A DNA stretch of 64,000 nt from Isurus oxyrinchus (lineage: Eukaryota): contig JANJGN010000003.1 of NCBI GenBank assembly GCA_026770705.1, positions 151,652,001-151,716,000 of the forward strand. Direction: 5' to 3'. The position numbers were made by a program, and so were the translations under genes. Positions 1 to 64,000 of this stretch are shown here, one piece after another (position 1 is the first letter of the stretch; the number at the start of each line of letters is the position of its first letter). Under the pieces are notes generated by a model, which searched no databases, was not told where the DNA came from, and saw nothing but the letters and a program-made list of their open reading frames with translations.

Positions 1-368
1 GGAAACCTCTATATGTAAAAAAAAGTTTGAGCTGGACAGTTAAGAATAGCTGGCAATGAATTGAGTTAAATTATAATCATTACAGTAACTTCAAGTGTCA
101 GGGTACAAAAGGAAGGCGTGTTTATTGGTCTCCCAACTTCAGCAAATTTGAGTAAGGTTATACATTCTTCATTTTCGCTCCGAACAAAATCCGTGCAATC
201 GTCTTACAAAGGCCGCAGTTAAACTTTCAACACCCAGAGTAAAACATTAATGAATAATTGATGAAGGCCACGAAGCGAAGTTCGACATTTTAACGCTGAA
301 ATCATTTAATGTGCACATATACATACGTAAATATATGCACATATGAATAAACATGTGCATATCTAAAC

Positions 369-413
369 ATAGATAGATGGGTAGATAGATAGACAGACAG
401 ACAAACAGACAGA
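369..413. repeat. (TAGA)n/(CAGA)n tetranucleotide repeat
   Basis: Seen directly; imperfect. Confidence 0.75.
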
Positions 414-904
414 GGCAAAAACTTACGCCAGGTTTTTTTTTGAAATATACAAGAAATCTGAAAATGAGACATAGACGAGCTCGGCTATTCGGAGTCTAGA
501 GTTAGAAGATATCTTTAGGAAACTGCTATTGGACAAGTGGAACTAATCAAAGCAAGAAAACAGCTCTCACAGCTCACAGTTGTATCTTGAGGCTAAAATT
601 TCCAAAGTTAAACAGTCTTTCTGTTCTAGCAACTGATGGCCATTTTTAATTTAGAGATGTTTCCGCAATACCAGCACAAACTTTAAAAAGTATAAAGTTG
701 AGCTTCAAAATATTGCAGGACAACTATAACCGACGTGTGCATTATAAAGATAGGAGAATCCGAAAAAAAGTGTAATCGGGCTTGGCGATAAGCAATAACT
801 TCTCTTTGGGCAAGCTTTGTGTCATTAATTACGAACTGGGCCGGAATTTATCCTGTGTGTAAATAGATAGAGCTGCAAAGAAGCAAAGAAGTCTTATGGC
901 TTAC

Positions 905-1320
905 CTGATAATTCAGCCAAATCCAAACCAGCCTCAAAGGACAAATAAAGCCTGCTGCGAAATTGGTAATGTGCTTTACAGGGGGAAACTTTCAATGCAT
1001 ACTGAAGAGTCTACATTTTCCAGGTTATCCGGCTCTTTTAAATATATTGCTGTCTGCTTACTGGGGATAGTCTCTCTTTTTGCAGAGTAAGCTTTTCAGA
1101 CCAAAAAGGCAGGAGAAGGAATTTTCACTGCTTCATACTGATTCGGCGCTCTGTAAATACTGAACTGCTTGCCTTATAGGTTTCTGCAGACGTCTGGGGT
1201 ACTGGTTTTCTGTGAGACCTATGCATTAAAGAGAGAGAGAGAAAAGCAGCCCGGCAAACAAGCTGGGCCAAATCGAGGGGGGAAAAAAACCTTATGGAAT
1301 CCGTTCACGTGACTTAAAAA
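905..1320 (-). other. Candidate non-coding 5' exon and promoter of Hoxa3
   Basis: Consensus donor CAG|GTAAGC at 905/904 and TCACGTGAC at 1305-1313. Hox3 genes use upstream non-coding exons. The TSS cannot be determined from sequence. Confidence 0.35.
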
Positions 1321-4300
1321 TAATTGTTAGCAGAATCTGGATCAAATCTGGTTATTAGGCACATGCAATAAAGTTTCTGTGGTTCATTGTTAGTCTAGTA
1401 TGCTTGCAAACCAGCATTGCATTTAAGCGGTGTTGATTTAGGAAACAGCTGCTCCAGTCTTGAGGAGAGCTAAGTCCCATTGCATTGCGAAGGTAAGAAT
1501 GAAGCCGTGCAGCATGGCAGAGCAAATAGGGTTCGCACGTTAAGCACTAACCACTGCTACATGTTTCATTTTACTCTTCATTTTTTTAATGTCTATTTAG
1601 ACATTAGCATGTAACAAATGTAAAACTATAGATAAGCGAATAATACGATTTTTTTCGCTGTTTAAACACAGTCAAATATTATTTTGTTTTCTTTGTTCTT
1701 TAGGTCAAATAAACTCTTTAGGTGGAAATATTAGACTCTGCGGCTTGGAAATAAAGTTAAGAAACAGGACCTAGTGCGAGATTTAGGCTGACGCTGACCT
1801 GAATAAAATTAGAGTGATAGCTCGGAGCATGAGAAAACGTTCCCAACAAACGAATGGCCGCAGTGAAACAATTGCTTTCTTTTAATCTAAATGATATAAA
1901 CTTTTTACAGAAACTACCTGAGAAACAAGCCAGCCAAGTATCAGTAAATTTTGTTTGTTTTCATTTTAAGAGTGGCCCTGTAAGAAACTCAGTTTTGTAT
2001 GCGGGTGCAATTGTCAAACCCATCACAACAAAGCATTAAGACCGAGTAATTTATTGCACTCCTCATTCCATGCAATAAAACTACTCTAGTTATCAAACGG
2101 CATTTTAAACTAGCCAGAAAATTTGAGCATCCTTACCAATCCAGAACTTCACAAAGTCTAACAACACTATTTACTCGGATTGACTGCGGGCAAAGTGTTT
2201 GTTACCTTTAACCAACATATGTGCAATATACTGTTTATGGATTGGTGGGAAGATGAAAGATTTATTTGCCGTTTTACCCTGCAGGCCTATCCTTAGTCGA
2301 TTCTTACATGTGGATTTATTTTTCTTTATTAAAATGCTATATATTTTTAGGAATATTTAGATGTGATTTCCATTTTCACGTACTATTAACCATATCACAC
2401 CCAAAACTTGTATTGGCACTAGATTTCTAATGTCGTAACTCGAAAATAAGTATTTATTTTGCAACATTGCTTTTTGCCTTTTAATAAAGTTGCAAATCAT
2501 ATCGGAAAGTCCATCCATTTAGACACTTACACTAAGCAAAAAGGTGGGGTAAACGGAACAGTCGAGAAGCTCTTATTTCGATGTTCGTTGTTCGCCTGGC
2601 AATAATAAAACAAAGAAACCTGATATGTATTACGTTCACTTCTAACCAAGGGCTTTCAGATCTCTTCACAGTATTTTATTGATTACAGCTGTAGATTCGG
2701 GTGTTAGCTTCCTATGTAAACGCAAATAGGATAAAAATTGTATGCTATCGTTATAAATACGGGCATTGAAAAATATTGCATTGTGACATTTGGTTCCTAT
2801 GAAAAATAAATAGGTGGTTGTACAATGCACACCAGCCTTCAAATATGGTTACAAGCACTTTTATTTTGGCAATATGAATGATAACAAATTAACGTGCCCT
2901 ACACAATTACAGTACGTCTTTTTATGATCCTTTCCTCTGCCTATTTTGTTGTTCAAATTCATACAGGAGTTGAAAATGAGTATATATATTATTTGATAGT
3001 GTCACAGAAAAAGTTGTATTTCCTTTAAAAACGATAATTATGATATTCTGTTTTAAATAAATCAAGCTTTATGTTTCTAGCTCCAGTGAATTCTTTGAGG
3101 TTGCTGTGAACCCGAAACAAAGGAATTACCCTAGGCTTTTGTTCCTTTAAATAACTACCGACCTGACACTCTCAAATGGCTCCATGACTACCTTTTGCAG
3201 CCGGGTGATACATTTCAACGTGGAAGGAATCAGCTCTGCGGAGTGCACGCAACCTCTCATCTTATAACAGAGTTGAAAAAATAAATTACGTTTTCATTTA
3301 GTGTTCACTGATTCCGATGAACTGCAGCACCAAACCACCTGTTACACTAAAATAAGACGGGTCCACCTGAAATCAGACGTTCGATTTCAGTAGTGCAATC
3401 AAAGCAAAATATTTTACCTTTTAAATTCGGGCCCTTAAACCATCTCAATGCCCAATTAGACTACCCTGGAACGAGTCTTGATTCTGGATAGAGACAGTCT
3501 AGACCTAAAAGGAGTACATTTATTGTCGTTAAAGAAAAACATTGTGAATCAGTTGCCAAACAGTAATCATAATGTATTTGTGCTGTTCTTATTTCAGGAG
3601 GTGGATCCAATTACAGACGTGTTTTATTGGAATGCCGGCCCGGAAGCTGAAGACATTGTATCAGCCGTTATACTATTGCAATTATCTTGTTTTGATTGAT
3701 CATAGCCAATAGTAAGAATAATAAAATGTACTTGACTGGAGTGATGAGACATTTAATTAAGCGGTATGTACTTTTACTAATGATCTTTTATTGTAAATAT
3801 TAGGAGTGCTACTTAATTATGAATGCAAACAATGCACGTTTCTGGATCTACTTTCGTCAGGTACCAACATCCAATACATGTATTAAATAAGAGTAAGACC
3901 TTTGCGAAGAACAAATATATTCTTTCATGAGGGCAAACTACATCCAAATGAGTTCAGAGTTTTTATCTGCAACATGATGGAAATAAATGAACAGGGTATT
4001 TTGAAAATAAGGAGGGTCCTTAATTTGTCCTAAAAACACAACAATAAAGACAGGTGTTTCTGTACACTCTATGGTCTTATATGTTTTGTCCGGTTCGTGG
4101 TTGCACATTATTTCAATGCCTAAGACAAACAGTAGACAGCCAGAATAAGTGCTTCACTTTGCTCAGAATTACATATGTTAGTGCATTTGCTGGAGCACCA
4201 TAACTCTGCCACTTATTGTAAATCGCTCAAATTAATGAATCATAGAGGAATTTAGCTTATGCCTCTTCATTTCCAAACGCTGCTGCCTACAGTTGCCTCT

Positions 4301-5869
4301 CAGCCCTGCGCATGTAAGAGATGGTGATTTATTAACGACAGGAAAATTGAACAAAGCAGCACAGCTACACCGTGGTATCCAGGCATACATACTGTGAACT
4401 AGAACATCATCATATGTGTTTGTATTTGTTGCAATTAATCATGAAAAAAATCTAAAATATTACTGACACGCGAGAGACTGACTAAACACCATCACAGACA
4501 TGCCGTGATTTAAATCTGAATACTAAAGGGCGCTATTCATCACATTTATGACAGTATTAAGAAATAAAAAAAATGTAAAAACATAAACAGAATAAAACAC
4601 AGGTCACAAAGACACTACTCACCACAATTCGTGCCTGAGTTGTGCCTCTTCCTTTTCTGAGACAGGTCTTCCAATTATAGACTTATTTTTAAGGAAAGTT
4701 CATTTTCACATCAGACTGAAACAGATCTAGTGCGAATACTGACGACTACATATCTATTCCGGACCGGCTGCATTAATTATTTAATGAGTCACGTGACTGG
4801 GGAGATTAAAATTTCAATACATACACAGAGGAGACGCGTGACCCTTTATCTTGGAGTGTGGATTTTTTTTTCTCTTTGCGCCCCTTCTTAGTTGAATCTT
4901 TATTGTTCTGGCTTTCTTTTAGTCTTTGGATGCTTACTGGTAAGTGATAATGCAAAAATGACTGGCCTGTGCTGATCCCAGATTTGACAGGTCTGCCATT
5001 TGTGTCACCTATAGTTCGAACTGCCTCAGTCCAATATTCTTGGGCATTTCTTCAAGCTGTCTTTATTGTTCGCCTGACAGTTTGATATTGAAGCTCACTG
5101 TTACATTACCCCGCATATATAACAGTCACATGTAAGACTAACTCTTTCATATATGACTTTACATCCCCCCAAGGCTGCTAAATTTGACACCAAATCGACC
5201 CTCACTAGCCACAGTCGATATTTTATTATACTTCTCAAATGTGTATTAGTTTTTGCTTTGTGTCTGGTATATGGGAGCCCACAATTACCGTAGTGCATTG
5301 ACTAGTTGTTTTAAGGGTAGCAACCAACATTGTGGTGTACAAACAGTTGATTTAAAATATACACAATGAATTTTATGATTGGTGACAATCTCGTTCATTG
5401 TTTTAGATGTGCTTTAAACTCAAATTGTCGTGTTTTGAGTTTAATTAAATCATACATTTTCACATGCGTGCAGACAATTTTAATGAACAAAAGAAACGTT
5501 GCATCATTTTATTAAATCAATTACCTATACATCTCCGAAAATGCTAGCTACAGGGATTTACCGGCGCAGATATAGTTTCGAGAAAGCAAGCTTGTATTTG
5601 ATAGAAAACATACTAGTTACTTCTCTATTCAATAATCAGAACAATAGAGACCCCTTAAAGGAGAATTGCCTCACTGTAACAAGTGAAGGATTGGATCCAT
5701 TCTTTTAAACCATGACAACAATTAACTACAAAAATGTTATTAACTAAACCATTTAAAATAAGCATTGTTTCTCACCACGCGCAAGGGTTGTGTTTTGCAG
5801 TTTACGTATAATTTATCGCCAAGTACTCTTTACACAAGCACGTCCCACACAGTAAAATATACTGCATAT

Positions 5870-5916
5870 GCACACACACATACATATATATGCTATACAC
5901 ACACACACACATACAT
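5870..5916. repeat. Imperfect (CA)n/(TA)n repeat
   Basis: Seen directly. Confidence 0.7.
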
Positions 5917-6127
5917 AAACTTTTCTCTTGGTGTCGCCGTATTCTTCAATATGAATTTCTAAAAGATATTATTTGGACTCCTTATACGACCTTTTTTGAT
6001 AACAAGGTACATTTTTAACCTCTGCAGGCATAGGAAATAGTGGAAAGAGCACTGTCCATCTTTTTAAAGGTCAAGGGTTTGAGGGGTCAGTCTGCACCGC
6101 TAAAAGCGGCTAATCGGTCAGAAAATC

Positions 6128-6144
6128 TGTCCTCTTGGTGAACT
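6128..6144 (-). promoter_or_regulatory. DR5 retinoic acid response element 3' of Hoxa4
   Basis: AGTTCA ccaag AGGACA on the minus strand. Form and position match the 3' neural-enhancer RARE shared by paralog-4 genes. Confidence 0.8.
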
Positions 6145-8742
6145 CGCTCTGGTTGCCCAGCCGTTGACAAACAATGCAACTTTTTATTACAAAAGACCGT
6201 TCGAGTTACAATAAACCAAAAACATCAAAGAGAAAGAAAATAAAGATGCAATCGGGTTTTCATTTGCTAAAGGCGCCCAAAGTTTGGGCATATAAAGGAT
6301 AAGTTTTAATAAACTTGTCCTTTCCAAAACTTACTTGGAATAAAATAAATTACCTTTTGCCTTTGACAATATGTGCTTATAATTTTCTGTGGTGAAAAAA
6401 ATTGTCCGGCAAGCAACTCCAGGACTGTTGCAAGGGGAAAGAAACATGGTGCTCGTCGAGATGGCCACATTTTATTCAAGAGAATCCAATGTGTCCACAC
6501 ACTTTTCCAAAAGAACGCCCTTCAGACTTGCTGTTGAAGTATACAAAGAAGTATTTATTGAATGAGGTGATTAATGATTCCGAGCAAAATCTGGTATTTT
6601 CAATCTGTTTAAAATTCCTTATAAAGATAAGCAAGCACGACTGACTAATGGGAGCGAATTTTCTCATCGCACGATTCTTTGTCTTTCTATATACTTTTGG
6701 AGTCGTCTTAAACTATTATACAAAGCATATTTAAGAATGTTTATGCCTGATGATGCTAGCAATTGTTGTTCGTCATTTATAAAAGCAAAATATTTCTATA
6801 GCTAGTAGCAGAGTATATTTCGCGCTACAAATGTGGAAATTGAGTCTATTTTCGTATAATCCCTATCGAAAGTCATGGCTAGATTATTTGCGTGTAATTT
6901 TATATAATTATGGGTAATTTCAGTTTTAATCAAGTTTTAGGAGGAAATGCACCCAATAGCATAAGTGTATTTTCCCCACCGCTAACGTGATGCATTCTGT
7001 GCATTGATATTGTTTGTGCCTACTATGTGTACAATTTGAAGAGGAAAACAAAAACCATGAACGAATTTTTATGCTGTGAGCTTTAAATTGTTACTAAGAT
7101 ATATAGATGTATCAAAATCGATAAGATGGTTAAAAAGAAGTGCGTTGTTATACAATTAAACCTCCGATGTATACTATTTTTTCAGGAAGCCTGGTGCTTG
7201 TACTGCCTTCAAGCAATCAATAACATGGAACTTATTAGAATTATCATCGTTCATAATGCTAGAAGTCACAAGCTACAATTTTATGTTCACTGATGTAACT
7301 CTTGCTTAATTGTTTAGCGCCCTTTCCCCAAGATCGACAAAATGAAGTCACAGTATATATTCGAATATTTAGTCCTGCAGTTCATGTTTTATTAGCCATA
7401 TATTACAAGTAATAAAATAAACAATGATTGTATTTTTATATTTGGAATGTCGTTGCCACGTTAAATTATGTAATATATAAGAAAGCAACAGGATGCAAAG
7501 TCAAATTAAAAGTAATCCCCACATGGTTACACTTTATTCCAGGATCAGAAAAATAGCGTCCAGGGCCATAAAAGGCCATGTTCGCAACCTTAAAGATGAC
7601 TTATTATTTGATCGCCTCACATTTTACTGCATTATTTACGACTCGGTGACGTAGAACTTGATGTGGAAAGGCTGTAGAAAGATGAATTGTAGATCCATGC
7701 AGTAATTTAACCTCTTTCGCCCAGTTATTCTTTAGTACCACGAGATATTTTGCAGTGTGGGAGGTGAGGGGAGGGGCGAGGCGGGGGGTTAAATTATTTT
7801 ATTTTGAAAATAAGAATGTGAAGAAAAATATATTGAAAACAAATCAGTTAAATGCATAGCCACGTTTTGGTGTTGAAAAAGTAATTCTCTGTGTGTTCGC
7901 TAAATCCTGACTGGAAGTAAATTGTACACATAAGAACTGAGATGGTCCACGAATTAACATTTTATTTAAAGCCCGAGGCTTCATTTTTACACTGTAATTT
8001 ATGTATTTCGTTTTAGCAACATTTGGCACTGCACATAGCACACTGAAATATCCACAGAAAAATACACAAATCTTACCAATGATTTGTACGGTTTCGTCAC
8101 AGTTTGGACTGTACCAAAATTGTTAAATATACAACCACTCGTTTGAAATCTCTGGATAAGATCCTTGCACATTCGTTATACTGATATCAGTAACACGACT
8201 ATATAGAGGATAGAGGTTTAAAATAAAAACACCTTAAATAACGCTGGCGACATAATTTATTTCCTATATATGTAGCATCTGGACAGTTTATTTGCTCTAA
8301 AACCATTTCCACATCCACACATATTGCTGCCTTTCTCATTTTCTAAAACAGATTTATTCTTAAATTCTCACAAATATTCCAACAGACTACACTAGTTGTG
8401 ATTATGACGCTTACAGTTCCTCACAATATCTATTATTCAGTGTCCTTTTATTCTTTTTGCTTTGAATAACATGGAAGAAGCCACTTTGACAGGACCTAGC
8501 ATCGGTTCATGTGGAGGTAATGAAGGATACAGAATGTACCCAATCAAAAACAGAAAACACTTTGAAAGTCTGCAGAGAATGGGTTAACACAACATAAATG
8601 CCTTGTCCCTTTTGGGGTTAACAGCATCTACCCTGGAAAAAAAACTCACTGCAAGAAATCCCTCCACATTCAAGTCAGTTATGTGGCAGACACATTTTGG
8701 TCCAAACTATGTTGTGGGAGAGGGGTTGGAGAGTCGAAGCAG

Positions 8743-9068
8743 CTATAGGCTTGATGAATTTGGTGCTGAACCATCTGGCTGTGGGCCCTGGGAGGATACT
8801 TGTGTTTGCTGGCTTGTAGAAGATGATGAGCTAGCAGAACGCATCTTAGTGTTAGGCAGTTTATGGTCTTTCTTCCATTTCATCCTTCTGTTCTGAAACC
8901 AGATCTTCACCTGGCGTTCAGACAGGCAAAGAGTGTGTGCAATCTCAATGCGTCGACGCCTGGTTAGGTAACGGTTAAAATGGAACTCCTTCTCCAGCTC
9001 TAAGACTTGTTGTCTCGTGTAAGCAGTTCGAGACCGTTTAGGCTCTCCTCCAGTGTAATTTGGGTTCA
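8743..9068 (-). CDS. hoxa4: Hox-A4 exon 2 (homeodomain); spliced protein 247 aa
   Basis: Acceptor TTTGTTCAG|TG gives [75 protein letters not shown]; TAG at 8745-8743; 418+326 nt = 248 codons. Confidence 0.96.
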
Positions 9069-9281
9069 CTGAACAAAACAAAAAGTAACCAAACATAAAT
9101 ACAGATACAGCCACGAATCTGACAATGGGATTAGATGCACGTGAATGAAGGTTCTAAAAGACAAGACTTTTTTCAAAGTGTTCTGACAACGGCGAACAAT
9201 CTACTGCAATAAAATGGCTCTGGGTATTTAGGTTAGAAAAGCATCAAAGACACATGGCCAGGAGCAAGATCCAGGGCAATG

Positions 9282-9331
9282 AAATTTATGGGCGCTGTAA
9301 TTACCGACCTAACAGTTAGGTGATCGTAAAT
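9282..9331 (-). promoter_or_regulatory. HB1-type homeodomain-binding element in the Hoxa4 intron
   Basis: Minus strand TTTACGATC...GGTAATTACAGCGCCCATAAATT: clustered TTTACG, TAATTA and CATAAA sites near the 5' end of the intron. Confidence 0.7.
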
Positions 9332-9417
9332 CTCATGAAAGGGCTAGTTACAGAAAGGGTTCCGCACATCCGATTTCAATTGAATTTTAATTGTTTCAGT
9401 TAGCTTTAGTTACTTAC

Positions 9418-9835
9418 CGGTAGTAACGTGAATTTTCTTCATCCACGGGTAAACTATGGGCTCTTTGCTGAGAGTACCTTTCTGGGCAGTGGGATTTTTC
9501 ACATTCTGGCTACACAAAGCTGGTGTGGCTACTGGGACCACTTCACAAAGCTGATTCTGTCTCGGTATGTGATTTTGGAGGCTAGCCTGCGACTGCACAT
9601 GACCCCTTTGCGACATGTCTTGGTTGCCAGTGCCTTGGACATTGTTGAAGCTGTAGGTCGGCTCTGGGTAGTTTGATTGTGGGTATAGTGCCTCATGATG
9701 GAATCCAGGGTCCCGCGGCCGCTCGTAGTATTCAGGAGATTGGCTTGGTATGTAGTTATTTTGAGAATATTCCTCACAAGGTGGAAATTTTGGCTCAACG
9801 TAGTTGGAGTTTATCAAAAACGAACTCATGGTCAT
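9418..9835 (-). CDS. hoxa4: Homeobox protein Hox-A4, exon 1 (ATG 9835; second in-frame ATG 9829)
   Basis: MTMSSFLINSNYVEPKFPPCEEY N-terminus typical of paralog group 4, hexapeptide IVYPWMKK, donor G|GTAAGTA at 9418/9417 (phase 1). Confidence 0.96.
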
Positions 9836-10000
9836 TAATTTCTGAAGTGCAAAATACTAATTTTTCTCGCGTTGTCGTTTTTCTGTTCCATAAAACCCTC
9901 CTACTTGCTGTCAAGTGTATAAAGTTAGCTGTTCATGTGATGCAAGCAGCCAATGGGGTGAGTGGCTGTGAGCCCCGGATAAGGAAATACACCAATGATG
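9836..10000 (-). promoter_or_regulatory. Hoxa4 leader and proximal promoter
   Basis: Hox4-type leader, CCATAAAA, TGTCA, E-box CATGTG and two CCAAT boxes within 165 bp of the ATG. Confidence 0.55.
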
Positions 10001-10294
10001 AATGCATGGACTCCAGTCAAAAATTCCATATTATCATTCAAAATCTCGTTTCCCCTGAAATTATGTTGTAGCATAGAAAGAGAAAATTGGGACAATCAGG
10101 AAAACACTAATTTTAAAATCATCTAAAATGGGTAATGATGTTATGATGTTTTATCGAATGCAAATATTTGCAAATGTATGTTGACGGAGAAAACATCACA
10201 AGATAGCATTAAATAGAGATCTGCTATTGTCCGAAATAGTTTACTCTGTTCTAGGAATGCTTCTGCACAACACAACATGGTTCAGCGCTTTCTC

Positions 10295-10328
10295 GGGGGG
10301 GGGGGGTGGGTGGGGGGGGGGGGGGGGG
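10295..10328. repeat. Poly-G tract upstream of Hoxa4
   Basis: Seen directly. Confidence 0.85.
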
Positions 10329-12841
10329 TTGGATTAAGACAATTGGGAAAATAATTACCAGAGTTCAACGCACTCGCTTCTCCTTCCGAATGCAGAGATG
10401 CTGTCAAAGGCATTCTAAGATTCATCGCTTACAAGAAGAATTTCCACAAAATTGCGAAAATACTTGGTTTATTTTTAATAAAACACGAGTATTTACAAGT
10501 CCTAGATAAGGCAGAATAGCTTTTCGTAGAACTTAATACACATTCAAAGTACATGCCGAAGTGTTAAATAGCTAAGGCAACAGTGGAGGATTTTGCCCAT
10601 ATACTGCATATGTATACAAACGTTATGTAATCAATTGAGATTCTTGGCGTAATAAATCTTGTTTAAAATATACTAGCATTTAATTGTTCGATTGTAATGT
10701 GGCTTAACTAATGAAATACTCTTCTGTTAGTATTTTTTCAGGCCTGCTTTAATTGATCTTCATAAAGTAAAATGATGGAAACGAACATTTTCATAGTCGA
10801 GAAACCCAATAAAAGTAGATACTAATTGTATTACCTTTTAAAAATGCACAAATCACAACTATTCAGTAAAACGATTCATTTGTATGGAATTCTATTCTAA
10901 AGCATTTAGCAAACGTTTTCATTGTACGTTCGAATTTTTGAACAAAACCGCTCCTTTCAACCACCCTGAATAACTAAACGTTAAACGCATCAATTATATT
11001 TCAGGTGTTTCTACTGTATCCACACGATTAAGTCTGCATATGGCATAATTTGTTATATCAAGAAATGTAACAAGAAACACAAAACACACCAACAATAATT
11101 GATAAAGCCTTCAAATGTTGTCTTCCTTTTACAATAAGTAAAAATAACCTGCCGTAAAAATTTGCAAGCTAATTAGCTTGTCATATAACTTAATGTGATT
11201 AAAATTGTATAACGTTTTATGTTTGAATTAATATCTACCACAAACGGTGCGCAATATGAAATTGACCAAATAGAAAAGTGACAATTTAGGTGCACTGCAC
11301 GTTATTTTTTCAAAGTAGCCATATGCAATATGCCTTCTTCCCTGAAATATAATCGATTCACAACATGAGTTCCTGTCAATCAAGAATGCATCATAATGTT
11401 TTAATGCTTGGACGATATACTGTATCCGGACACACGAGCTAACATTTCAATAAAATGAACCTTCTTCAACCATTACAACAGATTTTTTGTGGGGTACATT
11501 TACTAGCCTACCCTGCTTTGCTGCGCAGTATAATCGCCCATTAGAATGCTTTCAACTAAGTATCTAACAGCAAAATTAATTGACTTTCAGTGTAATTAAC
11601 AGATGCTTATTTTCACTACTCACTATACAAAGGGGTTATGTAGGGAAGATCTGCATGGAATCAGTCTTAATAATTGGTACGATTTTATTGTATTCACCAG
11701 GAACATCTTGTGTAAATGTTTATATTTAGATCATTCATAATATAGTTTAAAAAGCTACGAAACAGTCTTATAATGTAAACGGATCCAAATGATTTTGCTA
11801 AAAACTTTCCTTTCGCTCAAAAAACTCCCATAACATTTAACTCCCAAAAAATTGCTGTTTTTTCCTCCTTGACAGTCATGGTGTGCATCGTTTTCCACTG
11901 GCCACGTAACTTCCCTCTAAATAGCGCAGTCCAGTAATTCGCTGGGCCAATGTGTGTATTTAAGCGCTTTGTAGAAAAAAATGAAAATAAAGGGCCTAAT
12001 CGCACAAACATAAGGCATTACTTGGGACCAGCAAATGCAGGTCATTCGCCTTTGCAGTTTTTTTTTCATAATAAACAGCGATGGAGCCAGGACCCCCAAG
12101 TGTTACCTCGCCTGCGTGTACATTTGACATTTTTACTGCAAGGGTAGATTTACAGCCATTTTAAAGCGAAAGGCAAAGTTAACGCGTTTTACGACATTTC
12201 CAAAACCTGCATGTTTTAAGAGCTTATATCAAATTTATACTTTAGAAAGTGTCGAGATTAGGAAATCGGTTTTACATAAAAAGATTAGCCAAGTTATGAA
12301 GCATGGAGGGAAGATTTGTTTCGCGGTTTAATAAATCAGAAATTAGACGTTACCAGTTTAAATTCTCCTCCGAACAGCAAATCAGTAGTTTAGATGATAA
12401 GGAGTGTCATAATTTCTTCATTTACCGACTGAACCCATCAGCACGGCTCAGGATTTATCAAATAGATTGTAACATGATGAAAATGTGATTGTTTCCAATT
12501 CTATCTGGGGCATATGGTTAAAACAGCCGGTGTCCAACTCACAAACAAAATAAAACAAATAAAATGGCACATTTCGAAGATACATCTTCGAGCAGGCTTG
12601 CATCACATCCCACAGAGCTGCACAACTGTGCGTTTATTGGACTTCAACACGGGAAACGAAACAAAAGATTTTATTCAATGAAATGAGATTTCGTAAGGGA
12701 TACGCTAAGCTAAGTTTGGAAGTGACCGAAAAGTGACACCGTGTGCATTTTATTTCTTATTAATCTTATACATTGACAGTCTTTGTTAAGTAACAAGGCG
12801 TGCCATTCGTGAGGCGACATTTTCATATTTGTTAGACGCGG

Positions 12842-12858
12842 TGACCTGAATTTCACCT
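12842..12858 (-). promoter_or_regulatory. DR5 RARE about 3 kb upstream of Hoxa4
   Basis: AGGTGA aattc AGGTCA on the minus strand, 3.0 kb 5' of the Hoxa4 ATG, as for the known Hoxa4 5' RARE. Confidence 0.85.
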
Positions 12859-15800
12859 CGGCCTTGGACTTAGCCATTTCTAAAAGGCCTATAGTGCTCT
12901 TTCAAATACCAGGGTGTTTTGCCCAGGTCATTACCTTTGTGGAGGGGGAAACTAAGCAAAATGCGTGGATGCTATGCAGTCCTGAGTGTTTTAATAACCC
13001 ACTCGGTGACCGTCTTTAAATGTTGGTAAATAAAATGCTCACGGCTCCAAGTAAAAAATCAATAGGTTTGTAACGTTTTGTTTGATAAGTCGCATAAGGC
13101 AATTGAAGTGGAGACGTATTGAACAATATTTAACGGCTTCCGTGATTAGACAATTTGCTTTTGGAATTTAAAATTAATTTAACTTGCAAAAAAGTTACAC
13201 AAAGGGCTGCCTTGTTTTACCAATACATCTGCACTTCATTTCAAATTCTTCTCACTGGTGCCTCCATCCGTGTGCTCAGAGTTTCCAAACTTAAACAGGC
13301 TGCTGTTCCTTTTTTTAAAAAAACATCGAATCCTAAAAGAATTGTATTTTAATGAGGAACATAGTTTTAATGTGCAATTTTCTGTTTTAAAACTGTGACA
13401 ACTTTTTAAAAAATCATCAATCTAGCAACCCTAATCAATTATTTTACCGCTTAGGATTACGTTTTAATGCCTTACAAACTATCCTAGTAACAAGTGTCAA
13501 ATTAATAAAACGAAATTATTCGTTTGGACTAGGCTTCCCATCTTTCTCACGAGAAAAAGAAGTCAGATCATTTGCAATGGATAGATTTTCCCTCTTCATT
13601 CTTATCTCCGGTACTACAAATGTCTTTCATCTAAATCCACGACCATTCTACTCGTCCGTCTATTTCTCCATCATCTTCTCTCTCTCTCCCTATCTATTCG
13701 TACATACACAGATGCTAAAGTCGGTATTTTAAAGCAATATTGTACATTTCAAGTGGAGTGCGATTTTTGGAAAATGCTGTATGGACTCAGAATAAAGATG
13801 GCTTCTTCATCTATTGAATGATACATTTAATGCCGTCTTAGATATTAAAGAATTTGACTTTTGTTAACTTTTAGTATATGATGTGTTTTAAGAGCTCGTA
13901 ACAAACAGCATTTTCGTCCATCTTTGCATATATTTTATTTATTGTTCTATTATCTGTGTACTAATTATTATGTTTTCGAAGACACATGTTCGCCACTTCT
14001 ACAAAGTGAAGGAACAATGCTAGTGCCCTACTGAATAGATATATAAGAGATTTGTATCTTGTTGCTCGCAATGTGTCTAATAGAGAATAAAGGGATATAA
14101 TATTTAAACTGTATAGGCTCATATGGTTTTATACTTTTTTGTAGAATCCTTAAGTGGATTCGACGTTTATCTTGATTGCAGCTAAACGGAAAAGGTGCAG
14201 CAAAATGATTACGTTTGGCATCAACTGTTACATCTGGGTTGCAAAAATCTGTGAAGAGTTTAATGCCACAAACAAGAGCTGTCCTTGTTATTGCATGCTA
14301 AAATCTCATAGACCATGCTGCATAGACTTCAGTCGTTCAGTTTATACATCAGGGGACGCGGCCAATGTTAAACTGTAACGCTGCATTTGCATTAGCAATG
14401 AAGTTATCACCATTGTCATGCTGACGGATTTTTATATTATTGTTGAAGTGTATTTTAGCAGTCAGGAAAAGGAGAGGGAAAGGCGCAATCAGAGTTATTA
14501 CCATGGATAAGTGGAGGACCTGAAGTAAATGTTGTTTCTGTATTTTAAACAAGGAACTTTCTTCTCAAATGCTAACCCCTCTATCGTTGAGTCTCAGAGT
14601 ATTCTTGTGACATTTCGACGGAACTGAGAGGAATACAAAATCGCCCCTACGTACTGTATTTCAAATTAGATGATTTAAAATAGATGTCAATTCAAACATA
14701 AGCTCTGCTGAGATGTTCCTTAATTCTAAATTAGTACCAATGCGTCTATATTGTTAAAACGATTCAGAATGTGGGGGGATGGCTGTGAATTTAAGTATAA
14801 ATGATGTCGATCTAGTCCTTGAGTCAGTGTACACTGTTGGGTGATGTACTTCGACAGGCGAGCTGCTGCTGTATTCTAATCTCTCTTTTTAAAAAAAAAT
14901 CGTCATTCGGCGCGAAAAAAGGCAAACCAAAATAAAACAATTCGATTTGTTTTTGTGGGAAAAGCCTCTTAATTTTTTTGTACAGTTGTTGAAAGTTTAC
15001 CTGCTGCATATACAACAGATAGAAAAATGACCGTGGTCGATTTTTCAAGATGAAATACAACGTGTCTCGATCATGAAAAGAATATTTTTTTCTTTCATTT
15101 CGTCAGTAATTGAGGTCGTTCAGTCGCTCGGGTTCACCTGGAGTCCATAGTATGATACACGAGTAACTCAAAGCTATTTTATCTTTTGTGCTGATAGTCA
15201 AGATCGCGCTATAACATTGACATCAAACTCTGTCTGAGCAGATGATTACAAGTCGTGCAAAACGTAAACTTTTGACCCTCAACTTTTTGACCTACAGTTG
15301 TACCGCCCTACCAACCACGGTACAGGGAGCCCTTTTTCAAAGCATTGCTGAGGACTGAAATAATATCCCCTTTCGTTCACTATTTTCATGATGTACTGCT
15401 AATTTCAGGTCTGGGAATGCTGAAGGCACTGTCCCCATCCCCCTCCTTGTCCACCTCCACCCCATTCCCGTCTCCCCCATAAGTGAAACCTTTCTTTAAT
15501 CTCAAAAATGGTATGAACCTCAACTGTCTGCAGGCTGTTTATTCAAGTGCTCTTTTATTTAGTTGGATATGCCAAAGTGGGTAAGTTTTTACTGCATCGG
15601 CCAGCCGATCTAATTATAGATAATATAAAAAAAAAACAAACGCATTAAGCTTTTGGGTCTATTTTAGTTTTTCAGTCTTTTTCTGTTGCACTGATAGAAC
15701 AATGGATGCGTGAGCTCCCAGTCCATGCTAATAGAAAATGACTGTGAACTTGGTCTAAAGCGAGCTCTGCTGGTGAGTCGCAGAGTGTGCAGATGCATTT

Positions 15801-18199
15801 TCTTATAATTCTCTCCCTGTCTCTTTCTCTTTCCTGAATGCATTCCTTCTTAGATTTAAACAACGAAAAGCCTTACTGGAACAATGAAATAACTCACGAT
15901 TCAAGCTCTATATTTTGGCAAAAATTGGAAGGGCGCATGCATATTTAGTTGAATTTTAGTGCGTAAGACAGGCTTTTAATAACGCACCTCTTAGAAAAAA
16001 ACGTGCAAAATTAATAAGCATATCTTGTAACTGCAAGTTTTAGATGAAACAATAAAAAAAACAAATGAAGACAGAGGAAATAATACTACAATTAGAATTA
16101 CTTTCGTGCATTGATTCTATATGCACATCCCTCAAAAGATTAGCTTGTCCATCACTTCCTCGAGAGAACTAAATATTGCCATTATTATTGTTATGTAATA
16201 ATGTGTCAATTGGAAAAGTTGTGTGCTGGTGATAATTACTTTTATTTTTTTAAGAAACGATTTGTCTCTGGCAATAAAATCAAAAATAATCAGTTTATTT
16301 AGTGGGTTCATGTTTTTTTCTCCCCATGCCAACTATAGTATGATGCAACGCAATCCTTCAACTGTGTATTGCAATATCTTGCATTCAAGTAAACACAGCA
16401 GTTATTAATGAATCCATCCCCGGAAGAGTCCTCAATTTCTACAAGGTCATGCTGCAACTAAAGCTTCAGTGCTGAGAAATTCACACCAGACTATCTAGTA
16501 ACAATTTGTTTCCTTACATTGTAATGTTAGCCTGCTCACGATCAGTTAATTTTGTAAATGGTGAGTACCAAATGACATTATGCAAAACAAGCGCAAGAAA
16601 TAAAATGTGAATATGATGCAATCCCTGAAACCCATATAAGTATATTCATTTCCATTATATTACTTTCTATCAAAAGCCTTCATAACAATGCTTAGAATGC
16701 AGAGGATTCCATACGAAACTCCATATTAGCTAATTAGATCGCTAAAAGTCAGATACAGTAAACATAACTGAAATAGAAAACCAGCCTATAAAAGCCATAT
16801 CCAGCTTGATTATTGGGCAATCTGAAAATATATTTAGATTACCACATGCATGACGATATTGCTATACATGCATTTCTATTTATTTACCCTTATAGTGAAT
16901 GTACTGTAACATGTTATGTTCATTTACAAATGAAGGAGCATTAGTGCTTCCTCTTTCAAGTTATTTTACTACGCTAATGAACGCCAAAACAATTATCGGT
17001 TACTTTGCTCATAAATAGGAAATCACAATGCTGCGGGACCCCCTAAATTCGCTGAAAGGGGGCCCAAGAAGATTCATCACGATCTCACATAATATGCAGC
17101 TGCACAGGTTTGCAAATGGAAACTGTGTTAAGCCAACAGTACACCCTGCTCTGGATTTCTTGAAGAAACTCATTTGCAAAGCTTAGGCAAAATTCTATTG
17201 TGCCCAAAAGACAAACTAGCATAGATTGCTATTGAAAAATGTGCTGTCCTTTCGGTGCCCTTAACATAGACGTAAGCACGTCACATTCCAGATTTTATGG
17301 CGACCACCTCTTGATTTTACTACTCGCAACTTTTATTTGTTTTGCACTTGTATATTTTTTGCGTTACGCTTCAGAGAATTGTTGGTAAGATTGCACAGTA
17401 GCTGTTCTTTATATTTTAAACACTGATTAATGAGATGGAGTGGTAAAGGGTAGGTACAGATATGATATCTGATAGCTCTGGATTAAATACCTCAACCAAA
17501 ACTTTGGCAATAGCTTCATTTCTAAAGGGCAAAGACCTAAGATTTATATTTAGACGGCCAATAAGATTTATATATTGTAAAAGAGACTGTTGACGGGAAA
17601 CTGAATCACTGCAATTTCAGATTAAACCCTCTGTTGTGACAGAAATTAAAGAAATTGTTGAAAATGTATGTTTCACCTATGGAATAATTGGGTTTTATGC
17701 TGCAAGTTTTTCTTTAGTATAGAGGCTACGTACGGAAGCATATGTAAAATGAACCCTTATAAAACACCATCGCCCCCACCACCCCACCCCCGCCCCCCTA
17801 CCACCACCTCAAACTGCATCAGTTGACATACACGTAAGATGGCAGCCCCAACCACAGAAAAAAGTTTTCTGAAAAGCAATTCCACGCGGTTGTCTTCAGA
17901 AATAATTGAACTCCTCGGACACACATGCACTGAGTTTACTTAGTAAATGTTTACTAAATATAGAAACAAGATCATCTCTACGTTTGGGGAATACATAGCT
18001 GCCTCCTCGGTGAAAGAAAGGTCGGCAATTCAATACTTCTAGAGAAGGAAATAACCATACTTTATCTTTATATCGGTTGCCACAGAATATCTACACTGTG
18101 TTACGTATACGATTGCGCAGTGAAGATAAATATTTACATGCTTAATACTTTGACTGTACATTTTGTCCCCCCTCTAGCACCAAAATCCACCTACTAACC

Positions 18200-18320
18200 C
18201 AGCACCGCCCTCCCCCCCCCAACAACAATCCACCCCCTCCACCCTGTACCCACCCCCTCCCCCAACCCCCCCAATCACACACACACACACACACACACAC
18301 CCCACAAACACACACACCCA
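18200..18320. repeat. C-rich low-complexity tract followed by (CA)n
   Basis: Seen directly. Confidence 0.85.
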
Positions 18321-20139
18321 CTTTGGAGTCTCGGTTTTTAGACAGAAAAGTTTTAGAGTCTTCGGCAATGAAATGAATACATCAAAAGCACAGACTTGCG
18401 TGCAAAGTGAAACGAAATAACATGTTATCAGTAGTGATTAGGAAAACAATTACAAGTAAATCAATTTCAAATTTAATAGCTGACATATAACGTTAGACTG
18501 GATGCCACTGTAGCACTGAGTGAAACTTAAACTTATCTTGGCTTGTTCTAAAAAGGATTTAAGTGATTTGGACAGATGACATATTAAACTGTCATATTTA
18601 AATGTAAACTAATACAAAGGAAATTACAACAGATTGACGCGATTGACATGGCCGATCCGGAACTACAATACTGATATTGGGGCTGATTTCCTCTATTTAA
18701 TGTTGGATCTTTATAGCACATCGTAAAACAGGCCTAATTGCAGTGGAATGTTTTGAGTAGAATTTCTGCAGGGTAATTGCTTTCAACCGTATTATCTATG
18801 CTAAACGTGTGGCCGCCTGCCATTTGCACTCCTTATGCTATAAGTTGGACTTGTCCATATAGAAAAAAATTGAATAACCAAATCTTCCAAATGCATCACG
18901 TTTTGCATTCTTGTTTTGAAACACCAGATCTCAAGCAGTAAATTATATATGTATGTCTCCATATACACACTAGACTAGCGGAAGCTTCAAAGAATGAAAA
19001 GCCGGTCATAAAGTTTATGGTTCGTCAGTCACAACTGTGGGAAAGCTGCAATTCACCAAAAACTATGTTGGTGTTACAACAGTCAGATTTAAAGTTGCAG
19101 TAACTCTTCCGCTGGCTGTATTTCAAAGGGTTTTTTGTAACCCTCAAAGTGTTTATTTCGCACATATACCTCATTCCAGGATATTTAGATTAGGATTTTT
19201 ATGTTCTTCCGCATTAACATATTTATTTATAACACGTGTACTTTCACTCCTCGAGAGCATGATTTTTGTCGCCATAAAAGCTAAATTTAAAATAAGGAGG
19301 GGATTGGTTGGATGAGTAAATTAGTGCATATAATATATTGCATGGTACCTTAATCAGCTCGTGCTGATAGAGGTTATACTGTAACACTGAGAGTAAGAGT
19401 GAGTTGCTAATGCATGCACAATACACACTAAAGTATCAGTGCCCTACAACTTCCCAAAATGCATGACGATTAAGACGACTGAAAATATATACTTCGCAAC
19501 AGTATCAACTGGAGGCAGGCACATAACACTCCCCTCAAGAAAACACAAATAAACAAAATGACACAACAGAGCCTACGGGTAAAGAAACCGTGAAAAAGAA
19601 TAAGAATGTTCTGCCCCACATATAAAGGTACTGAAGAACAATGCCAGCAACATTTCTTGAAAATTAATTGTATAGCCCCCCAAAAACTTTTAGCACATAA
19701 AATATTTCAAAATTGGAAACCACTAGTCTCTCCAAAAGTTATTTCTTTCCTAATCTTACCCATTCTTTTTTAACCTGCTTTCTAATGTTAAAGCTCCATT
19801 CGTATACAGAAATAACCCAGCCAGTACTTTGCCCAGACACATTTCTGCCTCAGTGCACTATGGGTGTTGCTTAAGGCCCATTTTACTGGGCCAAAACTCC
19901 TGGTGAAAAGTAATTAACGTTAATAGTTCAACAAAATTTACCTTGTCTTGCAAGAAAACACAACTTTCCTGTACACTGGAGCTGTGGAGCTGTGGATAGT
20001 CCTCTGAACGTGAAAATTAGCCATTTGAGTGGCCTGTCTGCACACGCAATCTGCAAAGGAACCAAATGAAGTCCAGCGTCAGTGAGATTATATGTTATGT
20101 AGAATATACTGTTGGTTGTCAACTCCCCAAAACCATAAA

Positions 20140-20300
20140 ACTTACTTTAATGACACCACGTGATTTTTTATAGCCAGTGAGGCTATCAGTCTGTGCTATG
20201 GATGATTTTACGATCTAATTCATAGACAAAACCCTATTCATTTGGCACCCAAATGTCATATAGCCGGAACTGAGGTGTATAAAAGTTTATTGATTATAAC
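20140..20300. promoter_or_regulatory. Cdx/Hox site cluster 3' of Hoxa5 (candidate mesodermal enhancer)
   Basis: CCATAAAA, CACGTG, TTTTTATAG, TGATTTTACGA and TATAAAAGTTTATTG within 160 bp, in the position of the Cdx-dependent Hoxa5 downstream enhancer. Confidence 0.55.
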
Positions 20301-21753
20301 TTTAAAGGACAAGCACTCACTAAGCAGAAAGGGTAAAAGTGCTGATCCCCCTTGCTGTCAGGAACTGAGAGGCGAATTTTCTGTCCTGTCTTCGCGCGGT
20401 AAGTAAAGTTAACTCTATAAAGTGAAAAATACCTGTTGGGAAACGTTTACGCTACGATAAGTTGAGAGAACGTGACTAACGCCTACCTGCGGAACAAAGT
20501 GGTTGAAGTGCTTCAGGGTTCACTTTTCCTCAGACCAAGACTACTGAGTTTCAGAGTAACTATGTCTATAAAGTAGGTTGGAGTAAATGCAAAAACAGCA
20601 ACAACAAAGAAATTGGGCATTAGCGGAAAATGTGTAGTTTAGCAAACGGTGTTGAAGTGTGTAACAGAGCGCATGGAATCATACTGTAAAAGGCGAACAC
20701 ATTTAATACGAATTGCTTAAATATGCCAAATTACAACATAGCAAAGCGATTAACTACTGTATTTGCTAATTCTTACTAAATTCTAACATTTGCAATAATC
20801 AAGGGTTGAGAAAATCTATTTGTTGAACGCACGGCTTTATAAATTTGCGCAACTTGATTGCTTGTCGTAAACCCAAACTACAAGATTCCCATCTGGAGGA
20901 GTGGTGCAAAATTGTACAGGTTAGGACAGACTTAATGCTTTTATTGAGTGTTTTGGATTCAAAACTCGAAGCAATTTAATTCACAGGACAGCAGACACAA
21001 CAGAAATACCTATCTGGGAGGCCAATGTCCAGGAAAGTTACTATAGAAACTTTATTTTAACTTCCAGTCAGTTTTAAAAACAAATACAAAAGCTCATCAC
21101 GAATTTCTTAAACTGCCAGTCTTTTAGGCTTTATATTTATCCTTTGTCACAAAAAAACATACACTGACGCTGCGCTAAGAGCCACTTATTGGAGTTCGTG
21201 CAAAGTCATACAAAGGCACAGCATAGACATACAGTTCAAAGTTGCAATATCCTTCACAAAATTCACTGCTCACTAATAACACAGAATAGGTAGCATCTCA
21301 GTGATTTAACACTACGATATCAATTACAGAGGACGATGGCCTGAAATTAAATACGTATTGCAAGCTTGGAGCTATTTTGACATTTAGCAACACTAACACT
21401 TACATACACTTTTTTTTGCAGAGTGCAACACATAATTACATTTTTTACTGGACGATTTTATACAGTTACTTCAAGTAACACCGCTTGTATTAATATAAAT
21501 AAGTTAAACAGCTATAATTCACAAGGCTATCCTACTCCTACAACATTGTTGTTACTCCTAGACAATATACTGTAAGCAGATTACTTGTACAGGCAACGGT
21601 ACGACCAGAAAACAGACTAACGATTCAAAGATTGGGATACGGCAACATGGAAATGATTTTCTTCATAGAAGTAACACGGGAAAAGAGTTTTGGAAGTCAG
21701 TACTGTATTGACATTATGCTAATTGGTCAGCTACTGCCCAGTACTTCTATTGA

Positions 21754-22113
<360 letters not shown>

Positions 22114-22471
22114 CTAGCCCAGGCATGTCCACGCTAACTACTGCGCTCTTTCTATACCTTAATTACAAAATGACTTTAGAAACTTAGCTAGAAGTAAATG
22201 TTAAAGTGTCCACTTGGACAAAGCTGTCCCATAATAAACCACACCTTTTTCTATCTATCAATCCCTCTTTACCCTTGCATTACTGATACGTAACCAGACA
22301 GCTTATTAATAAATATCCCACCATCCAAAGGGTTCCAAATATAATAGCAACTTTAAAAAAGATGATCCTTACAAAGATATTAAGAAACATTAACGTGTAT
22401 ATTTAGCGTTTTGATTTGCCAGAATAATTCAGGACTCCACTAATGCAAAGATAAGAGAGGAGGGATTTTAC

Positions 22472-23051
22472 CGTGACTTATGTGCAGTTTTCGCATCCAG
22501 GGGTAAATCTGAGGCTGTTGTTGTGCTGTGCTTTGCCCGTTCTGTGAACTTGGAGGGTCGCTGCTTGCCGGGGTGTCATCCTCAGTACCAGGCGACGTGC
22601 CAACCCCATCTCTACTGATATGACTGCTGCTGCTGGAATTTGAGGAGGTAGTTGGGCTTGCTATGGAGTTTTTGATTCCGTGGTGATTCTCGCTAGCAGG
22701 CGGACTGACCACGGCGGAACAGGGCAGAGGGTCAGGTGAAGGAGACTGAGTGGATGTGGCAGGTTGGTTGTACCTGGTGTCTGCTCCTGCTTCTGGTCCT
22801 GCTGCTGCTGTTGCTGCTGTTGCTGCTGCAGAGTAGCTTCGGGATCTTTCACTGGCATTAAAGTGGTTAGATGCTGGACGACTAATGCTGAGATCCATCC
22901 CATTGTAGCCGTAGCCGTACCTGCTGGAATGCATCGTTGCAGAATCCCTGTATTGCTCGCTCACCGAGCTATGATCTCCATAATTATGTAACTGGTAGTC
23001 CGGGCCATTTGGATAGCGACCGCAGAATGAGTTTACAAAGTAAGAGCTCAT
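22472..23051 (-). CDS. hoxa5: Homeobox protein Hox-A5, exon 1
   Basis: [33 protein letters not shown] is diagnostic of HOXA5; [12 protein letters not shown]; donor G|GTAAAA. Confidence 0.97.
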
Positions 23052-23290
23052 TTGATTTTTTTTATTTATTTATTTTTACTTGATTTGTGGCTCTTGGTCG
23101 CTTGTGCGTCTAGCACCCTGCACAATTTATGATGAATTATGGAAATGACTGGGACATGTACTTCGTTCCCTCCTACGTAGGCGCCCAAATATGGGGCACG
23201 ACTTAGAATCACGTGCTTTTGTTGTCCAGTCGTAAATTCTCGCTGATGACCTCTAGAGGTAAATCCGTGCACTGTGGCTACAAACTGGAA
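23052..23290 (-). promoter_or_regulatory. Hoxa5 conserved leader and promoter block
   Basis: CACGTG 23210-23215, TCGTAAA, TGACCTCTAGAGGTAA half-site pair. As I recall, it closely resembles the tetrapod Hox5 upstream block. Confidence 0.65.
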
Positions 23291-23369
23291 GGTTGCGTGG
23301 AAGGAAGAGCGTAGGGCACGCGCACGGGGGCGCGCCGCCGACTCCCAGCAGCAGCTTTGGGTTGTCCTT

Positions 23370-23388
23370 GCGCGCCACCCTCTGGAGA
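23370..23388 (-). promoter_or_regulatory. Candidate CTCF site between Hoxa5 and Hoxa6
   Basis: Minus strand CTCCAGAGGGTGGCGCG resembles the CCASYAGRKGGCRS core with 2 mismatches, in a local CpG-rich patch. Confidence 0.5.
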
Positions 23389-25077
23389 CTGAGGCTAGGA
23401 ATCCTGTGGTTCTGATGAACGGGGCAATCGGCCTCGGGTCGAATTAAGGCTACCACACATTTCAAACGTAACCGTTACATTTCGTAGAATAAATCACATA
23501 AAACAATGTGGAGGGCATCTTTCAAAAAAAAAGGTCCACGCCAGACAACGGTACATTTGTTCAATCCCCAACCGCAGATTTTTTATGTGCTACAGCTGAC
23601 ACTGTTATTAATTGGACTTGATGTTTTGTTATAACTGATTGGGTTTGACTTTTTAAAAGAAATCAAATTTAATTTTAATTATTATGTGCTTAGTGTTTTT
23701 CTACGCCTTGGCTGTCATCGCTGAATTGTTCAGGGAGAATCGGCACCCTACAACATCAAATTGCCCATTCTTTCATATGCTACTCTTTTTAAAAATTATG
23801 TTTTGTCCGGATAGCTCATGGTATTGAAGAATTATTCACGTGTTTGTGGAAATTTCGAAGCCACCGCAAATCTAAACTATTAAACCAATCTTGGCATTCT
23901 TAAAAATCATGTCACGTAAATTGAAAATGAGTTTAAATCGTTCCATTTACTTTCGTACACTGCCCATGTAAAACCAGAATCCCTTTTCATTAGTAACTAA
24001 ACATTACCTTGTGCCTAAATTTACATGGGAACAATTGCTTTACGCACAGCTTTGGTGTTGGTTCGATTAGGATGAAAGGATATACAGTATCTAACAAAGG
24101 AGAGCTCACTTCCCAAATAGTCACTCACCTAATCAAAACAAGAGCTTTGTGTCCGATGCTGTTTCTCGGTTTGCTGGGGTAAACACTATGGAAGATGTTT
24201 CATAATTTAACCGCGGGTTCAGCTATGTCTTTAGTTGTGCGTTTAGTGAAAATTGCCGTATTTAATGGACCCAGAAGCTAAATAGTCATTCCTACCACGT
24301 ATACTGTCTTTTTATCTCTCTGAAACATGGACATCTACCGATCAATTTCACAGTGCTAAGTTTCCTTTCACAGCTTATTTAATACAAAAAGTTTTCGGCA
24401 GCTTTAGTTGAAGGCTAAACTCTTAGAAATCGGATAGCTTATTTATATATATATTACTGTATATATTTAATATATATTTAAGAAAATCTTATTTGCGAAA
24501 TTTCAATTTAAGAGCGATAGCGTGGCTAGGCTGACTTTATTTATCCTACAACTGTCAAGTCAGAAGCAAATATAAATGTTTCTCTTGGTAGAGAAAACAT
24601 GGCACAAGCTGACTGAACACTGCGTCCTCTCAATTAGACAAAAACAAATCAAAAAGAAATATTACGGTAAAAAGTATTGACATATACAATACAATATTTA
24701 TCAATAGCAAATGGTCATATCTACTACGCTCATTATTTGAAGACTGTCAAATAATACCTAAAACTAGCCATTGAAACAATTAGAATACTATTTGTGGAGT
24801 AAATCATCACATAGTAACGACTCTAGAAGCAGAAACATTCACACTTCGCACTTATAAAACAATTAATCCTAAATACCGTATAATTATAGTATCCTGTGGA
24901 ATGCAGTTATTTGAACACTTCCTCTACCACTTATACATTGACACAAACTCAAAGAGAGGGGCAACGAAAGCAAACAGAAATACGAATATTTTTTTCTGCA
25001 CTGTTTAGCAGGATGAGCACATAATAACTCACTACCAAACAGAAAGGCCCAGACTAACTTCTTTCAAATTCGCGCTC

Positions 25078-25395
<318 letters not shown>

Positions 25396-25533
25396 TTAAG
25401 GGTATTGTTCAATTTTCCGACTCTAGTAAGTGTGCTGCATTTAACGTAACAATTAACATATGCATGCACTCTTTACGTAAAGTTGGAGCTAAGTGTCAAG
25501 TTTAATTTATTATTTTTTGCTATAAATACTCAC

Positions 25534-25963
25534 TAGAACTTGAATTCATTCGTTGCATCCAAGGATAAATTGGAGTACTGTACTTCCGGTCGTTTCCTTC
25601 TTCACTTAAAATTTTGTTTTGCGCACAATCTGTTTTGTAATGTTGGTCTGAGGAAAAGAATTCATCCTGGGCTCTATGCTTTCCACTACCGGATGGCGAA
25701 ACACTGGTTAGATCCTTTTCAGGATAGAAACACGAAGCTCCATACTCATACGATGCACGATTGCAAGCTATTACTGAGTTGGATTGTTGATAATAACAAG
25801 GTGACGAGTAACTCTTGTCCTGGAGCGTCGCTGCCCCATAGGAAGCTGGAAAGTGCCTTAGAGCATCATACCCCGTTGTATAGAGTGGGATCTGTCCGAG
25901 GAAGGAGTCCTGGCCACTGGGCAGTGAAACAGGGAAAGTGGGGTTCACAAAATACGAACTCAT
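25534..25963 (-). CDS. hoxa6: Homeobox protein Hox-A6, exon 1
   Basis: [24 protein letters not shown] (HOXA6-like) from the ATG at 25963; [10 protein letters not shown]; donor A|GTGAGT. Confidence 0.96.
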
Positions 25964-27377
25964 TTGCTCCACACTCTGTAGTAATATGATTTGTTATGTA
26001 TTAGTACACAATGTGGTTTAGCTATTAGTAGTCATCGAGGTGGTTTGTTTCAGGATGGCCGAGCGCCAAAGCGACAGCAGCAAATATAACCAGCTGATCA
26101 GTCTCTGGCCAATAGAAACCGACTTTGGTTCAAAAAACTCCCTGGAGATCCGGCGACTGAGCTAGCAAAGTTACAAACAACCAAATCAGTTCTGAACTAT
26201 AATAGAGGTGGTTTTAATGGAATATTAGTGACCCAATAAGAACACTATTAGGTTACGGGATATAGTTATGTGTACTATTTTATATAAGCTCGCATATAGA
26301 AATATGGCTCTGCATTACGCATCCAACAATAGCTGAATCAACAATGATTAGAAGATAGATGATAGAAAATAGAGAGTGCAAAGAAATAAATCAAGAAATC
26401 TCTAGTTCTGTAGCTGTGCGTTCTAGGTAAACTCACAGGGTAGTTTAGATAGGTAAGCAACCGTTGTAAGAATCGATTATTCCTATTTACTCCTTTTTCC
26501 ACTTGTATTTGTTATTTTAGAAGCACAACAATTCCTTTGCTAGCTTGTGAAGACTAGTTGAGAAACATCAGACATCAGCCCCTCCATAATATGCATCTCT
26601 GCCCATTTTCAACTCGGTAAAGAACAATAGCGTCTACAACTACTGAGACCCACAACATCAAGTATCCCTAAATGTTGTATTCAGTAAATTCATACTGGCA
26701 AAATAAATAGAAATAGCCTGATGGTAAGGGTGTATATTCAGGGAAATGATTTATAGATTTAATTTTGATATTCTTATACAGAAAATCCCAACACTGGAGC
26801 GCAACGCGGCATCTCAGCTTTAAAAGATCTCACAGTAATTGTGTGTAGGAGTAATTGTTATTGCACAAGCGCTCTTCATTAAAACATGCATGCATATACA
26901 TGTGCATTTAGCACACAAACGCCACAGTACTTCTAGAAAAAAAGTGTTTAACCAACGTCCACCGGGTTTGTTTAAACGGCCAAGCGACCTGCAAACACAC
27001 AGAGGCTCGATTTTATACTTGATAAGCCTGTATATGGCTCCCTTCCATCAAAATGTTGTTTTAATTGCATACGATTGAAATTCTCTAATACTCCCCAAAT
27101 CCCAACTTCGATTTTCCATAATTGCACACTGTTAAGGTTTTATCGACCATAAAATAGTGGAATGTTTCTTTTGGAATAATTAGGCATTTTTGAACACCTC
27201 AATGGAGACATTTGTGTATTGGAATAACAGAACATTTACTGCGCCCTGAGAGCGGCATCAGATCGCAGTAAAAGGACGGAAGCCCAGGGCTCCTTGCTAA
27301 AGATCTCATTATCTCGTTAGGTTTCCTTTCCTGTCAACAATGGTTACATCACATACTGAAATATCAAGGGCACTGCA

Positions 27378-27380
<3 letters not shown>

Positions 27381-27463
<83 letters not shown>
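27381..27463. repeat. Compound microsatellite (TA)n(TG)n(TA)n
   Basis: Seen directly. Confidence 0.95.
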
Positions 27464-27466
<3 letters not shown>

Positions 27467-30400
27467 TATGCTTATATTTTGTAGGTAAAATATTTCAGCA
27501 CTCTAGTAAATATTGCTACAGCACCTATATCCGAACTCGAAACGTGCCAATTATAGGCAATGATTAGAATTAAGGTGAAATGATGAACGCGGTTGCTAAG
27601 TAGTCGGACACTTTTACATTTTCGAACGTTACAAATGTGCCTTTGGGATGGATGCTACCTCATTGATTACAAGTTGTTAAAAGACCACAAGTAGGTTAAT
27701 TTTCACTCCTGAAAGCTTATACCTGTCTTTCTTTCTTGATTATAGACTGACTAAAAAAACAAACCGAAAGCTGGCCGAAGTCAAAAGCTATGTCTGTTCG
27801 AATTGTGAGTATAAACGCAGCACAATTATGGAGGAAAACGTGCAAGAACACGCCAGTTTCCAACCCTCTTATTAAGGCCGACGCTTGCCGCTTTCCTCAG
27901 TTTCTACCCTAAAGCCTCTAACCATGTACTGCAATTTATGCAGTTTCTCCCAATTGTATCTTGCATTTTAATAAATTCGAAGTTTTCTCATCAACCTTGA
28001 ATCTTTTCTGTTTATGGTTTGCTTTACGTATTGTTTTTGGTTTTCGTTTATTCGTCACGTCCAGGACACAAACGCGAAGGTTTGATGATGAAGTCCCCAC
28101 AATTGCTCCTCACTTATAATGGAGAATCTTCACATAAATTGGTTTGGTGCAAATGACCGAAATACAGATGAGTAAAAGGTGATATTGAAAGATGAACAAT
28201 AGGGCAATGTGTAACACACAGCCATTATTTTCCAATTAGGTGGAACAACTAATAACCACTTCACAACTGCTGCTGCATCGTGTCTTATGAAAACTGGAGA
28301 AAACAGGGCAATATAATTAGAGTATGAACACACAGAGTGGTGTAAATGGCTACAAGAGAGCTAATAGAAGGTATTAAACTATAACTGGATCTGTATTTCT
28401 CATTGGGACGGAAACCAACGCAAAGCAATTTGAACCTTTGCATCTCCAACCTACACTTTGAAAATATATTTTGGAATTCATTTTTGAAAATAACGCTTCT
28501 GTTTCAGAAAATGCAGTACCAATTAATTTTCCATCCACACTAAGTTACAATTAATTAGGAAATAGACTGCTAAAGATTACAATACAGCCGTTGCCATGTA
28601 TTCTTTCCAGTGACGTATTTGCACTTCCTTGCAGACAGCAAAAACTTCCGAAGGATAATACGAAATAATATATTGTGAACAGACAGAATCTGAAATTTAA
28701 TGCATTGAATTTTAGCACCGTTGAACTAAGAGAATGTCAATCATTATTTTAAAAAAAGAAAGTTGGAATATTGTAAAATCCACAAGTGTGTAAATTAGAT
28801 TTTATTGTGTCGTTAATAAGAGGGAATTTTCTGGCCAAGTCTTATTTGTTCCTGTGATGATCAGATCTTGTGCAGCCTAATTAGTAACAGCAGATGTGAT
28901 TTCCCTTGGCTTAGGATATATAACTGGGGCCTAGTTTGCAACGATTAGTGTATTTGACCAATTAAGAAAGATTTTACAAAACAGCGGCACTTAAACAAGC
29001 ACATAGCCCACTTACCTCATTCTTCTGAAATGAAATAACATTTATTCTGTCAAATTGTGAACTGCGAGGCCTTGTTTCAAGTTCCCTTGACCCACCTGGC
29101 TCGTTATATTACTTATTGCTATGCTCATATCTCGTTAACAAGTTTCCGCTATTTAAACCAACTATTGCAAGGAAGCAGTATAAATCTTCCAATTACTTTG
29201 TGGTAACTGTAACACCTTCTAGAGTCGCAATTCTTAACTAATTTAAATGATCAATGTTATTTTCAATTTCTGGTTAATCGTAGTTGTATTTTAAGAGATT
29301 AAAATAAGTTTGCAATCGTTAACCACTACAAAACGGGCCTATCAATTAATCTCTCGATTAATTGACGACAGTGTTTCTTGTTATGCATTCTAAACTCCGG
29401 GGTTAATTCAAACACTTCGTTAAATTCGAAATCACTTTTCTTTTGCTCTTACACCAGAAAACAATATCTATAAAAACTCTCCTTGATATCATAACAATGG
29501 GCTATTATTATAGTTAAAGCATATCATTAAGAAGGCTTCGTAGATTCACAGCGAACGGATTTAATATTTCTTTCAGTATCTCCAATCTCCAAACTGACTT
29601 TTAAATGTAATTGTCGATTTCTAAGCATAAACACGCGTATTTTAACTTCTAACTTTCTTCGTATTTACTATTAACTATTTACTGACGATCGATGAAGGCC
29701 AAATGACTAATCGCGGGCATGTATTGCAGATATACAAATATTCCACTCAAAGCCCTGATATACTTTGGGTGAAATACCAAGCGCACAGGGGTTTATCTTT
29801 CGTTTCTAAGCGCAAAGCCCATAGTTACGACATTTTACATCTAAACAATTAACTTCATGTAAAACGCTCCAAATGCCACTTTAATCGAATTCAAGACAAC
29901 CCGATATTATGTAAGCAAATTGTTGACTACTGGACAAGTCCACAAAGCAACACATAGAACGGTTAATTTGAGAATGCAACTCAACCATTTCATCAGTAAC
30001 ACATGACCAGGAGAGACGCTCTGCAGCAGCAATGCAAGTTTGCCCACACTCCAAACACACGGTGGCAGCAATGAGTTCAAAAAGGAAAGCAAACATCAAT
30101 ATCCACGCGAACACACACATTCTCAGTCAGACGGGGCTAAGTGTCTCAGTGTCAGAAAGACAACCTACGCGTTAAGTAAAAACAACAACAGACAAATTTG
30201 CATGCTCACATCCGAAATAGGATGTCTTTGATCATTTCTCATTCTTCAACAACATCAGCACAGAAGTAAACCACAAATAATTAGGGACGACGACACCCAG
30301 ACAACGCTAGTAAATTGCCTTTAACGCATGACATGCATTAGCTTGCTATAATTTTCGTAGAAAGCAATAAAAATATATTATTAAAACATATCGCGTCTTA

Positions 30401-31489
30401 AACGAAATTTACACCATGCAAGAACGGCGATTCAAAAGAAATAAATCACTTTTTCAGTGAAAGACGGGGCATCGCCATCGCTGGAGCCGGCAGATTATTT
30501 AATTTATTTGCAACTGAAATAAGTGTTTTTTTCACCCCCCTCCCCCCATCGCCATACAATCTGTAAAAGCTTGCATTAAAGCGAGAACGCATCCTCAGGA
30601 TTCTCACTCTACGACATTTTAAAACGTGATCAGGGATCATGTTTTACTTATGTGATATTTGTCCCTTATGCAAAGAGCAAGAGGACTGTCGGTCAAATCA
30701 ACCAAAACGTACCACATCAGAAACATTATTCACATTCTTTTGAAAACAAATATATACACACATATATATGTGTGTGTGAAAAATACAAACACGTTAAAGC
30801 TGCCCATAAAACGGTAAGATTACTTTAAATACATGCTCAACCAATGCTACATTTCCAGTTAATACATTCCGAAGGTGATCGGCACTTTTTGCATCATATC
30901 CTTCAACTTTGACAAATTAAAGATCTGTAAAGGGGGCGGGGTGGGGTACTGTTACAATAACTCCGCTAAAGGGCATTTTCAAGATTATTTTTGCAGAACA
31001 GGGAAGCTGAGGAGAGCGAGTGGGCCTTACCTTGCTGTCGAGTCTATTCCTGGGCCTGTCAATCCCGGGCTCTGTACAGACCGGGTATCCTCTTTGCTAA
31101 GTCCCAGTGTCAGTGTTTGCAGAGCCCGTGCGAGTTTGACAGCTGTCCGTTCAGCTACATCCCAGGCCAATGGCTCTCGCATTCCGCCAGCGGCGTTTGG
31201 TGACGACTTGCAGGAAACTGCCCTGCGGATCCGAGCCGGCTCTTTTTAATCCAATGCTCCACCTTCCGTGGAGGAATTCGTAGCTGCCAGCCATGAGATC
31301 TGTGCTGAAAGCTTCGATGCATTGAAGCTCCATGGGCAATAATCACTGCGCTAGGAGAGAAGGGGGGGTGGGGGGGTGGGGGGTGGTGTGGGGGGAAGGT
31401 GGGGGGCGGTGGTAAGGAACTAAATATGCGTTGGAGAAAGCCCGCAAGCTCTCACATCCGAACCAACACGCGCTTAGCAAAAGAATGCA

Positions 31490-31650
31490 GCTCTATAGTC
31501 GCAAGGGAAATTATAAAAAGTTCATGTTCACGGTTAGTCTCCACATGACTTTCAGTGGCCAATGGAAAAACCGAACAACTCGTAAAGTTCTATTGCAAAG
31601 TTGTAAATTTTCATAAAACAACAAGGGATTTATGACATTTCTCCATGACT
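31490..31650 (-). promoter_or_regulatory. Conserved Hox7-6 intergenic element, candidate distal promoter
   Basis: TTATAAAAAGTTCATGTTCACG, CACATG, GGCCAAT, TCGTAAA, TCATAAAA and GATTTATGA in a tight cluster just 3' of Hoxa7; corresponds in position to the H8/7-6 four-cluster sequence. Confidence 0.6.
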
Positions 31651-34122
31651 ATTAGGAGGCAGGTCTTAGACGCCATTTTTAACAAAGAGACAAGTTAAAA
31701 TTGTGAAATTATTAAAGATTTTTTCCACGCTTTTGAAAAATAATTTTCCCGTTTCGGAAGTCACGTTATCATGATGTTAACACCAGGTTGCAATTTGTGT
31801 TTTTTTTTAACAAAGAATCATTACTGTTTCTGCATCCAGGCTCTTGTTGTAACGGATCCATCCTGTTTGAAGTGTAACCGCATCAGCTCTATTGATATTT
31901 TATCTAGTTTACTCGTTTTTTTTTTGAAAATGCTACAGTTTTAAAATGGCCATGAGTTCGCCCATATTGTGTGATCTAACGACAAGTCAGAGTGCCGCAC
32001 TGCATGGATGGCATATAAGATCTGCGCTTACCCGAAGATTCGTTCAAAGCTCGACAAGAGCGACTCGGCTCTTTTTCTCTTCATTTCAAATCTTTTTTTT
32101 AATGAAACCAAATATTGCACAGGGCTGTGCTCTCTATGTCCTCATCCTTTCCATTTTTGTCAGCCTACTCTCAAATGGAAATGAGCCCGATCAGGCGTCG
32201 GATCCAGATTATTCAGTGGGAACTTTTGCCCATTACCATTCTAATTGGAATGTTTCGCTTTTGAATATTGCCTTTTTTTAAAAAAAAGTTTCTAGTCAAT
32301 GGTAATCAAAATTGCGCAATTTTAACATCGACGTTCTCAATGTGTTTATTGAAATCAAATTAGAAGGCACTGGATGGGCTGCGGTGTATAAATACTTCTG
32401 TACCACTTTTGAAATAATTTACATTTAATTGGTGTTAGTAATGATGTTACTTCTGCCCTAATAACACATTTTCTAACCATTCATTTGGTGCTAACAGCTC
32501 AGGCAAGAAAGCGAGACCGTATTTTCCAAGCACCGTTTAATGTTTCTCATTTTTGTTTGCCTACAGAGACTCCATTCAAAGTATACATGGCTGGAACGAA
32601 TACATGTATTTTAAATAGATTGCACCTTAAATCTTTAACATTGGTTATTATTTAACAACACATACACAGATTACAAAGCAAAACTTCCGATTGACAGATA
32701 CCACACCGAATATGGAACCACAATATATCCAGTCGACAATGCAGTTCATAGTTTCTTTATTACTTTTGGTTATTGGATATTTTAATTTTATAATTTAAAC
32801 AGTACACATGTATAAGACAACTGGTACAACATACTTAAAGAAACACAATTACATCATTCAGTAATACATGGTTTCTTTGAAATCTTTAGCAAGTATATAT
32901 TTTAATGCCATTGATCGAAGGGAAAGAACGCAATTTTCCCCCTTCCATTTCTACTGTTTCTTTGCTTTTTACAGTATAGCGTTTAAGCACAGTACGAAAC
33001 GATTTCATTCGCGTCAAATGTAAACCGGTATCTAGGTAGTTATCACTATTTTGTGTTATAAAGTGGCTATACACGCACCTCATAAAAAAACATACATCAG
33101 AATATATTTCACATTTTTACTCTCATATTATGGGTACTGTTTGAAGAAGTGCGAAAAGTCAAGACTCCCAGAACAACACTATGTGTCTAGAAACGAATGT
33201 TAAATTAAAACATTTAGGTAGTTTCCATAGACGTGCAAGGTGTCCACAATTGTGGTATAGGTAGTTACATTCCATTGCTATGTGAAAGAGGAATCTTCTT
33301 CCTCCTGTTAATTACAATTAAGAAGTGATGTAGGAAATAATAAAAACTAAGAATTAAACGGAAATGAACTATTTCACTCGACAAGTTAGCTTGTTCTTGC
33401 TACATGTAGGTAGAATGGCTCAAGTACCTGATCTCTGACTGAATTGAAAATGAGGACCTCTTATTACGGTATTTTTTTTTATTTTGTGGATAACAAGCAG
33501 AAACACTTTAAAATATATGAAGAAGGCATGTTAGCGGAGGTAAAGTAAGTATGAGAAATAGCTCAGTGCATGAGATATATTTTGTAACAGATAGTGATTG
33601 AATTTGACAGTACGTAGACTAGAACGATGGTGACATTCTGTTCTATCGGCTAACATTGCCCCATTGGTTGTATTTTTGGAGATTCAGAGCCCGAACCCTA
33701 TCCCCTTCGTTTTAATGACGAAGAATAAAGGTTTCGAATTTCATTCACTTTCATTTTATTGTTGTGGAGGGGGATTCTCAATTAAACTTGAGAAAACAAG
33801 CATTCCAAATTTTATTGTTTTTCATGTAACATCTGCTTCCGCTTTCCCTTCATTACCGAAAGCATGGATTCTGAACTCAATTCCTATATTTCTGCCTAAC
33901 GCCGATAAACATTCTGAATCCCATGATTTTGACTGCAAACAAAACCAGAGAACTTTAAATTGTACAGGCATGATTTCGAAAGAGGTTATTAAAACATATA
34001 GGTAGTATTATGAGTGCTAATGCACAGTATCTCTGAAATAGTCCAATATTGTGGTTTACTAGTCAAAAGTCATGGCTAGCGGCTAAAGAACAGCTTTATT
34101 CGCAGTTCATTCATTGGGAGCT

Positions 34123-34404
<282 letters not shown>

Positions 34405-35130
34405 TTAAAATAAGGCTTAAGAATACAAAATGCAAGGTATCCACTCAACCCATTAATGCCCTTTCTAACTCCCCTTCGCCTCTTTCGTAACTCATTAAAA
34501 TATCTGCGACTGAACAAGATATTCAGATGTCAATATCTGGCTTAAGGTGCAAATGAACACTTTGGAATCTCGACGGAATCTTCTGGCAACGCATTTAAAA
34601 GTTAAGGATATATCCCAAGTTTCAGTGAAAGTCACTATGTGCTCTTAACTCTTTACTTGCATCCAAGCGGGTACCCCAAGTGTTATTTTACCCAAGATAA
34701 AGAACACCAATGTTAACATTTCAGGCACAGAAATGACAGGTAACTAAAACCTTACGCCTGCATGCGTGTTTTTTTTGTGTTAGATTCTAACGCCAACAAT
34801 TGCAACCGTCAGGTTCACTCTGATAGTTAGAGCTCGTATATCAGAGCACTAAAGTGGTGCATTTTAAATACGAACTTACATCTACAAGGGGAAAAGCTTT
34901 ACGAGGGCCCAAAGATCTTTCAAGAGATGCAAAAAAAATCTTCAATTCCGCGGGCCTTGCCTAATCTGTGAACATATTTTCAAGCTGGAATACATAATTC
35001 GACATTGGCTCAAGAATATACGGTTTTCCCGCGTATCAGTTAAAAATGGTTCTTATTTGATGTTGATAAAAGTGGGTAAACAAGCAATATGTGAGTTGCT
35101 GTTAACTATAAAGGAGCGGAAGTCGAGTGC

Positions 35131-35176
35131 TTTTACGAGGATTGTACTGATTAATTGTGCAATAAAAGTTTTATGA
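35131..35176. promoter_or_regulatory. HB1/Cdx-type element in the Hoxa7 intron
   Basis: TTTTACGA...TTAATT GTGCAATAAAAGTTTTATGA: clustered Hox/Cdx sites including an inverted pair. Confidence 0.65.
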
Positions 35177-35324
35177 TTGCTATCTGCATACAATACTACA
35201 TGCGTTTGAGGAACTGTTCCTCAGATATCATTAAAACTCTTAACTACCTTCAGGATGTAGTGGCGCTCATTTTAACTGGTCATTTGCACGTTTCTCATAG
35301 CTATGTTACATTTATGTCCCATAC

Positions 35325-35718
35325 CTGCATTCCTCATCCAGGGGTAAATCCGGAAATTGCTCTCTGCTTGAGGGTGCACGTTAGGCTGATCCAATTTTTC
35401 GCAACCCTGTTTGCTCAGATCGCTGCAAAGAACTGGAATGTTCTGGTCTAAGGCAGAGCAGCGCAGGTTGTAGGAATCTGAGTTTAGATTATAACCTGTG
35501 TTGTACATGGAAGGGCCGTGATAGATTGCACTGTTAACATTGTACAGCCCGGCCATCGGGGCTGGGAAGGCGCTGGCGCCCGCTCCATAGCTGGATCTTT
35601 GTGAGTTGGTAGCAAAAGCGCAAGAAGTTGCTTCTGTAAAGCCATTCGCATTCTGGAAAACGGATGTCCCCGCCGTATATTTGGGAAAAAGAGCATTCAC
35701 ATAATACGACGAACTCAT
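35325..35718 (-). CDS. hoxa7: Homeobox protein Hox-A7, exon 1
   Basis: MSSSYYVNALFPKYTAGTSVFQNA (HOXA7-like) from the ATG at 35718; NFRIYPWMR; donor G|GTATGG. Confidence 0.96.
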
Positions 35719-35749
35719 AATTTTGTCTGGTGATTTGTTGGCCAAGACT

Positions 35750-35900
35750 CTTCAGTGTCGGTTTTACGAGATAGCGTGATATATGGCAGCATTACACCCC
35801 CGATTTACACCAAACACCCATTTTCCTTCGGCCCGACTTATTTCTATTCACGTGACCTGACCATGTGATCCTGTCACCCAATAGCATCCCACATCACAGG
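35750..35900 (-). promoter_or_regulatory. Hoxa7 proximal promoter
   Basis: TTTTACGA, GATTTAC, TCACGTGAC, CATGTG and CCAAT within 180 bp of the ATG. Confidence 0.55.
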
Positions 35901-36664
35901 TGGTAAATAGCATGTTATCCGACTATTTTCAAAAATATATTGTGCAAAAGTCATAGATAATCTTTTGCAGTATTATTAACATAGATAGATTGTGTAACTT
36001 TAAAAGCGCAGTATCTTCTCACCATTGCTTTGCAAGCTATTGTCCCACATGCATATGAAGGTTTTAGCAACGCAGGTATGTATCCAGCATTTTTGAAAAT
36101 AGGATGATGAATTTGGAAGTGGAATGAAACGTTTGATTGGACATAAACGAAACGTCTTGCTTTCATTTAGAAAAGAACATATTTCATGAATAGTTACATG
36201 GCCACACTGGACTAATATTAAGCATCAGTTTACATTTTGGGAGACAACGTTAAACGTTTCATTTAAAATAAATGAGCTCTCCCCCATTGTCTCTCCCATT
36301 GTCTGTACCGTTGTTTGCTGTCTTGCAGTGGAATGAAACCACTGTACAACACCAGAGAAACTAGAGCCCTGTTGAATTAATGCTCAGTGCACACGTAAAC
36401 TCTAGATTAGAAAATAATCTGTGCGTTTTTACTGAGGACTGCAGATGCAAGATACACACTGCAGCAGCGCCGCGCAGGGTAGCTGTGAAGCGTCTGTTGT
36501 CAACTCCCGTTTTTTCTTTTGCTAACATTCAAACGTATTTCGATATTGATTTACTGAAATGCACAATTTCACTCTGGAGATTACCACGCTTCCTCAGACG
36601 GGTCTCAGTGCAACAACTATGCGATGGAAAACTTTTGGAGTTGCTAGGTAATCTGATTAAAACC

Positions 36665-36850
36665 CCGCAGGGGATTTACCCCGGTATCATTTCCTCCTTC
36701 TGTTTTACAACTTTTTCTCTCTCTCTGCCGGTCCTCTCGTTAGATCACAGAACTTGCCTCCGAAGCTGTTGTCCACAATTTCCTTGCACATTGTCCAGTT
36801 GCTCCGCTTAGGTTTTTGGTTCCTTCCCAGCGGAAGCGTTGCTTCTAAGT
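36665..36850 (-). pseudogene. Candidate degenerate Hoxa8 homeobox (exon 2) remnant
   Basis: Minus 36734-36687 reads GGA CCG GCA GAG AGA GAG AAA AAG TTG TAA AAC AGA AGG AGG AAA TGA (GPAEREKKL*NRRRK*). This aligns to Hox8 [18 protein letters not shown] with a 2-codon gap. It is on the correct strand and in the slot between a7 and a9. Confidence 0.5.
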
Positions 36851-39800
36851 GCAACATTAATAGGCATATTTGTCGGTGTTAAACGGAGGAATGCAATCCC
36901 TCTACTTACAAGAGAGCCACAGTCTCACCAACCATGCACCTGGTACGTCGAAAGTAAAGGGTTATTGCAATAAAACATGACTGTGTGTTTCCGCCCGGGA
37001 TCATTCCGGGATTATTTTCTCTAATATTAAGAAATGTTATTTTCTTTTGATCTCTGGAGTCTTTCCTGTCATGTCATAATCCTTGTGCTAAGCAGGCAGA
37101 CTTAACACCAGCGGGGATGGTTATCAGGAGGTTATTACACTACACTCGTCCGTGGCTCGTTAAAGAACAGTCCATGTTTGATACAAAACTGCCAAACTGC
37201 CCGCAATATCCATGTTTCCCGCCAGTGCCTTAGACAAACGATGCGCTATATGTGAATGTTCCGGGAAGCGCTTAAGTTAAATTCCAAACTTTTCCAATAT
37301 CAAGTTATATCCGGAAAGCCGAGGTATCAAAGATTTTGCTAGGCCGACCAGACATAAAAATGTTAAGAGCCTAAATAAAGTTCAAATCATTACAATCAAC
37401 AGCCAGTGGCTGTGTCCAGGGGATGGAACGAGTATATACATAGTAAATATATCTGAACATGTTTTTAAAACAGATTTTCCAGGTCTGAGGATTCCTCGCT
37501 AAAGATGGGTTACCGCTCCAGGCTGCTCCTTGATTGCAAAGGAATGAAAACTTGAGCAATAAAAATCGAAGGAAAGGAAGAGTGGATGAAAATACAACAT
37601 AATTGAACAGGATACCAGTAATGTCAGCATTTCATTCATATATTCCCAATTCAATAATAACAAAAGAACGCTGCTAACTGAAGTCAAATATCTGTTAAAA
37701 ATACCAAAGTTGGGCCAAACATGTAAAATCTCATCCCGCAATAATTTGAAATACATGCCTGGGCAAATGGATTTTTCCCAACTTTTATTTTGCCCTTTAT
37801 TTCCCTATTTCTCCGGACCCTGAGGTTCCTCGCACAGTTAAACCGGCGAACATTCCGCCTGCACGGCCCCACTTACATCTGTTTAGAAGTAAAATAGATA
37901 TTCTAACCTTCCATTGAACATTTTAATTACTCGTGTGTTCCATTATCACATTAAATACAACTTTACCGACAAAGCACCTACAGGAACGGGCAAGGTTTAT
38001 TTAGTAACAATCCCAACTGCTTACTTCATTCTATTAGATGGATGTAAGGGTGTATTGGCCAGGACAGAAGTGTTACTAACTCGAGCTGGAGAAAGTGCAA
38101 AAACAAAGTGAACGGAACACATTTTCGCATTAATTAGTAAATTACTATGGATGCAACTTCAAATGTAACTGCATATTTTTGGAACAAAATACAATTGAAT
38201 CATATGGCTGGACAGCACATTACGCTGTCTTAATAAACCGAGCCGTTTCAAATTATGCCTGCTCGTCCCAAGTATAGTACCAAAATGAAGGAAATTAATC
38301 TGGTAAATATGCAATTACAAAAAAATCAATAGATAGATAGATAAGATGATAGAAACAAGATACACTCAGTTGCCTCGGCGTTATGTTTTGCAGAAATTTA
38401 AATCATAATGGCAGTTTCTTTAAGTTCGGAAATCTGAGTCTCTCTTGTATTTCCGGATACGGCTATATGTCTCATGGTGTTTTTTTTTTCTATGTATCTC
38501 GAGCTGATTGTTATAATCTTATTTTAAACTGCTTACAAACACATGTGGTCCATTAAGATTATGTTGCACGGTAACAGATAATCCTGATTTGCAACCGGCT
38601 CACTCACATTTCAATAGACAAAATTGCATAGTGATCACCGAGCATCTATTTGAATTGCTATTACATAATAATGTACATCATTCTTGTCTGCATATTTTGA
38701 AATGCATATATCTCGATTTCGTTACACGTCATTTGCTATGATTTCGAATCTATTATCTGGCTGTTAAAGTCCCCCATTCCTTCTGCGCAGTTTATTAAAG
38801 GAAATGGAAGTGTGTGCCTGCTCGAGTTAAATTCCAGTTTAGTACTGGGCTGTGGCAGGAAATATACAAATATTATATATGTATAGCTTTATTGAAAGTA
38901 AAATTGTATACATTGCACTGAAGTTTGATTAAAAATACTAATGAATCCGAGTGTCATTACTTTGTACCAAATATCACGAAATGTATTGGTATCATTCACA
39001 TGATGGCAAGTGTGTGAAGACCCAAGAATTGTTCACTCCAATTCACCAGGTTTTAATAACGTGAAGAATCTACATGATTTAGTTTCAAAAGGTATAAACT
39101 ATTATGCCGCTTAGAAAAAAACTGCTGCGCGATTTCGACTTCCTGATGTATGTGAAAGCTCAGGTGTCGTTATTGAAGTAAACCAGTCGGCAGATAAACA
39201 AGATGAACATCCTTTGGGTTCGCCCGACGTTTCCCATTGAGAAGATCTGTACAGTTCAGTGTATACGCCGTAACTTAAATCAATGAGAAAATATAATGTG
39301 GGCATGGTTAAAAAAACCAAACAAGTGTCCTCCTAACTGACTTTCTTTGGTGCCATTATAGCATTTAGCCAAGTTATTAACGATTTATTGACATTTCTGA
39401 AAGTTACTATTAAGTACTTTACATCAAACGGGCATCTCACAACGTCATTAATAACCCCACTTACTCCGTCGATGGATGTAGCTTTATAAATTTCAACAAT
39501 ATGAAGCCTAGTCATAAAATATTCAGAAAATTTAACTATATTAAGTTACTATTTTTCGACCCCAAGGACATACCACATTTAACATTTAATTCTTACTGGT
39601 CTCCAACGAGAATTTCAGGATAAACAAGAGCGAGCGCATATAGATTTAGGTATGTGATTGCACACATGTATGCCTGTATATATGTATGTTTGGCTGGATG
39701 TGTGTTCATGAATGTGCGTACGCGTTCGTGTACTTCGTTGTATGTGTATATTAACGCTGATATATGTACGAATGAACATGTCATTTCTATTTCACATACT

Positions 39801-40141
39801 CAACTTCTAATCGCTATCCCCTGTTGCACGCAGCTGAGCAGACTGAGGAACGAAGTGGGAGATAATCAATTTAAATCGTGTTATTGTACATTAAAAATAA
39901 AACACTGAAGTACAAATGGATTTCTAAACCCGTGTCAAGCAGAATTAATCTGTCCGCAAATGAGTTGATGGATTCAAAATGAATATACTCCATCGACCTC
40001 AGTCCATTTTTACAAGTGTCATTTGTGGTAGATGTTTTCATCCTATTTACAACCTACTGTATAAATAAATCCCAGTTTATAGCAGTTATTGCACTCTTTG
40101 GCAGCTTGGCGGCACTCTTTTTAAATTCTTCTGTGGATTAA

Positions 40142-40176
40142 CACTGCCATCTCCTGGCCATGAAAGAAATCTGCAA
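40142..40176 (-). promoter_or_regulatory. Candidate CTCF site between Hoxa7 and Hoxa9
   Basis: Minus strand TTGCAGATTTCTTTCATGGCCAGGAGATGGCAGTG: strong core plus an upstream TGCAG motif. Confidence 0.7.
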
Positions 40177-40574
40177 CCAAGAAATTGCTATCAGAAATGC
40201 ACAGAAACCTGTTTTTAAAACTGTCAAGAAGCTAATACCTATGTGTCCAATTGACAATGATTTTTTTTCTTATAACTATCAAGTTATTTGCAAATCGCGT
40301 TAAACCACGTTTCAAAATACCTAAAGATCTGTTATCTTTCCACTAGACGCAATAAATTAGTAAAGAGAAATTTGAGGGGCCCACGTTAAAGACGAGACTA
40401 ATAAAGGTCGTTATTTCCGCAGACCCTTTTGTCTAGGCAGCCAGACAAAACAAATGGATCGCCTTCTCTGGAAAAATACTGATTGTAGCTGGACAGTTGT
40501 AAACTCATTAAAACCCGAATTCCAGACGGCTTGCCAGACCCTTCATTTTATTGCGAGTCTCCCTGTTTAGTCTT

Positions 40575-40606
40575 TGAAGTTCCATCTGCAACAACAGAGG
40601 GCGTCA
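40575..40606 (+). promoter_or_regulatory. Second, oppositely oriented CTCF-like site
   Basis: TGAAGTTCC...GCAACAACAGAGGGCGTCA; weaker core match. Confidence 0.35.
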
Positions 40607-43127
40607 CAACATTATAACCTTTCAGACTGAACACTAAGTAATTAAAAATAGAAGTTCAATTATCAACTGCTTACTAAAATAATAAAAAAAATGATTACAA
40701 TCCTATGCCAGTGTTTGCTGCCAGATGCTGAAGAATACTCCAAATAAAGATCGTCAGTGTCGTGTTTATACGCTTCGCCCCTTAACCTCCAGCGTTTTAC
40801 ACCCCATAAACGCTTACAGCAGTCATTTTCTTTTATTGCGGTACACCACTCTGGATTTTACTAACGACAGCCACTGCCAAGACTTCCAACTATGTGGGCC
40901 TCTCTGCCCAGCTTCCAAATCATTTGAATCCCACTAAATCTATCCAAACTGTCTTCGGGGCCTAAAAAAAAAGTTACTAGGGATCTTACAGTTGGAAAGG
41001 AAGTTGCATAAATAGCCAGGCCGTACACAGTTTTTTTTTTGTTAGCGCTAAGACGCCTTAGACCAATATACCTTCTTCCTAAGGATCCGTCCTCTTTGTG
41101 TTGACTGGTTAAAGAAATGGCGGCAGGGATTTGTGCCATTGCGAATATTTACAATTATTTACCTCTTTACAATGCGATGAAATCCCAACAATTTTGGAGC
41201 TCTTCACACGGACAAGCAACTCAAGATTATTCATTTCCACTTCCAACAGAAGTGCTGCATTACTTGGATAAGTAGCACACAACAAATCATATAAATAACC
41301 AGGGGCCTTGGCGCATGGCCAGGCGACAGATAGAAGTTGTTAATACAGTTTTGCACGTTCTCGGGTTAATTGGTGATAACTGGGCGTTAAGCTCAAACGG
41401 ATTCGGAATCGTTGTCATCAGATCCGCTTCCAAGCCAACGTTGTTAGATCACACTTATTATTTTCTTCCCTTTTTCAGGAACCCCAATCTCATTCTAATT
41501 TTAGTTACCCCTGTAAGTCATGTCATGTCAGCTGCGGTGATAACATTCGTTGCAGCATTTATTAAAGAAAATCTAAACTTTAAATTACGTCTTCAATGTC
41601 AGGACTTGGGGGTAAAACCCTAAAGAGAATGTTAAGCAAATCGTTAAATGTTGCAAAATTGGAAGGACTGATATTAACGACACACTGTTTAATATGAGTA
41701 AAGAAATTGGATTATTTCCCTGAACATGGCCAACTTTATTCCTTTGACTCGCCCGCTGTTCGCCTGAAAGTTTACGTTTGAATTCGTGTACAGTATTTAA
41801 AATGCTGCATATCTGTGAAAGGAGTTGTTTGTGCTTAGACTATGTTTCCGCTTGGTGTGAGGAGCTTGAAAAACTTGCAGTAATGGTGGAATGAGAATGT
41901 AACGGCGGAGCTCCATGCGAGACCTTAGCATACATTGAACTTCAGAAGCAGAAGCATATTTTATATGTAGTCAAACATATATTTTATTCGACAACAAATA
42001 AAATGACATTTCATTACAAACAGTATAGCTTGGTCAATATGACACGAGGTAATCATTTCAAACGTGTACACAAGTGTAAATGTGTTGGCTCTACAGGTCT
42101 AAAGTAAACCCCCATTTAAAACATATCAGTGGTATATGTTCTTTCTATTGCACCCAGGTTTTTTCCTTGTACACATTACATTTATTGACAATATTGTTTG
42201 TTTATTTATTCCATCGCATAAATGCGTCAAAACAATTTTAAGGGTGACATTTACACACAAAACATAGGTAGTTACTAGTTATACATATAGGTAGTTTTAA
42301 ACCAAATCTCACACTTTTCTTTGCACTACAACACCGATAAATACAAAGTGTCTGAGGACTTTATTCGTGCTTTTATCACAACAGACAAGAGTATCGTGTA
42401 GCATTATGCTCAGCGCTGCTCTTTGAAATACAACTTATATTAGCATTCTATGCAAATCAGTTTCATATAATTTCTGAAGAACAACACAATCGTCATGCAC
42501 CCCGGGCAAGGCCGTTACTCAGTCTCACAAAGACAGCATAAAGCCTGGAGTTTCTACAGGTTCATTCACAGTGAAAGTAATACAATATATGTTCCAAGTT
42601 CACCACGAAAATAACATTTCATATGCACTACACAGCCTGTTATCTTTATATTAAACATCCTGAGTTAAATTGAGATTTTTCTTTTGTTTGTTTACACGAT
42701 CTTTACTCGGACACCGCCCAAGCACAAAGGCCCAGTCACAGAGATAATCACGACAATAGACACAAGGATTCAAGTATATAAGCAGCCTCGTTTGCTGCAT
42801 GTAAAACAAGTAAATATTAAATTAGTACATTATTACTGAATTACTGTCCACACTGAATTGCGGTGGATTAAGAAAAGGTAGTTTTCATGTGAAGTAAGGT
42901 AGATTCCGTAGCCACATACTTAACCTTGCCGTAAATGTCTCCCTCTTTGGTTCCCAACTAACAAGTGTATCAGTCGTTTTACCCACCATATGCAGTCCAG
43001 AACTGGCAAAGAAATAATTTGTGCTAATGGCATGACAAAATGTACATATAGTCTTTCTGAAGTGGGGCCTATTTCGATTGTAATTGTGAATGAGTCTTTT
43101 TGTCTCTCAAAAATATTCGAATTCGTG

Positions 43128-43369
43128 TCACCGGTCGTCTTTGGGTCGTTCCTTGTTGATTTTTTTCATCTTCATCCTCCTGTTCTGAAACCAGATTTTA
43201 ACTTGCCGTTCGGTAAGGTTAAGGACCCTGGCGACCTCATATCTGCGGTCTCTTGTGAGATACATGTTAAACAAGAATTCCTTTTCCAGCTCCAGGGTCT
43301 GATGTTTGGTGTAAGGGCAGCGTTTTTTTCTGGTAGATCTTGCATGCAGCCAATTGGCGGATGGGTTAT
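43128..43369 (-). CDS. hoxa9: Hox-A9 exon 2 (homeodomain); spliced protein 260 aa
   Basis: Acceptor TTCCAG|AT; [48 protein letters not shown] (STRKK and TKHQ are HOXA9-type); 541+242 nt = 261 codons. Confidence 0.96.
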
Positions 43370-44033
43370 CTGGAAATGTGAAGGAAACGCATTTAATATA
43401 TCTTCCCTCTCCAAGATAGTCAAAATGTTGTACCATTCTCAGAATCAAAACACCGTTACAGATAAAAGAGGATGTGGCAGCACTGGATTAATGGGGGCAG
43501 GCTGCTACACTTTTACGTGTGTTTTCACTAAAAATTAAACTCTCGTGCCAATCTTCTTGTTCCATGAACAAACTCTATGAATAGAGCAATGAAACTGAGT
43601 TAGAGAAAAAAAATATTGTGGCGACCTGAAAATCGGACACTAATAATCCAAAGCAATGTGTTGTCTGCTTGTGTTGCACACTGTGTGCAATATCTGTATA
43701 TCCACTAGTATTTACTGCATCACGTTTATTTGCAATAAATGCACCTGAATTAGAGTCAGCAATTACACAATATCCCCTCTTTCTCTTTTATAATGAGTAG
43801 AAATTAGTTCAATATATACCCGACTGGTACTCATAGCAGTGCCGAAAATGTACAGCATAAGCCTTAACCCTATATCTCAAAACTATTTGTAGCTATGTAA
43901 TTTAAAAAACTGGACACATCTCGACATTTGTATTTCGCTATGTAATGAAGTAAATATAAGGAATATAAAATAGTTTCAATTTATAACCCTTGTCTCGACA
44001 AGTAATACAAAAATGTGGCGTTTCCATACTTAC

Positions 44034-44574
44034 TTGGATCCATGTGTAGTTTATCTGCGTTTGACTCAATCTCTCCGTTATTTTCAGAAAAGGAAACCTC
44101 GCTCACACGTTTGTCGCCGGGAGAACTTCCACAAGTATATTCTGATAGTGCCAGAGTGTGTGTTTCAAACGTGGTGCAGTCACTCCTGCGGGCAGCTACA
44201 GGCTCGGGTTTGATGCCGTAGTGTCTACTGGAAGGCAACCCGGTGAAAGACAGGGCTCCCGGCATGGGATCTAGCCAGGAGCGCATGTACCTACCATCGG
44301 GCGCGGCAGCAATCGGAGCCTGGTGCATGTATGGGTGATAGACAGTGGGCATATTGGCAGAACTCTGAGCATGGACCGGGCTCCAAGAGGTGCTGAAAAC
44401 TGTGGCTTTGGACTGGAAGTTGCATGGGGTGAAGTCGGGGTGCTCTGCAAGGGCTGCCTGCCGAGAAGACTGTGCCAGTGGACCCGAGGCATATCTGGAC
44501 GACAGCAGATCCTCATTCTCATGCATTATAAGGGAGTCGACATAATAATTGCTGATAGTCCCTGATGTCGACAT
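44034..44574 (-). CDS. hoxa9: Homeobox protein Hox-A9, exon 1
   Basis: MSTSGTISNYYVDS, CNFQSKATVFSTSWSPVH, PDGRYMRSWL (Hox9 activation region); donor A|GTAAGTA. Confidence 0.96.
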
Positions 44575-44599
44575 TCTCGGCAATGACACAGCAAGCGCC

Positions 44600-44800
44600 T
44601 CTGAAAATATGAAAGAGCAGATTTCACTGAAACAACTTACCGCCGCGACAAGTACAGTCTGCTAATATGGTGCAGACGCACTTCCTCGCCATTGGATAAG
44701 TTACTCACGTGATTCAAAAAACAACAATAAAATATAAATCAATCCGCAGCTTGTAACAAGGTCAATCTTTTATAGGGATAATTTTATATAGCAACTCCGT
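44600..44800 (-). promoter_or_regulatory. Hoxa9 leader and proximal promoter
   Basis: CCAAT (ATTGG 44691-44695), TCACGTGA 44705-44712, Pbx-Hox TGATTTAT on the minus strand, multiple TTTTAT. Confidence 0.65.
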
Positions 44801-47800
44801 ATGTTTTTTTTATGCAAAGGGATATAATCACCTCTATATATGGAGGTTGATTTCTTTGTTGCCAGCTGAGATATAAAAAAGTATTCCGTTCCAGTTCTTT
44901 TTCAGGGGGACTATTTTATATCATAATCAATCTTCCCATCAGATGCTCGTTTTTTTTAACGAACACCTTATAATCGTTAACCTTCACATAAAAGATTATG
45001 GAAAGAGTGAAACTATAAACTGCGGGAGAAAAACAACGAAGAAAGAGATTGGACAGGTATTTATTATTCATGCTTAGTAAAATTAAAAACGCATTCTTAA
45101 CAAATGAAAATCATTAACGAACTTTTCAATGGCACCGCTGAAAAGTGGCGCGTGTACCTGCAGCTGCTAAAGATCTTTCATTTCAAAAATGAGGCCACAT
45201 AAAACACACGGTGACAATCTCCGTTTTATAACAGTTTCAGCAATAAAACTACATGTTAGCAAACTATAGCCGTTCCAAAAAAGATTCTTTACCTCCAATA
45301 AACCATAACAAACTACAACTTCCGCATTCAATGCGCTATTTAAGTTGACAGATGCAGATGCGCGGACAAAATACATTTCTTGGGAAATAGGACAATTCTG
45401 CCGTCCTTCTCTTCAGATTCGTGTACTTTGTTGCTTCGGTCACTCACTGGCGCGTTCTGTGGAGAGTAAATGGAAAAGCTTCCCCGCACAGACGGTATTC
45501 GGAAACCTAATCTGTTATATGGTTAAGATACATTCCTTTCAATAGCAAATAAAAGCAAACAGTTAGATATATAATCAGATGTAAAACATAAGAGTCGTAT
45601 TTCAATGGAGTTAGAAGGATTCCTTATTACAGTGTTATCGGCCTATTAAACATTATATGTGCAACCAATTACTGTGCTTTAAAAACTTAGTAGGCCTCTT
45701 ACACATACGCACTCTGGGTATAAATATGTATAGCGATGGATGATTTTACTTAGTTACAATAAAATTAACAAATGGGATGTGAGTTGGAAGTCCAGCATCA
45801 TGGCTTATCATGATATAGTTTTAAAGTAAATTAATCTCATTTTTTAAAATAAAATTATTTTTTTTAAATCCTGAAACAATCCATAACATCCGCCAATGAT
45901 TTATCTTGTTGTCATTTTTCGGTTAGCATAATCTATCAATGCTATTTTAATATGAAATGTTTCATTTGACATGTAAGATTTAGACGTTAGTACCTTTGTT
46001 TATAGAACTCCAGTACAGGGGTTTCTCGAAGCACCATGATCATGTTATATTGTGTTGTGTTTCATTGGGAACGCTTTCTGAACATTATTTGATGTGCGCA
46101 GTAACTCAGAACCTAAAGGAAAATTGACAATCGTCATTCTAATCAAATGCAACTTGCCCTAATTTTTGAAACGCTTGGATCTTTGATGACAACCATTAAT
46201 GTGATTCGCTATCTGGACAACGTAGGCTTTCAAACGAGGCTTGTTTTAATGTCTATTTTATATTTCTTGGTTGTTATTTTACAATCTACGCATGCATGTA
46301 CTTTGTTTATTCCTGCTTCAACAGGCTTAATTTAAAAATACCTTCGGCGCATCTCGACGCTAGCAACAGGGTAATATAAAAACGACTATCTCCAAAATTA
46401 TCCTGGAGTATAAGCTGTTGCGTGATCAGATAACATAGAAATACCCATTAAACAAAGACAATCATCAGATCCCACATTAAAACAAATTGCTGTAGTCGTC
46501 GTGAATCGCTTGCGTTCCCCCCACCACCCGCTGCCTGTATAAACCCTCAATTTAAAATCTGCACAGCTAGCTGAAATGCAACTTCCCTTTCTCGATGTTT
46601 GGGTTCTCTGTATCCCAATCTTTCTTTAGATTCCTGTGCATTCCTTATGGGGAAGGGAAGATTCAGCCTCTCGCCCTGTGAGCCAACATTGACTATCTGG
46701 TCAGCGGAGTATTACAGCGACACAGGCGGAGTGCTGAGGTCTAGAGCAAAATCGAGAACCATTCAAGTCCAGTGTTGAGCCTCAGAAAGAAAACGTTTTG
46801 TGTTTCCTGTGCAGATGGCCTGAAATTAGGATTCAAATGTTGATTCTATATTTACAAAGTGAAGCTAAGGCACTCTGAAACTGCACCTCGCTTTAAAGAG
46901 TGCTTCCTCTAATTGAAATTTAGTTTTATTTATGCTAAGAAAATTTATAAAAACAACCCACCGTTTAAACGCCTGAAAGAATTTGCCCACAACCTTGGAA
47001 TGTGCCGCGCGTCTTGCTGCTGTACCTAAGATTTATAGTTATTTACGAAATGTATGATTTTAAATGATGTGGATGAATTAGTTGCAATTAGCACAGTGAA
47101 TTCTGCTCTCAAATGGATCACAGTTTCTCCCCCCCCCCCCCAAAAAAAAATGTAGTTACGAATTATGGTGAGTTGTCCGGTTTAGATGTTCAGTTCGCAC
47201 TTTTGTTTGAGCATTCAGTACAGGAAGCTCGCGTGTTTCTTGCAAATTGCAGCTCTCCGGCTAGGCAATGTAAAAACTAAACAGAGGAAGATGATCCTTT
47301 ACGTGCGTGGATACAACTCACCAAAGGTCTCAAATGAAACGAGTATCATCACACAAAGTCGGAACTGATTATTCGACAATACACAAAAATAAAATAATTC
47401 ACCCATTCTAATTTGAAGACGCATACAGGGGTAGCGGAATCTATCCTATTTTCATTCCATAGCAAGGCGAGTGGAAGAAGAATAAAGCGAGTTTTTTTTT
47501 AATCTGTTGTTATGAGTTGGTCCCTTTTCCTTGAGAATTATGTTTGTAACACATAAATATCAAATGTTGCATTAATTCCTGCAACTGATACAGCAGTTAA
47601 GAATTACTTCAAAATATGGTGCTCCCAAACTTTGTTTAATACTTGGCAGAATTATCCAGCCATTTACGATATTCATTGCATACACCTTGTCGTCAGAAAG
47701 ACTAGGCAAAATATGTCACAAATCAAAGTTTTCAAAATATTACAAGCCTGAGGCAAAACCGGACGATAAAAGTTTCAAAGTGGAAACCACATTCGATGTG

Positions 47801-50252
47801 TGATTTTCCTTTTGCGATTCTCACTGTATTATTTAAAATAAACCATAAAGGCTGACGCCTTTATTTCCGTTCAGATAACATCAGTGTGAAGTTGCACAGC
47901 CAATTTGTGGGCATGCAGTGTGCAATGACGACAACGTGTTCAAAGTGCTTTCATCATTTTCGAGTGTAATTGCCGTATAGCGTATAATTTGGCAAAGATT
48001 TACAAGATATATATAAAACATAAAATAAGACTAACCAAATCCTGGAGACATCTGCACGAGAACTATCAAAACTGTTCGAGCCGGTCCCGTGACCACCCTC
48101 AAGGGTTTAGTTTCAGGAAAGTCGGGACTGCAGACAATCTCAAATACCAAATGTTATGTTGGGTGTTGATTGTTTACGAGAGGTTGAAGCGCTTTTTAGT
48201 TCATCCACATCAATTCGAAATTAAATCCTCCATTTAAAACTGTGCAAAAGGACTGGGTGCACCGCCTTTTAGAAACCAAACTCTAATTTAACATTAAAGA
48301 AGCAAAGTGCAAAATTACTGTGGCTGCTGTTTTATTTTAAGCCTATAAACCATATCTGCCTCGATAGGAGTTTGCGAGCATCGAGTAAACAAAAAAAAAT
48401 ATTCGAGGTGAAAGCAGAATGATTTTGAAGTTAAAAAAAATTAAGATTTTGCTGCTAGATTAGTGAAAACAATGAGGGAATGCATGTACCTCACATAGTT
48501 GATGTACTTCTGAATTGAGAAAGATTATTTAAATAATAGTGTCTAAATGAAACGCAATACGCAACTACACAGAAATGTAATACTTAAAGAAATATTTCCG
48601 ATTCCTTGCCAAAATAATCCTATGTCAATACTCAGCAAATCAAAAGAACGAGGTTTAGCTATAATGTTGAGCTGAGCTGCATTTTAAGAGGGTCTGGATG
48701 TTACGAGGAGTGATGCTTTGAACAGCACAAACTTGACTGTGCTTTTGCTTTGTGAATCTTTAAATCCTACCGGAGAAAGTTTTCAGGCAGTGCATTCATA
48801 TTCGAATAGTATCACGACTCGGGTGTACAACAGCGCATGTTCTTCAGAAGATGTTATTTTGCATTGCACTGAAGAAAAAGATCAAGTTAAATGTTTCTAA
48901 CTAGCGTGTCGTTTCTTTTACAACAGGCCGTACATTGATATAGCTAATAAAGGGGATTATATAATTTAATATTGTAAATGAGATTTCATGCATTTTATTT
49001 GAATCAAGTATTTCTTGGTTACTTCATTTTTAAAAACGGTTATATGGGGATGTGGATAATTGTATTTAAATACATTTCCTACTATAAAGTCTTTGCATTC
49101 TCTTAGATAATGTGTTCATTTTACCATAGTAAGGTTGCCATATATATGCATTTATGTCTGGTGAAATGAATTTAATGCTGCATTCATAAGACTGCACTGT
49201 ATCTATCTTGTGGCAATGACTGTTGTACAATCATTTGGATTTTTAAGATTTTAAAAGTGTAATTCTAATCGGCCGCGCAACACGAATAAATAGAGCAACA
49301 GAATAAAGTGCCATGGTGTTTGTTTACTTGCTTTGCTTAGATTAAAGCTTCTGTTTGTCTCCTCTAAACAGCCAATATAATGGGACAAGTCTGCGTTCTG
49401 TGTTTAGTCTAGTTTCCTGCAGAGGCAGGAGCCGCGGACCGAGAAGCGCTTCCACTACATTCCGCCGAGGTCGCTGTTTCGAAGAGCAACCCAAATTTAC
49501 GCGCCCAGGCGCCATGTAATGATCATAACCGAGGCCTTGTGCTTTCAAGTAATTTCTTTGTCTTGCACATGGTAGAATGCATAGGTTTAAAACGCTTATC
49601 TTAAATCACTTGGCGCCGGTCCTATTTATTTTCGATTTTCATTGGGAATTATAAGATCAGCTATGCACAAAATGCACCAAGAAAAATGTTCCGTTTAGAC
49701 GATGTTAACATAACGATGACATATTTATCACTAACAAAGACGAAATCTGCAATGCATGGATTACGCCGCTGTGCAGATGAAATTGCAGTTATTTTCAGGA
49801 GAACTGTGTCGACCTACATCGATGTTTACAAATAATAATTCAGCAGCACATATATACTGCAAGGAAATCTAAAATTGATCATATTTAATTTAAACGTGAA
49901 CTTGATCGTTCTTAGAGAAAAAAATGAACAAATCTAATGCAAAACATTACAATTATAAAATCCCAACTGACAACAACGTTAAGGAAGCATGGCCCACTGT
50001 TTGCTCGCAAAGTATGGGAGGCACGCTGCTCTTCAAAAATTAATTCACAGAGTTGTATTAATCTTTTTTTTTTAAAAAAAGCTTGTCTAATAAACAATTG
50101 TTATATCGTTTTATAAAACATTGCTATTCCTGTCACAAAACATGACAATTTACTGCTGGAGATATGAAACCAAAACATTTGACTTATTCGTGGTTATTTA
50201 GTAACTGCGGTTTCTTTCCAAACCAGCGACAGAACTCACTGGCGAAGACGAT

Positions 50253-50336
50253 AACTGCAGTAATTCAGGCAGTTTCGTGTTGTAGAGATAGACTTGAGCC
50301 CCAACAACATGAAACTACCTAAATCACACATCAGTT
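50253..50336 (-). ncRNA. mir196: miR-196 precursor hairpin (syntenic position of mir-196b)
   Basis: Minus strand 50321-50300 reads TAGGTAGTTTCATGTTGTTGGG, the mature miR-196 sequence. The complementary 3p arm CTACAACACGAAACTGCCTGA follows, with a basal stem AACTG...CAGTT. It lies between Hox9 and Hox10. Confidence 0.97.
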
Positions 50337-51876
50337 CTATCTCAGCTCTTTAGATTCCTATCTTTGTACACACATAGGGATGACCTAGATGCACATTCAA
50401 CAAGCTTACTCAAATAGAAAAAAGTCACATTATGATGCTTCTCCTTACAACCTCGCATGCAGTTCACCAAATACGAAAGACACCCCTCAAACAAGCAATA
50501 TTGTGAATCCCTGTAATAATCTCCCAAGAAATTCCGATTTTTTTTGTTGCATTGCAGGCCAGATTTGTGTTTAAATGAATAGATTTAATGGCAAATTCAG
50601 CACGAGAATAATTGTTAGTTCCCCACTAAATATGGTGGGTTCTTTATTATCCCTGTGCAGGATTTCACGCGATCTGAATGCATGTCATTCACTCTAGTGA
50701 TGATAAGCCATAGCAACTTGTCTGTACTGCAATAATCACGGAGTTCAAGGTTTGTCCGAAGAAAAGAACTAGTCAGATGACATAGCCTACAGAGATATAT
50801 TTTCTTTTTCTCTCCTACCCCGCCACAAGAAAAAGACGAAACAGTAACTTTAACTTTTATTTGTGAACAGCAGTATTGGCATTTTAAAATATACTAGATG
50901 CAAGGTTGTTAGAAAGAAACTCTTACCTATAGGTCTCAAATATAGGATAATAGGCCTTAACATTCGTTCCTCTTACAGACCTTACCTTCATCGTAAATGT
51001 CTCCAAAGGTCTTATCTGCTGCTTTTTTCGATTCCTCACACTCTTCTGATTTTAGCCGATTAAAGGATCTGGAGTGTTTTGTGTTCAAAGAAAATCAATT
51101 TCCTACATCCGAGCCGTGCTCTGCTTCCTCTGTCTTCGTGGCTGTTCGCTCAACTGAAACCACTCGTCCAAGACAGCAACAACCCAGATATACTAGCAAG
51201 TCATAAAACTCAACAAAAGCCGACAAACGTTACAGCACCATTGCTATATAGCCCAGACAAATTACGACCGTCTAGGTAATATTTAAATAGATTGCAACGG
51301 TAATTGCCAGTCTTTAAACCCACCATTCCTGCTGAAAGCTTCCTCGACAGATAAGGTAAGGGAAAAAAATTGAACACAAAATGAAGTAAAAACAATATAC
51401 ATATACCTATCTCAAAGGACTCCGACCAAATACGTTTTATTCATCTTTCATGAAAACACAAATTTTGTTTACGTACACAGTGCAGCAGCAATAGGATTGA
51501 GCATAATTTGAGTCCTCATTCAGAGTATTTCATCTTAACAAACTCAAATGAATCAATTCTATTTGTTTTTCTTTACTTCTAAAAGTGAATCGACGGCAGT
51601 GAATAAAAGGTCCGACATTCTACTCTTTCGTCTTTGCAACAGTGTTTCACATGTACATGTGTCCTGATGCTTCTGTTCATGGTATGTGATATCTTTATGC
51701 AACAACACACTTTACAGCATATTCACATTTAACTTCTATTAACATGTCAGTATACGGTAGTTACTTATTTTGGAAATATTTTAACAGCATGGGTCATCTG
51801 TATTTAGACATTACAAAGTTTGATTTACTTAGCTGATAATTGGTAATTAGCACAATTAAAAGATTGTTGTCAGGTT

Positions 51877-51906
51877 CCCCCTCCCCCCCCCCCCCCCCCC
51901 CCCCCC
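51877..51906. repeat. Poly-C tract (poly-G in the Hoxa10 3'UTR)
   Basis: Seen directly. Confidence 0.85.
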
Positions 51907-52156
51907 GAGTTGTTTGAAAAATCATCATACAGGGCAATAACTTGTGTGCATGCCTTGCTTATCAATGGCAACACATTATTATAGCTACAGAAACAGACAC
52001 CCGCCACAAATAAAAACAAAACACGTAAATCGTAAATATCTACAACCAGCACACGGCTGAGAAGTCAGAGGTAAGTGGAGAAGTTTTAGTCCTTTAGCAA
52101 CACGAGCACAGCTTCTCGATGTCCCGTTAAAATCCGTAAACCAGTGTTTGTGTTTA

Positions 52157-52431
52157 TCATGAAAAGCTGAAGTTAGCTGTGAGCTCCCGAATCCTGTTCT
52201 CACGATTCATTTTCTTGAGTTTCATCCTGCGATTTTGAAACCAGATTTTGACCTGTCTGTCAGTCAGGTGGACACTGCGGCTAATCTCTAGGCGACGCTC
52301 TCGAGTCAGGTACATGTTGAAGAGAAACTCTTTCTCCAGCTCCAGGGTCTGATGTTTGGTGTAAGGGCAGCGTTTTTTTCTGCCACTCTTTGCAGTCAGC
52401 CAGTTGGCCCCGTTTTCAGCTTTCACCTCCC
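52157..52431 (-). CDS. hoxa10: Hox-A10 exon 2 (homeodomain); spliced protein 344 aa
   Basis: Long CT-rich tract plus TTATTAG|GG; [86 protein letters not shown]; 760+275 nt = 345 codons. Confidence 0.96.
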
Positions 52432-52444
52432 CTAATAAGCAAAG

Positions 52445-52541
52445 GGGTGAGAATGAGAGAGAGAGAGGGAGAACGAGAAAGAAAATAGAAAGATAAATAG
52501 AGTGAACCAGATAGAAGGTGAAGAGAGAGAAAGAGAAGAAA
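52445..52541. repeat. GA-rich tract forming an extended polypyrimidine tract before Hoxa10 exon 2
   Basis: Seen directly, adjacent to the acceptor. Confidence 0.75.
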
Positions 52542-53877
52542 GTTTATCTTGTTTCGAAATATAATTTTCAAAAGAAGTCTACGTGTGATGGCTATTTGCT
52601 TTTAACCGTACTCTTCACGCTAAAGTGTCACTAAATCTAAACATATTAAGATGCGCTATGAAATACTTAAAATGCTGCTGCCTCCAATTTTCAACACTCC
52701 GTTTTGACTCTGTGGCATTACATTTTAATTAGCATTGTACAATTCACGTTTTGTCAGCACGTTATGTGCATATCCACATGGAACACAAAACTTAACATTT
52801 TCAATTACTTTATGGCTCAAACGGCCGTGTGAAATGAAGTGCTATGTGGGGTAAAAGTGAGTTTTAGGTGCATTTACACTGAAGACGAAATTAGTTTGAA
52901 AACTCTATTTTGATGCTGTTAGTTTTTTTTTAAAATGATTGCTAAGCTTGTTATATACTTGGAGTGATGTTGTCTGGTTTCACTTTATCGTACAAGGATC
53001 TCGTTCATTCTCCTTTTTAGAATAGTTGGATACTGGTTTAATAATTAGTTATCCACTGAAAGAGCAGTTTAACTCCAATTATCGGTAAAATTCAACATTT
53101 CGCTGAGCACCAGTAGGCGTGTCTTCCCCTGTGGTATAATTTCCAACTTTTACAGCCCCGTTTCTCGCCATGTTAAAAACGCATGTTTATCTATTGCTTC
53201 AGTCTGAGAAAATTAAGCAAAGTTTTTCGTTTACGTAAACAAATCCAATGAGACAGATTGGAGTGTTTTCCTCATCGCTTGAATGTTTTAAGCCTTTTTA
53301 ACACCTAATTGTTTCACGTTATTTGGAATAACTTTATAAAACGATTCCTTCCGAAGTTCGTTAAAGTTAAGACTAAAATTGCCCACAGAACGTCAACCAA
53401 TTTGTTGCGATGCCCCCATTTAGTTGACCACTGGATCTCAGACACATTAAAAACTAAATAACGACTAAATTATATTTGTAAGTTCAAATTTGATTTTTTT
53501 AATATAAGGTGAATAATAACTGCACTGGGCAAATAGTATCAAGCATCTTAAAGTAAAAGATGAGAGGATCAGCGTTTCGTACTTTGAAAACTTTTCTATA
53601 TATTTCACGTTTTTTTTCCCGAAAAGAGCGCTGGAACATGAAACATCACTGGATTCCTTAGAGTATTATTTATTGGCTGTGCTGTGTTTACTTTGGACCC
53701 TGTGTGCAAATATGTCCTTCTATGCGGTCCGCTTAAATAACTGCAGAAAGCATTCGTGGTTTGTAACTTATCTGACAAGTTTAGAATGTGGCTACAATTG
53801 ACTCCGGAGCGTGGGCCCGTGCTATAAACTATAGTAGGCATTAATTTTTACAGCATAGCTCACGCCCAAAAATAAAA

Positions 53878-53891
53878 AGTTCACAAGGTCA
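53878..53891 (+). promoter_or_regulatory. DR2 RARE in the Hoxa10 intron
   Basis: Perfect AGTTCA ca AGGTCA flanked by AATAAA/ATAAAA Hox/Cdx-type sites. Confidence 0.7.
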
Positions 53892-53992
53892 GAATAAAAC
53901 CCCCTTTGTTACGCTTGTTGGCTGTACCTGCCACGTCTACCCGTTTCTGAGTGCTGGCTGTATAAACTTCCCTCTGCCTCTTATTTACCTAC

Positions 53993-54752
53993 CTTTTGTT
54001 TCTTTCTCAGGAGAGTTTTTACTGCTTTCTGAAGGGACTGGAGATGACTCTTCGTTCGCTGAAGAAGCGGGAGCTTCTGCCTCTTCTCTTTCCGAACCGC
54101 AGGTTAAATGACCGGGGGATGTCCCTTCACTTCCTTTTCTCCCCAACTCAGTCGGGGTCGAAGCTGAAGAAGGGGGTGTTCCAAAACGGATCTGGGACTG
54201 GGGTACGAATGGAGAGGCCCCAACCTGCCCCGTGTTGTTATAAAGTGTCTGTTTGGATGTCGGATAGGCTTGGGACAGACGGAAATAGCCAGGGACAGGA
54301 ACCCCGCCGCTAGTAGTCGTGTCACTATTGGAGCACGAATCTGATGTTAGCCTTGGGAACGTGGAAAGATCTGTTGCTGCTGCGCTTTTGGGACATTTCT
54401 CCGAATCATATAAACAATATGCATTCTCTTCTTTGATATTCTGGGGGAAGGAACATGCTGCTACTTGCTGGGTTGCAGGTTGTTCCATGCGACAGGACCT
54501 TGGGGGATCTGACCAGACCTCCATCCCGCTCATGTAAGGATGAGAAGTCAGGACCATACTCTGAGAGTTGTTCTCGCTGCGTTTGCTCAGAGATGGGAAA
54601 AGTCCACAGTTCTGGGTGCCGTAAGACAGCTCAGAGGCAGGCGGCAGGTACACGCTGCTGTTGGGGTAATAGGTTCCTTCCCCGCCACGGCCCACGCTGA
54701 TCAGAGAATCTACTAAAAAGGAGTTTGCAGACGGGCTGTCTGAGCATGACAT
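53993..54752 (-). CDS. hoxa10: Homeobox protein Hox-A10, exon 1
   Basis: MSCSDSPSANSFLVDSLIS, CSFPQNIKEE, VPVPGYFRLSQAY; donor G|GTAGGT at 53993/53992. Confidence 0.95.
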
Positions 54753-57700
54753 TGTTGTGGGATAATTTGGCGAAAGCAGAAGATATCCAGTTCAGGCTGA
54801 CATTTCTTGTGCAAACACGCTGAATATGATTAGAGATACCTCCGCAGCACGACAGGCGGAATGAGCCAATCGAATGGCACAGTTGGACATAAGCCCCTCC
54901 TCCACGGAGAGCTGCGTCACGAGAACTGCAATAAGGTCACCATATGTATTCGGTAAACTGCAAAAGCCTCTAAATGCATCTTTATTTACTCGGTTCTACT
55001 TTATTGGAATCACGTCCTTCAAATAAAATAAAAGCGGGGCTCCAATGTGTAACGGGGTATCACCAGAAGGTTCAGCAATGCATAACGCGGCGTTACTGAG
55101 TCATAGGGGCAATCCGTTTATTATTTTAAATTGTTCACATATGAAGTTGACAAAGGGGAAAGTTTTAGTCCTGTTATTATGCAGTTTTAATCACACGCTA
55201 AGATTCCCTGGCGGCTACAGGCGAGAAAACATGAGTAATCTTGACTTTCACGGGTCTGTCTAGGATTAACTCGCCGGTTGCTGCTACATTTTCACAGTTC
55301 TCACTATAATTCTGATCCACACTGGGGCTCTGCTGATTGTTACTTCCAGTACTATCCTGTGACGCGTGTTCTGAACATACAGCCGCTAGATTGCATTTCT
55401 AGTTTCATGTTTGTAGTCTAAAGTTTAGTAGGTGAATGCAACATGCTGTAGCTCTGTAGGTTAAGTGTAGAAGGTCAGTGACAACAAACTAATAAAGTAA
55501 CATAACCCATTTATTTCATTTCCTCTTCTATTTCACCAGTATTACATATTAGAAGTTAATTGAGCCTTGACCATTTCTGATATTTTATACTTACCATCTC
55601 AATAAATCGAAACATTTTCAAAATGTTTTAACCATGTGTTCTTCGGCTGTCTGGGCTACAGTAGAGAGCATTTACCACATCTATAAAATCGATCTCATCA
55701 TTTCGTCTTAAAAAGAGAAAACAAGACTGTTAAACAGAAATTTACAAGACTCTCAGCTACAAACCGGTCAAGTTTAAGACAAGGCGCACAACAGAAGCTT
55801 CATCCAGAGTTCCTATCGCCACCCTATCCGAAAGGTAACTGTTGAAAACAAAGTCAGACAGAAAAACTGCAACTACCCTGCCTCTGTTTCAGGAGGGAAG
55901 CGGGAACTTCGGTTTGTGAACTTTTCTTTGGGATTGGGGTGGCGTTCAAGGACAAATATAGACCAAGTGACGATATTATCCTTATTATTAGTGCTAGCAG
56001 AAGTTAAGTGGTATAGGAATTAAGGAGTAAGCCAATATCCAATTACCCCCACTCCCCAACCCCCACAAATAAAAACATCTTGGCCAAAGGAAACGTGCGG
56101 ACAGTTTCTCTTCGAATTGATGATTTTGTGGCATATCTGTACAATGTGACATGTATCAATGCGGCTCCAAATAGGAGACCTGCTATCTCTACTTTGTTCG
56201 GCCACCTCTGTAATCAAGTGCAGCCAACAATGACGCTCTCAAATGTAGTCCTTAGGTTGGGATCGGGAGTAAACAGTGTAATTTCACAGTGACAAAGGAC
56301 TTAATCTTCAGTCTCTGGCATTGCTGCGTTTTACTGCGAGTTCATTTTAAACCGCCCGCGAACTGGTCCCCACCACCAGCAAACCCCAATCTGCCCTATT
56401 ATTCCAATTGTTGTTATTTTAACTTCTGGCGCTGGAATAAAGCTCAAAAAATGTTGCTAATCCAAAGCAGGTTATTAAAAATATCGTTTGTGGTAAAAGC
56501 CAGCGGGATATGAAGGTCGGTTTTGCACGCATCGTGTTTGCTAAGGGGCCGTCTCAGAGGATCCCTTATTCTTGCTTTTTTTTTTAAACACAAACAACTG
56601 CTTAGAATTATCACGGTCGTCCAGAAAACCTATAAAAACTTAAATGTGCTTTATTAAAAAAAAAAGAAAATTTTCCTTTTGCGGTCCCACTGTGCCCATG
56701 ACACGTATGATCACGGGAGCATACAAAGATTTAATGGGAGGGAAATAACAATTGTCATCTATAACAGAGTCTCATATATAAAGGCTCAAGCTCCTGTACA
56801 CCAAATGCTAACTAGCAGCGCGTTTACGTGTTGAAGGGAGGGTATTTATCTGGTTTTCGTGGTAAATATATCATTGCTTAATACATTGATTCCATATTTG
56901 GATAATTTTATTCGTGCATTTTTGGATGGGTAATAGGCTTAAACGTTTATAACCCAGTATCCCAGTAAAACTGTAACGGGGAATGGAGATTGGCTGCCGC
57001 AGTTTCTAAGGCCACTGCAGTCATTTCTGGACTTTATTGGTAGTAACGGGGCGAGGGCCGTGTGATTCCCTGTATACATTAAAAACACACGCACTGGCAA
57101 GTCATTGAAACACGAAGGACTTGCGGGGGAAAAAGTTTCTTCCCTAGTTTCTAAGGTGTCGTAACTCCTCATTACGGCATTGTTAACAGTTTAGAAATAT
57201 GATTAACTCTGCCGAGAAGGAGCTAGGGGCAGATGAAATGGCTTCCCCGTGTAACATGACAAAAAATATATAAGAAATAGTTTTAGGAGCCGCCTAAATC
57301 CGCCTGTTGTGCAACATTTCTTGTGGCGTTTAACACATCCCCCTTGACATAAGAAAGAATAACGAAGACAATTTTCTCTTCGCCAAGCTGTATCGATCGT
57401 GGCTATTGCAAGATTTCTCAATTTCTCCTTCAACGCTCCAGCAATAAACAAACATCTTGAAACATTGCATCGAATGAGGTAAACGATACGTTGTCCAGCC
57501 AGTGGTGAAAGAGCGAACGTAGAAAGCAATGGAGTGAGTGGTGGTTCCCTGGTAAATAAATGATTTCAAAGCCTGAACAGAGCAGGCTGACCGCATTCAT
57601 AGCTCGGACTCGTTCTTAGCCTAGATCGTGAACTTAAGACTGAAAGACAGACAGAATGGTCTTTCACTGGGTTTTCCTAAATAAAGATTCGAAGAGAAGT

Positions 57701-60700
57701 ATCATGTCTCTTGTCTCTTGCCGCCCTGAGTGAGATTATTTGCAATTATTTACCTCTGATTTCATGGACAAAATGTTTATAACACTTTGCGAAGTCTAAA
57801 AGAAATCGCCTCACTCTCCAAGTGTACGCGCCATTGTATGTGCGCAGTAAATTCTTTTCAGTCTACCAACTAGAGCAAGTACTTGCCATCCGTGAACTCT
57901 GTTTTAACGTAAATCCCCTTTTTCTTACAAAAATATAATTCTCTATGATTCGCTAAGGTTGCTGGAGAGGTCGAAAACAATGGCGTCCTTTAACTTGCTA
58001 CGTATCAAAACTGTTTTACAGTCAGACATCTGAGATAACTACAGTTTGCCCAACAGAATATTTTTTGCAAATCGATTTTTTAAAAAATAAACTTTATGGA
58101 AATGTGCAGCTTATTGTGGATAAAAAAACTGAAGACTGACAACCCCATGGTATTAGTGTTTCGCTTTTTTACATTTGATGTTTAAAACATAAAGTACATT
58201 AAAACAGAAAAGCACTATCCTGGAATGATTGTTTAGAAGTTTCCCAACGGGAATTTTATACAGAGTTTTCTCTTAAACCACAAACTAAAGGACTCAGGCC
58301 GCAGTCAAGAAAGTTGAAACAAAGAAGTCAAAAACTTGTCCTTGTTGAAATCACTTAAAGCTTGTGTTTCATTAAATCTAGAATTCTAAATAATTTGTTG
58401 AAATGCCGCTGAATGCAGGAAAAGCGATGTGTTTTGGGGTAACTTATTGCTCAGAATAAACAAAAGTAAATATTGCTAAAATAGAGAGAAGCAAATCACG
58501 CTCTTTAAACAATCTTTTTGCCAAATACATTCCAACATAAAGAAACGGGAAATAGCGTCTGAAAACAGAGGGGGGAAAACTTCTATCTTTGTACAGCAAA
58601 TTTGACTAAAATATAGAATAGCAACAGAAATGGGCACATGACTGTTAAACGCGTTGGTATAATAACAACATTAATCCCAGTAAATAATAAAGCCTATTTG
58701 CTCAAAAAGATCAGGAAAGATGCCTCGAATAAAATATAAATATAATTCATTTGTTTTATCTTAACCTATTTCAGTTCAGCAATTTTACTTAGTTATCTGC
58801 TCGGGATCCGCTTAAGAAATGAAAACAAAGGAATAGTGATGGAAATTTGTGATTTGAAGTGAATTGTCCGACTTTGAATATGAACAATGTATAACATTTC
58901 ACAAGGTGAACGTTCTAAATGTGAAATGGAAGGCTCATGTTCCTGGTGAAAATTATCATCACTTACGCATCATTTTATATATCAGCAACAGTTTCTGTCA
59001 ATCAATGTTGTTCAATTAAAAACTCTTCGAAGAACTCAAAGACAACGTTCCGATGGAAAGAGGGTGGGAGACGGTGTTGTCAGGATTTAAAATCTATTAT
59101 CTAGACTGAATAGAGTGGATTGTTTCCTGTGCAGCATTATGAATGACACGTTGATGCTGGCTCCATTTTTTTTTAAAGAACGAGAAGTCTTAACAATGAT
59201 TCAGATGGTAATTTCTCTTCAAAGATTACAGGTGAAAAACGTTCAAATTTGCAGAAACCACGCATACAAAACACATGAACATAAACATAGAAAAGCGCCG
59301 ACACGCTCAGATATCCACTCCCATGTCGCTTTATAATTAAAGAGATTTTGATTGGATTTTGTTGAAATGCGGAGCGGCTTTCACTTACTTGAAAAAGTAG
59401 CTTGATGTTAATTTGTATAATTTACAATCAGATTCAGGAATTCTGATTTTATTTGGCATCATTCTATGTAGATGAGTGCGCAGCTTTTTTTTATTCGCTG
59501 ACAGAATTGCTCACTGGCTTTATTCTCCCCAAAAAGCGGCGATTCAGTCGCTTAGGCCACGGTGAAGGTGACGCAGCGGGGGTCAGGTCACAAACCAAAA
59601 GAATGTCCATGTTATGTACCACGTCGAAAATAAAGTCGCGGTGTAAAATATACAATTACAACAAATTTCCCACATTAGTCTCCTGTGTAGAACTGCACTG
59701 ATTGAAACGCTATCATTCAATAGTTTGATACCTCCGAACAAAGAAGGATTTGTGGTATCAACGCTCAATTTAAAGTCGTTCAATAACATAACGGAATGAC
59801 AAATGTCTTAGAGCAAAATGCAGTGTAACTTCTTCAAATATGAAGTGTGCGCACGCTATTTCTGTTTAATATATAGACTCAATGATCCAGAATAAAGTAA
59901 ACGTTAGCTTTTCACTATTGCATCTCCCTCTTGCAAACAAAGAACCTACTGTAACCAGTGCTATCATCTTTTACAATTCATAGCTGTAGAAACAAGGCTG
60001 TCCTTCAGCAAAATATTTTTAACATACATTATTATTTTGCTTGCGGAGTTCAATAGTTGCACTGCAGAAGTTTATATGCAAAATAATGTGTGCGAGGAGT
60101 TAACTGGAAAATGCCTTTGAATGTGCATGATTTAAAAATATGGCCAGCTGCACAAAATGAAGAACTGTTACAGTGCGTTTTCCCTGAAATAACGAAAGAA
60201 GTGAGCTAATCTTAAAAAAAACCATGAACGTGCAATCAACTTTGGGATGTCTAGACGGTTCTATTTTCCGAACAGTTAAGTTAAAGCTCACAGCGGCAGG
60301 TCGGGGCGAATGTTTGTCCTTTAGTTCCTCTTACTGTTTCTTATTCATCCCTCACTGTTGCGAAGTGTTGGCAATCACACATGCAAAATCTTCACTGTTT
60401 CTGTGTCTTATTTGGGGATATATCCAGTTTTACATTGACGAAACCCTAAACTATTTAACGGACTGTTTAATACTTGCATTGACTTTAAAAGTTGCTATTT
60501 TGGCAATTGCAAAACATGACATGTTTTTTGTAAGGCCAAATCTCATGTTCCTAGCAAAAGTAAAGGGGGATTGCTGAAGGCGTTTCTTTTTAAATATATA
60601 GCTTTTTACAAATAGGCTACCACTGACATTGTGCGTCTATTGTGGGAGTAAACGCGAAGATAATAATTGCCCGAAGACACAGAGCCCTATTATTAGTTGT

Positions 60701-60799
60701 TTTTATTAACTTCTGATAATCAAAATCATTTAGTTCTGCAATACCAAATTGCACTTTTTACAGCGAGGAAAACCAGAATGAATCACTGGTGTGCTGTTG

Positions 60800-60833
60800 T
60801 GCAAGTGCTGATCCTAGACCCAGAGGGCGCTGT
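60800..60833 (+). promoter_or_regulatory. Candidate CTCF site between Hoxa10 and Hoxa11
   Basis: AGACCCAGAGGGCGCTGT core with upstream TGCAAG. Confidence 0.6.
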
Positions 60834-63800
60834 GGCCTAAAGTTGCCTCAGCTTCTAACTCGGGTGCATTAAATATTGGAGTTGCACTGATTCTTGATGG
60901 GAATATGCTGCGTGACATGCATCGAACACTAGATAACATTTTATTAAAATAACAAGCACTTAAGAATTGGAAGTTGTTTTTATCATATCGTCTAAAATAA
61001 AGGGATAAACTGAGAGGGAAATATAATATTGCAAATATACACTTGAAACATTACCCGAGCTTAGAAACTAAGCAACTTGCAATTTAACCAAAGCAAAACA
61101 TTGGATTAAAACCAGACGGCAATTCATGTATAGCTTTTTTTAACCAAATCTTTTACTAGATAAGTACGCTCACGTAAAATTACACATGTATATGCGCAAG
61201 CACGCAGTGAACAAAAATACATGATATGCACATTTTACTTCCAGTGTAAATACTACAAGAATTCAACGCATGTGGCTTGTGTAATTTTAGCTAGGCCATT
61301 TATTAGAGGGAAGCCTTGCCGAAAGAAATGTTGAACTGGACAAGTTTGATCTGTTCCCCTGCATCTACAATTTAAGACCAACACGCATAATGTTCACAGC
61401 AAACTTGCTTCAAAATGCCACGCAAATTGTGTTTAGTTAATAATTTTGGAAATAAAGTTAAGTCTTATTAAATGTTCTGCATCAAATTGCTTTACTGCAA
61501 GCTATTTTATTTAATTTTTACTGTCTTTGTTAATTAGTTATTTATACTAAAAAACATAAAATATTCGAATGGAAAAATATGCAGAAAAATACTCTGTAAA
61601 TATAGATTGCATTCACTTCTGATTTAACCGTATAACACCGTATGGTGCATGAAATAAAATAAAAGCTGTTGTCTTTTCAATTAAAAAAAACCCTAAAATT
61701 GCAACAAGTGCAATGTTTCTTTAAATTTAAACGTTAAGTTTTAACTGAAGAGAAATATCATTGCTCGCCATGGCATATAAACGGCAAAACTCAAATTAGT
61801 GCATCAGGCAAGCTTCACGGTTCAGTCGGAGATTTAACTTTCAACCAATATTTAAGAAACAGATAAAACCGCCAGCATGGACTTTTTCTTTAAATAAACG
61901 GTTGAAGCGTTTTTTGTGTAAACGGAGGATGCACAAGAGGCAATAGACAAACTACAGAAATGTGTTGCACATTGAACCCAAAACCTAAGATCAATGGTTA
62001 ATTTGAATTTTATCTGAGGTTTTAAATAACACATATGATTATTTAGGGAATCGAATCTTAAAAATACAAATGCCCCGGTCGTTGAGAAAAAAATTAATTT
62101 CACATTGCAAATTAAATTGTAAGAACAAATCTGCTGGTGTTTTATGATACCGTTTAGTTGATACTTTCTAAAAGAGAATTGTGCAACATCATGCCATGAC
62201 AGAAAATGTAGAATAGAAAATGTAAAAGCTTAATTCCTGAATTAAACCTTAACCCCATAACCCGCAAATCTGACAATAAACATTTTATGCGGTTACTGTT
62301 ATAAAATGGCTCACTGTAAGTGTTTTACTTAAACGATAAGCTTATAGTATTGTCTACCCTACTTGCTAAATTCCATTCCAGTCTGCTGTGAAATGAAATG
62401 AAACCGCGCAGTTCTCCTTTCCCTGAGCTTTTTCCGATGAAATAATAGAAATTTCAAAAGGGACTTTCAGCCCTCCAATCCTTAATTGCTACATTAACTG
62501 AAACATAAAACCTGTGATATTTATTTCGTTCACACCAGTGTAGTAACACTTATCAAGCGGGTTGAAAAATCTTTAAACTATTATATGGATTTTGTTCGAA
62601 TAAAACGTCCATGTTGTGTCTACATGGGAGTCTACTCACCTACCTTTGTTAGCAAAAAACGATTATTTTGGAGCTCTTTTGGGACATTCCGACCCTATTG
62701 GATTTAATGTGTCTTGCGAAGTTCTTCAGGGTTCAATTCGGATTAAAGAAGCGAACATATGTCTTTTGGAACTCGTGCTTTGGAAAAACGATGGACCAAG
62801 TATTTCTGCTTATAGGTTTTTGCTGCCCAAAGCGGCTTTGACATTGATCTAAATGGCGCCACCATGTGGACCAAGCGTCCTTCGAATTAATTCATTGTCA
62901 GTTCTCTGGTGTGGCAGCACAAAAAACCGAGAACGAACGCAAAAATATATCCAGAATGTCAGAACAGCTCAAACCGAATTATTTGATTACGTTCACTGCA
63001 TTTGCAATTCTAGATTGCGGCGTTCTTAGAAATATGCAAAGAGCCACATTAAACAGGCTTTATGACTTGCCCTGCTGTTAGTAACCACAGCAACAGAGAC
63101 GTTTCCTTGTCATTTGTTTTGAATGCCACAGCCCCTTAATCCGGTACAACGCTGATCTCAACTCCCTCTTCTGTAGAGCTAAAAGCTACACTCAAAGCTT
63201 TAATCACAGCCAGTATCGTCCATTATTAAAACAACCTCGCCTGCAATATTAAGTTTCCATGATGCCAGATCATAACTCGCTAGGAAGTCTTGATCAGTCT
63301 CTTACAATTTGTGTCGGGTCCCGGCCATCTCCGGCGGGAGTCTAACCACTGTGCAGAAGCTTCAGGCCTGATTATCCCTTCACCCCCCAAGGTTAGAGGT
63401 GACGTCCATGGCGCAACAGAAGTTCAAAGCCAGGAAACAAGCAGGAAAAGAGAATGCAAACTGGCTTTAAAAATATTGTAATACAAATGAAAGGTGTTGC
63501 AACCATTGCTAAACCAGGACCCTTACAAACTCAGTCAAACGCAGTGGAATGTTTGCCAATCGAGAAGCTTAAATCCGCGATATTATCCATATTACAGAGT
63601 CAATTCTTTTTTCAAAATAAACTAAATTTAAATTAACACGAGTTCTGGCAATTCAACCGATTTCTGTCAAGTTGTTTTCAATTATACCACGAAGCAGCGA
63701 ACGGGAGTTACATTGCCCAAAATCTGATTTGAATGTCTAGGTTTCCAGGAAATAAACCAAAGAAAATCATACCCATGTATGTCGAATGATGTGGAATGTT

Positions 63801-64000
63801 ATCCAGCTTTAATGATTGTTTGTTACGTACATGGAATGCACAATAATACAGCTCTTAGCAGGTGTTTTAGGTTCCGTCTTGAATACCCGGCAAAGTTGAA
63901 GAAGCCTACATTGATCGTCCTTAAGAAAAAGCGATTCTTTCCACCTTGTATCCCACTGTGCGCTCGCTGAACGTATACATGCAAATCTTACACCCTTTTA

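Follow-up and report, generated by a model that had tools for sequence, protein, structure and literature searches.

A decayed exon on the minus strand of the window (the whole stretch of DNA that was analysed, 64,000 nucleotides long) is probably what remains of Hoxa8. No jawed vertebrate is known to keep Hoxa8 or HoxB11, and the loss of both genes has so far been inferred from absence. The reading of the segment as a unitary Hoxa8 pseudogene is given a probability of about 0.8. The segment has disabling lesions and there is no working ortholog in the cluster, which is what distinguishes a unitary pseudogene. The original prediction of a Hoxa8 relic at this place is supported by the slot, the strand, the spacing from a conserved Hox7 element and the best match to group 8.

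The window contains six intact Hox genes, of groups 10, 9, 7, 6, 5 and 4, all on the minus strand. When neighbouring stretches are added, the order becomes 1-7, 9, 10, 11 and 13, intact and with no Hox8. Group 8 is the sole empty slot in the window. From this inventory we infer that the cluster is the elasmobranch HoxA. Two other full clusters are present in the genome, HoxB (1-10, 13) and HoxD (1-5, 8-14), and the Hoxb8 and Hoxd8 genes of the same genome served as the references for the relic. A lone intact Hox9 homeobox (G000:C3247:17936-18103, minus strand) also occurs in a repeat-rich 48-kb contig; it is probably HoxC9, left over from the HoxC cluster, most of which elasmobranchs have lost.

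The position of the relic can be measured from a conserved Hox7 promoter/5'UTR element found in HoxA, HoxB and HoxD, which is probably the H8/7-6 four-cluster sequence. The distance from the W48 equivalent to this element is 941 nt at the relic, compared with 1772 nt for Hoxb8 and 1266 nt for Hoxd8. HoxD has kept the element (on G000:C14, some 1.27 kb 3' of codon W48 in Hoxd8) despite the missing Hoxd7, with GTG where the start codon would stand.

Table 1. Coordinates of the relic, its possible companions, the positional anchors and the relics in other slots (window positions unless a contig is named).
Feature	Position	Strand	Basis or role
Decayed Hox8-like exon 2	36675..36847	minus	Viterbi alignment to Hoxb8/Hoxd8 profile
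Best-preserved core: turn and helix 3 (G39-W56)	36687..36734	minus	direct sequence; second-half model 17.8 bits
Possible exon-1-end remnant: FPWM hexapeptide region reads IPWTQPL, donor GT reads CT	37401..37424	minus	weak match
11-mer GTTTTATTGCA, possible intron remnant	36966..36976	minus	weak, spotted post hoc
Hoxa7 exon 1	35325..35718	minus	intact downstream neighbour
Hoxa9 homeobox	43155..43334	minus	intact upstream neighbour
Hox7 promoter/5'UTR element, conserved	35757..35770	minus	positional anchor; in HoxA, HoxB, HoxD
HoxA14 pseudogene exon	G000:C3:151740118-151739970	minus	beyond Hoxa13; positive control
Decayed HoxB11-like homeobox	G000:C23:5878230-5878035	minus	between Hoxb13 and Hoxb10

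The relic aligns to exon 2 of Hoxb8 and Hoxd8 end to end and in collinear order, from a TAG acceptor at 36847-36845 through codon 60 at 36675. The linker after the acceptor is 11 nt long, the same as in Hoxd8. In unweighted alignments, 89 of 174 aligned bases are identical to Hoxb8 and 91 of 159 to Hoxd8 (51-57%). The lesions consist of five deletions (4, 7, 1, 4 and 6 nt), a single inserted nucleotide, and the stop codons TAA at Q50 and TGA at W56. With six indels, two stops and no open WFQNRRMKW frame, the relic is without the capacity to make a homeodomain protein.

The best-preserved part is the turn and helix 3. Its codons were given correctly in the original prediction (GGA CCG GCA GAG AGA GAG AAA AAG TTG TAA AAC AGA AGG AGG AAA TGA), as was the translation GPAEREKKL*NRRRK*. 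The 6-nt gap claimed for it is a net gap and corresponds to 16 codons against 18 in the G39-W56 segment of Hoxb8 and Hoxd8. The proposed acceptor is likewise in place, with TTAG from 36848 and its AG at 36846-36845, and the spacing from AG to Gly, put at about 110 nt, is 110 nt, compared with 122 nt in Hoxb8 and 125 nt in Hoxd8. The two upstream motifs that had been pointed out, the QTYSR-like AAACCTAAGCGG starting at 36815 and the KEF-like AAGGAAATT starting at 36785, are present but do not rise above chance on their own. Together with the acceptor, this 5' half scores no better than chance would allow: 30% of the control positions are as high (p 0.30). Since they are at chance level, these motifs are consistent with the Hoxa8 reading and are not evidence for Hoxa8.

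Scoring against other paralog groups had been proposed as a check, and its outcome favours group 8. In all nine settings, no other place between A9 and A7 scores as high for group 8 as the relic does, and at the relic site group 8 outscores the other 12 of the 13 groups every time. The lead over the next group, which is usually group 9, amounts to 0.4-4.8 bits and is below 2 bits in seven of the nine settings. Because this margin is small, position carries much of the assignment. A rival reading is a real homeobox remnant of another kind, derived from Hoxa7 or Hoxa9 by local duplication and now fragmentary, and not the ancestral Hoxa8. Group 9 comes within 0.7-2.9 bits of group 8 with whole-homeobox models, and groups 5 and 7 within about 2 bits with local models. 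At the DNA level, however, full-length alignment places Hoxb8 and Hoxd8 first and second of 34 homeoboxes, Hoxa7 being 11th and Hoxa9 14th. The relic also retains Gly39, a Gly that the original prediction had named as distinguishing group 8 from groups 5-7. Among the 34 tabulated homeoboxes this residue is found only in Hoxb8 and Hoxd8, although Hoxd14 also has Gly. A duplicate of Hoxa7 or Hoxa9 is considered very improbable.

The more serious alternative is a chance likeness, in which a purine-rich intergenic stretch resembles the purine-rich codons of helix 3 and no Hox gene was ever involved. The core is in fact 71% purine, and most of the relic's signal is carried by the helix-3 half. This half, which was picked after looking, is the top match in 863 kb of cluster DNA outside the homeoboxes. 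With a local model, in which no part is chosen beforehand, the score of the relic is reached in the A9-A7 slot by 9 of 250 codon-shuffled Hox8 models. The relic also does better than shuffled sequence, a comparison that had been suggested for it, since only 4-10 of 300 local-composition shuffles reach its local score. When the same model is run over 872 kb, two unexplained peaks stand above the relic after an Evx-type exon and peaks on the tails of genuine homeoboxes have been set aside. In local alignment, Hoxd8 and Hoxb8 rank first and second of 30 homeoboxes, and 8 and 9 of 500 shuffles, respectively, score as high.

Further support comes from full-length unweighted alignment, in which the relic is beaten by 0 of 6452 control windows for Hoxb8, 7 of 6452 for Hoxd8 and 1 of 6452 for the sum. 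A coding past would also leave more matches at the first two codon positions than at the third. Against Hoxd8 the numbers are 36/53 and 11/27, with 2 and 5 of 100 top chance hits as skewed; against Hoxb8 the skew is absent, 21 and 47 of 100 chance hits being as skewed. The skew thus supports a coding past against Hoxd8 and not against Hoxb8. The control counts in both the full-length and the codon-position comparisons are too low, perhaps by 1.6-fold, because the control windows were stepped and the relic segment was framed by hand.

Several searches fail to single out the relic. The nhmmer search proposed in the original prediction, run with Hoxb8/Hoxd8 exon profiles, gives the relic E=39, which is not significant, and blastn of the A9-A7 interval against HoxB and HoxD misses it. 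By whole-homeobox forward score it ranks 18th in 884 kb, and 42-66 of 300 shuffles reach its score. Extending the model by the conserved C-terminal NKDKFP tail makes the score of the relic fall, and with the acceptor and the tail together it lies outside the top 25 in 586 kb. In end-to-end alignments it is anywhere from second to below sixth in the window, depending on the settings.

Equal or better matches also occur where no gene is missing. On the minus strand at 14618-14530 (the match at 14555), between Hoxa5 and Hoxa4, there is a homeobox-like match of 14.9 bits, compared with 14.7 for the relic, and with an nhmmer E of 0.051; no paralog is missing there, and the match is treated as chance. 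Another match scoring higher than the relic is found in the D11-D10 interval.

Taken on all tests together, the similarity of the relic to Hox8 is modestly above chance, with a slot-level p of about 0.02-0.04. Against a chance likeness stands the fact that slot, strand, spacing and group all coincide, and this explanation is considered unlikely. A repeat origin gained no support: a search of the relic's own genome, in which common words were skipped, gave only the relic site and no second copy.

Traces of the rest of the gene are faint. The spot reading IPWTQPL is the best match in the slot to a model of the exon-1 end, at 10.2 bits, and 5.4% of control positions are as high (p 0.054). The intron that it implies would be about 550 nt long. 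A scan for exon 1 in 12 segments gave scattered matches of 7-14 bits that form no collinear chain, and the remainder of exon 1, with its MSSYF start, was not found. The 11-mer GTTTTATTGCA is also present in the Hoxb8 intron, at 153 nt from the acceptor compared with 132 nt at the relic, and occurs 5 times in the 904 kb of Hox-cluster sequence.

Over the whole intron, the 3'UTR and the promoter, similarity is not above that of real cluster controls. An apparent 3' match to Hoxd8, reached by 0 of 200 shuffles, disappeared after the homology of the Hox7 promoter had been trimmed. The near-perfect miR-196 site that Hoxb8 and Hoxd8 have in the 3'UTR is absent at the relic, where 80% of controls score as high (p 0.80); its loss is expected of a long-dead gene. 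The 5' half, the exon-1 end and the miR-196 site have a combined p of 0.19, which like the nhmmer result is compatible with chance. The mir-196 precursor itself is located at 50257-50330 on the minus strand, between Hoxa10 and Hoxa9, and is the only Rfam match found. Several miR-196 seed matches lie downstream of Hoxa7 and Hoxa9.

The other empty slots of the Hox clusters provide controls. A positive control is the HoxA14 pseudogene, whose exon is 63% identical to Hoxd14 over 153 nt (blastn E=1e-5; about 53 bits). In the HoxB cluster a decayed HoxB11-like homeobox was found for which group 11 is the best of 13 groups, with 19.5 bits compared with 12.6 for group 10. Its first half ranks first in 867 kb, and its summed A11 and D11 score is 39, compared with a maximum of 21 among 6452 control windows; blastn of the A11 and D11 flanks gives no flank support. 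As judged from these scores, the HoxB11-like relic is stronger than the Hoxa8 relic.

No homeobox relic was found in the A12, D6 and D7 slots, where the best scores are 8-9 bits and not 14.7, which also argues against a chance likeness at the Hoxa8 relic. The B12 slot is at chance level for its 70 kb. In a blind scan with 13 groups over 857 kb, two of the 13 peaks of at least 14.7 bits (A8 and B11) fall in an empty slot of the matching group and on the expected strand. About 0.2 would be expected, as computed from slot lengths, and the remaining 11 peaks are taken as chance background. The Hoxa8 reading is supported by the fact that this test also picks up other dead Hox genes, each in the slot where it belongs (HoxA14 and the HoxB11-like relic).

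A probable history of the gene starts with redundancy. With Hoxb8, Hoxc8 and Hoxd8 at hand, the A copy would have been dispensable; it probably lost its function in the stem of the jawed vertebrates, not long after the genome duplications of vertebrates, and has decayed in place ever since. Slow substitution and a compact, repeat-poor Hox cluster would have kept exon 2 just readable, with exon 1, the intron and the 3'UTR worn down to chance level.

The fitted decay of the relic is 0.5-0.7 substitutions per site, compared with 0.3 for the HoxA14 relic, and the divergence of paralogs is about 0.73 per lineage at 456 four-fold sites. Such decay fits a death of Hoxa8 shortly after duplication, before the jawed vertebrates radiated, though a borderline chance match would fit 0.5-0.7 as well. 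The Hoxa8 relic is probably older than the HoxA14 pseudogene of this genome.

Selection could also have preserved part of the relic as a regulatory element of Hoxa7 or Hoxa9 and so have kept it readable, which would be compatible with its being a Hoxa8 pseudogene. The Hoxa7 start is about 1 kb downstream of the relic, and a palindromic TTATTGCAATAA motif is adjacent to it. Data from organism B, a related species (2 studies, 4 runs, no more than 3 samples), cover 35800-40300 with about 1.3% difference, and none of the 40 of 58 differences listed, apparently the first 40 by position, falls in 36622-36848. The lesions would accordingly be common to both species. Over 184 nt here, 0 differences among those listed compare with 2.4 expected (P=0.09), and two longer gaps of this kind, of 322 and 237 nt, occur nearby. 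The absence of change is compatible with constraint and with none; a regulatory role is considered improbable. A metagenome scan with Hoxa7 exon 1 found no distant chondrichthyan relatives.

If genuine, the Hoxa8 relic is rare direct evidence that a gene was lost after the genome doublings early in vertebrate history. Since a Hox8 gene is expected at the start of each duplicated cluster, the biology is unsurprising, and what is new is the direct sequence evidence. A readable remnant points to decay in place and not deletion. Its age can be set against that of younger relics such as HoxA14, and it shows for how long an exon can still be recognised after the death of its gene in the slowest-evolving vertebrate genomes. 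With many shark, ray and chimaera genomes aligned, it would allow a test of when genes were lost after whole-genome duplication.

A broader proposal is that elasmobranch Hox clusters hold legible, unreported fossils (Hoxa8 and HoxB11-like) of genes lost in every living jawed vertebrate; this is put forward tentatively, at somewhat less than even odds. If it is true, the two relics would rank with the oldest vertebrate pseudogenes that can still be read, and sequence would show directly in what order, and when, Hox genes were lost once the second genome duplication had taken place. The Hoxa8 case is statistically thin and comes from one genome, and it is made more useful by the stronger HoxB11-like relic.

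It is quite possible that the Hoxa8 relic has been noticed in sharks before. The horn-shark HoxA cluster may once have been drawn with a Hox8 pseudogene. No published Hoxa8 or HoxB11 pseudogene was found in a search whose scope left outside the key horn-shark and elephant-shark cluster papers, figures and supplements. The portions of text available from PMC3509897, PMC5054437, PMC1845163, PMC4686793 and PMC9456325 contain no description of either. In the available portion of the elephant shark paper, only two Hox14 pseudogenes are listed as Hox pseudogenes (PMC3707753), and in that of a comparison of skate and horn-shark HoxA neither "pseudo" nor "Hoxa8" occurs (PMC2746220).

The closest known parallels are the HoxA14 and HoxB14 pseudogenes of cartilaginous fishes, described for the elephant shark in the available parts of two papers (PMC3707753, PMC3509897). 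Like the Hoxa8 relic, these are unitary and decay in their own slots of a chondrichthyan cluster. Unlike them, the Hoxa8 relic belongs to group 8, lies in mid-cluster and is far more decayed (about 10-18 bits, where the HoxA14 exon has about 53). Coelacanth and lungfish still possess HoxA14, according to the part of PMC3509897 that was available. Another in-slot remnant of a lost central HoxA gene is the bichir HoxA7 pseudogene (PMC1845163). That loss is specific to one lineage of ray-finned fish, whereas no jawed vertebrate is known to keep Hoxa8.

Within its own genome, the relic resembles Hoxb8 and Hoxd8 in having its best DNA match to them over exon 2, in the layout of acceptor and linker, in Gly39 and in its place upstream of the Hox7 element. 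Unlike them, it is without an open frame, the NKDKFP tail and the miR-196 site, and its exon 1 is limited to the weak hexapeptide-like spot.

Short contigs from three runs guessed to be RNA cover 35800-36157 and 37619-38292; they do not lie over the relic and are uninformative on its expression. The DNA run X9 gave no coverage of the relic, and no RNA data set was listed as containing it. Those at 37619-38292, upstream of the relic (two runs guessed to be RNA, from organisms A and C), may represent an intergenic transcript or DNA carry-over.

The A9-A7 interval is a chromatin boundary in mammals. The only CTCF-consensus-like site in the window is found in this interval at 40157-40144 on the minus strand. 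Two blocks of non-coding sequence at 40873-40422, also on the minus strand, have conserved counterparts in the paralogous interval between HoxB9 and HoxB8 (E 9e-14 and 4e-5).

What the first reader, a model, noticed from the sequence alone, without database searches (positions are those of the whole stretch)
54753..54803. HOXA10 N-terminal extension is broken by an in-frame stop, making a 3-codon uORF
Seen: an ATG at 54803, exactly 17 codons upstream of and in frame with the main ATG, reads MSA*TGYLLLSPNYPTT-MSC (TGA at 54794-54792). As I recall, human HOXA10 begins MSARKGYLLPSPNYPTTMSC. The segment is therefore nearly intact at the peptide level after the stop. Inference: either the leader is conserved as an RNA/DNA element and the mammalian extension arose by stop loss, or this lineage has a minimal regulatory uORF or uses readthrough.
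Basis: partly seen in the sequence, partly recalled or inferred. Interest (0 to 1): 0.7.

Follow-up and report, generated by a model that had tools for sequence, protein, structure and literature searches.

The report
Ancient Hox10 uORF-extension switch in shark
In this shark the upstream start codon of the body-patterning gene Hoxa10 runs into a stop after three codons, whereas many bony-vertebrate Hoxa10 models and some hagfish and lamprey Hox10 models run on from it into a longer protein; it is likely an ancient translation-damping element whose stop was probably lost again in bony vertebrates.

Summary
Confirmed: ATG 54803, TGA 54794-54792, main ATG 54752, 51 nt apart and in frame, in a shark Hoxa10. 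The extension is not mammalian. It is in 87 of 114 bony-vertebrate models and 0 of 14 cartilaginous-fish models, which suggests the frame is closed across sharks, rays and chimaera (indirect; no reads were laid on it). The upstream ATG is a group-10-wide leader element. This shark's Hoxb10 has the same three-codon uORF with TGA at codon 4; its Hoxd10 has the ATG 50 nt upstream, out of frame; three hagfish and lamprey Hox10 models have it in frame and open, with Trp at codon 4. Conservation looks nucleotide-level, not peptide-level. Codon 4 reads TGG (cyclostomes), TGA (shark A10, B10), Arg (bony A10; AGA in one teleost), so a stop in the jawed-vertebrate ancestor, reopened in bony vertebrates, needs fewest steps. 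A later stop gain in cartilaginous fishes remains possible. Likely function: a leaky, reinitiation-permissive uORF that damps Hoxa10 output and removes the long isoform. No readthrough signals were found. Transcription start and translation were not measured. Hox uORFs are known (PMC8892498); this case and the paralogue-wide homology were not found in print.

The parts
54792..54803 (-). Three-codon uORF (Met-Ser-Ala-stop); upstream ATG 54803-54801 with G at -3 and T at +4; TGA 54794-54792 followed by A
54753..54791 (-). 39-nt spacer between uORF stop and main ATG; homologous to codons 5-17 of the bony-vertebrate extension; no further stop, no indel
53993..54752 (-). Hoxa10 coding exon 1; main ATG at 54752 (A at -3, T at +4); out-of-frame ATG at +6 (38-codon ORF); next in-frame ATG at +196 (A at -3, G at +4)
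52432..53992 (-). Hoxa10 intron (GT...AG), inferred from identity of the spliced product to database models
52157..52431 (-). Hoxa10 coding exon 2 (homeobox) to stop codon
54866..54870 (-). Inverted CCAAT box, 118 nt before the main ATG; same place in Hoxb10 (-118) and Hoxd10 (-116); promoter role inferred
54823..54829 (-). Initiator-like consensus match (A at 54827, 24 nt before the upstream ATG); candidate transcription start, not measured; consensus recalled
54888..54890 (-). Further in-frame ATG (32 codons to the same TGA); lies upstream of the CCAAT box, so probably outside the main transcript

Best explanation
The shark Hoxa10 leader holds a three-codon upstream reading frame at a start codon shared by group-10 Hox genes, which likely damps Hoxa10 translation and would leave only the short protein, and its stop probably dates from early jawed vertebrates and was lost again in bony vertebrates. 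Shown: the anatomy; the homologous upstream ATG in this shark's Hoxb10 (same stop) and Hoxd10 (out of frame). Shown at the level of database models: the open frame in bony Hoxa10 and in cyclostome Hox10. Inferred mechanism: transcription starts about 75-85 nt before the main ATG; scanning ribosomes meet the upstream AUG in a middling context; some pass it and start at the main AUG; the rest make a tripeptide and terminate, and only part reinitiate over the short 39-nt gap. Output would therefore rise with start-codon stringency (eIF1/eIF5) and ternary-complex supply. The same AUG would be productive in bony Hoxa10 (long isoform) and more strongly inhibitory in Hoxd10 (overlapping uORF). Inferred history: Trp codon (cyclostomes) to TGA (jawed-vertebrate stem) to AGA (bony Hoxa10).
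For: Hoxb10 of the same genome: upstream ATG at -63, in frame, TGA at codon 4; no difference is listed at those places in the one independent DNA run that covered them, of 4 runs laid (X9, another organism). Hoxd10: upstream ATG at -50, 30-codon overlapping uORF; 5 bird- or mammal-type Hoxd10 models that read through the leader imply the same 50-nt spacing. Extension in 0 of 14 cartilaginous versus 87 of 114 bony Hoxa10 models (Fisher p 2e-8, rows not phylogenetically independent). Control: a RefSeq model of a ray's Hoxd10 does start at the upstream ATG, in frame (P0168). 16 of 16 cartilaginous Hoxb10 models start at the second Met. Trp at codon 4 in lamprey P0374 and hagfish P0343 and P0391. 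One teleost model read in another frame fixes the third base of bony codon 4 as A (P0312). Parsimony from a TGG root: TGA at the Hoxa10 ancestor costs 2 steps versus 3-5. Neutral K80 grid with assumed branch lengths: median P(TGA) 0.95 with, 0.92 without, shark Hoxb10. In-frame Hoxd10 extensions in models of a ray, two soles and an unnamed teleost cluster suggest that gaining the extension is tolerated repeatedly. Mouse Hox leaders are short and three tested uORFs inhibit reporters in a stringency-dependent way; a Hoxd10 uORF is among the 13 conserved ones (PMC8892498, sections 6, 9, 12). Reinitiation depends on uORF length and intercistronic distance (PMC5972666, passages).
Against: No measurement of transcription start, translation or regulation in any shark. 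The TGA itself was read in one genome only; its spread across cartilaginous fishes is inferred from where protein models start, 10 of 25 cluster members were not seen, and 27 of 114 bony models also lack the extension, some while a close relative has it. Shark Hoxb10's frame has 3 stops and a 12-nt insert, so its TGA could be independent decay of a Trp codon. The third base of bony codon 4 rests on one teleost model; if it is left free, TGA and TGG tie at 3 steps and median P(TGA) falls to 0.59-0.84, minimum 0.36. The model is neutral and ignores selection against stops. Two Lampetra models of the same gene as P0374 start at the second Met. The sole models are flagged LOW QUALITY and the gecko model UNVERIFIED_CONTAM.
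Confidence: 0.5

Rival explanations
1. The uORF is real but recent in direction: the in-frame extension was kept without a break from the vertebrate ancestor to bony vertebrates, and cartilaginous fishes lost it by a Trp-to-stop transition, separately in Hoxa10 and Hoxb10.
For: Three cyclostome Hox10 models have the frame open with Trp at codon 4; TGG to TGA is one transition; the Hoxb10 frame is visibly decayed; length of the bony extension is 17 aa in 84 of 87 models; no loss-and-regain is needed.
Against: Needs 1-2 more steps when the bony codon is AGA; P(TGG)+P(Arg) at the Hoxa10 ancestor had medians of about 0.03-0.28 across six settings; the shark frame has stayed otherwise open and indel-free, so reopening is easy; Hoxd10 models show repeated gains of an extension.
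Confidence: 0.25
2. The leader is conserved as promoter or 5' exon DNA, and the upstream ATG is either not transcribed or hardly used, so the uORF has no regulatory role.
For: No third-position bias between Hoxa10 and Hoxd10 leaders (4/4/6); likeness persists in a frame not started by the ATG; no folded RNA structure (z -0.4 to +1.5); the ATG would be only about 24-30 nt from a predicted cap; the CCAAT box region is as well conserved as the ATG.
Against: The first seven bases from the upstream ATG are invariant in all three shark paralogues and Met-Ser-Ala/Gly recurs in cyclostome models; a Hoxd10 uORF lies in the CAGE-defined mouse leader and was checked against ribosome profiling (PMC8892498 sections 6, 12; identity with this ATG likely, not verified); mouse Hoxa9 starts 83-85 nt before its ATG and shark Hoxa9 has its CCAAT box at -121, a geometry that would put the Hoxa10 start upstream of 54803 (analogy only).
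Confidence: 0.17
3. The TGA is an assembly error or a private allele of this individual.
For: No reads were laid on this stretch, so the base is not checked directly.
Against: Same stop at the homologous codon of Hoxb10, also in an independent run; 0 of 14 cartilaginous models carry the extension; TGA is one step from both the cyclostome and the bony codon.
Confidence: 0.05
4. The TGA is read through or recoded (Trp, Arg, selenocysteine or RNA editing), so sharks still make the long isoform.
For: The frame is otherwise open to the main ATG; the cyclostome residue is Trp, which A-to-I editing of UGA would give (established knowledge).
Against: The base after TGA is A, not the C of the known leaky context (context recalled); no SECIS family among 5 Rfam matches in 44500-54000; no stable fold near the stop; Hoxb10 has two stops in tandem.
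Confidence: 0.03

Closest known systems
Conserved inhibitory Hox uORFs (Ivanov et al. 2022, PMC8892498): Hoxa1, a9, a11 tested; Hoxc10 and Hoxd10 listed as conserved in tetrapods
   Same: AUG-started uORF in a short Hox leader, suboptimal context by that paper's definition (no G at +4); the Hoxd10 uORF is likely the direct paralogue of this ATG.
   Different: Hoxa10 does not occur in the main text (0 hits) and has no uORF in bony-vertebrate models because the frame is open; the shark uORF is 3 codons against 7-21 for the tested ones; homology across Hoxa10, b10, d10 and cyclostome Hox10 is not described in the parts read; the SI Appendix PDF could not be read.
Short reinitiation-permissive uORFs (GCN4 uORF1 / ATF4 uORF1 type; reviewed in PMC5972666, PMC10275272)
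   Same: Very short uORF ending upstream of the main AUG, unstructured spacer.
   Different: Single uORF with no second inhibitory uORF in the leader, only 39 nt to the main AUG; a short gap would make low ternary complex reduce rather than induce output; reinitiation-promoting elements not tested.
17-aa N-terminal extension of bony-vertebrate HOXA10 (database models, e.g. P0012 bichir, P0003 coelacanth, P0025 lungfish)
   Same: Same start codon position, 13 of 17 residues match the consensus if the shark frame is read through.
   Different: Closed by TGA at codon 4 in the shark; use of the long isoform in bony vertebrates was not verified here beyond annotation.

Membership tests
Conserved inhibitory Hox uORF (PMC8892498) | AUG-initiated ORF upstream of the main AUG that does not run into the main frame | tested here: met
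Conserved inhibitory Hox uORF (PMC8892498) | Upstream AUG in suboptimal context (no purine at -3 and/or no G at +4) | tested here: met
   G at -3, T at +4 in Hoxa10, b10 and d10
Conserved inhibitory Hox uORF (PMC8892498) | Lies inside the CAGE-defined leader | not testable with these tools
   No CAGE or raw RNA reads; only CCAAT-box geometry and an initiator-like match
Conserved inhibitory Hox uORF (PMC8892498) | Conserved as a uORF across species | tested here: inconclusive
   Shared with Hoxb10; 0 of 14 cartilaginous models extended (indirect); not a uORF in 87 of 114 bony models, so it would not meet the paper's placental-mammal criterion
Conserved inhibitory Hox uORF (PMC8892498) | Translated, and inhibits the main ORF in a stringency-dependent way | not testable with these tools
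   Needs ribosome profiling and reporters
Reinitiation-permissive short uORF (GCN4/ATF4 uORF1 type) | Short uORF with stop upstream of the main AUG and unstructured spacer | tested here: met
   3 codons, 39-nt gap, fold z -0.4
Reinitiation-permissive short uORF (GCN4/ATF4 uORF1 type) | Second, inhibitory uORF downstream giving stress induction | tested here: not met
   No ATG between the stop and the main ATG
Stop-codon readthrough / selenocysteine recoding | Leaky stop context, 3' stimulatory structure or SECIS element | tested here: not met
Conserved-peptide uORF | Substitutions biased to synonymous third positions | tested here: not met
   14 differences in 48 nt between shark Hoxa10 and Hoxd10: 4/4/6 by position; one paralogue pair only, low power

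The most novel reading that the evidence does not exclude
Vertebrate group-10 Hox genes share one upstream-AUG element older than the hagfish-shark split, and evolution has repeatedly re-set its output by one-base changes: N-terminal extension (cyclostomes, bony Hoxa10, some Hoxd10), minimal uORF (shark Hoxa10, Hoxb10) or overlapping uORF (most Hoxd10). The annotated N-terminus of HOXA10 in bony vertebrates is a re-opened uORF, and the switch tunes Hox10 dose between paralogues and lineages.
Probability: 0.35. Interest if true: 0.7.

Novelty: new variant of a known kind. Interest (0 to 1): 0.5.

Why it matters
Hox10 proteins pattern the posterior trunk and limbs, and whether Hox output is tuned at translation is debated since the Hox IRES claims were challenged (PMC8892498; bioRxiv 10.64898/2026.03.29.707813). 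Here one homologous start codon sits in three natural configurations, two of them in one genome, which gives a ready-made allelic series for reporters. It also offers a dated case of a protein N-terminus probably arising from a uORF by a single stop-loss at the root of bony vertebrates, and it questions which HOXA10 start codon is the working one.

Tried and rejected
No read-level check of the Hoxa10 stop or of the transcript's 5' end was obtained. No RNA holder on record was listed for the stretch. On Hoxb10, 2 of 4 runs gave nothing and one RNA-guess contig ended at the main ATG; this says nothing about expression. Hoxc10 was not found in this genome: 77 homeobox matches, and the unplaced HoxC contig holds only Hoxc9 in the part read, 4100-48490. 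The Hoxb10 protein search returned only cartilaginous fishes, 16 of 16. A bowfin Hoxb10 model reads through its leader (P0390), but its 5' part seems shifted by a base, so I dropped it from the final estimate (used, left out). The first estimate (P(TGA) 0.88-0.97) had no cyclostome data and is superseded. RNA folding gave no structure. A splice that skips the stop was not supported: the site list shows no room for an intron. A CpG route (CGA to TGA) was considered and is disfavoured by T at the first base in cyclostome Trp, shark Hoxb10 and Hoxd10. Rows dropped before counts: 5 of 120 truncated Hoxa10 hits, 1 of 15 truncated cartilaginous model, 9 of 120 Hoxd10 hits without the start motif; only the best 120 of 269 and 120 of 222 hits were listed. 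Literature searches found no paper on a Hoxa10 uORF or on this homology; the library lacks most subscription papers. Earlier findings of the scan: none relevant.

Full report
What is there. The window is a shark HoxA cluster on the minus strand (Hoxa4, a5, a6, a7, a9, a10). Hoxa10 is intact: 344 aa from two exons, 99.1% identical to a Mustelus model and 92.4% to chimaera. The genome's Hoxb10 exon 1 is 100% identical over 99% of the query to a Carcharodon model, so the animal is probably a mackerel shark. An ATG at 54803 lies 51 nt before the main ATG and in frame; codon 4 is TGA (54794-54792); the other 13 codons are sense.

Distribution of the extension. Among the best 120 of 269 Hoxa10 hits, 115 retain the second-Met motif. 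Of the 114 that are bony vertebrates by name or sequence, 87 begin at the upstream Met (84 with 17 residues, one each with 16, 18 and 61) and 27 do not. They include bichir, gar, sturgeon, teleosts, coelacanth, lungfish, amphibians, reptiles and birds, so the extension is not a mammalian novelty. Codon 4 is Arg in 81 and Gly in 3 of 84. Of 15 listed members of the cartilaginous-fish cluster (sharks, skates, rays, chimaera; 25 members, 10 unseen), 14 begin at the second Met, one is truncated, none is extended. The contrast is strong (p 2e-8) but the rows are related and annotation is noisy: Megalops and smelt species differ among close relatives. As a control, a RefSeq model of a ray's Hoxd10 does begin at the upstream ATG when it is in frame (P0168). 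I infer that the frame is closed across cartilaginous fishes; I did not see their DNA.

The element is shared by paralogues. A DNA search of the genome with the leader found Hoxd10. Hoxb10 and Hoxd10 leaders align to Hoxa10 above all 500 shuffles; six other Hox leaders do not. All three have an inverted CCAAT box 116-118 nt before the main ATG and the same first seven bases at an upstream ATG. In Hoxb10 it lies at -63, in frame, and is closed by TGA at codon 4, followed at once by TAA and later a third stop. A contig of an independent DNA run from another organism covers this leader with no listed difference at the uORF (X9; 1 of 4 runs covered it). In Hoxd10 it lies at -50, out of frame, and opens a 30-codon ORF that overlaps the main start. 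Five bird- or mammal-type Hoxd10 models that read through the leader in the main frame imply the same 50-nt spacing and match the shark at up to 14 of 18 residues in that frame. Peptide-level likeness is thus what nucleotide conservation alone gives, and differences between shark Hoxa10 and Hoxd10 fall 4/4/6 on codon positions. Some Hoxd10 models have the ATG in frame: Narcine (16 aa), two soles (17 aa, flagged low quality), an unnamed teleost cluster (19 aa; 5 of 15 listed) and a gecko record flagged as contaminated.

Outgroup. A profile of exon-1 sequences (71 hits) reached cyclostomes. Hagfish Hox10IV has an open 16-residue extension whose first six residues are Met-Ser-Ala-Trp-Thr-Gly, against Met-Ser-Ala-stop-Thr-Gly in the shark. 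A Lethenteron Hox10 model has a 31-residue extension and a second hagfish gene a 16-residue segment, both with Trp-Lys at positions 4-5; two Lampetra models of that lamprey gene start at the second Met. The element is therefore older than the cyclostome-gnathostome split, and the oldest state may be an open frame.

Direction. Codon 4 is TGG in cyclostomes, TGA in shark Hoxa10 and Hoxb10, TAC in shark Hoxd10, and Arg in bony Hoxa10. One teleost model read in a shifted frame fixes its third base as A (P0312), and repeated Arg-to-Gly changes fit AG as the first two bases. From a TGG root, TGA at the Hoxa10 ancestor costs 2 steps against 3 (AGA), 4 (TGG) and 5 (AGG); if the bony codon were AGG, TGA and TGG tie. 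A neutral K80 calculation over 192 assumed settings gives median P(TGA) 0.95, or 0.59-0.84 when the bony third base is freed and Hoxb10 is kept or dropped. This is a toy: branch lengths are mine and selection is ignored. HoxA and HoxB lie on different subgenomes of the second duplication (PMC7269912, passage), so a shared stop would predate the jawed-vertebrate radiation. I put stop loss in bony vertebrates at about two to one over stop gain in cartilaginous fishes.

How it likely works. The start site is not measured. Mouse Hoxa9 starts 83-85 nt before its ATG (PMC8892498 section 6), shark Hoxa9 has a CCAAT box at -121, and Hoxa10 has one at -118 and an initiator-like match at -75, so the upstream AUG is probably about 25-30 nt inside the leader. 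Both AUGs have a purine at -3 and U at +4. Leaky scanning would feed the main AUG directly. Ribosomes that take the upstream AUG would terminate after three codons and could reinitiate only if they regain initiator tRNA within 39 nt; length and distance govern this (PMC5972666, passages). Those that miss would meet an out-of-frame AUG at +6 or an in-frame one at +196. The predicted result is a partial, stringency-sensitive damping and a single isoform. Readthrough finds no support: A follows the TGA, no fold stands out, and no SECIS family was among 5 Rfam matches.

Against this reading. Nothing here shows transcription, translation or regulation. The TGA was read in one assembly. Hoxb10's stop may be independent decay. 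The conserved sequence may matter as promoter DNA.

Relation to what is known. Ivanov et al. 2022 list 13 Hox genes with conserved uORFs, including Hoxc10 and Hoxd10, and test three; Hoxa10 is absent from the main text and appears in the readable supplements only as a gene-list row. Seen: abstract, sections 6 and 12, part 1 of 2 of section 9, passages, four spreadsheets searched; the SI Appendix PDF, which holds the start sites and uORF table, could not be read and may bear on novelty and on the start site. PMC7269912, PMC2746220, PMC10275272, PMC5972666 and bioRxiv 10.64898/2026.03.29.707813 were seen as passages only. Eight searches found no report of a Hoxa10 uORF or of the homology. It works like a Hox uORF; membership is met in anatomy and untested in function.

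Verdict. Real feature, new variant of a known kind, interest 0.5. The value lies less in the shark stop than in the paralogue-wide element it exposes.

Noticed in passing
window 44575-44691, minus strand (Hoxa9 leader): No ATG within 117 nt of the Hoxa9 main ATG, although PMC8892498 reports a 7-codon Hoxa9 uORF conserved from mammals to fish in an 83-85 nt leader; the shark may lack it.
   Followed up: no
L024 3970-4030, minus strand (Hoxa11 start): An in-frame ATG 39 nt before the usual Hoxa11 start and an out-of-frame ATG 16 nt before that, opening a 22-codon overlapping ORF.
   Followed up: no
L018, L019 (G000:C3247, 48-kb unplaced contig): A GC-rich Hoxc9-like gene buried in simple repeats; no other Hox gene found on the part read.
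   Followed up: partly
window 50257-50330, minus strand: mir-196 precursor between Hoxa10 and Hoxa9, above the gathering score; known feature.
   Followed up: yes
window 54745-54747 and L017 7151-7153, minus strand: An out-of-frame ATG 5 nt after the main ATG is shared by Hoxa10 and Hoxb10 (38- and 21-codon ORFs), absent in Hoxd10; it could trap ribosomes that miss the main start.
   Followed up: no
window 52432-53992 (Hoxa10 intron): [quoted passage not shown]
   Followed up: no
protein P0312/P0389 (unnamed teleost Hoxa10b): The upstream ATG appears out of frame in this model, so some bony Hoxa10 duplicates may have turned the extension into an overlapping uORF.
   Followed up: no
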